From NCBI GenBank assembly GCA_051362555.1, contig CM120647.1:13244651-13308650 (forward strand): a stretch of DNA of 64,000 nucleotides. The letters run 5' to 3'. This DNA comes from Lingula anatina. Lineage: Eukaryota; Animalia; Brachiopoda. The translations under genes were made by a program, and so were the position numbers. Of this stretch, positions 1 through 64,000 are shown piece by piece. Every line of letters begins with the position of its first letter. Within the stretch, counting starts at the first letter, position 1. A model generated the notes under the pieces. That model searched no databases, had not been told where the DNA came from, and was given only the letters and a program-made list of their open reading frames with translations.

Positions 1-300
1 CCTCTACTCTGGCTTCAATATTCTGTTGGTGGAATACAGAGGCTATGGTAAAAGTCAAGGAAGCCCATCAGAGGAAGGTAAGCTCTCTCCAGGGTCATAA
101 GACCTAGGGCCAAAACTTTTCCAAGCAAACCATCTAGACGTCATTTGTACATCCACCAGCTTCACCGAACAGCCTATATTTTCAAAGACTGCTGGATGGC
201 TTATGAATTTTTTTGAAAAATGTTGGCCTGGACTTCCTGAAACTTTGTAGGAAATTACAGGTGGTCATTTTGGATGCCCTGTACCCCCAATCTCGGGGAT

Positions 301-333
<33 letters not shown>

Positions 334-2168
334 GTCCTGCCTAGGACCAATTTCATTCCAAAAAGGTAGAGTACTAGTAATTAATGAATGGGTGGATGAA
401 AGGATGGATCAGTGGATGGACAGATTGGTAGATGGGTGGTTGGGTGATGGACCAATCAGTGGTTTATAGTAACACTGAAAATAATAATAATGCTCAGATA
501 ATGATAACCAAATAAAAATAATAATTTTATAAATTGATAGATAAAAGTGAAAAAGAAATGAGTCTAAAAGTGCTACGTCAATTTTCTTTACAGGTCTGTA
601 CCTGGACGCCCTAGCAGCAATGAAATATATTTTTCAAAGAGAGGACGTTGACCACTCTAAAATAGTTGTGTTTGGGAGGTCGCTAGGAGGGGCAGTAGCT
701 ATATATGTATCTACCCATCCACACTATAGCAGGAAGATCTTTGCAGTGATTTTAGAGAATACATTTACCTCCTTGCCACAGGTGGCTAAGGCAATATTTC
801 ACTTAGGTTTTCTACAAAGTTTACCAAACTGGAGTTTTAAAAACCAGGTGAGAAAATATATGTGTGATTTGTTTTGATTTTATTGATTTATTTAATATTA
901 TTGTAATATTTTTTTGGAGGGGAAGGGGTGAAGAGATGTGTTAACATCATATTGTTAGAGTAGGTATCTCTATTATAAGTGCAGAACTTTGAAAGGAATA
1001 TTCGTCTCAGAGGCGGATCCAGCAATATTTTCTGACAGTCTTCCAAGTTATCTTTGCTGATCCAGCCTCCATTTTTTACCGTCTTCCAACAGAAAAAAAA
1101 GATACCCTTAAATAAAAACGTGAAAATCTGACAGTCTTCCAGAAGACCCAGAATAGGCCCAAATCTGCCCCTGTGTCTGATTGTTCAAGTTACATTTTAG
1201 AATAAGAAATCATGTTATTATCATAATTGTAATTTTAATAGAAGGCCTTGAATCAATGATTTCAGTATCCATCTGTGATCCGTATCAGACAACTGCAGCT
1301 TCCTACTCTGTTCCTGTCAGGACAGAGTGATAATCTCGTCCCGCCTGCCATGATGAACGAGTTATACGATGTAAGTATTAATCGATCTGTGTGATGATAA
1401 ACAGTTTGATGACCAACTTTTGGATCATTACTGTAAATAGGTAATAATATAAATAATATATAATTATTAAATTTGTGCATGTACATATAATTCATATGGA
1501 TGGATGTTTCAGAAATCTGGCAGTATACTAAAAAGACTGGTGAAGTTTCAAGGAGCCTCCCATAACGAAACATGGCAGAGCAACGGGTACTATGATGCTA
1601 TAAATAACTTTATGATGGAGGTTAGTCAATTTGTGTAAACTTAAAGCCTCATTTTGAACTCAAGTGGATCTGTCAGACAATTTGTATTCTTAAAGATTGG
1701 GCAGATCATTGGACAAACTTACATCTCAGAATATTTCAAAGCCTTTCTTTGAAAAATCAATGAGTGAATTGAAAAAATCTTGGAAAGCTCTATGCCTCTT
1801 ACTAAGGAAATCTTATGCATGGTCTTTTTTCCTTATTATTCAAATTTCCTTTTTTTTTTTGACAAAATGATTAATATTTCCTTATTTAGTTAGAGTCATG
1901 TTGCAGTGGTTGCACACAGTTAAAATTTCATTGAATCTTTTAATTTTTCAAAGTTAAAAACACAAAACATAATGCTGCTCCCTCAAGTATGTAGATCTGT
2001 GTAATAATGATAAGTTTTTAGTTTATAAGGGTTCAATTGATTGAAATTTGACCTTTTTTTTCTTTCAAGGTATACAAATCTAAGGTTGTGAGATCGTCTG
2101 CGGACACAAGGTTAGAACTAGGTGACGGTCAAGGTGATCATGTGGAAGGGGAGGTCAAGGTCATCTAA
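1..2168 (+). CDS. ABHD13: Alpha/beta hydrolase domain-containing protein 13, 3' part (5' end outside window)
   Basis: Exons 1-77, 594-847, 1266-1370, 1513-1620, 2070-2168 join in frame through GT-AG introns. Motifs VEYRGYGKS, nucleophile elbow FGRSLGGAVA, ENTFTS, LFLSGQSDNLVPP (Asp) and GASHNETW (His) give a complete Ser-Asp-His triad typical of ABHD13. TAA at 2166-2168. Confidence 0.93.
301..332 (+). repeat. Poly-G tract (32 G) in an ABHD13 intron; potential G-quadruplex
   Basis: Homopolymer read directly from the sequence. Confidence 0.9.
1008..1173. mobile_element. Short non-autonomous DNA transposon (MITE) remnant
   Basis: Imperfect TIRs CAGAGGCGGATCC ... AAATCTGCCCCTG; no clean TSD. 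Confidence 0.45.
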
Positions 2169-3474
2169 CAGCTGACAACTTTCTTTTGAAATATCAGGCG
2201 GCCTTTGGGCTTTAAGATATCTTAATCATAAAGACATAAAGGAAGCTTTGTTGTATAGAAGTATAGTAAGAGTTGTGATTGGTTAAATATTTGAAAGTAA
2301 ACCATGTCAGCCTTGAAACTAGTGAACAGCACAAGAACTGAAATTTAAAAACTGAAATTAAAAGTGAAGCATGGACACTCACATGAAATTCAAGATGAAG
2401 CATGGACACTCACAAAGTATTTTTTTGAATCAATAGAAATCAGTAAGAAAATTCAGATGACATAACAAATTTAAAAAAAAGGAAAATGCAGTAGGTTTTA
2501 ATTGCAAATTTTGTGCAGGTAATTGCTGCCTTTGACTTTATGGTGATGCAGAGTCAGCAATCTGGCTGCATTTGATTCATTTTACTTATTAACATTTCAT
2601 TCATATATTATATCAACCAGATGATATGGGATCTTATGGCGTCAATGCGCAGTGTATTGGGCTGCAACTGTTGAACTCCATGGTAGAAATCTGTTATTAT
2701 AATCTAAATATCACCTAAAAATACGGTTAAAATTTCCTGGGTGGGCACCCCACCCCCGTTGGCAGCCTACAGCTCTGTAAGGGATACATGCGATCTTAGC
2801 TGGGCAAATTAGCTTTGGGACGGATGCAGCCTATTCCGTGAGATAATTATATATTTGTACACAGTTTAAAATTAATGCTAAAATGTACGTCCAGTAATAA
2901 GAAATAAAGTGTTATTAAGAAAAAAGTAATAAACATTGAGAAATGTATGTATCGCATATTTATTGGTATTGATTCTTAATATTTTACCAGATTAAAAAAA
3001 AAAACTACGAGATTATTTTCGATTAAGTATCAATAAAGAGCATTAATTTACAATGGATACATTGGATAAAGAATAATACTGCAAATTCAAATTGTCAGTC
3101 CGAAAAGTCTTCAGAGGGCGGGTCGTCGAGGACAATATATGCCTTTGCCGAAGAGTTGTAATTAATGATAAACGGCTGGTAGTTAATGACTTCAATGGGT
3201 TATAAATTTCGTAAATACCCTGTAAGAATGTATACATCTTTTCTGAAGATAACCGCCCCTGACCTTAAATGTACGTTTATGTGCTTGGTTGTGCATGTTA
3301 GAAATATTCCTTGACAACAAACTAGGTCGGATCGAACTCGGGGTTATCAAATGTAAATAATATCTCGTCATGAGACCAGTCGTTATATAAAACCCACATG
3401 TAGGTGAGTGTGAGCGTCTGAACCAAAATACTTGACACTGCCAGGGGTTAAAGCACCTATACAGGGCGTCCATC

Positions 3475-3762
3475 ATGGTGAGAGCGTGGTATCTGGAAAG
3501 TGATGCCGGCGGCGTCAAAGTTCTGTCGCAGGAGGATGGCTGGATGGAGTTGCTTGGCGTGGATGAACTGACAGAGAAGACTGGGTTGTTGTTCTGGACG
3601 GCAAGTAGATATAACAGATTGTTTTCTTCGTACTGCTGTCGAACTAGACATGAAGTACGTTTTACGTTCTAGTCGGTCAACGTTTTCCCTCGTCCTGCTC
3701 TGCCTCTTTTCCACATGCCCTCTTATCCTTAATACGCTTCCCTTCCTTCCTTCCTCCCTCCC

Positions 3763-3835
<73 letters not shown>

Positions 3836-4717
3836 CAACACGTGCGCACACGCGCACACACAACCAAGGCTGCAGGCTGAGGGGGGCAATGGGGGTATGT
3901 TTGCATGTTTGTAGGCCCGCCTCTAGACATTTTAGCTTGAATCTACGGACACGCACACGAGCGTACGCTTTCTCTCTCTCTTTTTTTTTTCTCTCTCTCT
4001 CTCTCTCATGAAACGACTTTCCTGTATAAAACACAACTTTAAAAACTTCCAGATAGATGTGGACAACATAAAAAACATAAAAGAGAACGAGACGCTGAAG
4101 AAGATAAAGCAAGAACGCGGCTACACGTGGGAAGACGACATTGAGATCTCGAAGAGAACTCTTCCAGACTTCGAAGAAAAGGTGAGAGATAAAACGCTGG
4201 GCATCTAGCTTAGATTGAAGTGGAGGCGACGTTGAAATAAAAAAGAAAAGCTAATGTAAAAGGGATTGTCGGATGCGTTCCCCGTGCGTCTCTAGCCCAA
4301 CTCCCCGACATTTTTTTTTTTTTTCCATAACCACTTGAGGATATCTTTGGAAACCACCACTGAACCCAAATCACTAACCTTTTTACTATAATAATTTCTT
4401 CTTCAAACAATTAAAATCAGATCTAGAATCACAAACTGCTCTTGAAAAATGTGTGTCTGTTAAGTAATCAAATAAAAAAAATATTTTCTAATAATTTGCT
4501 TTTTATAGACGAAGGCTTTCGCCACGGAGCACATGCACCCGGATGAGGAAGTCCGTTTGGTATTGGACGGTACTGGGTTCTTTGACGTCCGCGATCGTGA
4601 AGACCGCTGGATACGTCTGCAGTTTCAAAAAGGAGACATGATAGCGCTACCTCCCGGCATGTACCACAGGTTTAACCTCGGTTCAGACGAGGTAGGTTTA
4701 CATCGTGTGCATGCTGC

Positions 4718-4762
<45 letters not shown>

Positions 4763-5444
4763 CTTGTGTGTGTACGTGCGTGAGTTTGTACATGCGTGCG
4801 TGAGGGTGTTCGCATGCTTACAGGTACAGTCATTTTAAACGTGTGAGTGTGTGCGACAATATATCTAACTTTTTGCTACCTCAACACGATAACATCATTT
4901 TTAAATTAAAATTAAGGAGCACATGTGACCTAGAAAGGTTATCACGAGAGATACGAGAGTCAAATAAAATCGTTCGCTGATAATTTTGAGACCTAGGGCG
5001 TAAAATAGGTCGATTTGAAAGTATAGATAACCTGTCCAAACAGATTTTACTTAGACTTGTAGATAAGGTATAAATCGAAGCATTTTAAATTTCGTTAAGT
5101 GGTTGTACCGCTTAAGGAATATCAAGACAAATGTCTGGACAAATTTACTGCAAAAATCAACTGAGTAAGAACACTGCGCACTGATGGACGACTCATCTAC
5201 TAGGTCTTAACAATTTTTCCAAAAATAAAAAGAAGGAAATAGTGCAAAGCCCAATGTGTGAAAGATGTTTTTGTCCTTAATGTTACTCTTAAAGCATATT
5301 GTTCTAGTTGCCTTCCTAGTTGTATATTAGTAACCATTTATCTAACCAATTATCATTGATATGTTTCAGGGTTACCTTAAGCTCCACCGTATTTTCTCCA
5401 CAGTGCCACAGTGGACTGCACACAACCGTATAGCAGACGACTAA
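3475..5444 (+). CDS. ADI1: Acireductone dioxygenase (ARD/ADI1-like), divergent
   Basis: Exons 3475-3600 (GC donor gcaagt), 4053-4181, 4509-4691, 5370-5444. MVRAWY N-terminus, ERGYTWED, cupin metal ligands EHMHPDEE...GMYHRF, GFFDVRD, C-terminal PQWTAHNR. Intron positions match those I recall for vertebrate ADI1. Confidence 0.9.
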
Positions 5445-6029
5445 TCTGCAAGACAAGCCCACACCGAAAAACGTTGCCAAGAGGCTGGTCTTGGACGCGC
5501 GGTACATTTTTATGTAAAACATAGGGCTAACTGTTTGAATAATTTTGTTCTTGTTTTGTGGTTGATTGTTTGGTTTTTAAGCCACTTGTTTTAGCAATAA
5601 TTTTTGATAGAGTGCACGATGTCGGTCTGATAGTTTATTTATTTATTTATTTATTTATTCATTTATTTATCTAACATTGTCGTGAATAATTTAGGCATGA
5701 ACTTTAAGAATTTACGAAATCCGCAATAATTTAAAGACAATTTCAGTTTTATACATGAATTTCCAAATGTTGTCATTTTGCGGTTTAAGCAGCTCTTAGA
5801 GAAAAAAAAAGACCTTATGCATATTATGTAAAAGTTATCTTTGAAAATTAGGCCTATATCTTTTGCATAAACAAATTTTATTATTTTGCGTAATCCATAC
5901 CGATTTTCACACCACTACTGTACACTTTCTTCAAAGAAAACAACGCCAGGTGGGATACAAAATAACCGCTCTTTACATGTCACATCGTAGTCGTCTTTAA
6001 AAGACATCCGTTATAGGAGAACACATAAG

Positions 6030-6215
6030 TTTACGTACATTATTTTTTATAATCATTATCTATTTGTGAATAATACGATTTAAGTGGGCACATCGCTCCG
6101 TTAATGCAGTATTCCAAGAAGAAACCTTGCTTTTCTTGCACGGCAACGGTTTTGAAACCTGTGAAGCAACAGGTTTACAGTAAATTTTAACCGGTTGTGT
6201 CTATGCTTGAACTTT

Positions 6216-6264
<49 letters not shown>

Positions 6265-6436
6265 ATAGATTAGAATTTATAATGTCACCAAACAGGTGCT
6301 TGTCTTGCCAACTTTTTAGGCCCAGCGGTTCATCCCAGACAAAAACCGCTCACCCTCTTACACACACACACACACACATACACGCACACACTTGTGCGCG
6401 CGGACGCACACACGCCCGCGCACTCACCCACACACG

Positions 6437-6467
<31 letters not shown>

Positions 6468-6975
6468 AATTTATTACAGAATTTATCTATCCGCTGCACA
6501 AGAATCGTTTGCTTATATTCACATTGATTCCATGAAGTAGCAGTTGATATATCAGTTCACAATTTATGTGGCAGCATGAACTGGGGGGGGGGGGGGGATC
6601 GAGATCGTTGCTGATATTAACCGAGATTTCAAATAGTTCTCTAACTAGCTTCCTAGCAAATTGCTGCATAAATATCAGAATGAATAATGCACGGAGACGA
6701 AATGAGCCTTAACCCCTGTTTACAAACTGTTGTTAGTAGTTGTGTTTAAGGACGCTTCTTCCAGAACAAAACAAGAAGTTTACATAAATGTATTTTATTA
6801 TAATATCTTTCTTGTTTTGAATTATAATTTTCGCACAAGTTCTCAATTATCGTTTAATACAACCGGTTGAAGTGAGCACAATCATTCTGTTAATGCAGTA
6901 TTCCAAGGTTGAGTCTTGCTATCTTGCACGGTGACGACTTGTTTCAAACCTGGAGCGAAACAGATTTACATTGAA
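6030..6975 (-). other. Two homologous candidate 3'-terminal (UTR) exons of the peptide gene, starting at 6949 and 6158
   Basis: 6870-6975 and 6080-6185 are clearly similar (gttaatgcagtattccaag...tcttgcacgg...aaacctg). Each has a minus-strand cag acceptor. AATAAA on the minus strand at 6794-6799. Confidence 0.55.
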
Positions 6976-7045
6976 TTTGAAAGGGTCAAATACGCAGTGA
7001 TCGCTCTCTCTCCTTCTCTCTCTCTCTCTCTCTCTCTCGCTTTCT

Positions 7046-7085
<40 letters not shown>

Positions 7086-7256
7086 GATTTTGTCAATTGC
7101 CCAAAAATATAAATTTGAACTAAATTTTGTTGTTATTCATCCTTTAAAATGGGCTAGAGTTCTACGTTATAAGCAACCATAATTCTAAAGTGTTTGTAAA
7201 TTGATCATGAATAATACGATGATGGAGCGAAAGATCTTCGTCTTACCTGGAATCCT

Positions 7257-7735
7257 TTAAGCCCTTCTATAGTTAAGTGCCTGTAAAACAAATGAAATTC
7301 AGTCAAGCAAAAATAGTTGAATAAAAAAACAGTCAAGAAAATACGTTAATTTTATTAAAAATATGAAAAGTCACCTCAACATTCAGATCTATGCTGCCAT
7401 AGGCGAAGTGAAACTTTTAGTTATATTGTTTTAGAAAGTAAGAAAGAAAAAACCTTAATTCTATCCAACGCATTAAACCTAGCTAATTATTTCGATGTAT
7501 ACTGTCAAAGGCGTAGTAAAACTTTGGATAATATTAGTCTACAAAGAGAAAGAAAGAAAGAATAGATTACCCTGGTCAATTTGTCACTGGCGACGCAGTC
7601 ACACCCACTGCAGGTACAGGAGACGCCGGAGCAGGTATTTCCACAGCATGTACAGGTAGCGGCCAGGGAGGACACGGCATCAGCAAGGCCAGCATTTGTC
7701 TCTGAAATTACATGATGGAATTTATTGATACCTGT

Positions 7736-7780
<45 letters not shown>

Positions 7781-8505
7781 ACAGAAACACACGCACATAC
7801 ACGTAGTTACACGCAAACATACACAAACGCTCGTACACACCTTATAAAGCTACCCGAAGAATAAACCATAAATTCTTTTTCTGGGTAACTCGAAAGCATT
7901 GCGTATTGCAAATAGCGATAGCACATAGAGGCTACAGTGTATTATATGGGACGAGAATGGTCGAGTTATGGAATCGAGACGCTTACGCTCGGTCGCAATG
8001 CGCGATGCTTTCGAGTTACGGGGCCCTGATCTACCTTTAAAAGTCTTTCCAAATTTGAATTTCACGTTCTCTAATTATTCAATTTCAACGTCATCATTTT
8101 AGTCGGTACTCTTTGTATGTATATGTGAAAAAAAGGTTATCAAATCTAGCGCAAAACAAAGCAAAAATAACATTAAACAATAGAAAAGCTTTCAGGGGGC
8201 GCGCAATCCCCTCGGAAAAAGGCAGATCACTCCTCATTATTAACTTATAACTGGAAAACTGCCAACTTTCCTAAGTTATCGTACCTGACATTTCCCGAAA
8301 GTTTTAGCACAATTTAAAATTCGACCACAACTTTCTGATATGGCCTTTTAATTAACAAGCAACAAAGGCAAGAATATATCCGCCATGACAGAGGTACTGA
8401 AAAACAAAATAGAATAAAATAGGAGAAAAAAATAAATAAAGGTAAATTACCTTGAACAACTACTGCAGCCAGCACCAAAACAACGAGCAGAGCGCAAGTC
8501 TTCAT
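7257..8505 (-). CDS. Small secreted cysteine-rich peptide precursor, 69 aa: MKTCALLVVLVLAAVVVQETNAGLADAVSSLAATCTCCGNTCSGVSCTCSGCDCVASDKLTRALNYRRA
   Basis: Exons 8505-8451 (signal peptide, phase 1), 7701-7571 (8 Cys) and 7280-7257 (stop) have canonical GT-AG junctions with compatible phases. Exon 3 ends at a cag|gtaag donor at 7247. TATA box about 90 bp upstream of the ATG. Confidence 0.82.
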
Positions 8506-8595
8506 TTTTTAGTTCGATTCGCGTTGAACAATATCAAAAGATACCAGTATTCAGATTTCAGAGCGTTCTGATCACCTCCCCAAATTAGGCTGATA

Positions 8596-8601
8596 TTTAT
8601 A
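8596..8601 (-). promoter_or_regulatory. TATA box of the Cys-rich peptide gene
   Basis: TATAAA on the minus strand about 90 nt upstream of the ATG at 8505. Confidence 0.55.
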
Positions 8602-9243
8602 CTATTTTTTCCGACCAAATTTAAATACATTTCAAATAATGAAGACAAATGACCATTGTCGTGAGCGTCCAAAATTCGTACCAGGGTTATTATTTTACAC
8701 CCTTTTACTAAATCGCCTTAAACACGCTATTTCGAATGCCCAGATGTATTTCCGCGTTGTCAGCTGGACATTTCCTGACAGAAACTACTGTATTTATTGG
8801 CCTTTACGCGTCACAGATACGGTTCGTGAATTTAATCAGTGCCATTTTACTAAGCATCATATTTGGAATGTACAACTTACACCTTGAATTTATCTTTCAT
8901 AAACCATTTCTTTCTTCGTTGTTAACTGCCCATTTGTTATCTGTAGCGCAAACTTCGAAAGCATAATTAATATGCCTAACGGGTGATAGGTGCATGAAGT
9001 GCGTACGCGTAGACACACACGCAAACTTTCCTGCACGTACTTATTTAAGCTTATCACTACATCACGACAATATAGCGCGTACTTTAAACATAAGGGTTAT
9101 CTTTGCCTTCAATCCTTATTGTTACTCTTAAATGGCAGCAAGTAAAAAAAACTTGCCTTTGTTGTTGTATGGGTATTTTGTAATTATGATGATGCCATTA
9201 TAATGTTATCTCAGTGTAATATTTGGTGTAAAATTTCTGGTTT

Positions 9244-9817
9244 GTCAAATTAAGTACAATAGTACACACCATATCACTCCCATTCTGAAATAATTACATT
9301 GGCTGCCTGTGAAGCAGAGGATTGATTTTAAAGTACTTTGTATTATTTTTAAGGCGATCCATTCACAAAGACCATTATATTTATCTGATCTTATCTGTTT
9401 TAACTTACCACGGCGGTCCACACGTTTTAATACTGAGAATGATTTAGAGAAGGGGTGCCTCAAAAGTTTTGGAGATCGTGCTTTTATAATCTACGCCCCA
9501 AAAGTGTGGAATGGTCTACCAAATTTTATTAGAAAAACAGAAGACTTTGACAATTTTAAATCTCTTTTAAAGACCCACATTTTTAATTCTGTCTATATCT
9601 CTTAGTTTTTTTTTTTTTAATATATATATATGTATTTTAATAATATTGATTTTAGTGGTGTAAATTTTAAATGGTTTCCAATGAGAGTCTATGATTAAAA
9701 TATTGTAGTCATTTTAATGATTTTAGTATATTAGCCATTATTGTAAGGCGCCTTGAGATAGAATGTAAGGCGCCACATAAGAATCTTATTATCATTATTA
9801 TTATTATTATTATTATT
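9244..9817 (+). mobile_element. 5'-truncated L2/CR1-group LINE (3' end of ORF2 plus tail)
   Basis: Degenerate HITPILK*LHWLPVKQRIDFK...SFGDRAF...APKVWNGLP...FKSLLKTHIF C-terminus typical of L2/Crack-type ORF2, then a tgtaaggcgccttgag...taaggcgcc tail and (TAT)n. Confidence 0.85.
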
Positions 9818-12800
9818 GTGTCAATATAATAAAATTCTTGCCAAATCAGATTTATATATTTCTGATTGAGGTAAACAAATAACCATTGTAAACTTTGCCA
9901 GAAATATGTGTCTTATTATTTCGTATTTGTCGTGCTTTAAACATCTGGATCCCTGAAAAAGAAAATGCGAAAAAAAGTATACAGTCGTTTATTTGGTTCA
10001 GTCCAATTGAAAAAAAAAGTACTCTGAAAGACAAAGGAAATATTACTAGTTACTATGGTGCTTGGAACTCCACAAGGCAATGGATGTCAAGTGGTGCAAG
10101 AAAACTGTCGTCTGTGGATTATAATTTTTTAGTCATAATCCCGTTCACCAATCAAGGTCTCTTGAATACCACGTTAACTTTGGTGTCTCAAGCCGCGTAA
10201 TTGATAACTGTCCAAAACGGAAAAAGCCACAAGAATTGTCAACAACGTTAACAATAATGATAAAGAAAAGAGAACGCGGTTAATGATTTTCTTTTCTCCG
10301 AACTGGCCGTTCTAGCGTATCGCGCTTCCACCAAGTGGCCACTTAATCGCTGATTTACAGATAGCCAAAGAGACAAATTGCATTCCACTGAGTGCAGATT
10401 TCATCAGGACATTTTGTCCACTTGTTGACCATATCTCTTTTTAATTGGAACAATGTCATGAAATCCGACCTGGGTTGAGCAGGGCTGTTTTCACAGGTGT
10501 CTGCTTCAAGGCGAGGTTATCTCATCATACGCAACTGAGCTGTCTTAACGTAGGTCTGCTATCATTGAGTGCTTTTCTGTATACTTCATTTGTACAATAC
10601 TTACAACACTACATCTACCATATAAAAACTAGACCCAATGATATCGTGACCGATTGGTTAAAGGTATTAAAGCATGCACCCACTGGCTAACTTGTCCAGT
10701 TTTTATGCCCTTCCTGCATGACCAGCACAAACTAATATTAATGAACGCACGCACGAAAGATTGGTCCAAAATGATAGTAAAAATCTTTAAAATGATAAAT
10801 ATCAGGCGTTGGTCTTCTACAGTTTAAGGATTATTACTATTTATTATTTCAGTTACATATACTGGTACTAGTACATGTATATCGTGTTGGCGCACTATAA
10901 AATAAATTTTAGGACGATTCGTCTTTTGAATATTTAGCATCTATCTCAATTCCCAATATCATATTTTGCACTGTCGTGTAACTAGTTTTGATGTCAAATT
11001 GATTTTTTGGGAAAATTCAATTGCGGGATTTAGCAAAAGCAAGCGGCCTCCAAATCTCGAACCAATAACCTGCATTGTTTCTCCACGTGGTACGGATGAT
11101 GTTGTAAATGTTTGGGGTGATAGGGGGAGAAGGGGGTTGGCATAACGGAATGGATGCCAGCACGAAAAGTGATCCAAAGTTAATTTGACAGTTCCAAGAA
11201 GTGAATAGCAACCGTCAAAAGAGTTATAATGAAGCCCAGTATAATCAACGTTGTGAAAGCCTGGCAATGGTTGACGTATGTATGTTTAGTAGGCCTAGCA
11301 GATGAGATGGGAGGGGCAGATTGATTTCTTTTTTTTTTCTTTTTGTGTAAATGTTTTTTGCAAAGACCTTAATATATGTCCCGTAACTGTATGCTCCGAC
11401 TTTACAATATTTATGAATTTACAATATATACTAGATATAACTGCATAATCTGACCTGACAATATACATGTAGTGTATATAGTGTGATTAACATATTAAGC
11501 GTGCAATCACTTTTATAAAAATGAGTTTTTTCATCAAGACAAACATAGTGTTGACATAAAAGGACATAGGTATAACTAAATTCATAAATAACTGCTAAGA
11601 AAATAAATAATATAGACAAAAATAAATTCAATGAACGCAGTGAAATCGTTAACATATAGATTTTATCTTTTTTATTCTTGTATTTTTTGTTTTTGTTTTT
11701 TTAAATGAAGTAATCTTTTCTGCTTAAGATCTGACGTGTAAGCACTACCTGCAATAGCAAAATGAATGCCAGCACGAAGGTTGAACTGAAGTCAACACGT
11801 TCGTTCTGACAAATAATTAATATTCCTGAAACTATCATTTTTAAGCCTAACTCAACTACGACGGCAGAGCGCTGACCCAGGATCTGATGTGATCCTTGCA
11901 GCAGTAATAAATTTATTGACGTACACTGTAATAAACTAATTGCTTATAGAAGCAATCGACTAATTCATTACTGACGCAATAACCTCGTTGGTTCCTGACG
12001 TAATAAATTTATTACTTAATGACGTTATAAACTGATTCCTTTCTGACGTAAACTCATTGCTTACTGGCGCAATGAACTCGATACTTATTGATGCAATAAA
12101 CTAATACCATACTAGGGGTATTAACTCATTGCTTACAAACTCAATGAACTAATTCATACGGACATAATAAGTCGTTGCTAACTTGTTAGAAACAAAAGTA
12201 TTACGTCAGTAAGGATATTAAACAACTCAAATTAATGCATATTGACGTATAATGTTCGTTCAGTGATTTATTCGTTCCTTCCTCAATATGTTATTGAAAA
12301 ACTCGACACTTGCAGAATATAATGTTATCAAATCTAATTATTTTTTATTAAATATCACTTTCTCGCTTACACAAAATTGCACTGCCCGGATATTTCATTA
12401 TATAGTCAAGAGCTGTTGCCCTTTCCCCCTTCAAAGTTGGGCTTTGAAAACATTTTAGTCAACGTCAGATCTATACATCACTGTTTATGGCCTTTAAATG
12501 ATATGTTATTGATATATAAGATATATTGATATTATCAAACGGTATATCATTGGTATATTATATATGGAATTTTGATATAATTAAGTGATATATTATTGAT
12601 ACATATGATATATTGATAAATTAATCACATTTCAGCCTTTTCATTTGTTGAATTTTTGTGAAAGTGGGCCAAAATTGGTTCCCTTACTGGTCACAAGCTA
12701 GGTGCAACAGGGGCTAAAGCAAAATCCTTTCTTTGCTGATATTGGTATCAGGGTGACTATGTGAAATTTGTGAACAGTTCAACTGAAGCACTATCCTATC

Positions 12801-12856
12801 CTTTTTCAATCAGATCTCATCTGCCATGAGTATCATAATGTGTTTGCTCTCTGGAA

Positions 12857-14598
12857 TCATGTCTTGTTCCCCTGCTTGTACTTCTGTCTCCCAAAGCCAA
12901 TCAGTATAGCAATGCCTGCCACAGCTGCAGAAAAAAACCCAGCACCTGTCAAAAAAGTGTCAACCTGAAATATAAAATAAATTAGTGAAACAAAATCAAC
13001 AATTAAACAAATGGATTTATAAATTGGAAAAAGTGATGTTATACATGAATAAATGAATTTAAGATATGAAAGAGTCATTATTTTATAAAAAATTAAACCA
13101 ATGTAGTACTACTACTGGCTAAATATTTTTCCCATCAAATATATTTATTGTGTTAGATGTGACAGTGATCACATGACCACATCTTTGCTGCATTGGGCCA
13201 TATTCAGAAGTCGATCTGTGAACTAACAGATCCCCAGAATTAATATGTCCAACCCACTTGAAAACTTGTTGCATATTCCATTTATAGAGACTGAATAGAT
13301 TCCCTGCTGGGATATTAAAATAAGGACACCATAATAAAAAGTTATAAAAGGGGGACAAAGAAATAATAAACAGCCTGGAACTGAAAATAGTTTAATTACA
13401 GAAAAATAAACAAAATAAAAATACCTGTTCACTCCACTCCACTCCATATCTACACCAGGCTGCAAAATGTTCACAATTTTTCCAGAGGACATTGTAGCCG
13501 ATCTCTCCCAGCTTTGACAGAGCCCTCTCCACAATCTCATCACACCGCAAAGGTCTGAAACAAGAGGTTTTAGGTAGATTAATTTGTTCCATGTTACCTG
13601 CCCCCTGTAATATATTAATATTACACATTTCAAATATTTAAGTTAGCACTGAGGAATGAATGAATTGTTTTTCTACTAAAATGGATTTTGACTTATGAAC
13701 AATAGTTAATTAAGCTATCAGGACTGAAAAGAAAAACAATAATTCCATGAATCCTATTATATCACCATTTTAAAGTAACCAGTGGTCATCTAACATGTCT
13801 GTATTGACAAGGATGTGTTAACTGCTGTATTTCAACACCATTTACTTTTTTAAACATCAATTAACTAATTGCACATCTTGGTAAAAAAAAAAAGAACGAA
13901 AAACTGCAAAAGAAAAATATTTTATCAACATAATAACATCTACCAGTAGTCTACCTACCATAATTGGTATTGGTGTTATGCTAATTACAAACATTTACCT
14001 GTGTTTGCGGTCTTTTCCATTGTTTTTGAACGCCTTACTCTCCCCTGCCACATCCCAAAAGAGAGAAACTCGAACAAAAGCCTTCTTTAATTGTACACCA
14101 CAGGGGCTGCAGAACTTCCCTGGATCCCCTTTGCCATCTTTAATTCCATCATTTTCTCCAGTAAGGTGAACCACTTGCTCATCACCTGAATGTAAATACC
14201 CCGGTAGTAATTCTATCATTTAAGTTAATTTAAAATCTCTAATTCAAACCGTTCTATTTTGTGGTGTTGTAAATCTTTCCTTCTGACTCTTACGTGGTGT
14301 GTGAACTCCTGCAGTTGATTCTCTACATTAACTGTGGACGTTATGTTTTCAGTTCATTTAAAACGTTTATTTTAGCTTCAGTCTACATGTAGCCTACAGT
14401 ACAATCTTTGCACCTTAGCGTTAAATGACTTTCGACTACTATCGCTACAAGAAATCTGGTGACATTTTACTAGGAGTGCAACCCCAACTCACCTATATAA
14501 ACAGCCCAGTGGGAGTACATCGGCCTGTGAAACTCTATCATGTCTCCCGGCTCAAGGGAATCTAACACTGTCTGGTTATGGCGTCGCACAACTTCCAT
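12857..14598 (-). CDS. PLAAT: Phospholipase A and acyltransferase (PLAAT/HRASLS, LRAT domain), copy 1, 176 aa
   Basis: Exons 14598-14493, 14185-13999, 13554-13425, 12964-12857 in frame. PGDMIEF...YSHWAVYIG (His), VVHLT (second His), [11 protein letters not shown] (catalytic Cys), CRYG, and a hydrophobic C-terminus followed by a basic tail. Confidence 0.93.
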
Positions 14599-14870
14599 AT
14601 TTCACCTGTCCTCGGTAATTGTAGCAACAGCTTCTGATCCAAAATTTTCTATCAGTCAGCTAGAGGCTACGGAGAACGGTCTCGCGTACTCCTCGTTACT
14701 AACGATGTACTACGATTCGGAAAGATATATACCCTTTGATATCAATATCATGAAAGCAGCGGGAAATCTCACAGCTGCTGGAAGAACCATAATTTGATAA
14801 GCAGTTCGAGTACCCGACTTCAACACTCGTAATTGTCTCGTTGTTACCTTGGATATTTAACGACTGGTAA

Positions 14871-15566
14871 GGGGCCGGTTTCACAAAGCAGTAGTTAGTT
14901 AGCGATCGGTAGTTAGCCTCTCGCTAGTTATAGTGCCGTTTCACGAAGCAGTCGCTAGTTCTCTCGCTCGTTATTGTCTCGTTGTTGCCTTGGATATTTA
15001 ACGACTGGTCAGACCAGTCGCTAACTCTAGAGTTTCATCGTACGCATGCGTAATGAGTGAAATAAAAAGGTTGCTTGGTTACCGTTGTCTGTCGTCTTTG
15101 TATCCAATATGGCGGCTACCTTTCTTGCTATCCGTACCGCCAGACGGCAACGTAGACTACGACGTTTTCATGAAAGGCAGAATCTATTAGAATATACACA
15201 CGATGATGCAATTTACGAGAGTTTGTGCCTAGCTGTGACAAAAAGAGCGGCAAAAAGGTGGTGCAGATTCTTTACGACGACCTCAAAGCAGACGTTCTTA
15301 TGCATTTCCAGCCACCAAAAATTGGAGAGTTAGTGCTTTCGTGACACTTTTACGCAAGAATTCCACTTCCGGCAGACGGTTTCGAGACTACGGTGAGTAA
15401 CGAGAGAACTAACGACCGAACTTTACGACTGAACTTAGCGATAAGTTAACTACTGCTTCGTAAAACACTCCTCGAAAATCGCTAAGTTTGCTCGTTAGCG
15501 AGGTAGTTTAGTAGTGAGTGGGTAGTTAATTGTTCTAACTAACTACTGCTTCGTGAAACCGGCCCC
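14871..15566 (+). mobile_element. Non-autonomous PIF/Harbinger DNA transposon (internal deletion derivative)
   Basis: About 32-bp TIRs GGGGCCGGTTTCAC(A/G)AAGCAGTAGTTAGTTAG, with TAA on the left. Internal fragment MAATFLAIRTARRQRRLRRFHERQNLLEYTHDDAIYE resembles a Harbinger transposase N-terminus. Confidence 0.75.
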
Positions 15567-15746
15567 AATTTTTTTGTCGATCAGCTTAGAGGTTACGGAG
15601 AACGGTCTCGCTTTCTTCCCGTTACTAACGATGTCCTTCAATTCAGGAAGTTATATACCCCTTGATAAACCCTAATTTGATAAGTAGTTCGCGTTCACTA
15701 CAACGTAGGTCAGCCATCTTGGAATTTCCCGGACTATTATAAGCTC

Positions 15747-15754
15747 TGACGTCA
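15747..15754. promoter_or_regulatory. Palindromic CRE (TGACGTCA) near a YY1-like CAAGATGGC in the putative promoter of PLAAT copy 1
   Basis: Perfect TGACGTCA, conserved at the equivalent position upstream of copy 2 (24806-24813) and degenerate (tgacatta) upstream of the orphan exon at about 19550. Confidence 0.5.
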
Positions 15755-16239
15755 TCGGTAATTTTTGCCTGTAATTCGAAACCAGATCATAGGCATACTT
15801 TAAATTAAAGCTATTGTTCATTACTTTTATTCAGTGACTTATTTTGCGCCGACTTATTAGAATTGATTTGACATAGTAAATGAAAAAAAAAAATCGAAAA
15901 CGGGGAACGAAAAGAATAAATGATAAACGTTTTAAACCCCAATATAGAGGTGCATTTCATATGCTGAAGTGTCAAAAATGAATGTTCCCCAGAAAAAAAT
16001 TCGCAGAATGTTTCATCTTACCCAAGCAGTTGGTGCAATAGAGAGACTAAATTAAACTTGAGGGGAGACTTGGAATATGGAACGCCATTCACGCAAAAAA
16101 TGCAGACGTCAATTCAACAATCTATCGGCACTATTTAACAGTCAAAACCTACTTTAACTCTCTAAACTTAATTCTACTAAATTAGTTTTGGCCATTTTAA
16201 TCATTCGTCAAAATCTAACAATCAATAAACGATTTAAAA

Positions 16240-16315
16240 GTCAGTTACCGCAACTCAACAATCAGTTACCGCAACTCAACAATCAGTTGCAGCAACTCAA
16301 CAATCAGTTACTGCA
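16240..16315 (+). repeat. 21-bp minisatellite (cagttaccgcaactcaacaat, about 3.5 copies)
   Basis: Tandem copies read directly. Confidence 0.85.
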
Positions 16316-16408
16316 AACGGTCATTCGCGGACTTAACACCAGATGGCGCGCGCGCACCGTCAGCGATATGAAACGTCCTTGACCTTTTCCATGTTTTCAA
16401 TTCCGCAT

Positions 16409-16680
16409 AGCACGAACAATACGTGGTGCCTCGATTTGAAACCATACAGCTTTTGTGTTTTTAATCTCCAAATACTTAAAAAAATCAATAAAGCTAATAA
16501 ATAGGCCATCGACAAGAACCTATTATATCGTATCTTTTATATTGGTTATTATTACATATAACAATAATAAACGAGTCGCCTTTTGATGTACGCTTGGCTA
16601 TAACCTCTATTAAAAAATATCCATTTTTATGAGATTCGTATTGTTTGGTTCCATTGCCTCGCTTTCAAAAATTAGAACAA
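16409..16680 (+). mobile_element. Partial copy of the DNA transposon found at 50027-50757
   Basis: Colinear similarity from agcacgaac...gtgcctcgat...ttttgtgtttttaatctccaaatac to ccattgcctcgctttcaaaaattagaaca. Confidence 0.75.
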
Positions 16681-16778
16681 TTGTACGTCATTTTTAGGTC
16701 ACCGGCTTTGTAAAGCCTGGCTTAATTCGTTGAGAATGCGCTCTAAGTCTTCATGTAGGCCTGCACTTTGAACATTAA

Positions 16779-18892
16779 GGTACGGATGTACCCAAATAGG
16801 GCCTATAGCTAAAAATCGTCATTTTTGGTTTTTTATGTCTAATTATTGGTTAAATGTGTATCTAACGTTTAACAGAATAAAATTTTTACATTTTGAACAA
16901 AAAATATGTTTTTTTCTGAGGATTCTGATGCTGCACACATCGGCACCAGTGGCCTGGTCTATGCCCCGCCTTCGTTGTCAAGGGCCGTTGGCATGGGTAA
17001 ACTCGGTGGGCGGACCTTAGCAGCATCAGCACGTCTAGGGAAACAATAGAACAGGGATGCGCCATGCCCCTTTGTCATAAACAGCGCTTGGCAAAGCAGT
17101 GCCTATTGTTCCGCTTAAGCTGTTTTGATAGTCGCTCTTGATTGTGATCAGCGCTAAGATGAATCTTTTCCGACACATTGGATTTGCTCGAAATACGCGT
17201 TCTCCCTTGAATATTGCTTGTTGTTACACGTGCTCTTTCGATTTTCTGTTAACTTTTTGAGATACGCAAAAAAAAAAGAAGAAAATCCCGTTGTTTGCTA
17301 CCCGTGACAACAATCGTCATACTTTCTATCCATTTTCGACAACAGCTCGATGCAGTTGTTAGATTTTAAAAATCTGAACATGGGCGTAACTAGGCATACG
17401 CACGGATGCACTGTGCGTACAATTTTTTGGCCAACCATGGTATTATTTCATATAAATTTAGTGTATTTTTCACGGAATATAAAGAAATCCTCTGCTTATT
17501 AAAGTCACCTGTAGGAACAAATCCTCTGTATCAATTGTATAGGAACAATTATTCTGACACCCCCCTCCCCCCCGTCTTGCGTACTTTTATTGAACTGAGG
17601 TAAACAATGCCTGAAACCTTGACAAGTTTTATCTTAATCGTCCATCTAACTGGAACTTCCTTTACCTCTTAATTGGAGGGTTCAGTGGCCCACAACTCTC
17701 CTGAAGCCTTGCTGGCGATATTTAGCTCAGGTAAAAATCTACCTGAGTGTTATTTTCAAAGAGCAGCTCCCGCAACCCTGAGGGCACTAGATAAAATCTG
17801 GACACCAGGTTTTATAAGGAGCTAGAGAAACAAAGGAATGATTTTTCCTGCAAAGCGTCAAAGAATTTTGAAACGGAATTGACCCAGCTTTTTTCTTCAA
17901 CAATTATCGCAGAATTTTTCCTGGCTCACCCAACTTTAGACATTTCCTCTAACAAAACCTTTTTGGTTGCGTCTATTTCTTGTTGTTGATGGTCCGATCA
18001 GCGTCCTGTAACACGACCGTGTTTTCGAACCATTTTTCGCTTGGCGAATGTAGACAAGACCGCCTGCGATGCTGCTATTGTGTGCATATCCTAGAGCGCA
18101 TCCCTAACACTTTCCCCGACGGCAATTGACGTGGCCACTGATTGCTTGAGTTATTAGGGCTTACTTGATTGCCTGTCAATCATTCTGGCACTGCTAGCGG
18201 TAACCCCTTGAAGTTACTAACAGGAGGTGAGATTGATACAAAAATAAGATTTTCTGACATCCAAATGCATGCAAACAAGCTAATTTCAACCGGCAATAGA
18301 GTACCAATCTTCGCGATCGTCAGAACGATAACAGGTAAAGCTGTCAACAATTTAATTTGCTTATTTGGACAATTAACCTCCCTGAAAGGGTTTTTGCTCG
18401 TTTTCTTTGCTTTCAATATTGACGAGATAGCGTTATCTTAGCAAGCTATAAATGTCTACCTGTACACCTGAGGGAGACCAAATTCGCCATGCTAATTATG
18501 AAAAGTATGCACTATTCGATTGATCCTCTCTTTTCTCATTTATAGACTTTGAAAGTGAAAATTCCCTAATATTTTGATGTAATTTCACGTTTTTATAGAT
18601 AAAATCAACAATAAGTGTCTGAAGAAAAACCCCTGACTCCATGCTGCAGTACTTTGTTCAAGTGTTATAATGCCATCAAAAGCAAGTTTAAAGCTGTCCA
18701 GGTGCCTGAGAAAATCAGGTGTAGAAAAATGGTGTTTTTGTCCCCAAAATCCCAATATTACGTCACACGATGAAGTTAGAGCTGTGTTCCAAGCATAATT
18801 AGATATTTTGAAGATACATTAAATGAATGTGACAGGAATAAAAAAGCCAAGACCTTTATTTTAAGAGAAAATCTCAAACCTACATCCCCACC
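16779..18892. mobile_element. TTAA-flanked non-autonomous DNA transposon (Kolobok-like), about 2.1 kb
   Basis: TTAA|GGTACGGATGTA ... TACATCCCCACC|TTAA: imperfect 12-bp TIR with RR..YY ends and TTAA on both sides. No transposase recognised. Confidence 0.6.
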
Positions 18893-18959
18893 TTAAGGTT
18901 AAATGTTTCAAGTATCGCAACAAAAATCTTATGACATTTATGTGATAGATACAATACGA

Positions 18960-19049
18960 GTCGCCGAGCTGTACGTGAAATATTACGAGTGTATTGGCGA
19001 GCCGCAGGCGAGACAATACACGAGTAATTTTCACGTACAGCTCGGCGAC
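18960..19049. repeat. Long hairpin/palindrome, probably part of a non-autonomous element
   Basis: gtcgccgagctgtacgtgaaa...tttcacgtacagctcggcgac arms around gcgagccgcaggcgag. Confidence 0.7.
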
Positions 19050-19227
19050 AAGCGTTGTATCTGGCTTAAACCACGGCCTCTGATTGGCTTCCACACTAGT
19101 AATGCAACAGACCATGGAACGCACTCGCGATCGTACATGACGTGCTTGTATGTCGAATACAGCACGGCCGAGTCTTTTGTTCTACGCGCTAGCCGTGGTT
19201 TAAAAGGTGTTAAAACCAATCACTCGC

Positions 19228-19309
19228 CTATATAAACGGCCCAGTGCGAGTAACGACCCCTGTCAAACTCTATCAAGTCCCCCGGCTCAAGGGAATCTAA
19301 CCATGTCAT
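19228..19309 (-). CDS. Orphan or alternative PLAAT first exon ([28 protein letters not shown]) with GC donor
   Basis: Open 82-nt exon in the same phase (1) as PLAAT exon 1, with the same gacaggtgaaatATG context and a homologous 5' region (19310-19640). Donor is G|GCGAGT. No matching exons 2-4 seen before copy 1. Confidence 0.6.
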
Positions 19310-21649
19310 ATTTCACCTGTCCTCGGTAATTGTAGCAAGCGCTTCTGATCCAAAATGCTATGACGCTCAGCTAGGAGCTACAGAAAACGGCCTCCCTTAC
19401 TCACAATTACTAACAATGTCTTTGATATCAAGATAATAAATGCAAAGAGAAATTTCACAGCAGATGGCAAAATCGATATCATTGATAATTAATTCGCTCT
19501 CCTGGCTTTAACGAATGTCAACTATCTGATACGGGACTAATTTATGCTCTGACATTATCGGTTATCATTGCTTACTGCCCGCTATTTGAAAGGATCAAAG
19601 CTTTCCTTAGAAATCTTGAGCTACTATTCATTACTATTATTCATTTCACTTTTTGCGGGGAACTTATTATAATTATCATCATATCTGTATTCTATATAAT
19701 TGATTCATGAAATGTTGGTCTCCAAGTTAAAACATATTTCAAAAAGAAAGGAAACGCCAGAAAATTTCGCTTTTCTATTTCACCGACTTGGTCCTACAGG
19801 GTGTACATTGAGCTGTTTCCTTCAATATTCCTTTATAGGGAAGACATTTCAGAATAGACGCCAGCACGAAAAGTGATCCGAAGTTAATTTGACAGTTCCG
19901 AGAAGTGAATAGCAACCGTCAAAAGAGTTATATACTGAAGCCAGGCTAATCAACGTTGTGAAAGCCTGACACGAAGTTGACGTATGTATGCTTAGTCCCA
20001 GATGAGCTGGGAAAGGCAAAATAATTTCATTTTTTTCTTTTTGTATTAACGCTTTTTGCAAATACCTCAATATGTCCAGTAACCATATACTCTGACTTCA
20101 CAATATATACTTGCTTTGACTGCATAATTTGACCTAACAATAGGGCCTATATTGTGTTATTATAATATTAAGCATACAATCACTATTTTGAAAATGAGTT
20201 TTTTATCAGAACAGATAGCATGGCTGCATAAAAGAACATAGGTAGGCCTCTGTCTAAAATTATAAATAACTACAAAGAAAATGAGTAATATAGACGAAAA
20301 TTAATAACATGAGTAGACTACACTGAAATCGTAAACATACAGATGAAACTTTTTTTTTATTTTTGATGTTTTTTTTTTCGGTTTTATATAAAGTATTTTT
20401 TTTCCGATTGAGGTCGGACGTTTAAGCCATATATGCTACAACAAAATGAATGGTAACACTGAAGTCAACATGTCTGTTCTTATCAACATTTATTATTATG
20501 CCTCTCACTATCATTTTTTAGATATAATTAAAATACAAGGGCAGAACCGACCCAGGATCTTATCAGATATAATCAACAAAAAAAAAACCCACTGACGCCA
20601 TCAACTAATTGATTACTGGTGTAATAAACCAGTAGTTTACTGACGTAATTGACTCTTTACTTATACTAACGTAACGAATTATTTATTCACTGACGTAATG
20701 AAACAAATTAATTCCTTACTGTTCAAAGCCTATCCAAACAAGCAATGCATATTTTACGAATGTAAAACACATTTAAAGCATCGACCCATGAAGTGTGGGT
20801 CCTATGGTCTATTGAACTCGACATCATCCACTTTTTCATGTTACGTCTGACCATGTCTATACGCAGGAACGAATTTCGTTTTCAGTTATTCATATTGTTT
20901 TCATAATGTGCTTGCATGGTATATTTGTATTCAATTAACATGACATTATGTAATGCATTCTCTTCCTTGGGGTTAAATATTTTTACAAACAATTTCGTGA
21001 TCGCTGCTGATATTAACAAATAATTCACTTTATTCTTATATATGTTTATAAGGGTTAACATCTTAAATTAACGCATATTGAGGTATACTGCTGGTTTATT
21101 GATTTGTTCGTTATTTCTTGAATATGTTAATGAAGAACTCAACACTTTCAGAGATATCAAGTCCAAGTATTTTTTATCAAAAATAACTTTGTTACTACTA
21201 CAAAAATGGACTGCTTGGTATTGCATTATAGTCAAGAGCAGTTGCCCTTTCCCACCTTTAAAGATGGGCTTTGGCAACATTTCGCAGTCAACATCAGATC
21301 CATACATCACTGTTTATGACCTTTAAATGATATGTTATTGATGTATTATATATTATATATCGATATTATTAAATGATATATATATATATGCTATTTGATA
21401 TATTAATGATATATTACTGCAGCCTTTTCTTTGCTACATATTTGTGAGATTGGGCAAAAAAAATTGGTCCCCACGTGGTCACAAGCTCGGTTCAACAGGG
21501 GCTTAGGCAATATGCTTTCTTTGCTGACCTGGTCACCAAGTCAATAAAAACCAGTCAAATACGTGAACAGTGTAATTGAGGCAATATCCTATCTTTTCTG
21601 AATCAGATCTCATCTGGCATGAGTATCAAAATGTGTTTGCTCTCTGGAA

Positions 21650-23315
21650 TCATGTCTTGTTCTCCTTCTTGTTTTTATGTTTGTGATAAACGTACCCTGC
21701 ACCAGCGACCGCTGCAGCGCCAGTCAAACAAACAGCTGTCCTTAGCCAAAAGTTATCTGCCTGAAAAATCAAATAAATCAATAAAACAAAATAATTGATT
21801 AAACAAATGAATGGATTTTTCATCAAACAATTAAATGATCTGTTTGAATATTTTTCCAGTCATATATTTAAAACAAACTTCACAATTATAATTAAACTTA
21901 CTGTAACATTTACAAACTGCTGTAGATGTGACAGCAAAAATATGTTCATTGCATTAGATGTGACAGTGAGATTTCTTTATTGTGTTAGATGCGACTGTGA
22001 TCACAACATTAGTTATGACAGCAAAATTGAACAATTTTCTGCATGCCAAAATGACTCTCTGAGTGCACCTATACAATAAAGAACAGACGACAAAAACTGA
22101 CAATAGGTGAACTGAGAGGTGCATGGATGGAAGAAGGGATAAAAAGGACAGATGTAAAGACATGAGACAGACACACAGACAGAGACAAACACACACACAC
22201 ACACAGAACACAGACACACACACACACACACAGAACACAGACACACATACACACACACACACACAGAACACAGACACACACACACACACAGAACACACAC
22301 ACACACACACACACAGACACACACAGACACACACACACACACAGAACACAGACAGACACAGACACAGACACAGACACACACACACACACACACAGACACA
22401 CACACACACAGAACACAGACAGACACAGACACACACACACACAGAACACAGACAGACACAGACACACACACACACACACACACACAGAACACAGACAGAC
22501 ACAGACACAGACACACACACACACACACACACAGAACACAGACACACACACACACACAGTACACAGACAGACACAGACACACACACACACACAGAACACA
22601 GACACACACACACACAGAACACAGACACACATACACACACACACACAGAACACAGACACACACACACACACACACACACAGAACACACACACACACAGAC
22701 ACACACATACACACACAGACACACACACACACACACAGAACACAGACAGACACAGACACAGACACACACACAGAACACAGACAGACACAGACACACACAC
22801 ACACACAGAACACAGACACACACACACACAGAACACAGACAGACACAGACAGTACACAGACAGACACAGACACACACACACAGAACACAGACAGACACAG
22901 ACATACACACACAGACACACACACACACACACACACAGAACACAGACAGACACAGACACACACACACACAGAACACAGACAGACACAGACACACACACAC
23001 ACACAGAACACAGACAGACACAGACACACACACACAGACACACACACACACACACACACAGAACACAGACAGACACAGACACAGACACACACACACACAG
23101 AACACAGACAGACACAGACACACACACACACACAGAACACAGACACACACACACACACAGAACACAGACAGACACAGACAGTACACAGACAGACACAGAC
23201 ACACACACACAGAACACAGACAGACACAGACATACACACACAGACACACACACACACACACACAGAACACAGACAGACACAGACACACACACACACAGAA
23301 CACAGACAGACACAG

Positions 23316-23347
<32 letters not shown>

Positions 23348-24529
23348 CACAGACAGACACAGACACAGACACACACACACACACACACAGACACACACAC
23401 ACACAGAACACAGAACACAGACAGACACAGACATACATAAAGATAGACAGACAGAGAGAACACAAATAGTAGAAATTAAATGAAATAATAATAAGTGCAC
23501 CACACTGAGAAGTTATAAAAGGCGAACAAAGAAATGATAAAGAAATCAGGACCTGAAATGAAGAAAAATAAAAATAAGAAAATAAGAAAATAAAAAAAAA
23601 ATACCTGTTCACTCCACTCTACACCATATCTACACCAGGATGCAAAATGTTCGCAATTTTTCCAGAGGACATTGTATCCATAATCTCCCAGCTTTGATAG
23701 AGCCCTCTCCACGATCTCATCACATCTCGCAGGTCTGAAACAACAAAATTTGGGTGAGATGAATTTGTTCCACATTATCCAGTGGTCATCTAACATGTCT
23801 GTATTGGCATGGATGTGTTAACTGCTGTATCTTAACACCATTTACTTTTTTAAACATCAGTTTTCTAGTTGCACATCTTCACAAAACAAAAAATAAATAA
23901 ATGAATACTTCATCAACATAATAATATCTATTAGTATTCTACCTACCACAAACATTTACCTGTGTTTGCGATCTTTTCCATTGTTTTTGAATGCCTTACT
24001 CTCCCCCGCCACATCCCAGAAGGGAGAGACTTGAACAAAAGCCTTCTTTAATTGTACACCACAGGGGCTGCAGAACTTCCCTGGATCACCTTTGCCATCT
24101 TTTATTCCGTCATTTTCTCCAGTAAGGTGGATTACTTTCTCATCACCTGAATGTAAATATCAATTTTGTCATTAATTTAATTAATTTAAAATCTCTACTT
24201 CAAACCGCTCTTTTTTGTGGTATTGTAAAAGATCTAAAAATCAATCTTTTTACTGACATCACGTACACGTGTGTGCTCAGTTGACTCACTACATTTACTG
24301 TGGCCGTTATGTTTTAAGTGCATACACGTTTATTCTAGCTTCAGTCTACAACTACGCCAGCAAAATGAGCACATTAGCGTGAGACATTTTAAGGTGTTAC
24401 CCCCCCCCCCCCCCCACACTCACCCATATAAACAGCCCAGTGAGAGTACATCGACCTGTGAAACTCTATCATGTCTCCCGGCTCAAGGGAAGCTAACACT
24501 GTTTGGTTATGGCGTCGCACAACTTCCAT
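21650..24529 (-). CDS. PLAAT: Phospholipase A and acyltransferase (PLAAT/HRASLS), copy 2, 177 aa
   Basis: Exons 24529-24424, 24146-23960, 23734-23605, 21760-21650. The first three are the same size as in copy 1 (106/187/130). HWAVY, IHLT and NCEHF are intact. C-terminus [36 protein letters not shown]. Confidence 0.93.
22163..23464. repeat. About 1.3-kb compound (CA)n/CAGA/CAGAA microsatellite in intron 3 of PLAAT copy 2
   Basis: Read directly; absent from the homologous intron of copy 1. Confidence 0.97.
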
Positions 24530-24805
24530 ATTTCACCTATCCTCGGTAATTGTAGCAAATTAACAGCTTCTGATCCAAAATTTATTGTCGATCAGCTTAC
24601 AGGTTACGGAGAACGGTCTTGCTTACTTCCCGTTACTAACGATGTCCTTCAATTCGGGAAGTTATATACCCCTTGATAACAATATCGTGAAAGCAGCGGG
24701 AAATCCCACAGCTGCAGGAAAATATACATAATTTGTTGAGTAGTCCGCGTGCCTGACTTCAACGTAGGTCAGCCATCTTGGAATTCCCCGGACTATTTTT
24801 AGCTC

Positions 24806-24813
24806 TGACGTCA
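24806..24813. promoter_or_regulatory. Palindromic CRE upstream of PLAAT copy 2
   Basis: TGACGTCA about 280 bp upstream of the ATG; conserved in the paralog. Confidence 0.5.
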
Positions 24814-25484
24814 TCGGTAATTTTTGCCTGTAATTCGAAACCAGATCAAAGCTCTACTTTGAATTATAAAGCTTTTGTTCATCACTTTTATTCAACAGCT
24901 TATTTTGCGTATGACTGCAATCATATTTACGAAAAGAATAAATGATAACCGTTTTTAAAACACCAAACCCCAATATAGAGGCGCATTTCATATGCTGAAG
25001 TGTCAAAAACGTAGGCCTATGTTCCCCAGAAAAATTGTCAGAAAGTTTCATCTTACCCAAGTAGTTGGTGCAACAGAAAATGCGCTAGACATCTTACGTA
25101 AATTTATGCTCAGGCTGTAGTGATATCTTTCAGTTCAATTTCATAATTCAAATCTGATTGGCTTTAGTCTTTTCTAAATGTACATAATGCCTTTTTTTCA
25201 ACTTTGTCATAACTATAACAGTCTCAGTACATTATATCCTATTTCTTTTGCTATTGTTTTCATTTCATAATGAAAACGATGAACGCAAGGATTATCAGAA
25301 TTGTCACAACCTTAAAACATTTCAACAGCTGAAACAATTAAAAACGTATATATATATATTCGTTTGTTTTATTTATTTACTTATAGCACATTTATCAATG
25401 CAAAATTGTAAAACAGAAAACAAGTGCCGATTTGTGAGGTGTCCATACTTCTGGTAGAAAATACTATAGTAGATGGGTGAGTTT

Positions 25485-25515
<31 letters not shown>

Positions 25516-25912
25516 GGGTCTTCCTCCTTGGTACCTTGATTTCGTCGGCGATTCAGAATATATGATCATATTTATAAAACTACATAAATTGCACATTTAA
25601 GCTGTCCAGAAAGTGCTGCCCCCTGGCGTCATATGAGTCACACTGGATACTAAGGCCGACATGTACAGCAGACTGCACACAGTTCGTTTTCTTAAAATCT
25701 GAAAATCTCGAAACTCGGAAAAAATCTTAAAAAACGATTTTTTTCTTGAGTATTGATGGGAAAAAATGAGTTTTGGCTTATTCGAATAATTGCAGGAGTC
25801 AAACAAGTTTTACAGGCTCAAGGTGTTAAAGTAAGTCAAGTGCTGTAAGATCATAACACACTACTCGGTGGAGTAAGCAGCAAATGTCTTTATTTATCAT
25901 AAGAACGTTAAG

Positions 25913-27334
25913 CTATTCAGTAGTGCGAGATTCAACACGTGATGGTAACCGGCAAGATTTCAGTACCCTTCTTAGTTCTCTACGATATTTGGGCGCGCTG
26001 ATGCAGTAGAGCCAAAAATTCACAGCGTGGTTGGCGTAAAACAAGAAGATGGCAATTGTGAAAACCCACTGATGAACACGACCATACTTCCACAAATCTA
26101 GCACCCTCGTTTGTAAAAGATTATATGGCGTAACGAGGGCAACGTAGGAAAAAGTCACCACGAGTAACATTCTTTGCACTTGTTTTTGGCTTTTTTTCCG
26201 GACTTCATATTGGCTTGTATTGGCGTTTTGGGGGGTGCCAGTTTCTGAGATACCCGTGTCATCATGGTCGGTGGAGCTGCTCGTGCCTGTCATTGTGTCC
26301 TGGGTTACGCTCACGTGATTGATTCTCAGCGCAGTAGACGACGCGTGCGCATGGCGTTTGGTAGCCTTTCTGGTCTCGTAAATTATCGCGATATTTATAA
26401 CTGGTAGTGAGATCAGGGGTATGATCCAGTACAAAGTAGCCCCAAGCCAGGAATGGATGTTTGCAAAGTATGCAACGTCCTTTCCCATCCTCTGCGCAGC
26501 GCGAGAATCATAATGTAAGAAATTCCAGCAAATATGTCTTTCGCATCCGGGCATTTCTTCAAAAGCCAAACCAGTCAGAATTATAGGAGAGTTAATGATA
26601 ATTACGGCCAGAGCCACCGAGCACAGGACAATGCGCGTGTTTCGCACCGTACACAAAGACTGTGCTTTGAAGGGGAATTTAATCTTTACATACCGCTCCG
26701 CGCTCATAATTGTCAAGAACAGCCCGCTCATTTCCGGAGTACAATACAGAATAAACATGGTCAATTTGCATGTGGCTGCTCCATGGGATATTACACTAAT
26801 TCCAATATCGTGCTCAAAAAGGAACATGTATCCATCCAGCAGCACTAGAGTGTCAGTGACGGCCACGGCGGTCATGTACAAACACGTTGTGTTGCGCCGC
26901 AGAGACTTGCGGTGGAAGACGGCTACGGATAACATGTTACACACGATTCCAATGCTGTATACCATGACCCTGATAACCGCCCGGAAATGTATGAAGTCCT
27001 CGCTTGAGTCATCGAGGTACTGAGGAGAACTGCAGTTGGGAGCTGAATCATTGCCATTGTTTGTCATATCCTGACTTTGAAGTGTTTTGTCGAGGACTTG
27101 ATTCGACCGCGTGGCTCCGGAAATGTTGACAGCGTGGCCGCCATTTGCAGCAGATCTTTTTGTCTTTTCAAACAAGGGTTTTATTCCCAGTCGAGTTTGT
27201 TCCGCGTGACGCACAATTAAGGGTTTAAAACTGAGAACTGCGTTTGCACCAGTTGTCTCAACGCAATCCCCTACTTGTTGGAAGATAAAAATGCACACCA
27301 GTGCGCGTGCCCGACATATTCCAAGTGTGGTCAT
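25913..27334 (-). CDS. Class A (rhodopsin-like) GPCR of the invertebrate peptide-receptor type (FMRFamide/TRH-receptor-like expansions); single coding exon
   Basis: Seven hydrophobic segments. TM1 GIVCN, TM2 AVAVTD, TM3 C...MSAERY (DRY variant), TM5 IIP, TM6 VTPY, TM7 NHAVNFWLY, helix 8 YRREL. Splice acceptor just upstream (exon starts about 27429). Start is either 27334 or 27067 (MTNNGNDS). Confidence 0.92.
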   Translation of the reverse strand: MTTLGICRARALVCIFIFQQVGDCVETTGANAVLSFKPLIVRHAEQTRLGIKPLFEKTKRSAANGGHAVNISGATRSNQVLDKTLQSQDMTNNGNDSAPNCSSPQYLDDSSEDFIHFRAVIRVMVYSIGIVCNMLSVAVFHRKSLRRNTTCLYMTAVAVTDTLVLLDGYMFLFEHDIGISVISHGAATCKLTMFILYCTPEMSGLFLTIMSAERYVKIKFPFKAQSLCTVRNTRIVLCSVALAVIIINSPIILTGLAFEEMPGCERHICWNFLHYDSRAAQRMGKDVAYFANIHSWLGATLYWIIPLISLPVINIAIIYETRKATKRHAHASSTALRINHVSVTQDTMTGTSSSTDHDDTGISETGTPQNANTSQYEVRKKSQKQVQRMLLVVTFSYVALVTPYNLLQTRVLDLWKYGRVHQWVFTIAIFLFYANHAVNFWLYCISAPKYRRELRRVLKSCRLPSRVESRTTE

Positions 27335-29696
27335 TGTTGTGATGCAGACATTAATTAGTAGCGACCTTGCATAATTGGGAGGAAATGCAGATTTTACAAC
27401 CCTCGATTTACAGCTTGACGTTTATAAACCTGTGGAAAAAATGAAAATGCATTAAACTACGAGTAATGTGTAAGTATGAACTGCAAAAAGTTGGTGTGTA
27501 TGCATGTGTGTACACTGTATGCATATTTTCACGATTGGCGTGGATGCTTGAGCGATATCAGGATATCATTCGAAACTGTAAGTAAACTGCTCGGGGTTGC
27601 AGATGACTTGCAGCTACTTCATTAATATACATTCACATATATGCACAAGACAACATGAATTGACATTTTAAAATATTTTTAAGAAGAGTCCGGTCTGAAA
27701 CTTATACAAAATATTACCAAAAAAAAAACGCATTTATTCTACTTTATTTCAACTTTTTGATTTTCGTTAAGTTAAGATGCTATTCTTTAATAATGGCCAA
27801 CTCAACCATGTAAGAACGGGCTACTCTTCATTTTTACTTTGCGCTTTCGGGTCTTTTTCGATTTCTGATAAGACGTTCGATAATAAATTACTCGACCCAA
27901 TTGGGCAATAAACTTACTTTAACCTACATTGAGTTAATGCAGATAAGGCAGTAAACCCGTGTTCATTTTCCCTAATAGTTTCCCTGACAGTGGTCCGTAT
28001 CCATCTCACATGGGACGGTTCCCGTGGCTCTATCACTTTTCAAACCCACTCTCCACTGACCCCATTATACGGCTATACCCTACCTTTGGTTCCAGGGTTC
28101 GGTATTGCCAGCTCGATCTTGATTTCTTATATAACCCACATCAGCAATAGTCCATAAAGTGTACCCGTGTAAATAGGAAGGGTATTGTGGACAAGCTAGC
28201 TTTATAATGCCATATGTCACTCAGGGTAGCTATACCCACTTCTAGTAAACTCTGGCAATAAAAAAAAAAAACTCCCACCTGTTCTTACAAGCAGCTTTTT
28301 CACGTTTTCGTGGTCACGGAACGGCCTGTCTCACAAATAGGGGGGGGGGGGATCCTACAGAAAACCACCTTTTAACCCTGGTTTGACCATCATAAACATA
28401 TGCGTTGGTGTTGAATCACCATGCAGTAGCGAAAGTTACTGTAGACGTTTAGCGACTGCTTAGCTGTGAGATGAAACAGGACGCACAGCGTCACGTCTTC
28501 TTTAGAGCTTCATATTTGCTTAGTGATATATGTATGTTAGTGATAACGGCCTGATGAAGTCTCTTAATATTACGTGGTAGAGGAGAGAAGTGGAGGACGC
28601 GGGGACGACCGATGAATGTACGGCAGCAAACGCTGAAGTATGTATCATGCTGTGTAAATACGATACTTTCATAGTATCCGCTGTACTTGTACGTTGCTGA
28701 GATATATATGAAAAACTTCGATCGCTTTATCTCCCCACTTTCTCCTTGTCGCTGCCCGTCTGTTCACTGTGTGAGTGTGTGTGTGGAGAGAGAGAGAGAG
28801 AAAGAGAGAGAGAGAACAAATATACTCACCTCTTTTACATTTCTGCTAAAAAAGTCCGAGTTGACATTGAAATCACACAATCTGCGTGTATACCATGAAA
28901 AGCATTTAAGATGTCAACCTACGCACAAGGATGTTTAAACCAGCCGAGTCATTTAAAGATCATTTTAACGTTATTTTTGCTTCGACGCCAGATTTTCCTG
29001 TTTTGTTTTTTCTTTTCCTTTTATTCAAGCCAGCACCACAACGATTTAATAATGCGCCCCCACAAAACCACATATGACGTTAACACCGATAATCGTACTG
29101 AGAGCTGAAAGCTGGCAATGAAAACTAAATTATTTTATAAAAAAAATAGGCAATATGCTTTGCATAAACCTTAGAGTTTAAATATTTATCGCTTGATATT
29201 GTCTGAAAATATTGTGTTGTGAGTTAATAATATTCAGAATATTTTATGGACATAATAATAAATATATAAATAACATACTGTATGAATTACTGCAATAATA
29301 ATAAAAATAATAATAATAAGTCTCCGATAATATTTGAATACAGCGTAAGTATTATATTTTGTAACGGAAAAAATGATAAATACCCTGAAACTTAACTAGG
29401 TCAGCCAATGATTTATTTTTTCAGTTCTCTTCAAATGTGCCAGAGACTAAACCTTACACGGAAACAAAAAGTGTGCTATATATAATAATTAGGTCAGAAT
29501 ACTTTCAAATGAGTTACTTGATGTTTCTTGTGAATAAACACCACAGAACCCTACAGATCACTAGTATCCCATCCTCGTTTAATGGAAATGGTAATAATAT
29601 GTAAATAATAATATTAAACCTAATATCCATTAAAAGTTAAAGCTGTCTCTACATAAAACAATGTATATAAACACAATTACCAATAAACAGTATGTG

Positions 29697-29779
<83 letters not shown>

Positions 29780-30864
29780 TCACCTTAATAGACTAGGACA
29801 TAATGCGGTAGAGGTGATACTTTACGATCTGTGGGACAGGTTGAAGTTTCTGAGACTTGGCTGCGCTCGTTGAGACATCCAGAAATCCTGTACTGTTTTA
29901 ATTGCAAACCAAAGTGTTCAACATACACTTACACGTACCCAACAATTTATCCATTTGAAGGCCTATTTGTCCGACTGCCTCAATACTACTCACGATAAGC
30001 GAATTAATGAATGTTAAACCTTAAGTTTTACAATACAACATTTACAACAGGCCCAGTGCGCGTCACTCAAAAGTTTATCTATCTTCCATACGCTGTAAAA
30101 AAACTAGTTTATACTCTCTTACTACTAGGCCAGTTGCAATCAGTGCACTGGACTGAATTCAGCCTGATAACAACTATTAAGTATGTCACCATGTCTGCTA
30201 TTGTACATAAAGATCGCGCCACATTGCTGATTAAGATGACTTTGAAGTCTCCTTGAACACTGAAAACCCAGGTGTATATGTTAACAGAGACAGAATATCT
30301 ATAAGGCGACTGCCACCAAGAGAAATATAGCTGGAAAGAAGAGAGGTAAGCCTTAGTACTAATTTGTTGTTATATAATAATGGGAATATACTGTGCCTGT
30401 TAACGAACTGGGTTGGTGGTTGCTGCAGTTTTGTGTCCCTGTAGGGTGGTAAAACAGAATAAAACAGAATAAACACATAACTGTTTGTTCCCGATGTTCG
30501 AATTGTGGCATTTGCTCGCCACATACATATACCTACCCTGTGGTGCTTCGGTTACAACCGTATTTTAGATTTTATATCCCATTTCAAATTTCAATTTATT
30601 CCATTATTCACTTTACATGTTAAAGACGTGTTTAATTACATAGCTATTCATATAGTGTTATTTTCACTCCGTCTTTATGTATTTAGTATATTTTTAATTA
30701 TTCACTTTGTGTTTTCATTCCTACTGCACTCATTTCCATCTTGGCGATAATAACTATCGTCACGTACACCCCAATAGAGAGGCTTACGGTGTCCTCCTCA
30801 AGCAATGAAGACGTTTCATAACGTTTCTTTATGTCGGGACTACCTTTATTTCATATAATCACTA

Positions 30865-31095
30865 AGGGTGCATTCCCAGAGATTTAGATCGATCCAGAGA
30901 TTAAGATTTAGATCGACCTAAATCTCCCTGGGGGTTCACGCTAAATTGCAGTCAGCCGAGCGCGCACCATAGTTAATTACCCCCTTACAGCTTTTAGTAG
31001 GCGGGACAAACGCTTAAGCCGGCTAAGCTGACAGTAAACTAGTGAGACTCCCCACAGGGATAGATCGATCTAAAATCTATGGGAATGGGGTCTTA
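30865..31095. mobile_element. Harbinger/Tourist-like MITE, family A (second copy about 59080-59298)
   Basis: Inverted ends cattcccagagatttagatcgatc / gatcgatctaaaatctatgggaatg, flanked by taa/tta. Core ctccctgggggttcacgctaaat...gttaattacccc...gtaggcggg shared with the copy in a PASK intron. Confidence 0.7.
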
Positions 31096-31189
31096 GTTGC
31101 ATACCTTATACTACGTGTATCTAAATATAGCTAGATGATATGTATTAACCTCCATACCAAATCTTTCTCTTTTATTTCTCTTCTTTAAG

Positions 31190-32653
31190 GTATTGGTCCT
31201 AGAAACCACGTCTCTGTCCAAGATCCTAACGGAAGATTACCTAACGTGCAGCATATGCCTTGAAAGGTTCAAAGACCCCAAGGTCCTCAGCTGTTCACAT
31301 ACGTTTTGCCAGCACTGCCTCCAAGACCGTTTAGACAGAAATTTCTGAGGTCAGCCTGGCTTCCTTTGTCCTCTCTGTAGACGTCAGTGTGACCTCCCTA
31401 GGGGCGGTGTAAATTGTTTGCAAACAAATCAACTTCTGGTCAGCATATTACACACACTTGGACAAATAGATCAAGCTAAAGCTGCCAAGAAATGCGAGGT
31501 ATGTTTCCTGAAAAACACCCACAATTCGCCGACGGCAACCAAACGCTGTTTGGACTGCGAGGAAAGTATGTGTGGAGATTGTTCTTCGGAACATGTGCTT
31601 CATAAGTTAAATCGTGACCACAAACTGTTTCCTGTCGACCAGTTTGACAGCGACGAATACGTGACAGAGCTGCGTGCCCGACAAAACATCCTTTGTGACC
31701 ACAACAACAAGGACCCCGTAGAAATCTTCTGTCCAAGGAGTAAAAAGTTCATATGTGTCGGTTGTATGGTTTTAGACCACAAGGATCATGATTGCCTAAG
31801 AATCAATATTGCTGCCGACAAACGCAAGGAAAAACTAAAACTCCACGTGAAACCCATCGAGAAGAAAAGTATACTCTGCGATCAGTTTAAAACCGCTGCT
31901 GAAGACAAGAAAGCTTCAGTAGAAAAGGGAAGAAAGAAGGCAAAGAATCAAGTTAACAAGCAGTTACAGCTAGTTATGAAGATGGTCCGTCAACGTGCTG
32001 ATGATCTTCTGGAAGAAAAAGATGCCAAGTCGAACGCCATACTGGAAGTTTTAGATGGTTTAATTGCAACTGCTACCGCCACCCAAAACCAACTGGACGA
32101 CGTTGTAGACCTCGCGAGAAAGCTCATAAACCACGGGAACGATACGGACCACGTGAGAATATTCTACAGTGAGTCGCCACATGCAGTAGCGGTCAACAGC
32201 CAGAGTCACTATGTAGTGGTCGGTGACCGTAGTCTGGCTGTGCACCACAAGGAGGGCGAGGTCCTGCAGACGACACCAGACCCAGCAGGGGGTAAATATT
32301 GTAAAAACGTCCACTGTAACGCGAATGATGACATCATCGTCACAGATCCAGGAAATGATAACATCCGTGTATACGATCCGACTCTCCAGCTTAAATACAG
32401 ACATGGTACCAAGGGTGATGGGGACGGACAGGTGAGCCTTCCAGGCGGCACGTGCTGCTTGGATAATGGAGGCATAATTATTACGGAATTCGGCGACCAA
32501 CGTCTGCACCTGATGTCACCGGATGGAAAATTCAAGAAGTTTCTTGCAAACAAAAAAATTAGACTATTCAAGCCAGAAGATGTTGTAGTTAATTGTCTCG
32601 GACAACTGATAGTTGGGGAACAGACAGGCAAGATTAAAGTCTTCCAATTATGA
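31190..32653 (+). pseudogene. TRIM-NHL (RING, B-box1, B-box2, coiled coil, NHL) E3 ligase with an in-frame TGA in the RING; probable pseudogene
   Basis: [27 protein letters not shown]...RNF*GQPGFLCPLCRR with TGA at 31346-31348, in frame with ORF 31418-32653. B-boxes CEVC...CLDCEESMCGDC...H and CDH...FC...IC..C...HKDH, a coiled coil, and only about 4 NHL blades. No ATG seen at the expected start (TTG at 31193). Confidence 0.8.
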
Positions 32654-33463
32654 TAAATTATACCAAAGTTAGCAATTGACTACGGACATATTACGTTTGT
32701 TAGTTTGTTTAAAAAAATGCATATACAATAACTCAGCAGAACCCTTGAAGTTCTCATCTCTCTTGAATCATGAATGTTTACTTTCAATTAAGATTCCTCG
32801 CCACATTGGTTGTTTATAAAAAGGAGAATTCTTAGCTGTGACTAAACAGTTACATCGCAGAATTTAAGTATATATTGTTATACTGCAAACATTTACTGTA
32901 CATAGCGCCATTATAATGGGAAATCCTGGTTTAAAAAATGATACTGTTCTATCACAGAATAGGAAATTACTGTGTGTATTTTCCTGGTTATACTGGAAAA
33001 CCTTAACTGAAAAGAAAAATACGCACATAAAACCAATTACAAAGAAGATAACCAGTCATAAGATTCCCTAAAACATGTTATGCGTTTTAACTTATTAGTG
33101 GTAAGCAGTCGATTCAATTGAGCGAATTTCAATAGCTAAACAACACTGAACAATCTTAATAAAGAAAGTGAGTAATAGTACCCTTCGGAGTCACGCTAAT
33201 TCACATCATCGGCAAAAGAAGAGTGTGGACCATATTGTAGTAGTGCCCATACAGGTTGGTGGAAGGGAATCTTGTAAACCACCACGCGCAGTTCTCAGAA
33301 TACGCGACGTTGTCCAGGTATGACAGGAATGGTAGTCCTGGGAATGGAAGTCCGGGGTCCCATACGATTAGTGCAGTTGGTGTTAGTCAGATTATTGAGG
33401 TTAGTATATGTGACGAATGTCACCTGTACAAAGTAATGGGAAGCGGACTACAGTTCCTGTCGG

Positions 33464-33607
33464 TGTAACGTGACAAAGAGTCCCCCATAACAGGGAGTCC
33501 GCTTCCCATTCATTTGTACAGGTAAGCTTCGCCCTAGATTTTGACCCACTTAGGTCAGACTAACCCTAACCATTATAACTATATGGAGGGCGGACTTTCT
33601 GTTACAC
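33464..33607 (-). mobile_element. Short TGT...ACA-ended MITE-like repeat (other copy 60139-60267; related pieces at 33420-33450 and about 34530-34600)
   Basis: Core gcttacctgtacaaatgaatgggaagcggact present in opposite orientations at the two loci; inverted tgtaac...agagtcc ends. Confidence 0.6.
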
Positions 33608-34181
33608 AGACCCTCAGTTTTGTTACACGGCCGTTCCCGAGTAGTCTCCCAGTGTAAGCAGGTACTTCACAGTCCCATCGCTGATTTTGAAGAGGGAAAA
33701 TTTGGAGTAGGCGTCGACTCCTTTGCCGTCTCAAGATCTACTCTCGGAGTGTAGTCTTGTTGTGCGGGCAGACATTAGATGTAAAAGTTGCCTATAAAAA
33801 TGAAAAAATAAATATAAAATACAGTACATAACTGATTTGCTGCATTTACTTGTGGTGACATGTACTAAGGAAAGTGTTAAGATAAGAGTGGGTCGGGATT
33901 GGGATTTGCCATTTCGTGTTCCTTACAATATCGTATTATACTATACCAGACCATATACCATGAAAATACTGCGCGCCATCTGTCGTCCTAAATATGTATT
34001 ATCCCTTACCAAGCCAGTGCTTTCCACTGGAGTCCCCGAACCCTTCCTGTATGCCTGCCGGTCACAGTAGATACCAACGGCATCATCTTGAAAGGAACAC
34101 CGGTGCAGAACAGAAAAAACAAGCGCCTTTAAATAATTTTACTGGTTAAGCCTATCTATGTTGCTATCTTAGAAAGGCTTT

Positions 34182-34225
<44 letters not shown>

Positions 34226-34755
34226 TACATCAATGTTAATTCCTGGTAAAAATAAAGAAATAAAGGTATCAATATCATTACGTCGAAATGATGATGCACG
34301 ATTTTAGGACATATAGCTACTACATGTAAAGAGAAAATAGGCTGAATAGGGAATTTAAAAACTGTACGTTTTCAATCACAGTGCCCCAAAACGTGGCGTC
34401 TATTTGGGCGGGTGCGATTGTGGTAGATGCGACACAATTGTGACAATGCCAAAAAGAATATGTGATAAGAAACATCGACCGTGTAATAGAGACCGCCCTC
34501 AATTGGATTCGTACTGGCTTGGGTTGGGGTGACGTAGGTGGGTCAAAATCTAGCGGCTTACGTATAGAAAGCAATCCGAACCGGTTCCTGTATTATAGGG
34601 GATATCTCTATAGATGGAATTAACTTTAAGACCGAAATCTTTATTGACCATGATTAATCAGAGTCTAGACCCCTTCAATGAATAATACACTTGCTATAAA
34701 AAATTTGAGAAATAATCCGCGTTGCTTGCTCATTGCACCCGCCCGCTTCAATGGA

Positions 34756-34828
<73 letters not shown>

Positions 34829-35043
34829 TGTACAGCCTAGCTGTTTATACATCAAAGCGGAGTGTTGCAATCAAGGTTTATTCAACTGAAGTTCAGGCCT
34901 ACAGGCCAATATTATATATCACAATAACCATAATCAGCTGGCAAAATTATATTACAAACACTAACAAATTCACTTATCTGAAAAAAAACATCTCTTAGTT
35001 AGTTAGAAAGCTATACGTAGGCCGCCGCTTTTTAAATAATATC

Positions 35044-35088
<45 letters not shown>

Positions 35089-35736
35089 CATGACAGAGCA
35101 GTCACTATAGTTACATTGTGGAAATCTCAGGATTTATATACGGTGCCCACCTCAACTCTTTTTTATAAACTACACGACATTAAAATAACCAAGCAATCAA
35201 GGGGCAAGTAAAATAAATCTTTTACTTAGATTTTGGTAAACTTTTTCTTAGCCATTTTTCTGAAATTCTACACCCGTGGCAGTGTACTAGTCTATGTACA
35301 TTTTTAAGCATGAATATATGTACGCACTTCAGCTACTTTCCCTAAGCCAGCTTTCATTAAGTCTGCCCTGAACGCAGCTCGCAATTCTTTGCGACCGCTT
35401 GCCCTTGAACTCGCTCTTAAGGAAAAACAAACTGACCTAGTCTACCAGACATAAATCAACGCGGCCCCCTGGGCCCCGCGCTGCATCAAATCTGTTTCAT
35501 AATTATCCAATACTGATTGGCTTAACGGCTAATTTGCCTATTTGACTCCAATAACGCCGATCCGTAATGGATATGCTTCGGCAATTAATGAATGGCAAAA
35601 GAACCCATCGGCTTTTGCTCGAAAAAATAACTCCTAAAAATAGGTTACGTACGCGGTGCATGTTGGGTAAGGTATAGCAATAAACGGAGCCAACGCCTTG
35701 GTAGTTAGTTTTGCCGGCACTGGCTAGTAGAAAAGG

Positions 35737-36801
35737 ATGGCTCGCCGTTGTTTGCTAGGATGTTTGGCAATTTTGCTTTACTGTGGAATTGCTATGTGTC
35801 TGCCTCCTATTCAGCAATTGCGCACGTGAGTATAAGATCTATTCTTTGTTGATAAGACAGTTACTGTGTGAGGAAAAACGTTATTTTTAGCTGATTTTTA
35901 TTTTTGGTGAATATGCGTACTGGCAGATCTATTACTTAGCTTGCAGAGAGGGTGGACGCATGAAAACAATTTGCCAACCTTTGCTAAGCATATTTATGAT
36001 TGACGATTGAGGATAGTTTTATTACAGGTATAATATTTAGGTCGCAGGAATGGCAGAATCACTTGGTTTTGTCTCGTTTTGATTGTTAAACTGTTTTGAT
36101 ATTTTTTTAATTCGGGGGGGGGGGGGGGGGGGGGTGAAGGGCAGGGAGGGGTACGTGGTAGTGGTTATGATACCGCCCGACCGCCATTGTCAATAATACA
36201 TGTAAACCGCTACATTGGAACCATGCACTATCGAGCTGACATATAACCAAGATCGACTGCTGCAAGGGTACAGCTACATGTAGTACATGCCCAAGTGAAA
36301 TATTCCTCATAGGTGTGTTGTGCTGCGTATGACAGAAGTCCCGGCCACTCTCACGACTATGCTTGGTTGATTTTAGTGGCAGGTTTTACTGTGCGAAGCA
36401 CAATATGTTAGCGCCCCCCCCCCCCCCCCCCCCTTAAAGACCACACCAACAAGATACAGTCTATTCAGAACCGTGTTGTAGTAGAGGTTCACCTGCATCC
36501 TCTCGGATCTCTCGGTAAAAAAACTGATTAAATTCGGTCTTCATTCGAACACTTACTTGTCGCTCTCAGTCAAAAACGTTTTCTACCTGCAGTATACCCT
36601 AAGGTCGCATTCAGAACAAGTTGATCCGCTGACTAACAGCTCCGCGGATCAAATATTGCTGACCCACTTGAAAGCCTGCCACATAACCCCCTAACAGACA
36701 CTGAATAGATTCCCCGCGGGGATTACTCGGCAAGCCTTCAAGGGGGTTGATCACCTTTGATCCGTGGAGCTGCTAGTCTGTGAATGCAGCTTAAATTTAT
36801 G

Positions 36802-36834
<33 letters not shown>

Positions 36835-39800
36835 TAGGATTATACAAATTATCTTCCTAAATTTAACGTCTTACACAGGAGCGTTTTTATTGTCATTAGG
36901 TGACAGTGCGACCTCCATATACCCTTTGCGGCTTGGCAGGCTCCAGCGGGCTGTCACTTTGAGTTACTGCACGTACCGCTATCAGAACCACCGGTTGATT
37001 TTTCATAAGATATTGACAGAAATGTCGGATGTGTCTCTGGCTTCTTCATGACGATTATTTTTTTCATGCTGTGTCCAAGGGGAATTTTTTCATAGAATAT
37101 GTCACCACTCAGTTGGCTTGTATTGAGCGAATTGTAAAATAGGTCAATTTTTTTCTCTTTTGTAAGAACTCATCTTGCCCATTTTCCCACTGAGTCCAAC
37201 GAGTATATTTGTATGGAATATGCCATCGCTCAGTTGGCTTCTTGTAAAAGGTTCATTCTTAAACTGGTCAAAATGGTCAATCATCTTTTTCAAACTCGCC
37301 CAACCCATCTTCCAAGCATTCTGCCCTACTGTCGTTCAGTCAAGCAATGCATATTTCCTTTTTTACTGCATGAATGGTAAAGACATAATATACATTAACT
37401 TTTTTTAGATTGCCATCTTATCAAAATTAAATCAGCATGAGAATGCACTTAACTGGGTACGAAATACATTTTAGGTCAGTACAACGTAGGATTTGAAGTA
37501 TGGTGACTGAGTTAGGCGATGACTTGGGTCGGCAGGTGGCATAAGCTATTATGTACATGTACCGTGATAGAGGGTGATCATGATTTACTGCAATTCATCC
37601 CCTCCCCCTCCCCCGAAAAAAGGAGCATTGAGTTATAGTCTTAATCACTATAATATTAATGTGTTTTCCAGATTTCCCCTTCTTGTGCTCAATTTTAAAT
37701 GGGCAATTTTGAAAAGATTAATGCAGAACACGCTCGCTGTCCCATTACCACAGTTATTCAGCTACAGTCAGTGAGAGAGAGAGAGAGAGTTGTATGTGTA
37801 CCGTTATGATGAGCATCATGCACATTGTATCGACAACTCGGCCAGCAGAAGTGAAATATCATCAAATTATCTAACGCTGCACAATGTTGTGCTTTTGGCA
37901 TTTCTGGCAATTATCTTCACATCGTTTAATTTATTTTATCTTTTTTTTACTTGTTTCCTTTTTTGCCATTGTTCGCAAAAGTATCACATAAACCTATCAT
38001 TTAGCTATTATGCTCGTGGACAGAATGTTACAACCTTTAAATGACTCGATAATATGATAACCATACCTCTCAAAAGACTAAGAGAGTGATTTAAAAAATG
38101 GGCAGAATTCAGGAAAAAGGTAACATGCAAAAAAGCCTGTGCTATCAAAAGGCTCCAAGGGAATTATTTTTTAAATATTAAAAGTCTATAATTACCGTCT
38201 ATATCATTTACAACCTCTGGAAGTTTTCCCCGATGACTAACACTTTCATACTTTCATACCCGCGGCATGGTTCTGTCTTTAGGTCTAAGTACGCTGTTTA
38301 CGTTTTATCATCACCGTCAAAATTAAGGTGTCTGTTTTTTTAATATGGGGTCAATTACATGACTTGGTTCTAAAAAATGCTGTCTCGTGGCATTTCAAAA
38401 ATGTTCTCTGAAATTATCATATTTAACGGGTTTTATTTTTTCTTCCTATTTTACTTTGTTTCGGATTTTTTTTTTCTTCCGAACCATAAAACAATCCACA
38501 GTAAGGTTAACAGAGTTTCTTCCTGTATTTTTGCATTTCTTTATTTTAGTACATTTTTGTGACAGAAAAAAATAAACAAAATAAAATAACATCGATAATT
38601 AAATATAAGACCATTTTTTTTTCAGGAAAGTTCCGCGACAAACCATTAATGTCAACATCAGTCTTTGGGAGCACTACGAAGACGTCCTGAAGGAAATTGA
38701 CGAACAGGAAAACGGACCTCTCCGGAAATTACTGAAGGAAGTCGTGGATAAGAACCCCGGCATCGCTCCCGCCGGAAGTCTATTCCAGCGACTACACATA
38801 CCCGAGAAGCTTCCAGGCGGCAAAACCGGGTTCGAATCCGATTTCGATTTTCTGGACCCCTCTGTGAAAGCTCTGGAGGCCCCCCATTCTGCAGTCAGAT
38901 TGGTGAAAGTTCCCAATTCCGACGTGTACGTCCATTTGTATGTGAACAACCAAAGGGTAACCCCCTTGCACAGACGTCTTAGCATGGCTCGCTTCTACGA
39001 CCCCCAGCGGTCTGGCGTCTCAGTGGACATTAAATACTGGGCGGCGCCTAATAATACAAAAGGCACGTGTCTTAATAATACCGTCACCATCCTGCTGCAC
39101 GGGTTCGACCCTAAAACCAACAGGACACGCCCACCGATCCTTACCGCCCGGATGTACAAGGGATATCAGAGTTTCACCACCCCTCCGTACAAATCCTGTT
39201 TCGTTGATGAGGGCGGAGACAAGGAATGCTGCGACGGAAACGTCCCGGACTCCGAGGAAGGGTTCGCCAATGATTACAACCCTGGCTGGGTGGACACGAA
39301 CGCCGTGGATGCCATTGGAGGGGCAATAGGAAAGTTCATCACCATGCGCCCAGACGCCGAGGTCGTCATGGACGTCGTCCTCGTGTATCGCACCTCGTGG
39401 CCCACGTGGTTCCGGCAGTGGGAGGAGCCGAACTGGCCCAGGATGTGGCCTCAGGGGGAGACCGTCGCTCTGCTGAAGAACACCGGGGCTGAAGTGACCC
39501 GGAAGTCAAACGATGACGACAGAGCGAGCCAGGAGACGTGGCGCCTCGTTTTCGTCCAGGCTGAGAACATTTTGATCAACACGTGGAACAAGGAACAACG
39601 CACGTTGATGATGTTCCTGAAGGCGTTGAGGCGCAAGTACTTCCAGCACGTCGAAGACGCCATTACGGGATTTCATCTCAAACTGCTCTCCTTCTGGGTG
39701 GTGGAGGAACTGGGGACAGATTGGAGGCTCGCGGACATGAACGCTGCTGTGTCAGAGGCACTGGCCAGCATTCAAGATGTCTGCAAGAATCGATTCTTGC

Positions 39801-40090
39801 CCAATTACTTCGTCCCGCAAGTCAATGAACTGGATGGCGCATCTCCTGAGGGATTAGACGAAGTGTCTGACATCATAGACGATATTCTTAAAGACCCCGA
39901 TACTTACTTCATAGAAAATCTATTCCGTAATGTTAGCGAAGCTGAGCACTCATCAGGGTTCAAGTACACTATGTTTTATGAGTCTAGCCACGCAAGCGGT
40001 GCTACATCAATTTATCATATATCTCTTCTACCTGTGCTGGGGTATATATCTGTCTCTATCTCTTGTTTTGTGAAACGCGTCTGGGTTTAA
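35737..40090 (+). CDS. Secreted or surface-anchored Mab-21/cGAS-like (cGLR) nucleotidyltransferase, about 517 aa
   Basis: Exon 1 35737-35825 (MARRCLLGCLAILLYCGIAMCLPPIQQLR, phase 2, gtgagt donor) joins exon 2 38626-40090 (tttttttcag acceptor) in frame. NTase motif AGS(x20)DFDF at 38771-38851 and third Asp in MDVVLV (39371). Mab-21 signatures WRLVFVQAENILI, FLKALRRKY, ITGFHLKLLSFW, FLPNYFVPQVN. Hydrophobic C-terminal tail. Confidence 0.85.
36600..36793. mobile_element. Harbinger/Tourist-like MITE, family B, in the Mab-21 gene intron
   Basis: taa|ggtcgcattc...gaatgcagc|tta ends; internal inverted repeat ctaacagctccgcggatcaaa / tttgatccgtggagctgctag; homologous to 40573-40757. Confidence 0.7.
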
Positions 40091-40572
40091 TATTAGCTAC
40101 CAGTAAGAGCCAACGCTGAGACGCGGATTAGAAAATTGCGAGGCATCAGCAATATAGTGCACTGTAACTGATTTTCACCTGAACTCTGCTAGTTGTATCT
40201 CAAGAAACTTTTTCTGCATTTTTGGTTGAAAATATAAGAAAGTACATCAGCTTTTGACGTTTTTTTTTTTCACATTTTCTCTTCTTTCAATGTTTGCGCA
40301 CTGTGGCATTTGCTAGAAGCGTAATGAAAAACAAGGGTTCATTTTCCTGTAACCTTTGCAAAATAAGGTTAGCTAAAGACATTATTTTTAACCTCAAGGA
40401 ACCTTTCTAGCACCTTTAAAGCGTTGGGTGGAACTTTGTTTTTTTTATTACTACTGGTATATTTATCAGGAGATTTTTTCTTTCGTTTAACATCAAGGTG
40501 TACAAATAATGTACTGCACCTGCCTAAGAACAGCTACTAATATAATTACTATATGCTTTGCTGAGTGACTTT

Positions 40573-40757
40573 GAGCCCATACAGAACAGCGGTCTAACAG
40601 ATCCGAGGATCAAATATGGCGACCCACTGAAAAGCTTGTCGCTTAATGCCCGACTAGACACTGAATATATTCCCCGAGGAGATTACGCTACAAGCATTTA
40701 AGTGGGTCGGCCATATTTGATCCACTGATCTGTTAGTGTGCTTTTCCGAATGCGCTC
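40573..40757. mobile_element. MITE family B, second copy
   Basis: ctaacagatccgaggatcaaatatggcgacccact...agtgggtcggccatatttgatccactgatctgttag inverted repeat; shares agacactgaata.attccccg with the 36600 copy. Confidence 0.7.
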
Positions 40758-42785
40758 TATTACCTGTTATTTTCGTGCTCAGTCAAAACTCTACGTGCAT
40801 TTCTAAAAAAAAACCTTAGACTATCTTCAACATAATAGGCCTGTATAGAGATACATATACGTTGTGTGTATTTTTATAAATTTTATGATTCATGAATATG
40901 ACTATATACCACAGTCCAGAGACGGGTTAAGCACGAGGACGGTTGGATCTTCTAGGACAGGAACTTGATTTTAAACCAACTACATTTGACTTTGAATATT
41001 TTTTTACTGCTGTGAAACACCAACTGGGCGCCTTTGTGCCAGGCGCATTTTTTAGACTAGGAAGCACTGAAAACATCCGTGTTTTTAGGCTATTTGTTGA
41101 GGTTCCGTTTGCCAAAATATGTTTGCATTGTATCAATTTTGTAGTGCCAATTTTTAAGCATTGTGGGTTAGCTGTTTAGTACCCGGATGATCTCATATGA
41201 CGCCAATATGACGTATTTTAATTCTGATTGGCCGATTACAATTATTCTACTAATAAACAGACCTACATGTATGACTTAAACTTGGCTCCCGTTTTTTCTA
41301 TTCTTGCTATTGTTTCACGTACTTATGATGAGCATAACAATTTCTATAAAAAGTAGATTAAATTTTAAAAAAATATTAGCTATGAAAGCTGAAAAATTGT
41401 AAATGTGATGCATATTGTGCAATGCATTTGTGAGAAAAATGACGCGTCATTGTGACGTAGCAGAACTCGAAGGCATCCGTCACCTCGTAGAACGTAATCT
41501 TACGTTAGCTACCTGTAACGTCAAAAGTAACAAAAAAACGATCATGGCAACGTAAATACACAAGGCCAGCATACGTTGCCGCATCATAAAAAGAACGGTG
41601 AGTAAGAGTCATTTTGAGTCTTTTAACAATGATTTTATTGTCATAAACTGCTAACTCAAATGCTGAATTTTCATGTAATTTAGATTGTGTCAAAGCTGTG
41701 TCAAAATTCTGGATAGGCGGTTTCAATGCAGGAATATATACAGTAGCTTGACTACTGTTTGGTGAAAACAAGCATTCTAATCGAATAAAAACATCTACTT
41801 TGGCTGTGCCAAAATTATCGCTTATGATAGAAACTGACTCGATAAAAAAGTCATCATTGATTGATGTAGGCAACAAATTTATAAGGTTATTGCCTTGAAT
41901 ACGTTCAGATAAAAACACGCCTTTCAAATAGCGGTCGAATATTACGATGCCGTATACTGGGACAAACTCGAAAAAAAAGTTCTTTGATTGAAGAGAAGCA
42001 ATTTGAAAACTGAAGTAGGAATGTAGGATGCGCCACGCAGTATGTTGATTGATGAAGCAACCAGTTAATTGCCTCGTGCACATGCTAGTAGAATATCTAC
42101 GTACAGTTATAGGCCGATATCGATCAGAACAAATGGGAATCATTCGCGGTAGCTAGCCTAAAACGAGGCAGAAATGATCCGTGAGATGCATTATGTTAGT
42201 TTTTATTGGTACTCTGTACACCACTCGCTAAAAGACAATTGCCTATTTCTGACCTTTCTGTCCTCAAATTTCCGAGAAATCTCGGCTGATTTTACCGTAA
42301 GTCATCATCAGCCGTCTTCTCAGCAAATAATATGCGTTCAGCCTGCCTAACATACTAGTACACCCGATACACGATCGAAAGACAGTACATGCATGTACCG
42401 GTACTTTTCTGAATGAACATGATCACGTGGCTGTGCCAAAATTATCGCTCATGATAGAAACTGACTCGATTAAAAAGTCAGTTTAGACTGAGTTTAGACA
42501 TAGACTCAGTTTAGTATTAGATCATTTAATTGTAAACTTTATCTTTAGAGTAACCTTAGCCATTCATTCCTTTGTTGTTACATGTACTACATGTATACTG
42601 AGATGTTTACTACAGCTAGCTTATCATTCATTCAACAAATGAAAAAAAAATTTTTTTTTCATTAATTTAAAAAATGATACGATCGATGGTTTCCTGCAGG
42701 ATGGCTTACTGTAAACAAGTTGTTTCATTTTCATTCCCATACCATTTCACCATTCTTTGTCTCTTTAAAAAGGCAGGTTCCACAT

Positions 42786-43571
42786 ATGATGAGCGATTTC
42801 CTACGGTTATTCACAACGGACTGTTGCATGGGCTCCTCGAAAGACCTCACTGTTAGTTCCAACGTCTTCCGGCAGGTGGCAGGGCTGCGGGACCAGCTAC
42901 ACATCATGCGGTACCTCTTGATATGCAGCATCATAGCAACGGTCCTCTTTCTCATCATCGCTGCTCTTCTCGCGCGCAGACGCTCGCCCGTGCTGCAGCC
43001 CCCGAGGCCAGGTTGTCATGACAACCACCGTGCTAAAGGGACGGGGAAGACGTTTGAGGGAGAGAAGGGCCGCGGTCAAATTCACTGGGACGGCGGCGAG
43101 AGTCAAGCGTCTCTGATCATCCCTGTACCCGGCAAGCCGTGCGTGGAGTGGGACGGTGGAGCCAGCCAGACCGCTCTCTACGCGCAACAAAGTATCCGGG
43201 ACTTTAAACTCTCTAAGTGGAAAAAACCTTGTACAAGAAATCTGGTAGGAACTTTTTGTTTTAGTTATATGTTGATTTTCTTTTCGTTCTGTTTGTCATT
43301 CGTTTTTTCTTTTTCTTTTTTTATTTTTCACTCTTTTATTATATATTTTTACATTTACTTTTTTACGCCTTTTAATTGACTGGTCTTAGACTTTGAGTTT
43401 ACTGGTAATAAGTTGTATAATTTCTCATCTAAAGAAAACAAAGAAGTTAAAGAAGACATAATTGTGTTAGACCAAGAAGTGCATGGTTTACAGTGATGAT
43501 TGCCAAAAGTGCGTATTTTAAATACTTAAAATACTTTCTTTTTAGATTCCGCGGCTAAGGGAGGAAATTAA
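42786..43571 (+). CDS. Putative small single-pass membrane protein of unknown family; 5' structure uncertain
   Basis: GC-richer open frame 42786-43191 with one TM helix (YLLICSIIATVLFLIIAALLA) followed by RRR and two WDGGxSQ repeats. Possible phase-1 splice to 43546-43571 (NSAAKGGN*). AATAAA at about 43989. Confidence 0.5.
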
Positions 43572-44349
43572 GACGTTGTGGACATCACCGGGCGCCAAAG
43601 CTGGTTTGAACTCTCTAAGATTTACCCCACCAGTCACATACCAGGACTAGCTAGGCACAGCATTAAGACATATAGCCATGCCTCAGTAATTGAGAGACGT
43701 AACTCATCCATCTTAAGTCCCCCTCGTCAACCGATTAAAACATTCCTAAATGATTAGGCCTGTTTCAAAATTTCCGATATTATCAAAAGACGTAAATTCT
43801 GTAGGCCTAATTTGTGTTCGTCGAAAAAAAGGTTAAGAACAATCCCATTTTAACACACTATCATGGTACTCATTTCTTTTATTTTTCATTTGTTATCCAC
43901 TCAGATGCTCACATTATCTCTATAATCCTTTTTTAGGAATATATACAAGTCTATAAACTGCTGCAATATTCAATTTACATGTAAAAGAAATAAATTACAC
44001 TATACACCTTATTTGGTATGTTTGTTCACCGTCTCATTTTCCTGAGTTGTCATACTTACGTGCAATCTGCGGACACTCCCTCAGTTTACGCTCTTCCTCT
44101 CCCAAAACAAAACACAATCCATGAATGCGACAGGTGAGCAAAGACTGTCAAACATCTGATTAGTTCCAAAAACTACTCTTGACTATTGCGTTTATAATTA
44201 TTGTTATTTTACCGAAAATTTTATAAATCAATGAATATTTCTAAGTAAATATTCCAGGTTTTATAAATTGATTAATTAATATTATTTTCAACTGTATCAG
44301 TTTTGCAAATTACAATAAAACACTTAAAACATCATCCTGAGGAACCACA

Positions 44350-44380
44350 CCGGAAGTAGTCTTTGAAAAAGAGGCGGGAG
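44350..44380 (+). promoter_or_regulatory. CENP-O proximal promoter: ETS (CCGGAAGT), CHR-like TTTGAA and E2F-like GGCGGGA
   Basis: Motifs clustered 105-135 bp upstream of the ATG of a cell-cycle (kinetochore) gene. Confidence 0.45.
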
Positions 44381-44485
44381 TAAATATCCAGTGTCAGTGG
44401 TTGTCTATACATGTACAAGTAGTATACTGTATATCCTTTTCACAGCAAGTTATCTATCTGATTTGAAAACGGAGATTTAAGAAAC

Positions 44486-44854
44486 ATGATGTTTGGTAAG
44501 TGAATGGCTTTAGCTGGGATTATGTAATGTTGCGAACCGAACGAACTTGGATTACTTATCGAACGTAATTGCTAACCAGGTCCAGGCTGACGATTTATTC
44601 TGTTATTCCACTTGTATATTCTAAATATATGTCCCATTTTGAACAAGTCGTATGATATCCCTTTCTTAGTCTCTAGAAATATCCTTTCATTGTAATTCCC
44701 CGTGTGGGCACATGCTTGTACATTTATGTTTGTTCCAGGAATTATATTAATGATAATAAATGGTGGAGGACAGCGGTGTAGTTGATACATAAATCAAACA
44801 TATTCATGTTTCACATGTGGGTTATGTCTGTGTGTGTGTGCATGCTTGAGTGCT

Positions 44855-44907
<53 letters not shown>

Positions 44908-45415
44908 TGATACTGCAAAAGCGCCCAAAAATCTCACTTTTTATCGTCTTGTTTTGCGCTTTGCCAATTAAAATTTTCTGGCCTGCCCATACTTACTACT
45001 GGTAGTAATTATTATAATGATAATTTATTTCTCAGAATAACTTATTGATAAGAACTAATAAAACTAAGTTGATTGATATTTCCCTTTCACCAGACACGTT
45101 AGAAATGCTGCAGGATCTGGAGACAAAGTCAAAGAAAGAATGCAGCTTGAAGGAGGAGGAGAAAAAACAAGATGATGAACTGAAGCAGCTGAAGATGAAA
45201 GTGACCAGGTTGCAGCAAAAGAAGAAGTGGTTGCAGCAACAACTCAGTAAAGAGGTGTTTATACTTTAGTCCTCTAGCTGTTTTAATCTGAAAATGATAA
45301 GGGTACATGTATTAGCATTCGGGTGTATAATAGTGAAAAATAAGGTGAATACATGAAATGAAAAAGGCATGGTAACACAGTATTACACTGTCATCTGACA
45401 ACTTAGTAAATTACT

Positions 45416-45501
<86 letters not shown>

Positions 45502-47354
45502 TTTAGTCTCCTCTACAACAAGTAGACATAAACAACATTGACAGTCTGGACAGAGAGGAGAAGTCAGAGCTACTGGATGCTGCTTATGCTGCTCAACAGA
45601 AAAAGTTGGAAGAGATGGTCGTACTCCACAGGCTAACAGGCATGACAGTTATAAATAACCCAACTTAATCTAAATATTATAATTTATTTGTTAAATTTAT
45701 TTAGAGAGAACCAGTTTTACCATTCTTGGCTCTTCGGTGACCCATAATGTACCAGACATTGCTTCTTGGACATGAGAGATCATGAGGACTCTTTCATTCA
45801 TTCATTCATTTATTCTTTGTGTGTTTGCTCTCTCTCTCTTTTCTTTCTTTCTTTCTTTCTTTCTTTCATTCTTTCTTTCTTTCTTTCTTTCTTTCAATGA
45901 TTCACCAGGCAATTAACTAGTGTTTCTTTTATTCACAATTTCAGGTATTTCTATCGACCATATCAAACCAGAGGCGATACGTATCTGCTGGGATACCTCA
46001 TATGGAGGGGAATTCTTCGAGGCTTTCTATGCCGAGGTGACCCGCTCCAGAGACAAGCTGACGGTCCAGCACCACTCCTTGCCATACTTTCTTCCCATCA
46101 ACTCTCTGATCACCAGACACCTGAATACAGATATCACTGTGTTTGCAGAGATGGTGTCCAAGTATCTGAATGTGTTTGTGGAGAAGAGACAGGAAGCTGT
46201 CAATGCTGAGGTGAGAATGGAAAGTGTTGAGGGGTTTTTCCTAGTACAAATACTGTGGTTGAGTAAATGTTATAGTTTTTTTTTCTTCAATTACATGGCT
46301 TTTTTTAAATCTATTGAAGTCACAAATCCTTTGATAAAGCTGGAAGTTCTAGGTAAAAGAGAAAAAAATTCAACTGACTGTTATTGGCTCTTCACTAATG
46401 TTTTGCTCACTCTTGTTTGAGAACTTTTACAACTTTTTGAACAACAGTCAAATTAACATAACTTTTTAACTTAAAATGTACCCATACTGAAGGCACACAT
46501 GCATGCACGCACACCCACACACCTGCACTCGACCAAAAAAGTTTGCAAGCATCATTATAATTTTGAATAATTATGAAAAGACCATAATAGCTAAAGTAAA
46601 TATTTTAACCAAATATTGACAGATAATGCACCCACCATTCTTTACTTCTTTATGTACACAGACAATTTCCATAACCAGTATATAGTTTTTAACTTTTTGG
46701 TCGAGTGTATATACTAAACGTATTCGGTGATGACTAAGCTGCTAAATGCTCACTCGACAATTCCAGAAGGAGTTTGGGCTGTACATGTCCAAGCCTATCG
46801 CTGCCAGCCCGTCCTGTGACGTGATCGAGTTCAGCCTGAAGCCCACCATGGTCCCAGGAAAACTCCACACGCAGCTGTTCTATAGCGATCTTCTCCAGCC
46901 TCTGCCCACTGAGGTAGAGGTGGAGTGGAGAGGTGGGGCACTAGTGCATTAATCAATTAATTAATTAACTAGTTATTTACATACTTAATTTATTAATAAA
47001 TTATTTGTGATTATCTATCTTTATAGTTAGTCATCAATATGTTAACAAATATACTTAGTAATTCTTTGGTGAGGAGAGTTGGGATTCTAATTAATTGATT
47101 AATAAATTTATTGATCAATTAGATAATTTTTGTGTTTTTCTATGTTCGTAGTTAGTCATCAATTTGTTCATATATATTCATTTCAAAGGGTCTACTCCCT
47201 AGCTCTAGAGAACAGTATTGACTGTAAAAGACATTTTCCTCTGTTTTCAGGTAAGGAAGGTGTGCTATCCAGAGAAGACATCTTCAGAGTCAAACAGATA
47301 TTTCTGTCAAAGTCATTATGCAGTGCTTTGGAAGAGTTGGTCACTAAAGTTTGA
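44486..47354 (+). CDS. CENPO: Centromere protein O, 279 aa
   Basis: Exons 44486-44495, 45094-45254, 45507-45639 (GC donor), 45945-46210, 46767-46932, 47251-47354 in frame. N-terminal coiled coil, then HRLTGIS...ICWDTSYGGEFFEAFY...VQHHSLPYFLPI...YLNVFVEKRQ, matching the CENP-O/Mcm21 RWD region. Confidence 0.87.
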
Positions 47355-48352
47355 TGGAGAAAAAAAAACTAAAACTGAAACTTTAAAGAGCTCATGTGCT
47401 GGTCACAGGAGCTTTTCAAACAGTTATTGGAAAGTGACCTTCATTGGGAGATCAAAGCAATAATGGGAAAACATGATTGTGACCTTCACTTAATGAAAAA
47501 GACAACAAAGGGAGAGTTCCTTTTTTACCTACTTGTATCTTCACAAGCAGAGACCCCACAATAAAGAAGGTGACTGTTGTATTTGATTGCTTACTTTTGC
47601 TATTTAACAGTGGAAGAAATAATTGCACTGCATTGTGAGCTTTTCATCTCAAATGTTTGAAAGATATATCATTGGGAAAAGCAATAATGCTTTGTACAGG
47701 ATGTAATTTTTTGATTAAAAGAAAAAAAAACATCCATTGCTGCCTCACTTCCTCCTGATTTTTTGAGATGGTTCAATACACGTTTGATATAATTGTTTAG
47801 GAATTGAAAACGGGAACAAAAAAAGTGAAAAACAGTATACATCTGGTGTTATTTCTAAAAGTTTTTGTTTTTGGATATTTGGAGACAAGGTTAGAAGAAT
47901 TAAAGAAGCAAAAAAATTAAATATATAAATAAATAAATAATAATAATAAATAAACAAATAAAAATAAATAAATAAAAATGATAAAAATAAATAAAATAAT
48001 AATAATAATGCAATTCTGGTCTCATTGCATTTACATGTAACTGAAAAAATATATGTTGAACATTTATTATATATGAAGATGACAATTAATTTGAAAAACA
48101 AAGCAAATAAATAGATAAAAAAAAAGTTGGTACAAAAGCACATCACTCACAGTTGAACATTTTCCATCGGGTTGCATCATATCAAGAACGAATAAACTCT
48201 TGATCCAATAAATAAACAAAAATTTTCTAATGGATTGTTAAAATTTTCAAAAGGCTGCAAATGATATTGGATTAGCTCCTCTTGGATATCAAAATATTAA
48301 AGTTGAAGGTCGTGACCTGCAGGTGCGTGCGCATACGGTCGTTACAAACAAA

Positions 48353-51300
48353 ATGGCGGATGAATCAAACAGGTGAGCATCGAGCATTAGAGCTTTTCAA
48401 TGGTTTTAGAGATTAAAAAGGCCCAATTTTACGCTAAAGCATAAAATGCAAAACATGATATTTGTACTTATACTCAAAAGTTAATGAAATTTCATTTGAA
48501 AGGAAATACAGCAACTTTAAACACTTCTTTTAAGCTCGCATTCCTTTTCCGAGTTAAAGGAACGACGTTATCGGAACTTGTCAAATTTGAAGTGAAAAGA
48601 AGTATATTTTCATTGCACTGCATTGCTATTTTAATAGCTGTTCATTAGTCAGTAGGAATGGAATTTTTATAATTAATATTAGAATGTTAAAAAGGGCCTA
48701 GGTATCTGTAGCTTGCAGCCTTCTCTCTGGACTTGAAGTTGAATGTGTTATGGTATTCAATGTTCACTCTTGTATTGATCTTCATTTCTATCGATCCGAA
48801 AAGGGCAACAAAGGATACACGGGGAATTGTTTAATATATCACCTGGTTTTGGTTAATAGTAAAGGTAACGCCGGGTCACGTTAAGGGCCACGGAAAATGT
48901 ATATAAATGACATGTTTTAGTCTATTTTGAAGAAGCTTTAAACAAACACTGCACACCCTGCCGATTTTTAGGGTTAGAATAATAGAATAATTTGCACTGC
49001 TTTTTTTAAATTAATGAGATAAAAATGAAAATACAGATGAACACTACATTAAATTCTAAATGTAATAAGTGATTTGATTTTTTTTCATTATTTTGACATT
49101 ATGAATTGTGAAATGATTCAAGCTATATAAAGGAGGCCAGTGTAAGTTTTTCCTATGAAAAGGACATATCTAGTGAATTTTTTTGATTAAAGTTCACTTG
49201 TTTCTTAATAAACAACCTGTGATCCCCCATTCTTTATTACCCCAATGTAGTTCTGTACTAGTACATAAGAATCTGGGAAAATTAAAAAGGTCTTTTACCC
49301 ATGCATAGTCCTGCATTTTTCAAAATGCCATCCCTCCCAATATTGACTTCTAGGCCGCATGCTATTTAGAACTGTGTCAAGAAGGTTGACATGTGGCAAG
49401 GTTCCTCAGGAAGTGATAAATCAGATTATTTTTGGATGACATTAATTTTAGACATACATCTTTTAGAAAATGATGGAAAATTTTAATTGTCCACAGGTAT
49501 GTTCAACAAGGGTTTATGTTAGTACTAGACACATGCTTTAAAATCTTACCCTTTGTCACTTTAATTTATCTTTAATCAGTCATGATTTTTAAATAGAATT
49601 TTTCAAACATTTATGTATTTTATTTCCCAGGATGCCAGAGCAGTGCAGGACCCCTGAAGGACTTGGCAGTGGTGTGCCTGCTGTCAAACTGAACTCCAGT
49701 CTTCCTTCTCACAGGGTCAGATCCCCACTGGACTCTCCCTTCAGCAGGAGCTTCATGTCTCCCTCAGTAAGTATACTGTTCACTACTGGACTCTCCCTTC
49801 AGCAGGAGCTTCATGTCTCCCTCAGTAAGTATACTGTTCACTACTGGACTCTCCCTTCAGCAGGAGCTTCATGTCTCCCTCAGTAAGTATACTGTTCACT
49901 ACTGGACTCTCCCTTCAGCAGGAGCTTCATGTCTCCCTCAGTAAGTATACTGTTCACTACTGGACTCCCCCTTCAGCAGGAGCTTCATGTCTCCCTCAGT
50001 AAGTATACTGTTCACTACTGGACTCCAGCACACGAACGAAACGCAGTGCCTCGATATGAAACCAGACAACTTTTGTGTTTTTAATCTCCAAATACGAAAA
50101 AAAATCAATTAAGCTAATAAATAGGCTAACGTTAAGAACGTATTATATCGTTTGTTTTATATTAATTATTATTTAAGATCATAATAATAAACAAGTAGCA
50201 TTTCGATGTACTCCATGCTATAACCTTTATATAAAAATAGCAATTTTTACGAGATTACAAATTGTATCGCATTGTTTGGTTCCATTGCCTCGCTTTCAAA
50301 AATTAGAACAGGCGCTCCAAAATCGTAAAACGAAGTTAAAAATTTTATATTGGCCGAGTTCCCCCACTGTTAAGAATATCCTCGCAGCATTATCTGCAGT
50401 TAACCTTCCTACGATTTTCAATGTATTTTGCAATGTAATTTACAATCCTCCAGGTGAAGAATTTTATTAATCAAGAGTAGGGGAGGTGTGAAAATCCCCA
50501 TTGGGGCCACATATAACACTATAAATACAATGGGAATCCCCTTAAAATGAAGGTAAAATAAATGTTTTTCTAAGGAATTCCGACGGATTTACTTTTTACA
50601 ACATAAAATCAATAGAACATTTCTAATTTAAATTTTCAAAAAGACACCAGAGAGCTAATGAAATAAAATCAACCAGACGATCTTTGTCAATTTCACCAAC
50701 TTGTTTATTTCAAACAGCGCACTTTTCGCACATGCGCAGTTGTTTGAAGCCTGTGCTCTGGACTCCCCCTTCAGCAGGAGCTTCATGTCTCCCTCAGTAA
50801 GTATACTGTTCACTACTGGACTCTCCCTTCAGCAGGAGCTTCATGTCTCCCTCAGTAAGTATACTGTTCACTACTGGACTCCCCCTTCAGCAGGAGCTTC
50901 ATGTCTCCCTCAGTAAGTATACTGTTCACTACTGGACTCCCCCTTCAGCAGGAGCTTCATGTCTCCCTCAGTAAGTATTACTGTTCACTACTGGACTCCC
51001 CCTTCAGCAGGAGCTTCATGTCTCCCTCGTTAAGTATTACTGTTTACCTTGAAAAGAAGGAAAGAAAAAAAAATAATTGAGATTCAGAATGGTCGGAACA
51101 TTGGAAAAAAAAGTGCTAGGTACAGCATCACATATGAGAGCCTAGTTGCTGCCCCCCAATTACATACGTAAGTAAATAAAATAAATAAATAAATAAAAAT
51201 GAAAGAAAAGAAAAGTAAATGGTTAGTAGATAAAATGCAGTAATAAAAGAAATATTTTAGAAGAAAACAATGATAATAACAATAGATTTATATTAGTGAA

Positions 51301-51548
51301 ATGAAATCACATAGTAAATGGTTGCTAATTGACAATAATCAGATCATCATAAGCTGCCTTGGCAGTTATTACAATGTACCTTTATTTATGTTGCTTCAGT
51401 CTCCATAGCAACTGGTAAACACAGTTGATTGCTTCGTTTGTAGCTTTGTAACTGGTGCAGTATGACATGTTTCAAAGTGGTTTTAAGATTTATATGTTGC
51501 GTGTTGGTTGGGTATCTGATATTGGTGTCTTCTACTTTCTCACCTCCC

Positions 51549-51584
<36 letters not shown>

Positions 51585-54500
51585 CACACACACACACACA
51601 CGCACGCACACACACACGCACACACACACACACACACACACATATATGCATACTAGTATGCAAGTTCATCCACATAATACATCTACATACCTTTTCATAT
51701 CCTCTGAAGTTCATTACTTTAGGTCTTCTCTCACCCTAAAACACAGTGCTATTTGAGACTGTCACAGGCAAGAGTTTCCATTCACATACACATCATGGTA
51801 ATGATTTTGGCATTATCCAAAATCAATTTCACGAAGAACAAAAGGGATCACAAAGTAAGGCTATATTAAGATTTTCCACTTGCTTGACATCCCTCATTGA
51901 TTTTCTTCAACATAAAAAGAATCTGTCTGAAAGTGAACAAATATAATCTTTTCCAGTTCATTTTGCACTGCATAGGGACTGATGGAGGTTGTTATTTAAT
52001 GCAAGCCAGCTAAAATCAATGACAAATAAAAGATACTTCCTGAGTGAGAGCAAATATGATCTTTCTCATTCATTTTCTATGGTCGTAGAGCACTGAATGT
52101 GGTGTATTATAACGTGTCTACCTGGCAACTAATCAATCCCAGAGGTGATTTATCGTGTAATGTGGCATAAACTCATATTCTGACCAATGAAATATGCATG
52201 AGAGCAGCAACTTTACTGAGCTTTAACTGGCTTCTGCACTGTATGTGTCTGGGCTGGGTTCGCAGAATAAGCTGCTTGAGTTGGTGATAAAGGAGAGAGA
52301 TATTATATACAGATTGTTGGACATATTTTAGTCTTAGTAGAATATAATGCATCTGAAGATCAAGATTGTGTCAATAACCGATGGGACAGGTTTAAAAGAC
52401 CACTATTGTGGTGAAGTTTTAGAACAGACATATTAGATATATGAAAGCATGCATCTTGGAGTGGATTTTACTGAACTAGACATAAAAAGCTAATAGACTG
52501 AGGAACAAGACTGCAAGATAATATACTTCTTAGAAAGCCTTTACTGAATTGCTTGCAAAATGTTCATTTACTAGTATGGAAATATTGCTTTTAAAACTGA
52601 TTTGAAGTAGTTTTGAAAATGGGCATCAATACATCAAAGGGAAAAGGAAAAATTCAGGTATTACACTACACATCAAAAGTTACAAACTGTTGTTATTTCT
52701 GATGAGAAATAACAACATTATTGCAGAAATTTTTAGTTTATGTTTGGATTTTTATAGCCATTGTGCTAATTATAATCATTATGCTAAGTAATAATCATGA
52801 AATCAGAGTAGTTTAAAAGTATTTGAATTTCTTTGACACACATTTCATGTTGCCAAGTTGTGAGATTTCCAAGGTACTAATTAGTATAATTTTCCACCAG
52901 GAACCTTAAATGAATATCTGCAGTTTGAACAAGTGTCTTTAGGTCCGAAATTACGGAACCCAATGTCTTCTGATAGAATGCAATATTATTAGTACCACCA
53001 GCGTATACGCTGGCGGTACTCATGGTTTTAGTCCCGACCCGTCTCGTACAGCTCCGCCGGCTCCGCCGGCTCCGCCGGCTCCTGCAGCTCCGCCGGCTCC
53101 TGCGGCTCCGCAGTCGGGCGCCGGAAACAAGTCACCGTTACCGCTTCTCCTCCTAGACTGCTAGGACCTGTGTCCCCATCTCTTGGATTTAGGTCACATA
53201 TAATCTTAGCTTGAACACCCTGGTTTTTTTGTCTCTGTCGGTGCATTGGCCTGGGCGTGACACTTGTTGAAATGCACCCTTGTCAAAATTTTTGAAAATT
53301 CAAGGCTAAATATCTCCCAAACCAAAGGAATTATGGGAAAAATTACTACAGAAGTCTGACCGAAAGTCATATGTGGAGATTCCAAATATGCCCTTTGATT
53401 TGACTTTTGACCTTTTTTTCAAGGTCAAACAAGCCAAAATTTTCTAAATATGGGAATTTTCTGCAAAAAAATATTTGTTTGTGCTATTTTTTGGAAACTA
53501 CACAGATCTAAGCTCTCCTGTTATAGTGAGGGGTTACAATTGGGGACTCCTTTCATCTTTGGGAGTTTGGGGTCAATCGGTGCATTTTCACGGGAGAAGC
53601 AGCCATTAGATACCGAAACTGAAAACTTGCTTTTATTCTGGAATGGTAAATGCCAGAGACGTTTGTTCATCGCATTTTGTAGAACTTGTCAAGTGCAATA
53701 CTGGAGGTGGTGTCCATTTTTTTGTTTTCGATATGCTTTAGGCATTGCGCTATATCAAAAATTACAACATCGCAATATTCAGTGGGGAAAATGTTAAATA
53801 TTCCAAAACTGGCAGAGATACGCCCATAGTTACTATTGAACTTGAATAGGAAGTTATATACAAGTAATCTAACTGGGACCTTTGAATTGACCTTTGACCT
53901 ACTTTTCACCATGAACTGAACTTTGCAAATTTTCTAGCCCTTATATCTCCAAAACTGGCAGAGATACACCCATAGTTACTATTGAACTTTAATAGGAAGT
54001 TATATACTGGTAATCTAACTGTGACCTTTAAATTGACCTTTGACCTACTTTTCACCATGAACTGAACTTTGCAAATTTTCCAGCCCTTATATCTCCAAAA
54101 CTGGCAGAGATACACCCATAGTTCCTGTTGAACTTGAATAGGAAGTCATATACTGGCAATCTTACTGTGACCTTGAAATTGACCTTTGACCTACTATTTA
54201 TGATGAACTGCACTTTGCATGTTTCCTGACCTTCATATCTCCAACATTGGCAAAGAAATGCCCATAGCTACTATTGAACTTGTATTATAGGAAGTCATAT
54301 ACTGTGACCTTGAAATTGACCTTTGACCTACTTTTTTACCTCAAACTGAACTCTGCATATTTTCTTGCCCTTCATATCTTCAAAACTAGCAGAGATCTGC
54401 CCAGTGTTGTCCCTAGGTTTTCTCTTTTGTCAGCATTCCGGTATATGCATTACTGATAATGCATTTCACAGGAGTGATCAGTGTTAGAAAAATACAGGTT

Positions 54501-54733
54501 AATTTGGACATCTCCTTGATTGGACCATTTTAACTGTTATTTTTTTTTGATTTTTTTTTTCACATTTTGAGAACTCTTGTTTATTGCATTTTATAGAGCT
54601 TGTCAAACACAAGACTGGTGGTGGTGTCCAATTTTTTTTCTTTTTTTTTTGGGGGGGGGGGGGTCCATACGAATGCGCTTACTCCAGCTGGTGGTACAAT
54701 ATCCAGAGGCGGTATCGCCTCTCTGATCCTCTA

Positions 54734-54775
<42 letters not shown>

Positions 54776-54938
54776 TTGCGCAAATCTCTTCAGGGCCGTA
54801 AATTCTGGAACCCAGCATCTTCTGGTCCCTTGCAGAATGTGAAGAACACCCTGGGGACATTCGGTACCCCCTCCTACCCCTCCCCCCTGGACAGGATCAG
54901 GACAGGTGAGGGCGGTTAATGGATTTTTTTTATTCAAT

Positions 54939-54981
<43 letters not shown>

Positions 54982-56015
54982 ATGTATTATAATCAGATGT
55001 TAAATTCAATATGAAAAATGATATTGTCAAATATCTGGGTTGCTTTAGTCAGGTGAAGATTTAGAATTGAATCAATGATGAATTTGAAAAAGAAAAGAAA
55101 AGAAAGACAAATAGAGAGAATCAAGAATTATTTACCTAGCCAAATAATAATGTTGTACAGCATTTTGCTACAAATAACTTTCTGCCCCTGTCAAATTAAT
55201 TGTTGTATCATTTGTATAGACAAAATGAACAAAATAATATTTGGTATGGAAAATAATTACATGTTATCTCGTAGGGAAAAGAGAGCGTGCAGCACAGTTA
55301 GGTTTGGACAGCAATGATGAAGAGCCGTCGTTTGAAGGGAACCAGTCGTTCCCTAAACCTCTCAAGTCCCAGTACAAGGTTGACAAGACTCCTGAGGTCA
55401 AGTGTGCTCTGGATGGGTTCAAAGGTAACTGGAATGTTCAGACCACGTGAATTAAAGGGATAATAACTCTTCATTTTGGCCAAAAAATAAATTTTCCTGG
55501 AGTAAACAACAATTTTCCCATACTTACCAATGGTTAATGAATCCATTTTTACATTCAAAGTTTTAGTCCCTGATTTTTTTTCTAAAAAGTTTGTTTTTTG
55601 TTATAATCTCTTAAGAGATTATAATAGAGTATAGCCATCAATGGAGGTCACATGGTCCGATGACAAGCTCAGATATCAGAATAATAGCCCTAACCCCGTT
55701 TTTTATGGTAAAACAGAATATATTATATTTTTATGAGTTATTCACAATGTTTTTATTGTGAAATATAGATCTCATATGAAGAGTTATTATCCCTCTAATA
55801 AAGTTTAACATGTATTCCCTGTTGGTTTATACTGATTTCATTTCATCTTAAAAGTCATAAGACTGTGGCCATATAAATTTATTGATTTTGATCTCCTCTA
55901 CCAGAGAAAGATTTCATTATTCTTTTCATTACCTTAGGGTTTATCATTTTGTTTTCATTGATTTATTTGCTGATATGCTTGTTGCCAGACCATCATTTTC
56001 TCTTTTTGCTGAAAT

Positions 56016-56066
<51 letters not shown>

Positions 56067-57041
56067 TGTTCCTGATATTGGTTAATGGATACACTTGTTA
56101 TCAGTAAGGTATTATGTCCATCTGAACAGTTTTTACGATTAATTAACCAAAACATATTTTGGTGATTTCTTTCAGGTGATGGCCTCCATGAGTTCAGTTT
56201 CTCCCCAGGGTTATCCAAGGGGACATTCTCTCCCGTCCCTATCCCAGGGCCAGACCCCCGGGCTAGTATGTCCCTGGGGACCAGCTGGTCCTTCTATAAC
56301 TACGTGGGAGGAGGGGAGGTCGGGATGACCTTTCCCACATCAGTCAGAAACCCCAACAAAGCCATTGTGACTATCAAGGCTCGTAGCACTGAGGTTTGTG
56401 TGTGTCTTGATGAATGTTGTTGAAATTTATATTAGATTACAAAGAATGTGACAAAAAAGAAGTTAAGACAGATGTGTTACTTACTTTGTTACAATTTGAA
56501 TTTTAGTCTCTTTCATTCTTTTATTCCGTTCCTAACACAGGTTATAATATGCAAGTCTTTGCTTCAGTCTGACATTGTGCTAATCAGACTTGAACATTCC
56601 AGTGAATTTTGCTATTTAAAAAAATTATTTAATAATTTTTTTCGTGTTCTTATGCTTTAGATTCTCATGGCTAATGAAATGGCCTGTGAACTGTTCGCCT
56701 ACAATGAAGATGAACTGATAGGTGCACGTCTCACTGACCTAGTGCGACTGAAGAAGAAGGAACAGGAAGCACTGATGGAGACGGAACTAGAGGATGATGG
56801 GAAGGTTGTGTCTGTGGCGGGGAAAGTGGTAAGTATCGAATTAGGTTGACTGTTGCTAAGTGACATTTTCATCATTGGGTAAGATTACTGCAGTTTTGGC
56901 TTACAGAAATCAGAAGTGTTTCATCGAGATTTGGATTAAAGAAACTGCCTGCTACAGAGAGAAACCTGCTGTGTTTAGCAATTATTTGTTTTTATCATTA
57001 TTGGCATTATTATAATCATTATTCTTATTATTATTATCATT

Positions 57042-57085
<44 letters not shown>

Positions 57086-60000
57086 TTATTATCAATAGTC
57101 AGGATGTATTATTTCCTATTATTTCCAGTTTGATGCAGTAGACTCCAGTGGGGTGGTAGTACCAGTGTCTTTGTGGTTGAAGAAGCTCCCTGTCACGGAG
57201 GGAGAACTGCGCTGTATAGCAGTAATGGAGCCAGTTGAGAGGACCACAGCTTCTGTGACCTTTGACAGCACTGTGAGTTGGATTCCAGTCTTCACATGAG
57301 CTTAAATATCAATTTTTTTTGTATTTATACTGAAAAACCTGAATATTTGGGTGCTGTTTTTATCTCCCATGTACAACTGTGTGACTTTACACTTGCATTT
57401 TTCCAAATTTTTTATGAAAATCCAAAATGAAAATAAAACTAAAACAACTACATATATGCAGGACTGAAAATTTAGTGACATTCTTGTTTTTCATTAGTAT
57501 GATGTCAAAACTTCAAACCAATTGTGTGAAACCAGTGGCTTAATATGTACAGTAATAGACATTGTTATCTTTCTGTTTCTAGGGCACCGTTCTCCTCTGT
57601 GACCAGCAGATGGCGTCACTGCATGGCTACAACTCACCAAATGACCTGATAGGGACAAAACTGACCAGTTATATCCCAGCGGTCAGACTGCCCTCCTCTG
57701 GCTCAGCGCTGACCAAGGTCAGTAAGGAAACACAGAAATGTGTGTTTTAGTAATTTTTTTTCTGAAACATTAAAGTGAGAAATAACTACTGAAATAGTCC
57801 ATTTGGATTTAAAATTTTGGTGAAGTCCTTGTTTTTCACAAGTATTAAATTTTTTGGGGGGTGATCAGAATCACCATCTTTGGAACTTTTTTTGTTTTGT
57901 TTTGTTTTGAAACAGCAGTGTTTCAGTCTTACCAAGTTAGTGAGAAGGGCCCACAGGTTAAGCATCACTTGACAACCTTCTCATGTTCAGCTTGAAGACG
58001 CTTTTGTGATAAAAGCAGAAAGTATCTTTTTCACAAAATTGTGTTCAAAAAGTGAGTGAGTCTCATCACCAAAAGTCTTTCTAAATTCAATTTCTGAATA
58101 ATCACGATAAAGATATCAGTGATGTAATGCAGTTATAGCTTGTTACTTTGAGAAATAACACGCTGTTGTCCCCTCATGATAATCTGAAGGTTAACCATTT
58201 CCTCTGTGCCCATGTAGTCAAATTCTTCCAGATTAAACCTGAAATCTATTTGGGTGTTGTAATTTTAGTCTCCCTGGACTCCCTAAATAGATCTGCCTTC
58301 CTTTGGTACTTGCATTTTCCAGATTTTATTTAAAAAAAACAACAAAATCCAGTTTCATGTCTGTATATCAACATGGTGTATATCCAATTTGAACAGGAAA
58401 TAAAGAAACAGAGAGCAACTGGAAGAACAAAAGATGGCGCCACATTCCCTCTCAGTATTGCTATCAGGAAGACGGATCCTGCCAAAGAGACGGACAGACT
58501 ACCACCTCAGCCTCCTGACTTAAACAGCATACCGAGACCCAGCACTGGGGGTGAGACATTGGAACTTTCTTTTCTTCTAAATATTAATAGGCAAATATGC
58601 CCTTTTAGTTGATTTTAGAATGATGCACTACCATAATTTTCTTAGCATACCAAGAACCAGCTCTGGGGATGAGACATAAGAACTTTCCTGTTGTCTTCTA
58701 AATATTAATAGACAAATATGTCCCTCTAGCTGATTTTAGCATGATACTCTTACCACTATAATTTTCTTAGCATGAAAGGAGATATTTTAGTGATCTATTT
58801 CTTGCATGTTTTATTTCTTTAGAATATATGTATGTCATGGCATTTTATGTTCTAAGGTACACTAAAGGGTTAATATTTACTTTTTAACATTTATTTATCC
58901 TTGTTTTACATTGGCCCGTATGTCACCTGTCCTTCATTCTTAGTTGTGGCAAAATCTTTGCATGTGTTTGTTTTCCTTCCCTCTCCATCCTCCAATTCAC
59001 AGTATTTGATCTCTTTATGGCATGTTTATGCCGTTTTCTAATACTTTTTTTTAGTTTACATCCTGAGATCAGATGCGTTACACCCCATTCTCATAGATTA
59101 GATCCACCTACATTGGATCGACCTAACTCCCTGGGGGTTCACGCTAAATAGCTGTCAGCCGGGCGGACACGAAAGTTAATTACCCCTTAAAGCTTGTAGT
59201 AGGCGGGGACGGACACTTAAGGGGGATTATCTGACAGTAATCTAGTGAGACTCCCCGCGGTGATAGATCGATCTAAAAGTTGTGAGAACAGAGCCTTAGT
59301 CACTTAATAACTATGATAGTATCACTAATCTACTGCTGAAATCAGAGAAGTATCGTAGAATGTCAAGTCTGATTTTTAAATTTAGCAGTAGGTTGGAGAA
59401 AATGTCATAGTAATTCAAAGATAAAAACATCAACTCTTTAACAGTGTCTAAATTTGAAACAAGAGGCAAACTGTTTTATCGGGGAGAGGAAGGAGAAAAA
59501 ACCTTGTAAAATGGACCACTTCTTTGTTTACAGCCTGATGTCCCTCTTTGCATGCCTTCCCCTTTATTTTTTTATTTTCATTTTCTTCCCTGTGAAGATT
59601 CTAGTAACATATCTATGGTGGTGGGAGGGAGAACACCTGATGTCGATGTGTCACTAGAGCCCTCTGGTGGCTGTATTAATGACGCCTTTGAGAGTAGTTT
59701 CACTCAGGACCAATCAGGTTTGTGAGGCACTGCTTGAGAAGATTTATCAATAGGTTTAATACATGTGGATGAAATTGTGATGATGGGTTTTGATACTTGT
59801 CCGTTTTATGTATCATTTTGTGCTAGTTATATGAAACTAATGCCTTAAAGTAATGGTTTTTATGTGATATGTAAATGTTTTTTGTTTTATGATCAATGTC
59901 AACATCAGAGTGCTCTGTAAAACAGCATAAATTTCCGAATCGGTTAATGAATAAATGGAATGCAGGTAGATGAATAGACTATATAGATATATACCCTGTC

Positions 60001-60326
60001 TCTAGCTTCCTGCTTTTTGCTGATTGTCAGGGGTTGACTGAATATCAAAGTAGTGAATGCCTTTGTTTTTATAGATGTTTTTAATGAGTATCTGTTCTCT
60101 CTCTCTCTCTCTCTAGTTACTCTTTAACTGAGGGTCCTTGTAACAGAGAGTCCATCCTTCATCAGAAAAATCCTCACATAAGTGGGTCATAATCTAGAGC
60201 GAGGCTTACCTGTACAAATGAATGGGAAGCGGACTCTCTATCGTGGGGGACTCTCTGTCGCATCACATGTACTCTCTCTTTCTCTCTCTATATATATATA
60301 TCTCTTAAGCATTATTCTACTAGAGG

Positions 60327-60360
<34 letters not shown>

Positions 60361-60898
60361 GGGTAGCATCAAACCAGTCCATCAGCAGTCCCATCCAAGG
60401 TGACGTGTACACAGGGACAGTATGGGTGTTTGCTAACATCAGCGGTATGGTCACCTTCCTACCTGATGGCACCATTCACACCTGTAACCACTACTTTGCT
60501 CTCATGTTGTTTGGGTATACACAGCAGGAGCTGGTGGACAAGGTGAGGAGATTGGGATTGTTAAGATAGATAGCCTCTCCCCCCCCCCCCAGCTTCACAC
60601 AAACACATTTCAAAAGAAACCTGTAGTGTTATGGAACTTAAGCTAATGCCTCTTTTCACCCTTTAAAGCTAAGATTTACCAGTTTCCTTTATTTACGTTA
60701 TAGTAAGTAGTTCCTGTATTATGAATTTTTAAAAGTTCATCATATGAAGCTAGAATTGCGTTGAAATTAATATGCATGTATTAATAAATATGATCCATGA
60801 ATACCTAAATATGATAAAAAGTCAATTTAACGATGTCCACAGTGGCAAAGGTTTTAATAATTTATTACTGAGATTTGGTTTATTTTCAGGATATCACT

Positions 60899-60933
<35 letters not shown>

Positions 60934-63900
60934 TATTTTCAGGATATCACATATTTAATCCCAGATTTCTATGATGACGTGGACATGGTAGACACTGACT
61001 CAATGCCACTCCCTCCAATAGATGACGAGGATGAACCCACATCAGATAGTGCCAGGAGTAAAGGTTCAGGTCTGTAAAAGTTTAGGGTTATCACTACATC
61101 AGATAGCACCAGGAGTAAAGGTTCAGGTCTGTAAAAGTTTAGGGTTATCACTGCATCAGACAGCGCCAGGAGTAAAGGCTCTGGTCTGTGAAAATTTAGG
61201 GTTATCATTCGTACATTGCATTTTCCAAAGTTAATATTTGCAACATTTTTTGTTTTCAAATGTCTGACTTGGTTCATATTTCATATTTCTAAAATTCGTT
61301 TTATGCTGTGGCAATTCCTACCAAGTTTTGTAGTCCAAAAATAAATATTTTCAGGCATAGGATGTGACTTACTTTAGATATCACATCTTAAAGATTCTTC
61401 CCCTTAATATACATGAAGAATTCTATAATCTGACACAAAACCAACTGTCTGAAAAAAAATTTTTTTTTTTTTTCGTGTTTTTCTTTAAATTAGCAGTTGA
61501 CATAAAACATTTTATGGAAATGTACTTAATCACTTTTGCTTGAATTTTACAGACAAAATGAGTACTGTTAGGTATTTCATAGTGCTAACAGTTTAATGCC
61601 AGTGCCTCTGGCTAGGTTGTCTCGAAAACAAAAGGTAATAAAAATAGCACATCCTCAGGGGCTAGGCAGGCTGAAGTCAGCAGACTCCATATTTTTTCAT
61701 TATGCCATCTATCTTTCAGAATCTCAAGACAAGCCCCATTCCAGGGGTTCCTCAGGCCAGCATCCTCCAGCAGCCAGTGGTACAACATCAGGGTTCAGTG
61801 AGGGAGAGGATATCCAACAGAGGTGTGGAATGATTGTTTGATTTTGTTTTATTTATTAAATTTGCACTTTAGATTTTCTGGTTATTTGGATAACCAAAGA
61901 GATCTTTATGACTTTAAAGTTAATTGTGTTTCACATTAAAGGTGAGGAGTTGTTGTAAGCATATTCTTACTGTTGTGTTTGAAATTGTACTTTCAACAAG
62001 GTACAAGATTGAGCAAAATTTATGAATTTGGTTGTATTGAAAACTTTTAAAAACTGACATTTTTCTATCAGGCCAGACACGGCTGCTCTGCTGTCAGAGG
62101 CCAATCAGGTGGTGCAGGATGCCTTGAACGGGTCACCAGGACAACTGCCCAGTCCCTCTCCACTGACCATAGATCTGGACTGTTCCCATGGCAACAGTAG
62201 CTTGGCGTCTGCCTCCTCACGGTCCAGTTGTAGTACCATGCCGACTCCTCCCACTGTCCGACCTGGAGGTCTCCAGGGACACCATGGCATTGCACAGGAA
62301 ACCCCGCTGCCAAGCTTACAGGAAAAAGAAGAAGGGGTTGCTGGTTTAAAAACAGGGAGGTCGCTTTCAGAGCAAGATGAGAGCAATTCAAAGTCAGATG
62401 ACAGTGCCAAAACTGACGACCTTCTAAATGCTTCGTCGCAGTGTTTAGACTCTTCAAATATAACAACACCAGGGTCTAGAAACACTTATAACTTTTTAAA
62501 TGAAAGCAGCTTGAACACAGACAATTCTTCGTGTCGGGTTGGTCTTGATGACTCTGTCACGTCTCTAGGTACCACAGCAAGTGAGTGGGAATTTCAAAGG
62601 GGCGACGATCGTCCTGAAAGCAGCGCATCCATGACAGCTAAAAAGAATGCTCTTAACAGTTCGTTAACATCACATGTAAAGTCAGAAAACAGTCCTGTAG
62701 AGGGCACTGATGGACGGATAGAACTAAGCCCTCTCCCGGGGTATAAAAGCCCAGATTATGATATTCCATTGTCGCCAGTGAGTAGTTCAGTAAAATATAC
62801 AGGAGCTAATACAAACAGTTCTAACACAATAGAGAACATGAGTCCCAGAGATTCTTCCTCTGCTTTGGGTAAAGACGCACAGACACCTGTAGAAAATGAT
62901 TTTAAGGAGAGACTTCAATCAGAAGACTTACCAGAAAAGTTTACCTCCACTCCAGCAAGGTCGTCCTCAAGGTCATCGTCACGGGGAGCAAGGCGGCAGC
63001 TGTCTTCGTCGTCGCATTTTCTGATTCCTGAGGGAAGTTATTGTGGTCATGGGAGGCATAAAGATGGTTCTTTCTTAGGTAAGACAATAACATTTCGTTA
63101 ATTTGGTGAATTAGGTTTCTGTTGTTTGTTTGACTCTTCAAAGACTCATTCTGTCCAAATTTATTGTATAACCCAATCCTCCATTCCAGGCGTTGTGTTC
63201 CAAATCCGTCAAATTGAGCTGGACAGCGGTCACTCCCTGTACTGCATGTGGGTGTCCAGGGACCCCGAGGAGCAGGGGGAGGGGACGAGGTCCTTTGCCA
63301 ACCTCACCCTGGCATCCAGTCTGAACAGCACCCTGGGGGCGTCCATCATAAGTCTGGGAGAGGTGAGAGAAGGGGGTTGATACTGAAGTTTGGTGATTGT
63401 GTTTGGCAGGATATTGTAGTAGTAGAAGTAGTAGTGGTAGAAGTAGTAGTGGTTAAAAAAAAAGGTCAGAAATGGACTAACTTTGAGTTGATTAGCATTT
63501 AGATTTTAAGGGGTGATCTATTAAATTAACTGATTATTACATTATCAAGCTTTCTTGGCAGAGGCCTGCGTGCAGTTCTGAATCCTTCACAATTTAATAA
63601 TAAGTTATAACTCCCCAGGTGCTGGCAGAGAAGGCAAAGATCAACTCCAGTAATGAGCAGGGAGACAGCCGTCCAGTGAGTCGACAGAAACCCGCTGATG
63701 AGGAGGAAGAGGAGGAGGAGGATCCAGCATGCCGAGGGAAGTACTCTGAGAACTACCAGACCACCATGTCCATAGGGAAAGGAGCCTTTGGGTTTGTGAA
63801 GCTGGCCAAGAGGAGGGCTGACGGGCAGGACGTGAGTGCTCTCTACTGTCACATGACACTGATTCAATAAGTGCAAAAGGCTTCTGGACGTGGTTTATAA

Positions 63901-64000
63901 GAAACATTGTGTTAATTTTTTATTTGCTGTCTCCAGGTTGTCGTCAAGTTCGAGCGGAACACTTCTGAGCATGTCTTACAACAAACACAGTATTGTGACA
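48353..64000 (+). CDS. PASK: PAS domain-containing serine/threonine kinase, 5' part; kinase domain cut off by the window end
   Basis: Exons 48353-48372, 49631-49766, 54794-54905, 55275-55424, 56176-56393, 56661-56828, 57129-57272, 57583-57717, 58397-58550, 59598-59717, 60367-60542, 60943-61069, 61720-61822, 62072-63078, 63190-63362, 63619-63831, 63937->. Motifs NPNKAIVTI...ILMANEMACELF, PVSLWLKK, MEPVER, ATGRTKDG, VWVFANISG...LPDGTIH, HKDGSFL, YCMWVSRD, and kinase start IGKGAFGFV...VVVKF. Confidence 0.93.
49728..51045 (+). repeat. 58-bp minisatellite (about 10 units) made of the PASK exon 2 3' end plus splice donor, interrupted by a transposon
   Basis: Unit ctggactctcccttcagcaggagcttcatgtctccctca|gtaagtatactgttcacta at 49728, 49786, 49844, 49902, 49960, 50018/50758 (split), 50816, 50874, 50932, 50991. 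Confidence 0.95.
50027..50757. mobile_element. 731-bp non-autonomous DNA transposon with a 9-bp TSD (MULE-like by TSD length)
   Basis: TSD ctggactcc at 50018-50026 and 50758-50766; termini AGCACA...TGTGCT; second partial copy at 16409-16680. Confidence 0.8.
52619..52657 (+). CDS. Candidate alternative first coding exon of PASK (MGINTSKGKGKIQ) with N-myristoylation motif
   Basis: aaaATGG context, 13 codons ending CAG|gtatt (phase 0), which matches the phase-0 PASK exon at 54794. G2, S6, K7 plus a basic patch. Confidence 0.55.
52988..54735. mobile_element. Helentron/HINE-like composite repeat with internal 146-bp tandem repeats; boundaries approximate
   Basis: 5' palindrome gtaccaccagcgtatacgctggcggtac, then a short GC-rich 9-bp repeat, about 4 units of 146 bp (ccaaaactgg-type starts at 53803, 53949, 54095, 54241), and a hairpin plus ctagtt at about 54700-54735. 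This layout resembles invertebrate HINE/pearl-type elements. Confidence 0.55.
58526..58773 (+). repeat. About 118-bp diverged tandem duplication of a PASK exon end and donor
   Basis: agcataccgagacccagcactgggg|gtgagac... is repeated at 58644 with the donor mutated to gatgag. Confidence 0.8.
59080..59298. mobile_element. MITE family A, second copy
   Basis: Homologous to 30865-31095. Confidence 0.7.
60139..60267 (+). mobile_element. TGT...ACA MITE-like repeat, copy of the 33464-33607 family
   Basis: tgtaacagagagtcc...ggactctctgtcgcatcaca; shared core with the 33.5-kb copy. Confidence 0.6.
61040..61208 (+). repeat. 57-bp tandem repeat (3 copies) spanning a PASK exon end and donor
   Basis: catcagatagtgccaggagtaaaggttcag|gtctgtaaaagtttagggttatcacta at 61040, 61097 and 61154. 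Confidence 0.92.

Follow-up and report, generated by a model that had tools for sequence, protein, structure and literature searches.

cGAS is an immune enzyme of the cytosol; cyclic dinucleotide signals arise in this compartment and pass to other cells by being exported. NTP is scarce outside cells. Among Mab-21 proteins, those of the ITPRIP group have degenerate active sites and a Mab-21 domain that sits after a membrane helix. Fukutin and FKRP, which share the nucleotidyltransferase fold, reside in the Golgi lumen. The cGAS-like receptors (cGLRs) were delimited by Li et al. with the literal motif h[QT]GS X8-20 [DE]h[DE]h X50-90 h[DE]h (PMC9980059). Descriptions exist of extracellular cGAMP and of its importers, of ENPP1 and of poxins with a signal (PMC8204762). 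That Mab-21-family proteins acquired predicted signal peptides or TM segments via exon shuffling, and are perhaps secreted, was proposed in 2007 (PMC1784063).

The window (that is, the whole 64-kb stretch of DNA that was analyzed) carries on its + strand a gene whose product is best read, from its sequence, as an ecto-nucleotidyltransferase that belongs to the cGLR lineage, takes the secretory pathway and is probably anchored. Two exons (Table 1) join in phase across a predicted splice to give 1554 nt and 517 aa with a single terminal stop. An initial annotation of this DNA had claimed that the small upstream exon encodes a signal peptide-like leader in the right phase for the large exon; this is confirmed in the sequence, and the spliced frame is open. 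The start codon (ATG, 35737) is preceded by A at -3 and followed by G at +4. Exon 1 ends, in phase 2, at the donor CAC/GTGAGT and is continued at the acceptor tttcag/G (38626). The donor scores 4.35 bits with a matrix made from generic frequencies, and ranks 6th among the 334 GT sites between 32.7 and 38.6 kb; the best 11-residue hydropathy of the leader is 2.6. An n/h/c signal heuristic (written with the candidate already known) was applied to ATG-to-donor mini-exons throughout the 64 kb. Of 32 candidates on the + strand, 9 of them phase 2, exon 1 alone passes; the minus strand yields two passing candidates among 28, and these belong to a single locus. The intron holds no internal exon candidate of phase 2-2 and none able to add a membrane helix, and the 64-kb window holds no paralogue of the gene. 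The repeat in the intron is assigned to repeat families D2/D5.

Table 1. Coordinates in the window of the gene and of the features discussed in the text
Feature	Position	Strand	Remarks
Predicted exon 1, signal-peptide-like leader	35737..35825	+	89 nt coding, phase 2; leader codons 1-21 = 35737-35799
Predicted intron	35826..38625	+	2800 nt, GT...AG; contains a short palindromic repeat (one copy)
Exon 2	38626..40090	+	encodes the entire Mab-21/cGAS-fold domain and the tail, ends with the stop codon; ORF 38609-40090
G80-S81, nucleotidyltransferase loop	38774..38779	+	placed by alignment columns
D102-F103-D104, first two metal-binding acids	38840..38848	+	on model strand E66-76
Long insert between second and third Asp	39014..39331	+	beta-hairpin and low-confidence loop, 4 Cys, 3 sequons
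D279, third catalytic Asp	39371..39373	+	matched in alignment by the Asp in strand SVDLT of Sp-cGLR1 8gjy
Mab-21 C-terminal helical lobe	39599..39877	+	PF20266
C-terminal tail	39986..40090	+	omega-like small residues and hydrophobic run, then stop; GPI-like or weak terminal helix

The predicted fold of the window protein is supported as that of Mab-21/cGAS, with a nucleotidyltransferase core followed by the Mab-21 helical lobe. Pfam Mab-21_C (PF20266) matches residues 325-417 of P0001 (the window protein in the numbering of the domain search and the structure model) at 2.1e-10 (41.1 bits, cut-off 24.1) and Mab-21 (PF03281) matches at 4.8e-5 (23.9 bits, just below the cut-off of 24.1); the best PDB sequence match is Sp-cGLR1 (8gjy, 6.1e-8). 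The structure model (pLDDT 73, pTM 0.75) finds its Foldseek match at 2.9e-13 and superposes, over the model range 9-429, on cGAS 4k96 with Z 27.7 and rmsd 2.8 for 309 residues. Homology to cGAS/cGLR thus covers both lobes and the predicted structures match; the Pfam and Foldseek comparisons proposed with the initial annotation recover the fold that it expected. The model rests on an alignment of cGLR-like matches (a single-sequence model reaches only pLDDT 35), so that the predicted fold depends on the alignment used. The G-S...D-F-D and MDVV residues that were picked out together with the Mab-21 C-lobe do fall in the catalytic columns of the family: G-S and three acids stand in register (by alignment columns, and for D279 against 8gjy). 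In a 102-sequence alignment, in which 78-96 of the other 99 rows have a residue at these positions, the columns hold G in 77 rows, S in 70, D in 73 (E in 10), D in 77 and D in 93, the last being the D279 column (93 of the 96 other rows having a residue there). Near-invariant R336, E343, K362 and K382 are retained. A V-D-I motif near residue 163, which would fit the 50-90 spacing as third Asp, is contradicted by the alignments and was rejected.

A search of 1.84 billion proteins gave 1096 matches, the two best being P0003 (1.2e-30) and P0004 (1.3e-25). These group with the window protein in a tree built on the catalytic core alone (SH-aLRT 96; 151 rows, all chosen by similarity to the query), and the same three-member clade, two members of which are singletons, recurs at 95/87 in a tree of 47 of those rows. 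P0003 is ~30% identical to the window protein and has a GPI-like tail, the acidic triad and 8 sequons, a sequon density exceeding that of all 148 non-clade matches. Its N-terminal hydropathy (1.33) is lower than in 14 of those 148, and its N-terminus fails the n/h/c heuristic that the signal peptide of the 517-aa model (predicted splice) passes. P0004 has a strong C-terminal membrane helix (KD19 3.17) followed by CKKRK; it is without its N-terminal half, and so taken alone could be tail-anchored and cytosolic. Both relatives have an extra four-Cys module and linker that the window protein lacks, and no exon for the module was found among the matches listed for the window (a weak test, the module being so short). 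Both also alter two near-invariant residues, E (98 of 99 rows) to Q and K (97 of 99) to E. In the column of cGAS S378, which is S in 89 of 99 rows, the window protein has V and P0003 has G; with these changes, the clade members may differ from one another in activity or product.

Word-indexed searches of 5.8 billion proteins, limited in length range, found no relatives of the window protein among 7981 candidates, only P0003 itself when P0003 was the query (1 of 4056), and, from the three-row alignment, P0004 alone (1 of 7985). Scans of contigs with that alignment, of low sensitivity, confirmed 0 of 596 metagenome, 0 of 115 viral and 0 of 470 prokaryote pattern matches, and gave at that sensitivity no hint of viral or bacterial origin. 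Atlas searches returned generic cnidarian/mollusc Mab-21 clusters (0.92 for P0001, 0.89 for P0003; recognition <2300 for both). TMEM102 came up in the same searches, as a lead only (0.86, 0.84).

The Asp columns of the window protein are separated by 174 residues, against a median of 114 in the 73 other scorable rows and 185 in P0003; spacing is <=95 residues in 11 of the 73 and at least 170 in 3. The BLAST match to P0003 extends through the insert, which is partly common to both proteins. Residues 170-228 of P0001 are modelled with pLDDT <50. Four of the five cysteines lie in the insert (178, 221, 231 and 232; the fifth is C416). This four-Cys insert and five sequons (N40, N172, N180, N195 and N465) had been put forward at the outset, and all are present. 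As evidence of glycosylation the sequons were set aside, since ~3.0 are expected from composition and their density is equalled in 8% of 148 other matches.

Small residues of omega-site type (A486, S487, A489) stand in the C-terminal tail, together with a 14-residue hydrophobic run whose mean Kyte-Doolittle value is 1.79. The tail ends in KRVWV, with two basic residues among the final five. In a GPI-like test the tail is below the first threshold of 1.9 and above 1.75, which was chosen just beneath its observed value. At 1.75, 8 of 904 chance open stretches pass, as does 1 of 150 listed matches, namely P0003, which is also alone in passing at 1.9. The codon score of the tail (-0.054) is close to the non-coding median (-0.099, n=515), GC3 drops to 0.3-0.43 from 0.6-0.9 in the core, and no donor above -0.5 bits is found from 39850 to the stop codon. 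The tail does not align with the anchors of P0003 and P0004. The small residues and hydrophobic tail of the GPI-like C-terminus that was first proposed are there; moderate hydrophobicity, basic residues near the end, codons of non-coding character and the missing homology to the relatives' anchors leave a GPI anchor as such partly supported. Tethering to the membrane would be probable if the domain is lumenal or extracellular. The weakness of the tail would also suit a protein that has a real signal peptide and is secreted, or one in which exon 2 splices to an unassigned exon with a membrane helix (42876-43244) to make a type I receptor like P0004. In favour of the latter, a coding-like + strand frame, which encodes a membrane helix followed by RRRS, lies 2.8 kb further on and has an acceptor at 42876. 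On the other hand, this frame carries its own in-frame ATGs, and the highest score of any phase-0 donor ahead of the stop is -1.37 bits. Use of that donor would remove a segment that is conserved in P0003 and P0004, and the splice to the 42.9-kb membrane exon was set aside as the main model. Release or type I anchoring is thought unlikely (it overlaps with the other alternatives) and, since it keeps the domain outside the cell, would alter the anchor and not the main claim.

Only two 19-residue hydropathy windows of the 517-aa model exceed 1.0, at residues 5 and 494, and the same scan shows no membrane segment ahead of the Mab-21 domain. By sequence statistics, exon 1 would provide a cleavable signal peptide. 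With no membrane segment between signal and domain, the whole domain would enter the ER lumen, and the tail would be exchanged for a GPI anchor or kept as a weak terminal helix (the least certain step). Ordinary cytosol-facing placement would require that exon 1 is not the first exon, or is an uncleaved anchor, and that the tail is read-through or a tail anchor. The non-coding-like codons of the tail are consistent with this, as are the basic residues that flank the N-terminal hydrophobic run (two before it, three within 15 residues after it), the cytosol-facing Itprip of the outer nuclear membrane (PMC6550788) and a separate clade among the matches (P0026, P0061, P0110) that has N-terminal helices only. 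Against it stand the phase, start context and uniqueness of exon 1, the sequon excess of P0003, and the hydrophobicity of the predicted model at both N- and C-terminus, which none of the 148 non-clade matches has. Moreover, both clade-mates end in anchors, independent support for a domain that is lumenal or extracellular. The cytosolic alternative is given little credence, and the Mab-21 domain is likely to lie in the lumen or outside the cell, as the initial annotation had placed the active site.

The modelled domain is acidic (pI 5.05; 46 basic against 62 acidic residues, and 5 against 9 in the spine helix). Nucleic-acid-sensing cGLRs have pI >8.5, and some auto-active cGLRs are as acidic as 5.0 (PMC9980059). 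The window protein lacks the basic ligand surface of the former, so that nucleic-acid sensing is unlikely. A DNA/RNA switch being improbable with such a surface, the enzyme would be constitutive or responsive to a cationic or protein ligand, for which the Cys-bearing insert is a candidate sensor. D102, D104 and D279 are present and, in the predicted fold, would bind metal and NTP as in cGAS. Lumenal ATP, or NTP from damaged cells, would serve as substrate, and the nucleoside triphosphates would be joined into a dinucleotide signal acting on neighbouring cells, much as CD38/CD157 do with NAD (by analogy only).

Catalysis is likely for a tethered outward-facing domain; for an active, outward-facing nucleotidyltransferase taken as a single claim the chances are about even. 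An outward-facing protein with (nearly) no catalysis, using the cGAS fold as a nucleotide-binding receptor, as a ligand or for adhesion, would fit the scarcity of extracellular NTP and the altered E and K of P0003 and P0004. Many Mab-21 members are without activity (PMC2794190, PMC12928593), three shrimp Mab21 proteins make no cGAMP and act through protein binding (PMC12928593), and ITPRIPL1 serves as a surface ligand (PMC11357910). Retention of the triad in the window protein and P0003 at ~30% identity, however, suggests selection on metal binding, and an outward-facing non-catalytic protein, as a complete account, is considered quite improbable. Whether the product would be a dinucleotide rather than a transfer to a macromolecule is evenly balanced in our estimate. 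Transfer of a nucleoside monophosphate onto protein or glycan in the ER, in the Golgi or at the surface is suggested by the retained donor-side residues together with V at the S378-equivalent (S378 is counted among cGAMP-binding residues; PMC4117786), by an insert long enough to accommodate a macromolecular acceptor, and by the part that nucleotidyltransferase-fold Fukutin/FKRP play in glycosylation (PMC2794190). The leading structure and sequence neighbours, in contrast, are all cGAS, cGLR, MAB21L1 or MB21D2, the R376-equivalent is retained and the Y436-equivalent is F, and no acceptor is known; transfer, as a complete account, is held to be unlikely. The fullest version of the preferred reading, a small animal clade of ecto-cGLRs with a signal-peptide exon and GPI or type I anchors, making extracellular dinucleotides from released NTPs without sensing nucleic acid, is tentative and, as a whole, somewhat doubtful.

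No paper was found on the combination of signal, triad and C-terminal anchor, and the new architecture that was claimed stands to that extent; it was slightly overstated, signal-bearing Mab-21 proteins having been proposed in 2007 for vertebrate members with N-terminal signals only (PMC1784063). In the portions of the six supplements of PMC9980059 that were covered, signal peptide, transmembrane, GPI and secreted are never mentioned, and the first 400 characters of cells contain 0 of 4 clade motifs. The window protein resembles the vertebrate DANGER proteins ITPRIP, ITPRIPL1/CD3L1 and ITPRIPL2 in its Mab-21 fold and in a predicted N-terminal segment for localisation that a separate exon encodes (PMC1784063). 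Their signal or membrane segments are N-terminal (PMC1784063) and Itprip faces the cytosol (PMC6550788), whereas the window protein has no membrane segment ahead of the domain and its putative anchor behind it. CD38 and GPI-anchored CD157 (BST-1) offer a functional analogy as surface enzymes whose cyclic nucleotide messenger is produced extracellularly, known as the 'topological paradox' (PMC3329556); their fold differs, their substrate is NAD, and no CD38-family match is among the Pfam, PDB and structure matches listed. Fukutin/FKRP (LicD group) are likewise nucleotidyltransferase-fold enzymes (PMC2794190), but belong to group XXIII (Mab-21 is XXIV), have no Mab-21 helical lobe and use nucleotide-activated donors.

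The closest likeness is to the cGLRs (Sp-cGLR1 8gjy, Cv-cGLR1 8gjw, cGAS 4k96; PMC9980059): a two-lobed core with helical bundle, the GS...DxD...D triad, Sp-cGLR1 as best PDB sequence match, and the existence of acidic members independent of nucleic acid. The window protein differs in its predicted signal peptide and likely C-terminal anchor, and departs from the literal motif: it reads P-A-G-S instead of h[QT]GS, X20, D-F-D-F, then 172 residues, with a Cys-bearing insert, before M-D-V (against 50-90), and has V in the S378 column. By sequence it is not classed as a canonical cGLR, though Asp spacing is loose in this set. This suggests that cGLR surveys which rely on motif spacing and on trimmed domains expressed in bacteria may miss a secreted branch; the three sequences of the clade are at hand for a cheap test. 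Activity on the outer face would mean synthesis outside the cell, or reuse of the cGAS fold for lumenal nucleotide transfer. The literature searched yielded no surface synthase of cyclic dinucleotides; if the fullest version of the preferred reading is true, the clade would supply the synthase to match the importers and hydrolases already known for extracellular cGAMP.

The open frame 38609-40090 has no start codon near its 5' end and a pyrimidine-rich acceptor at 38626. An ATG at 35737, whose start context is strong (-3 is A and +4 is G), opens a predicted exon 1 of 89 nt (35737-35825) with donor CAC/GTGAGT. A Thr codon would be formed across the predicted junction from the last two bases of exon 1 and the first base of exon 2, and the spliced frame is 517 residues long with no internal stops. 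The initial annotation had proposed that a small upstream exon splices in phase to the large one; the open frame computes as stated and, from sequence, we infer the splice itself. The sequence features that it described are present in the DNA, in which the residues and reading frame of the protein are read directly. (Residue numbering follows the 517-residue model; numbers in P0001, the protein of exon 2 alone, are shifted by 30.)

A scan of both strands of the window for ATG-to-donor mini-exons of 20-50 codons, scored with a signal-peptide heuristic devised for this analysis, returned exon 35737-35825 as the one signal-like case among 32 on the plus strand, and two among 28 on the minus strand, both from one locus at 41.5 kb (one at 41587-41484). 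The heuristic was designed knowing this candidate, and the donor matrix uses generic frequencies, so that the scan is a plausibility test. Of the 334 GT sites from 32.7 to 38.6 kb, the exon 1 donor ranks sixth, and no phase 2-2 internal exon candidates were found within the intron separating exons 1 and 2.

A word-based protein search for relatives gave no match; across 1.84 billion representatives, HMMER found 1096 matches at 1e-3, 150 of which were listed. Pfam identifies Mab-21_C (2.1e-10) and, just below cut-off, Mab-21 (4.8e-5), and the nearest solved structures by sequence are Sp-cGLR1 (6.1e-8), MAB21L1, MB21D2 and cGAS. Structure prediction from the single sequence reached a pLDDT of only 35; with an alignment of 102 rows (P0001 plus 101 matches from the listed 150, chosen by hand, mostly by length under ~740) it reached pLDDT 73 and pTM 0.75. 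This predicted model superposes on cGAS over 309 residues (Z 27.7, rmsd 2.8), and its best Foldseek match is MAB21L1 (2.9e-13). Together with the Mab-21_C match, these comparisons uphold a cGAS/Mab-21 fold as the predicted one.

In the 102-row alignment, G80, S81, D102, D104 and D279 occupy catalytic columns, as expected from the pol-beta-type G-S, D-F-D and third Asp of the initial annotation, and R336, E343, K362 and K382 agree with near-invariant columns. V stands at the S378-equivalent position, where 89 of the 99 other rows have S, and F at the Y436-equivalent. Between the second and third Asp columns lie 174 residues, the median of other rows being 114 (n=73). In the predicted model the additional residues form a beta-hairpin and a loop of low confidence, and this insert holds four Cys and three sequons.

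The two best matches are P0003 (587 residues, 31% identity) and P0004 (a 314-residue fragment, 30%), both singletons; their contigs measure 2523 and 4412 bases. Trees of the catalytic core alone join them with the window protein: support is SH-aLRT 96 in a quick analysis of 151 rows, and 95/87 in a careful one restricted to 47 of these (the best 32 matches plus neighbours from the larger tree). Similarity to the query guided the choice of all rows, and the trees have an arbitrary root. Further protein, contig and cluster searches found no additional member of this clade. P0003 has the insert in common with the window protein, keeps the acidic triad, and has a 31-residue signal-like start, which fails the signal-peptide heuristic and has a hydropathy of 1.33. 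Its 8 sequons give a density above that of all 148 non-clade matches among the 150 listed. It ends in a Pro/Ser-rich spacer and a hydrophobic segment, and is the sole listed match to pass a GPI-like tail test (a mean hydropathy threshold of our own) at either 1.75 or 1.9. P0004 closes with a strong membrane helix, after which come CKKRK and four further residues; taken alone, it could be tail-anchored. Both ends are hydrophobic in none of the 148 non-clade matches listed (hydrophobic start in 14, hydrophobic end in 6). P0003 and P0004 carry Q for a near-invariant E and E for a near-invariant K; they also have a CxxC loop and, after the Mab-21 lobe and before the anchor, a four-Cys module with no Pfam match, both absent from the window protein. 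(P0026, P0061 and P0110, with P0047, form a separate supported clade of Mab-21 matches that carry membrane helices at the N-terminus and show a GS/GG...DFD motif; P0022 has a signal-like start as well.)

Homology with P0003 and P0004 extends to about 39985. The tail beyond has small residues, of which A486, S487 and A489 are omega candidates, then a hydrophobic run with a mean of 1.79; the last residues of the tail are KRVWV. Its codon score is close to the non-coding median, and GC3 drops. At a cut-off of 1.75, set just under the observed value, chance open stretches pass in 8 of 904 cases. The small residues and hydrophobic run of the GPI-like tail proposed initially stand, but the tail fails the first cut-off of 1.9 and its codons look non-coding; a GPI anchor is plausible, not established. 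The initial interpretation as a whole is partly supported, and is strengthened by the two relatives. The five sequons are present, 3.0 being expected, and their count adds nothing as evidence. No donor above -0.5 bits occurs from 39850 to the stop, and no exon for the four-Cys module was seen in the window among the matches listed. The coding-like frame at 42876-43244, which encodes a membrane helix, is a potential third exon without a good donor partner. Provided that the signal exon is right, the domain would lie outside the cytosol whether the protein is GPI-anchored, held by a terminal helix, secreted, or joined by splicing to the downstream helix. (A donor-like CCA/GTAAGA at 40103, 2.08 bits and 12 nt past the stop, may mark a 3' UTR intron.)

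The surroundings are animal genomic DNA with introns and microsatellites.

Other features of the window
Feature	Position	Strand	Remarks
Alpha/beta-hydrolase exon	551-877	+	No evident link to finding
CA-rich microsatellite	21954-23618		About 1.6 kb; source of long spurious frames
LRAT-domain exon	23476-23817	-	No evident link to finding
Rhodopsin-family 7TM receptor	25913-27421	-	No evident link to finding
B-box/NHL gene	31349-32653	+	No evident link to finding
Palindromic element, two copies	36623-36780 and 40573-40757		Flank exon 2; MITE-like; 74-81% alike, 3960 nt apart
215-codon frame	41505-42152	-	No Pfam match; a 64-nt stretch recurs at 42428; likely a mobile-element relic
Frame with membrane helix	42678-43379 (coding-like ~42790-43244)	+	Acceptor 42876, donor 43245; helix, then RRRS and two WDGG(E/A)SQ repeats; base composition patterned as in coding DNA; Pfam without a match below E 0.05; either a small membrane protein in its own right or one more exon of a gene
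CENP-O-like multi-exon gene	44487-46952	+	Exon 45917-46420 vs PF09496 1.6e-4, below cut-off; other exons are our own reading

Most likely, the domain would enter the ER by means of a signal peptide, be anchored through the tail, and bind metal and NTP with its Asp triad; we infer topology, activity and product alike. We favour condensation of NTPs to a dinucleotide, since this is the reaction of all close structural neighbours whose activity is known. The enzyme may instead transfer a nucleotide to protein or glycan, or the protein may have a purely binding role; that it is a true extracellular dinucleotide synthase is rather doubtful. The insert would be a candidate site for another ligand.

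The open-access literature yielded no described Mab-21/cGLR protein with a signal peptide, an intact triad and a C-terminal anchor. Vertebrate Mab-21 members with a signal, perhaps secreted, have already been proposed to arise via exon shuffling (PMC1784063, section 7). The literal cGLR motif, h[QT]GS X8-20 [DE]h[DE]h X50-90 h[DE]h (PMC9980059, section 5), is not matched because of departures that include the long spacing between the second and third Asp; the protein appears to be a variant of the Mab-21/cGLR kind, not counted as a canonical cGLR. Its domain is acidic (pI 5.05), which speaks against DNA or RNA as its activator. In this it is unlike the nucleic-acid-sensing cGLRs and, according to PMC9980059 (section 6), resembles some auto-active cGLRs, which are likewise acidic.
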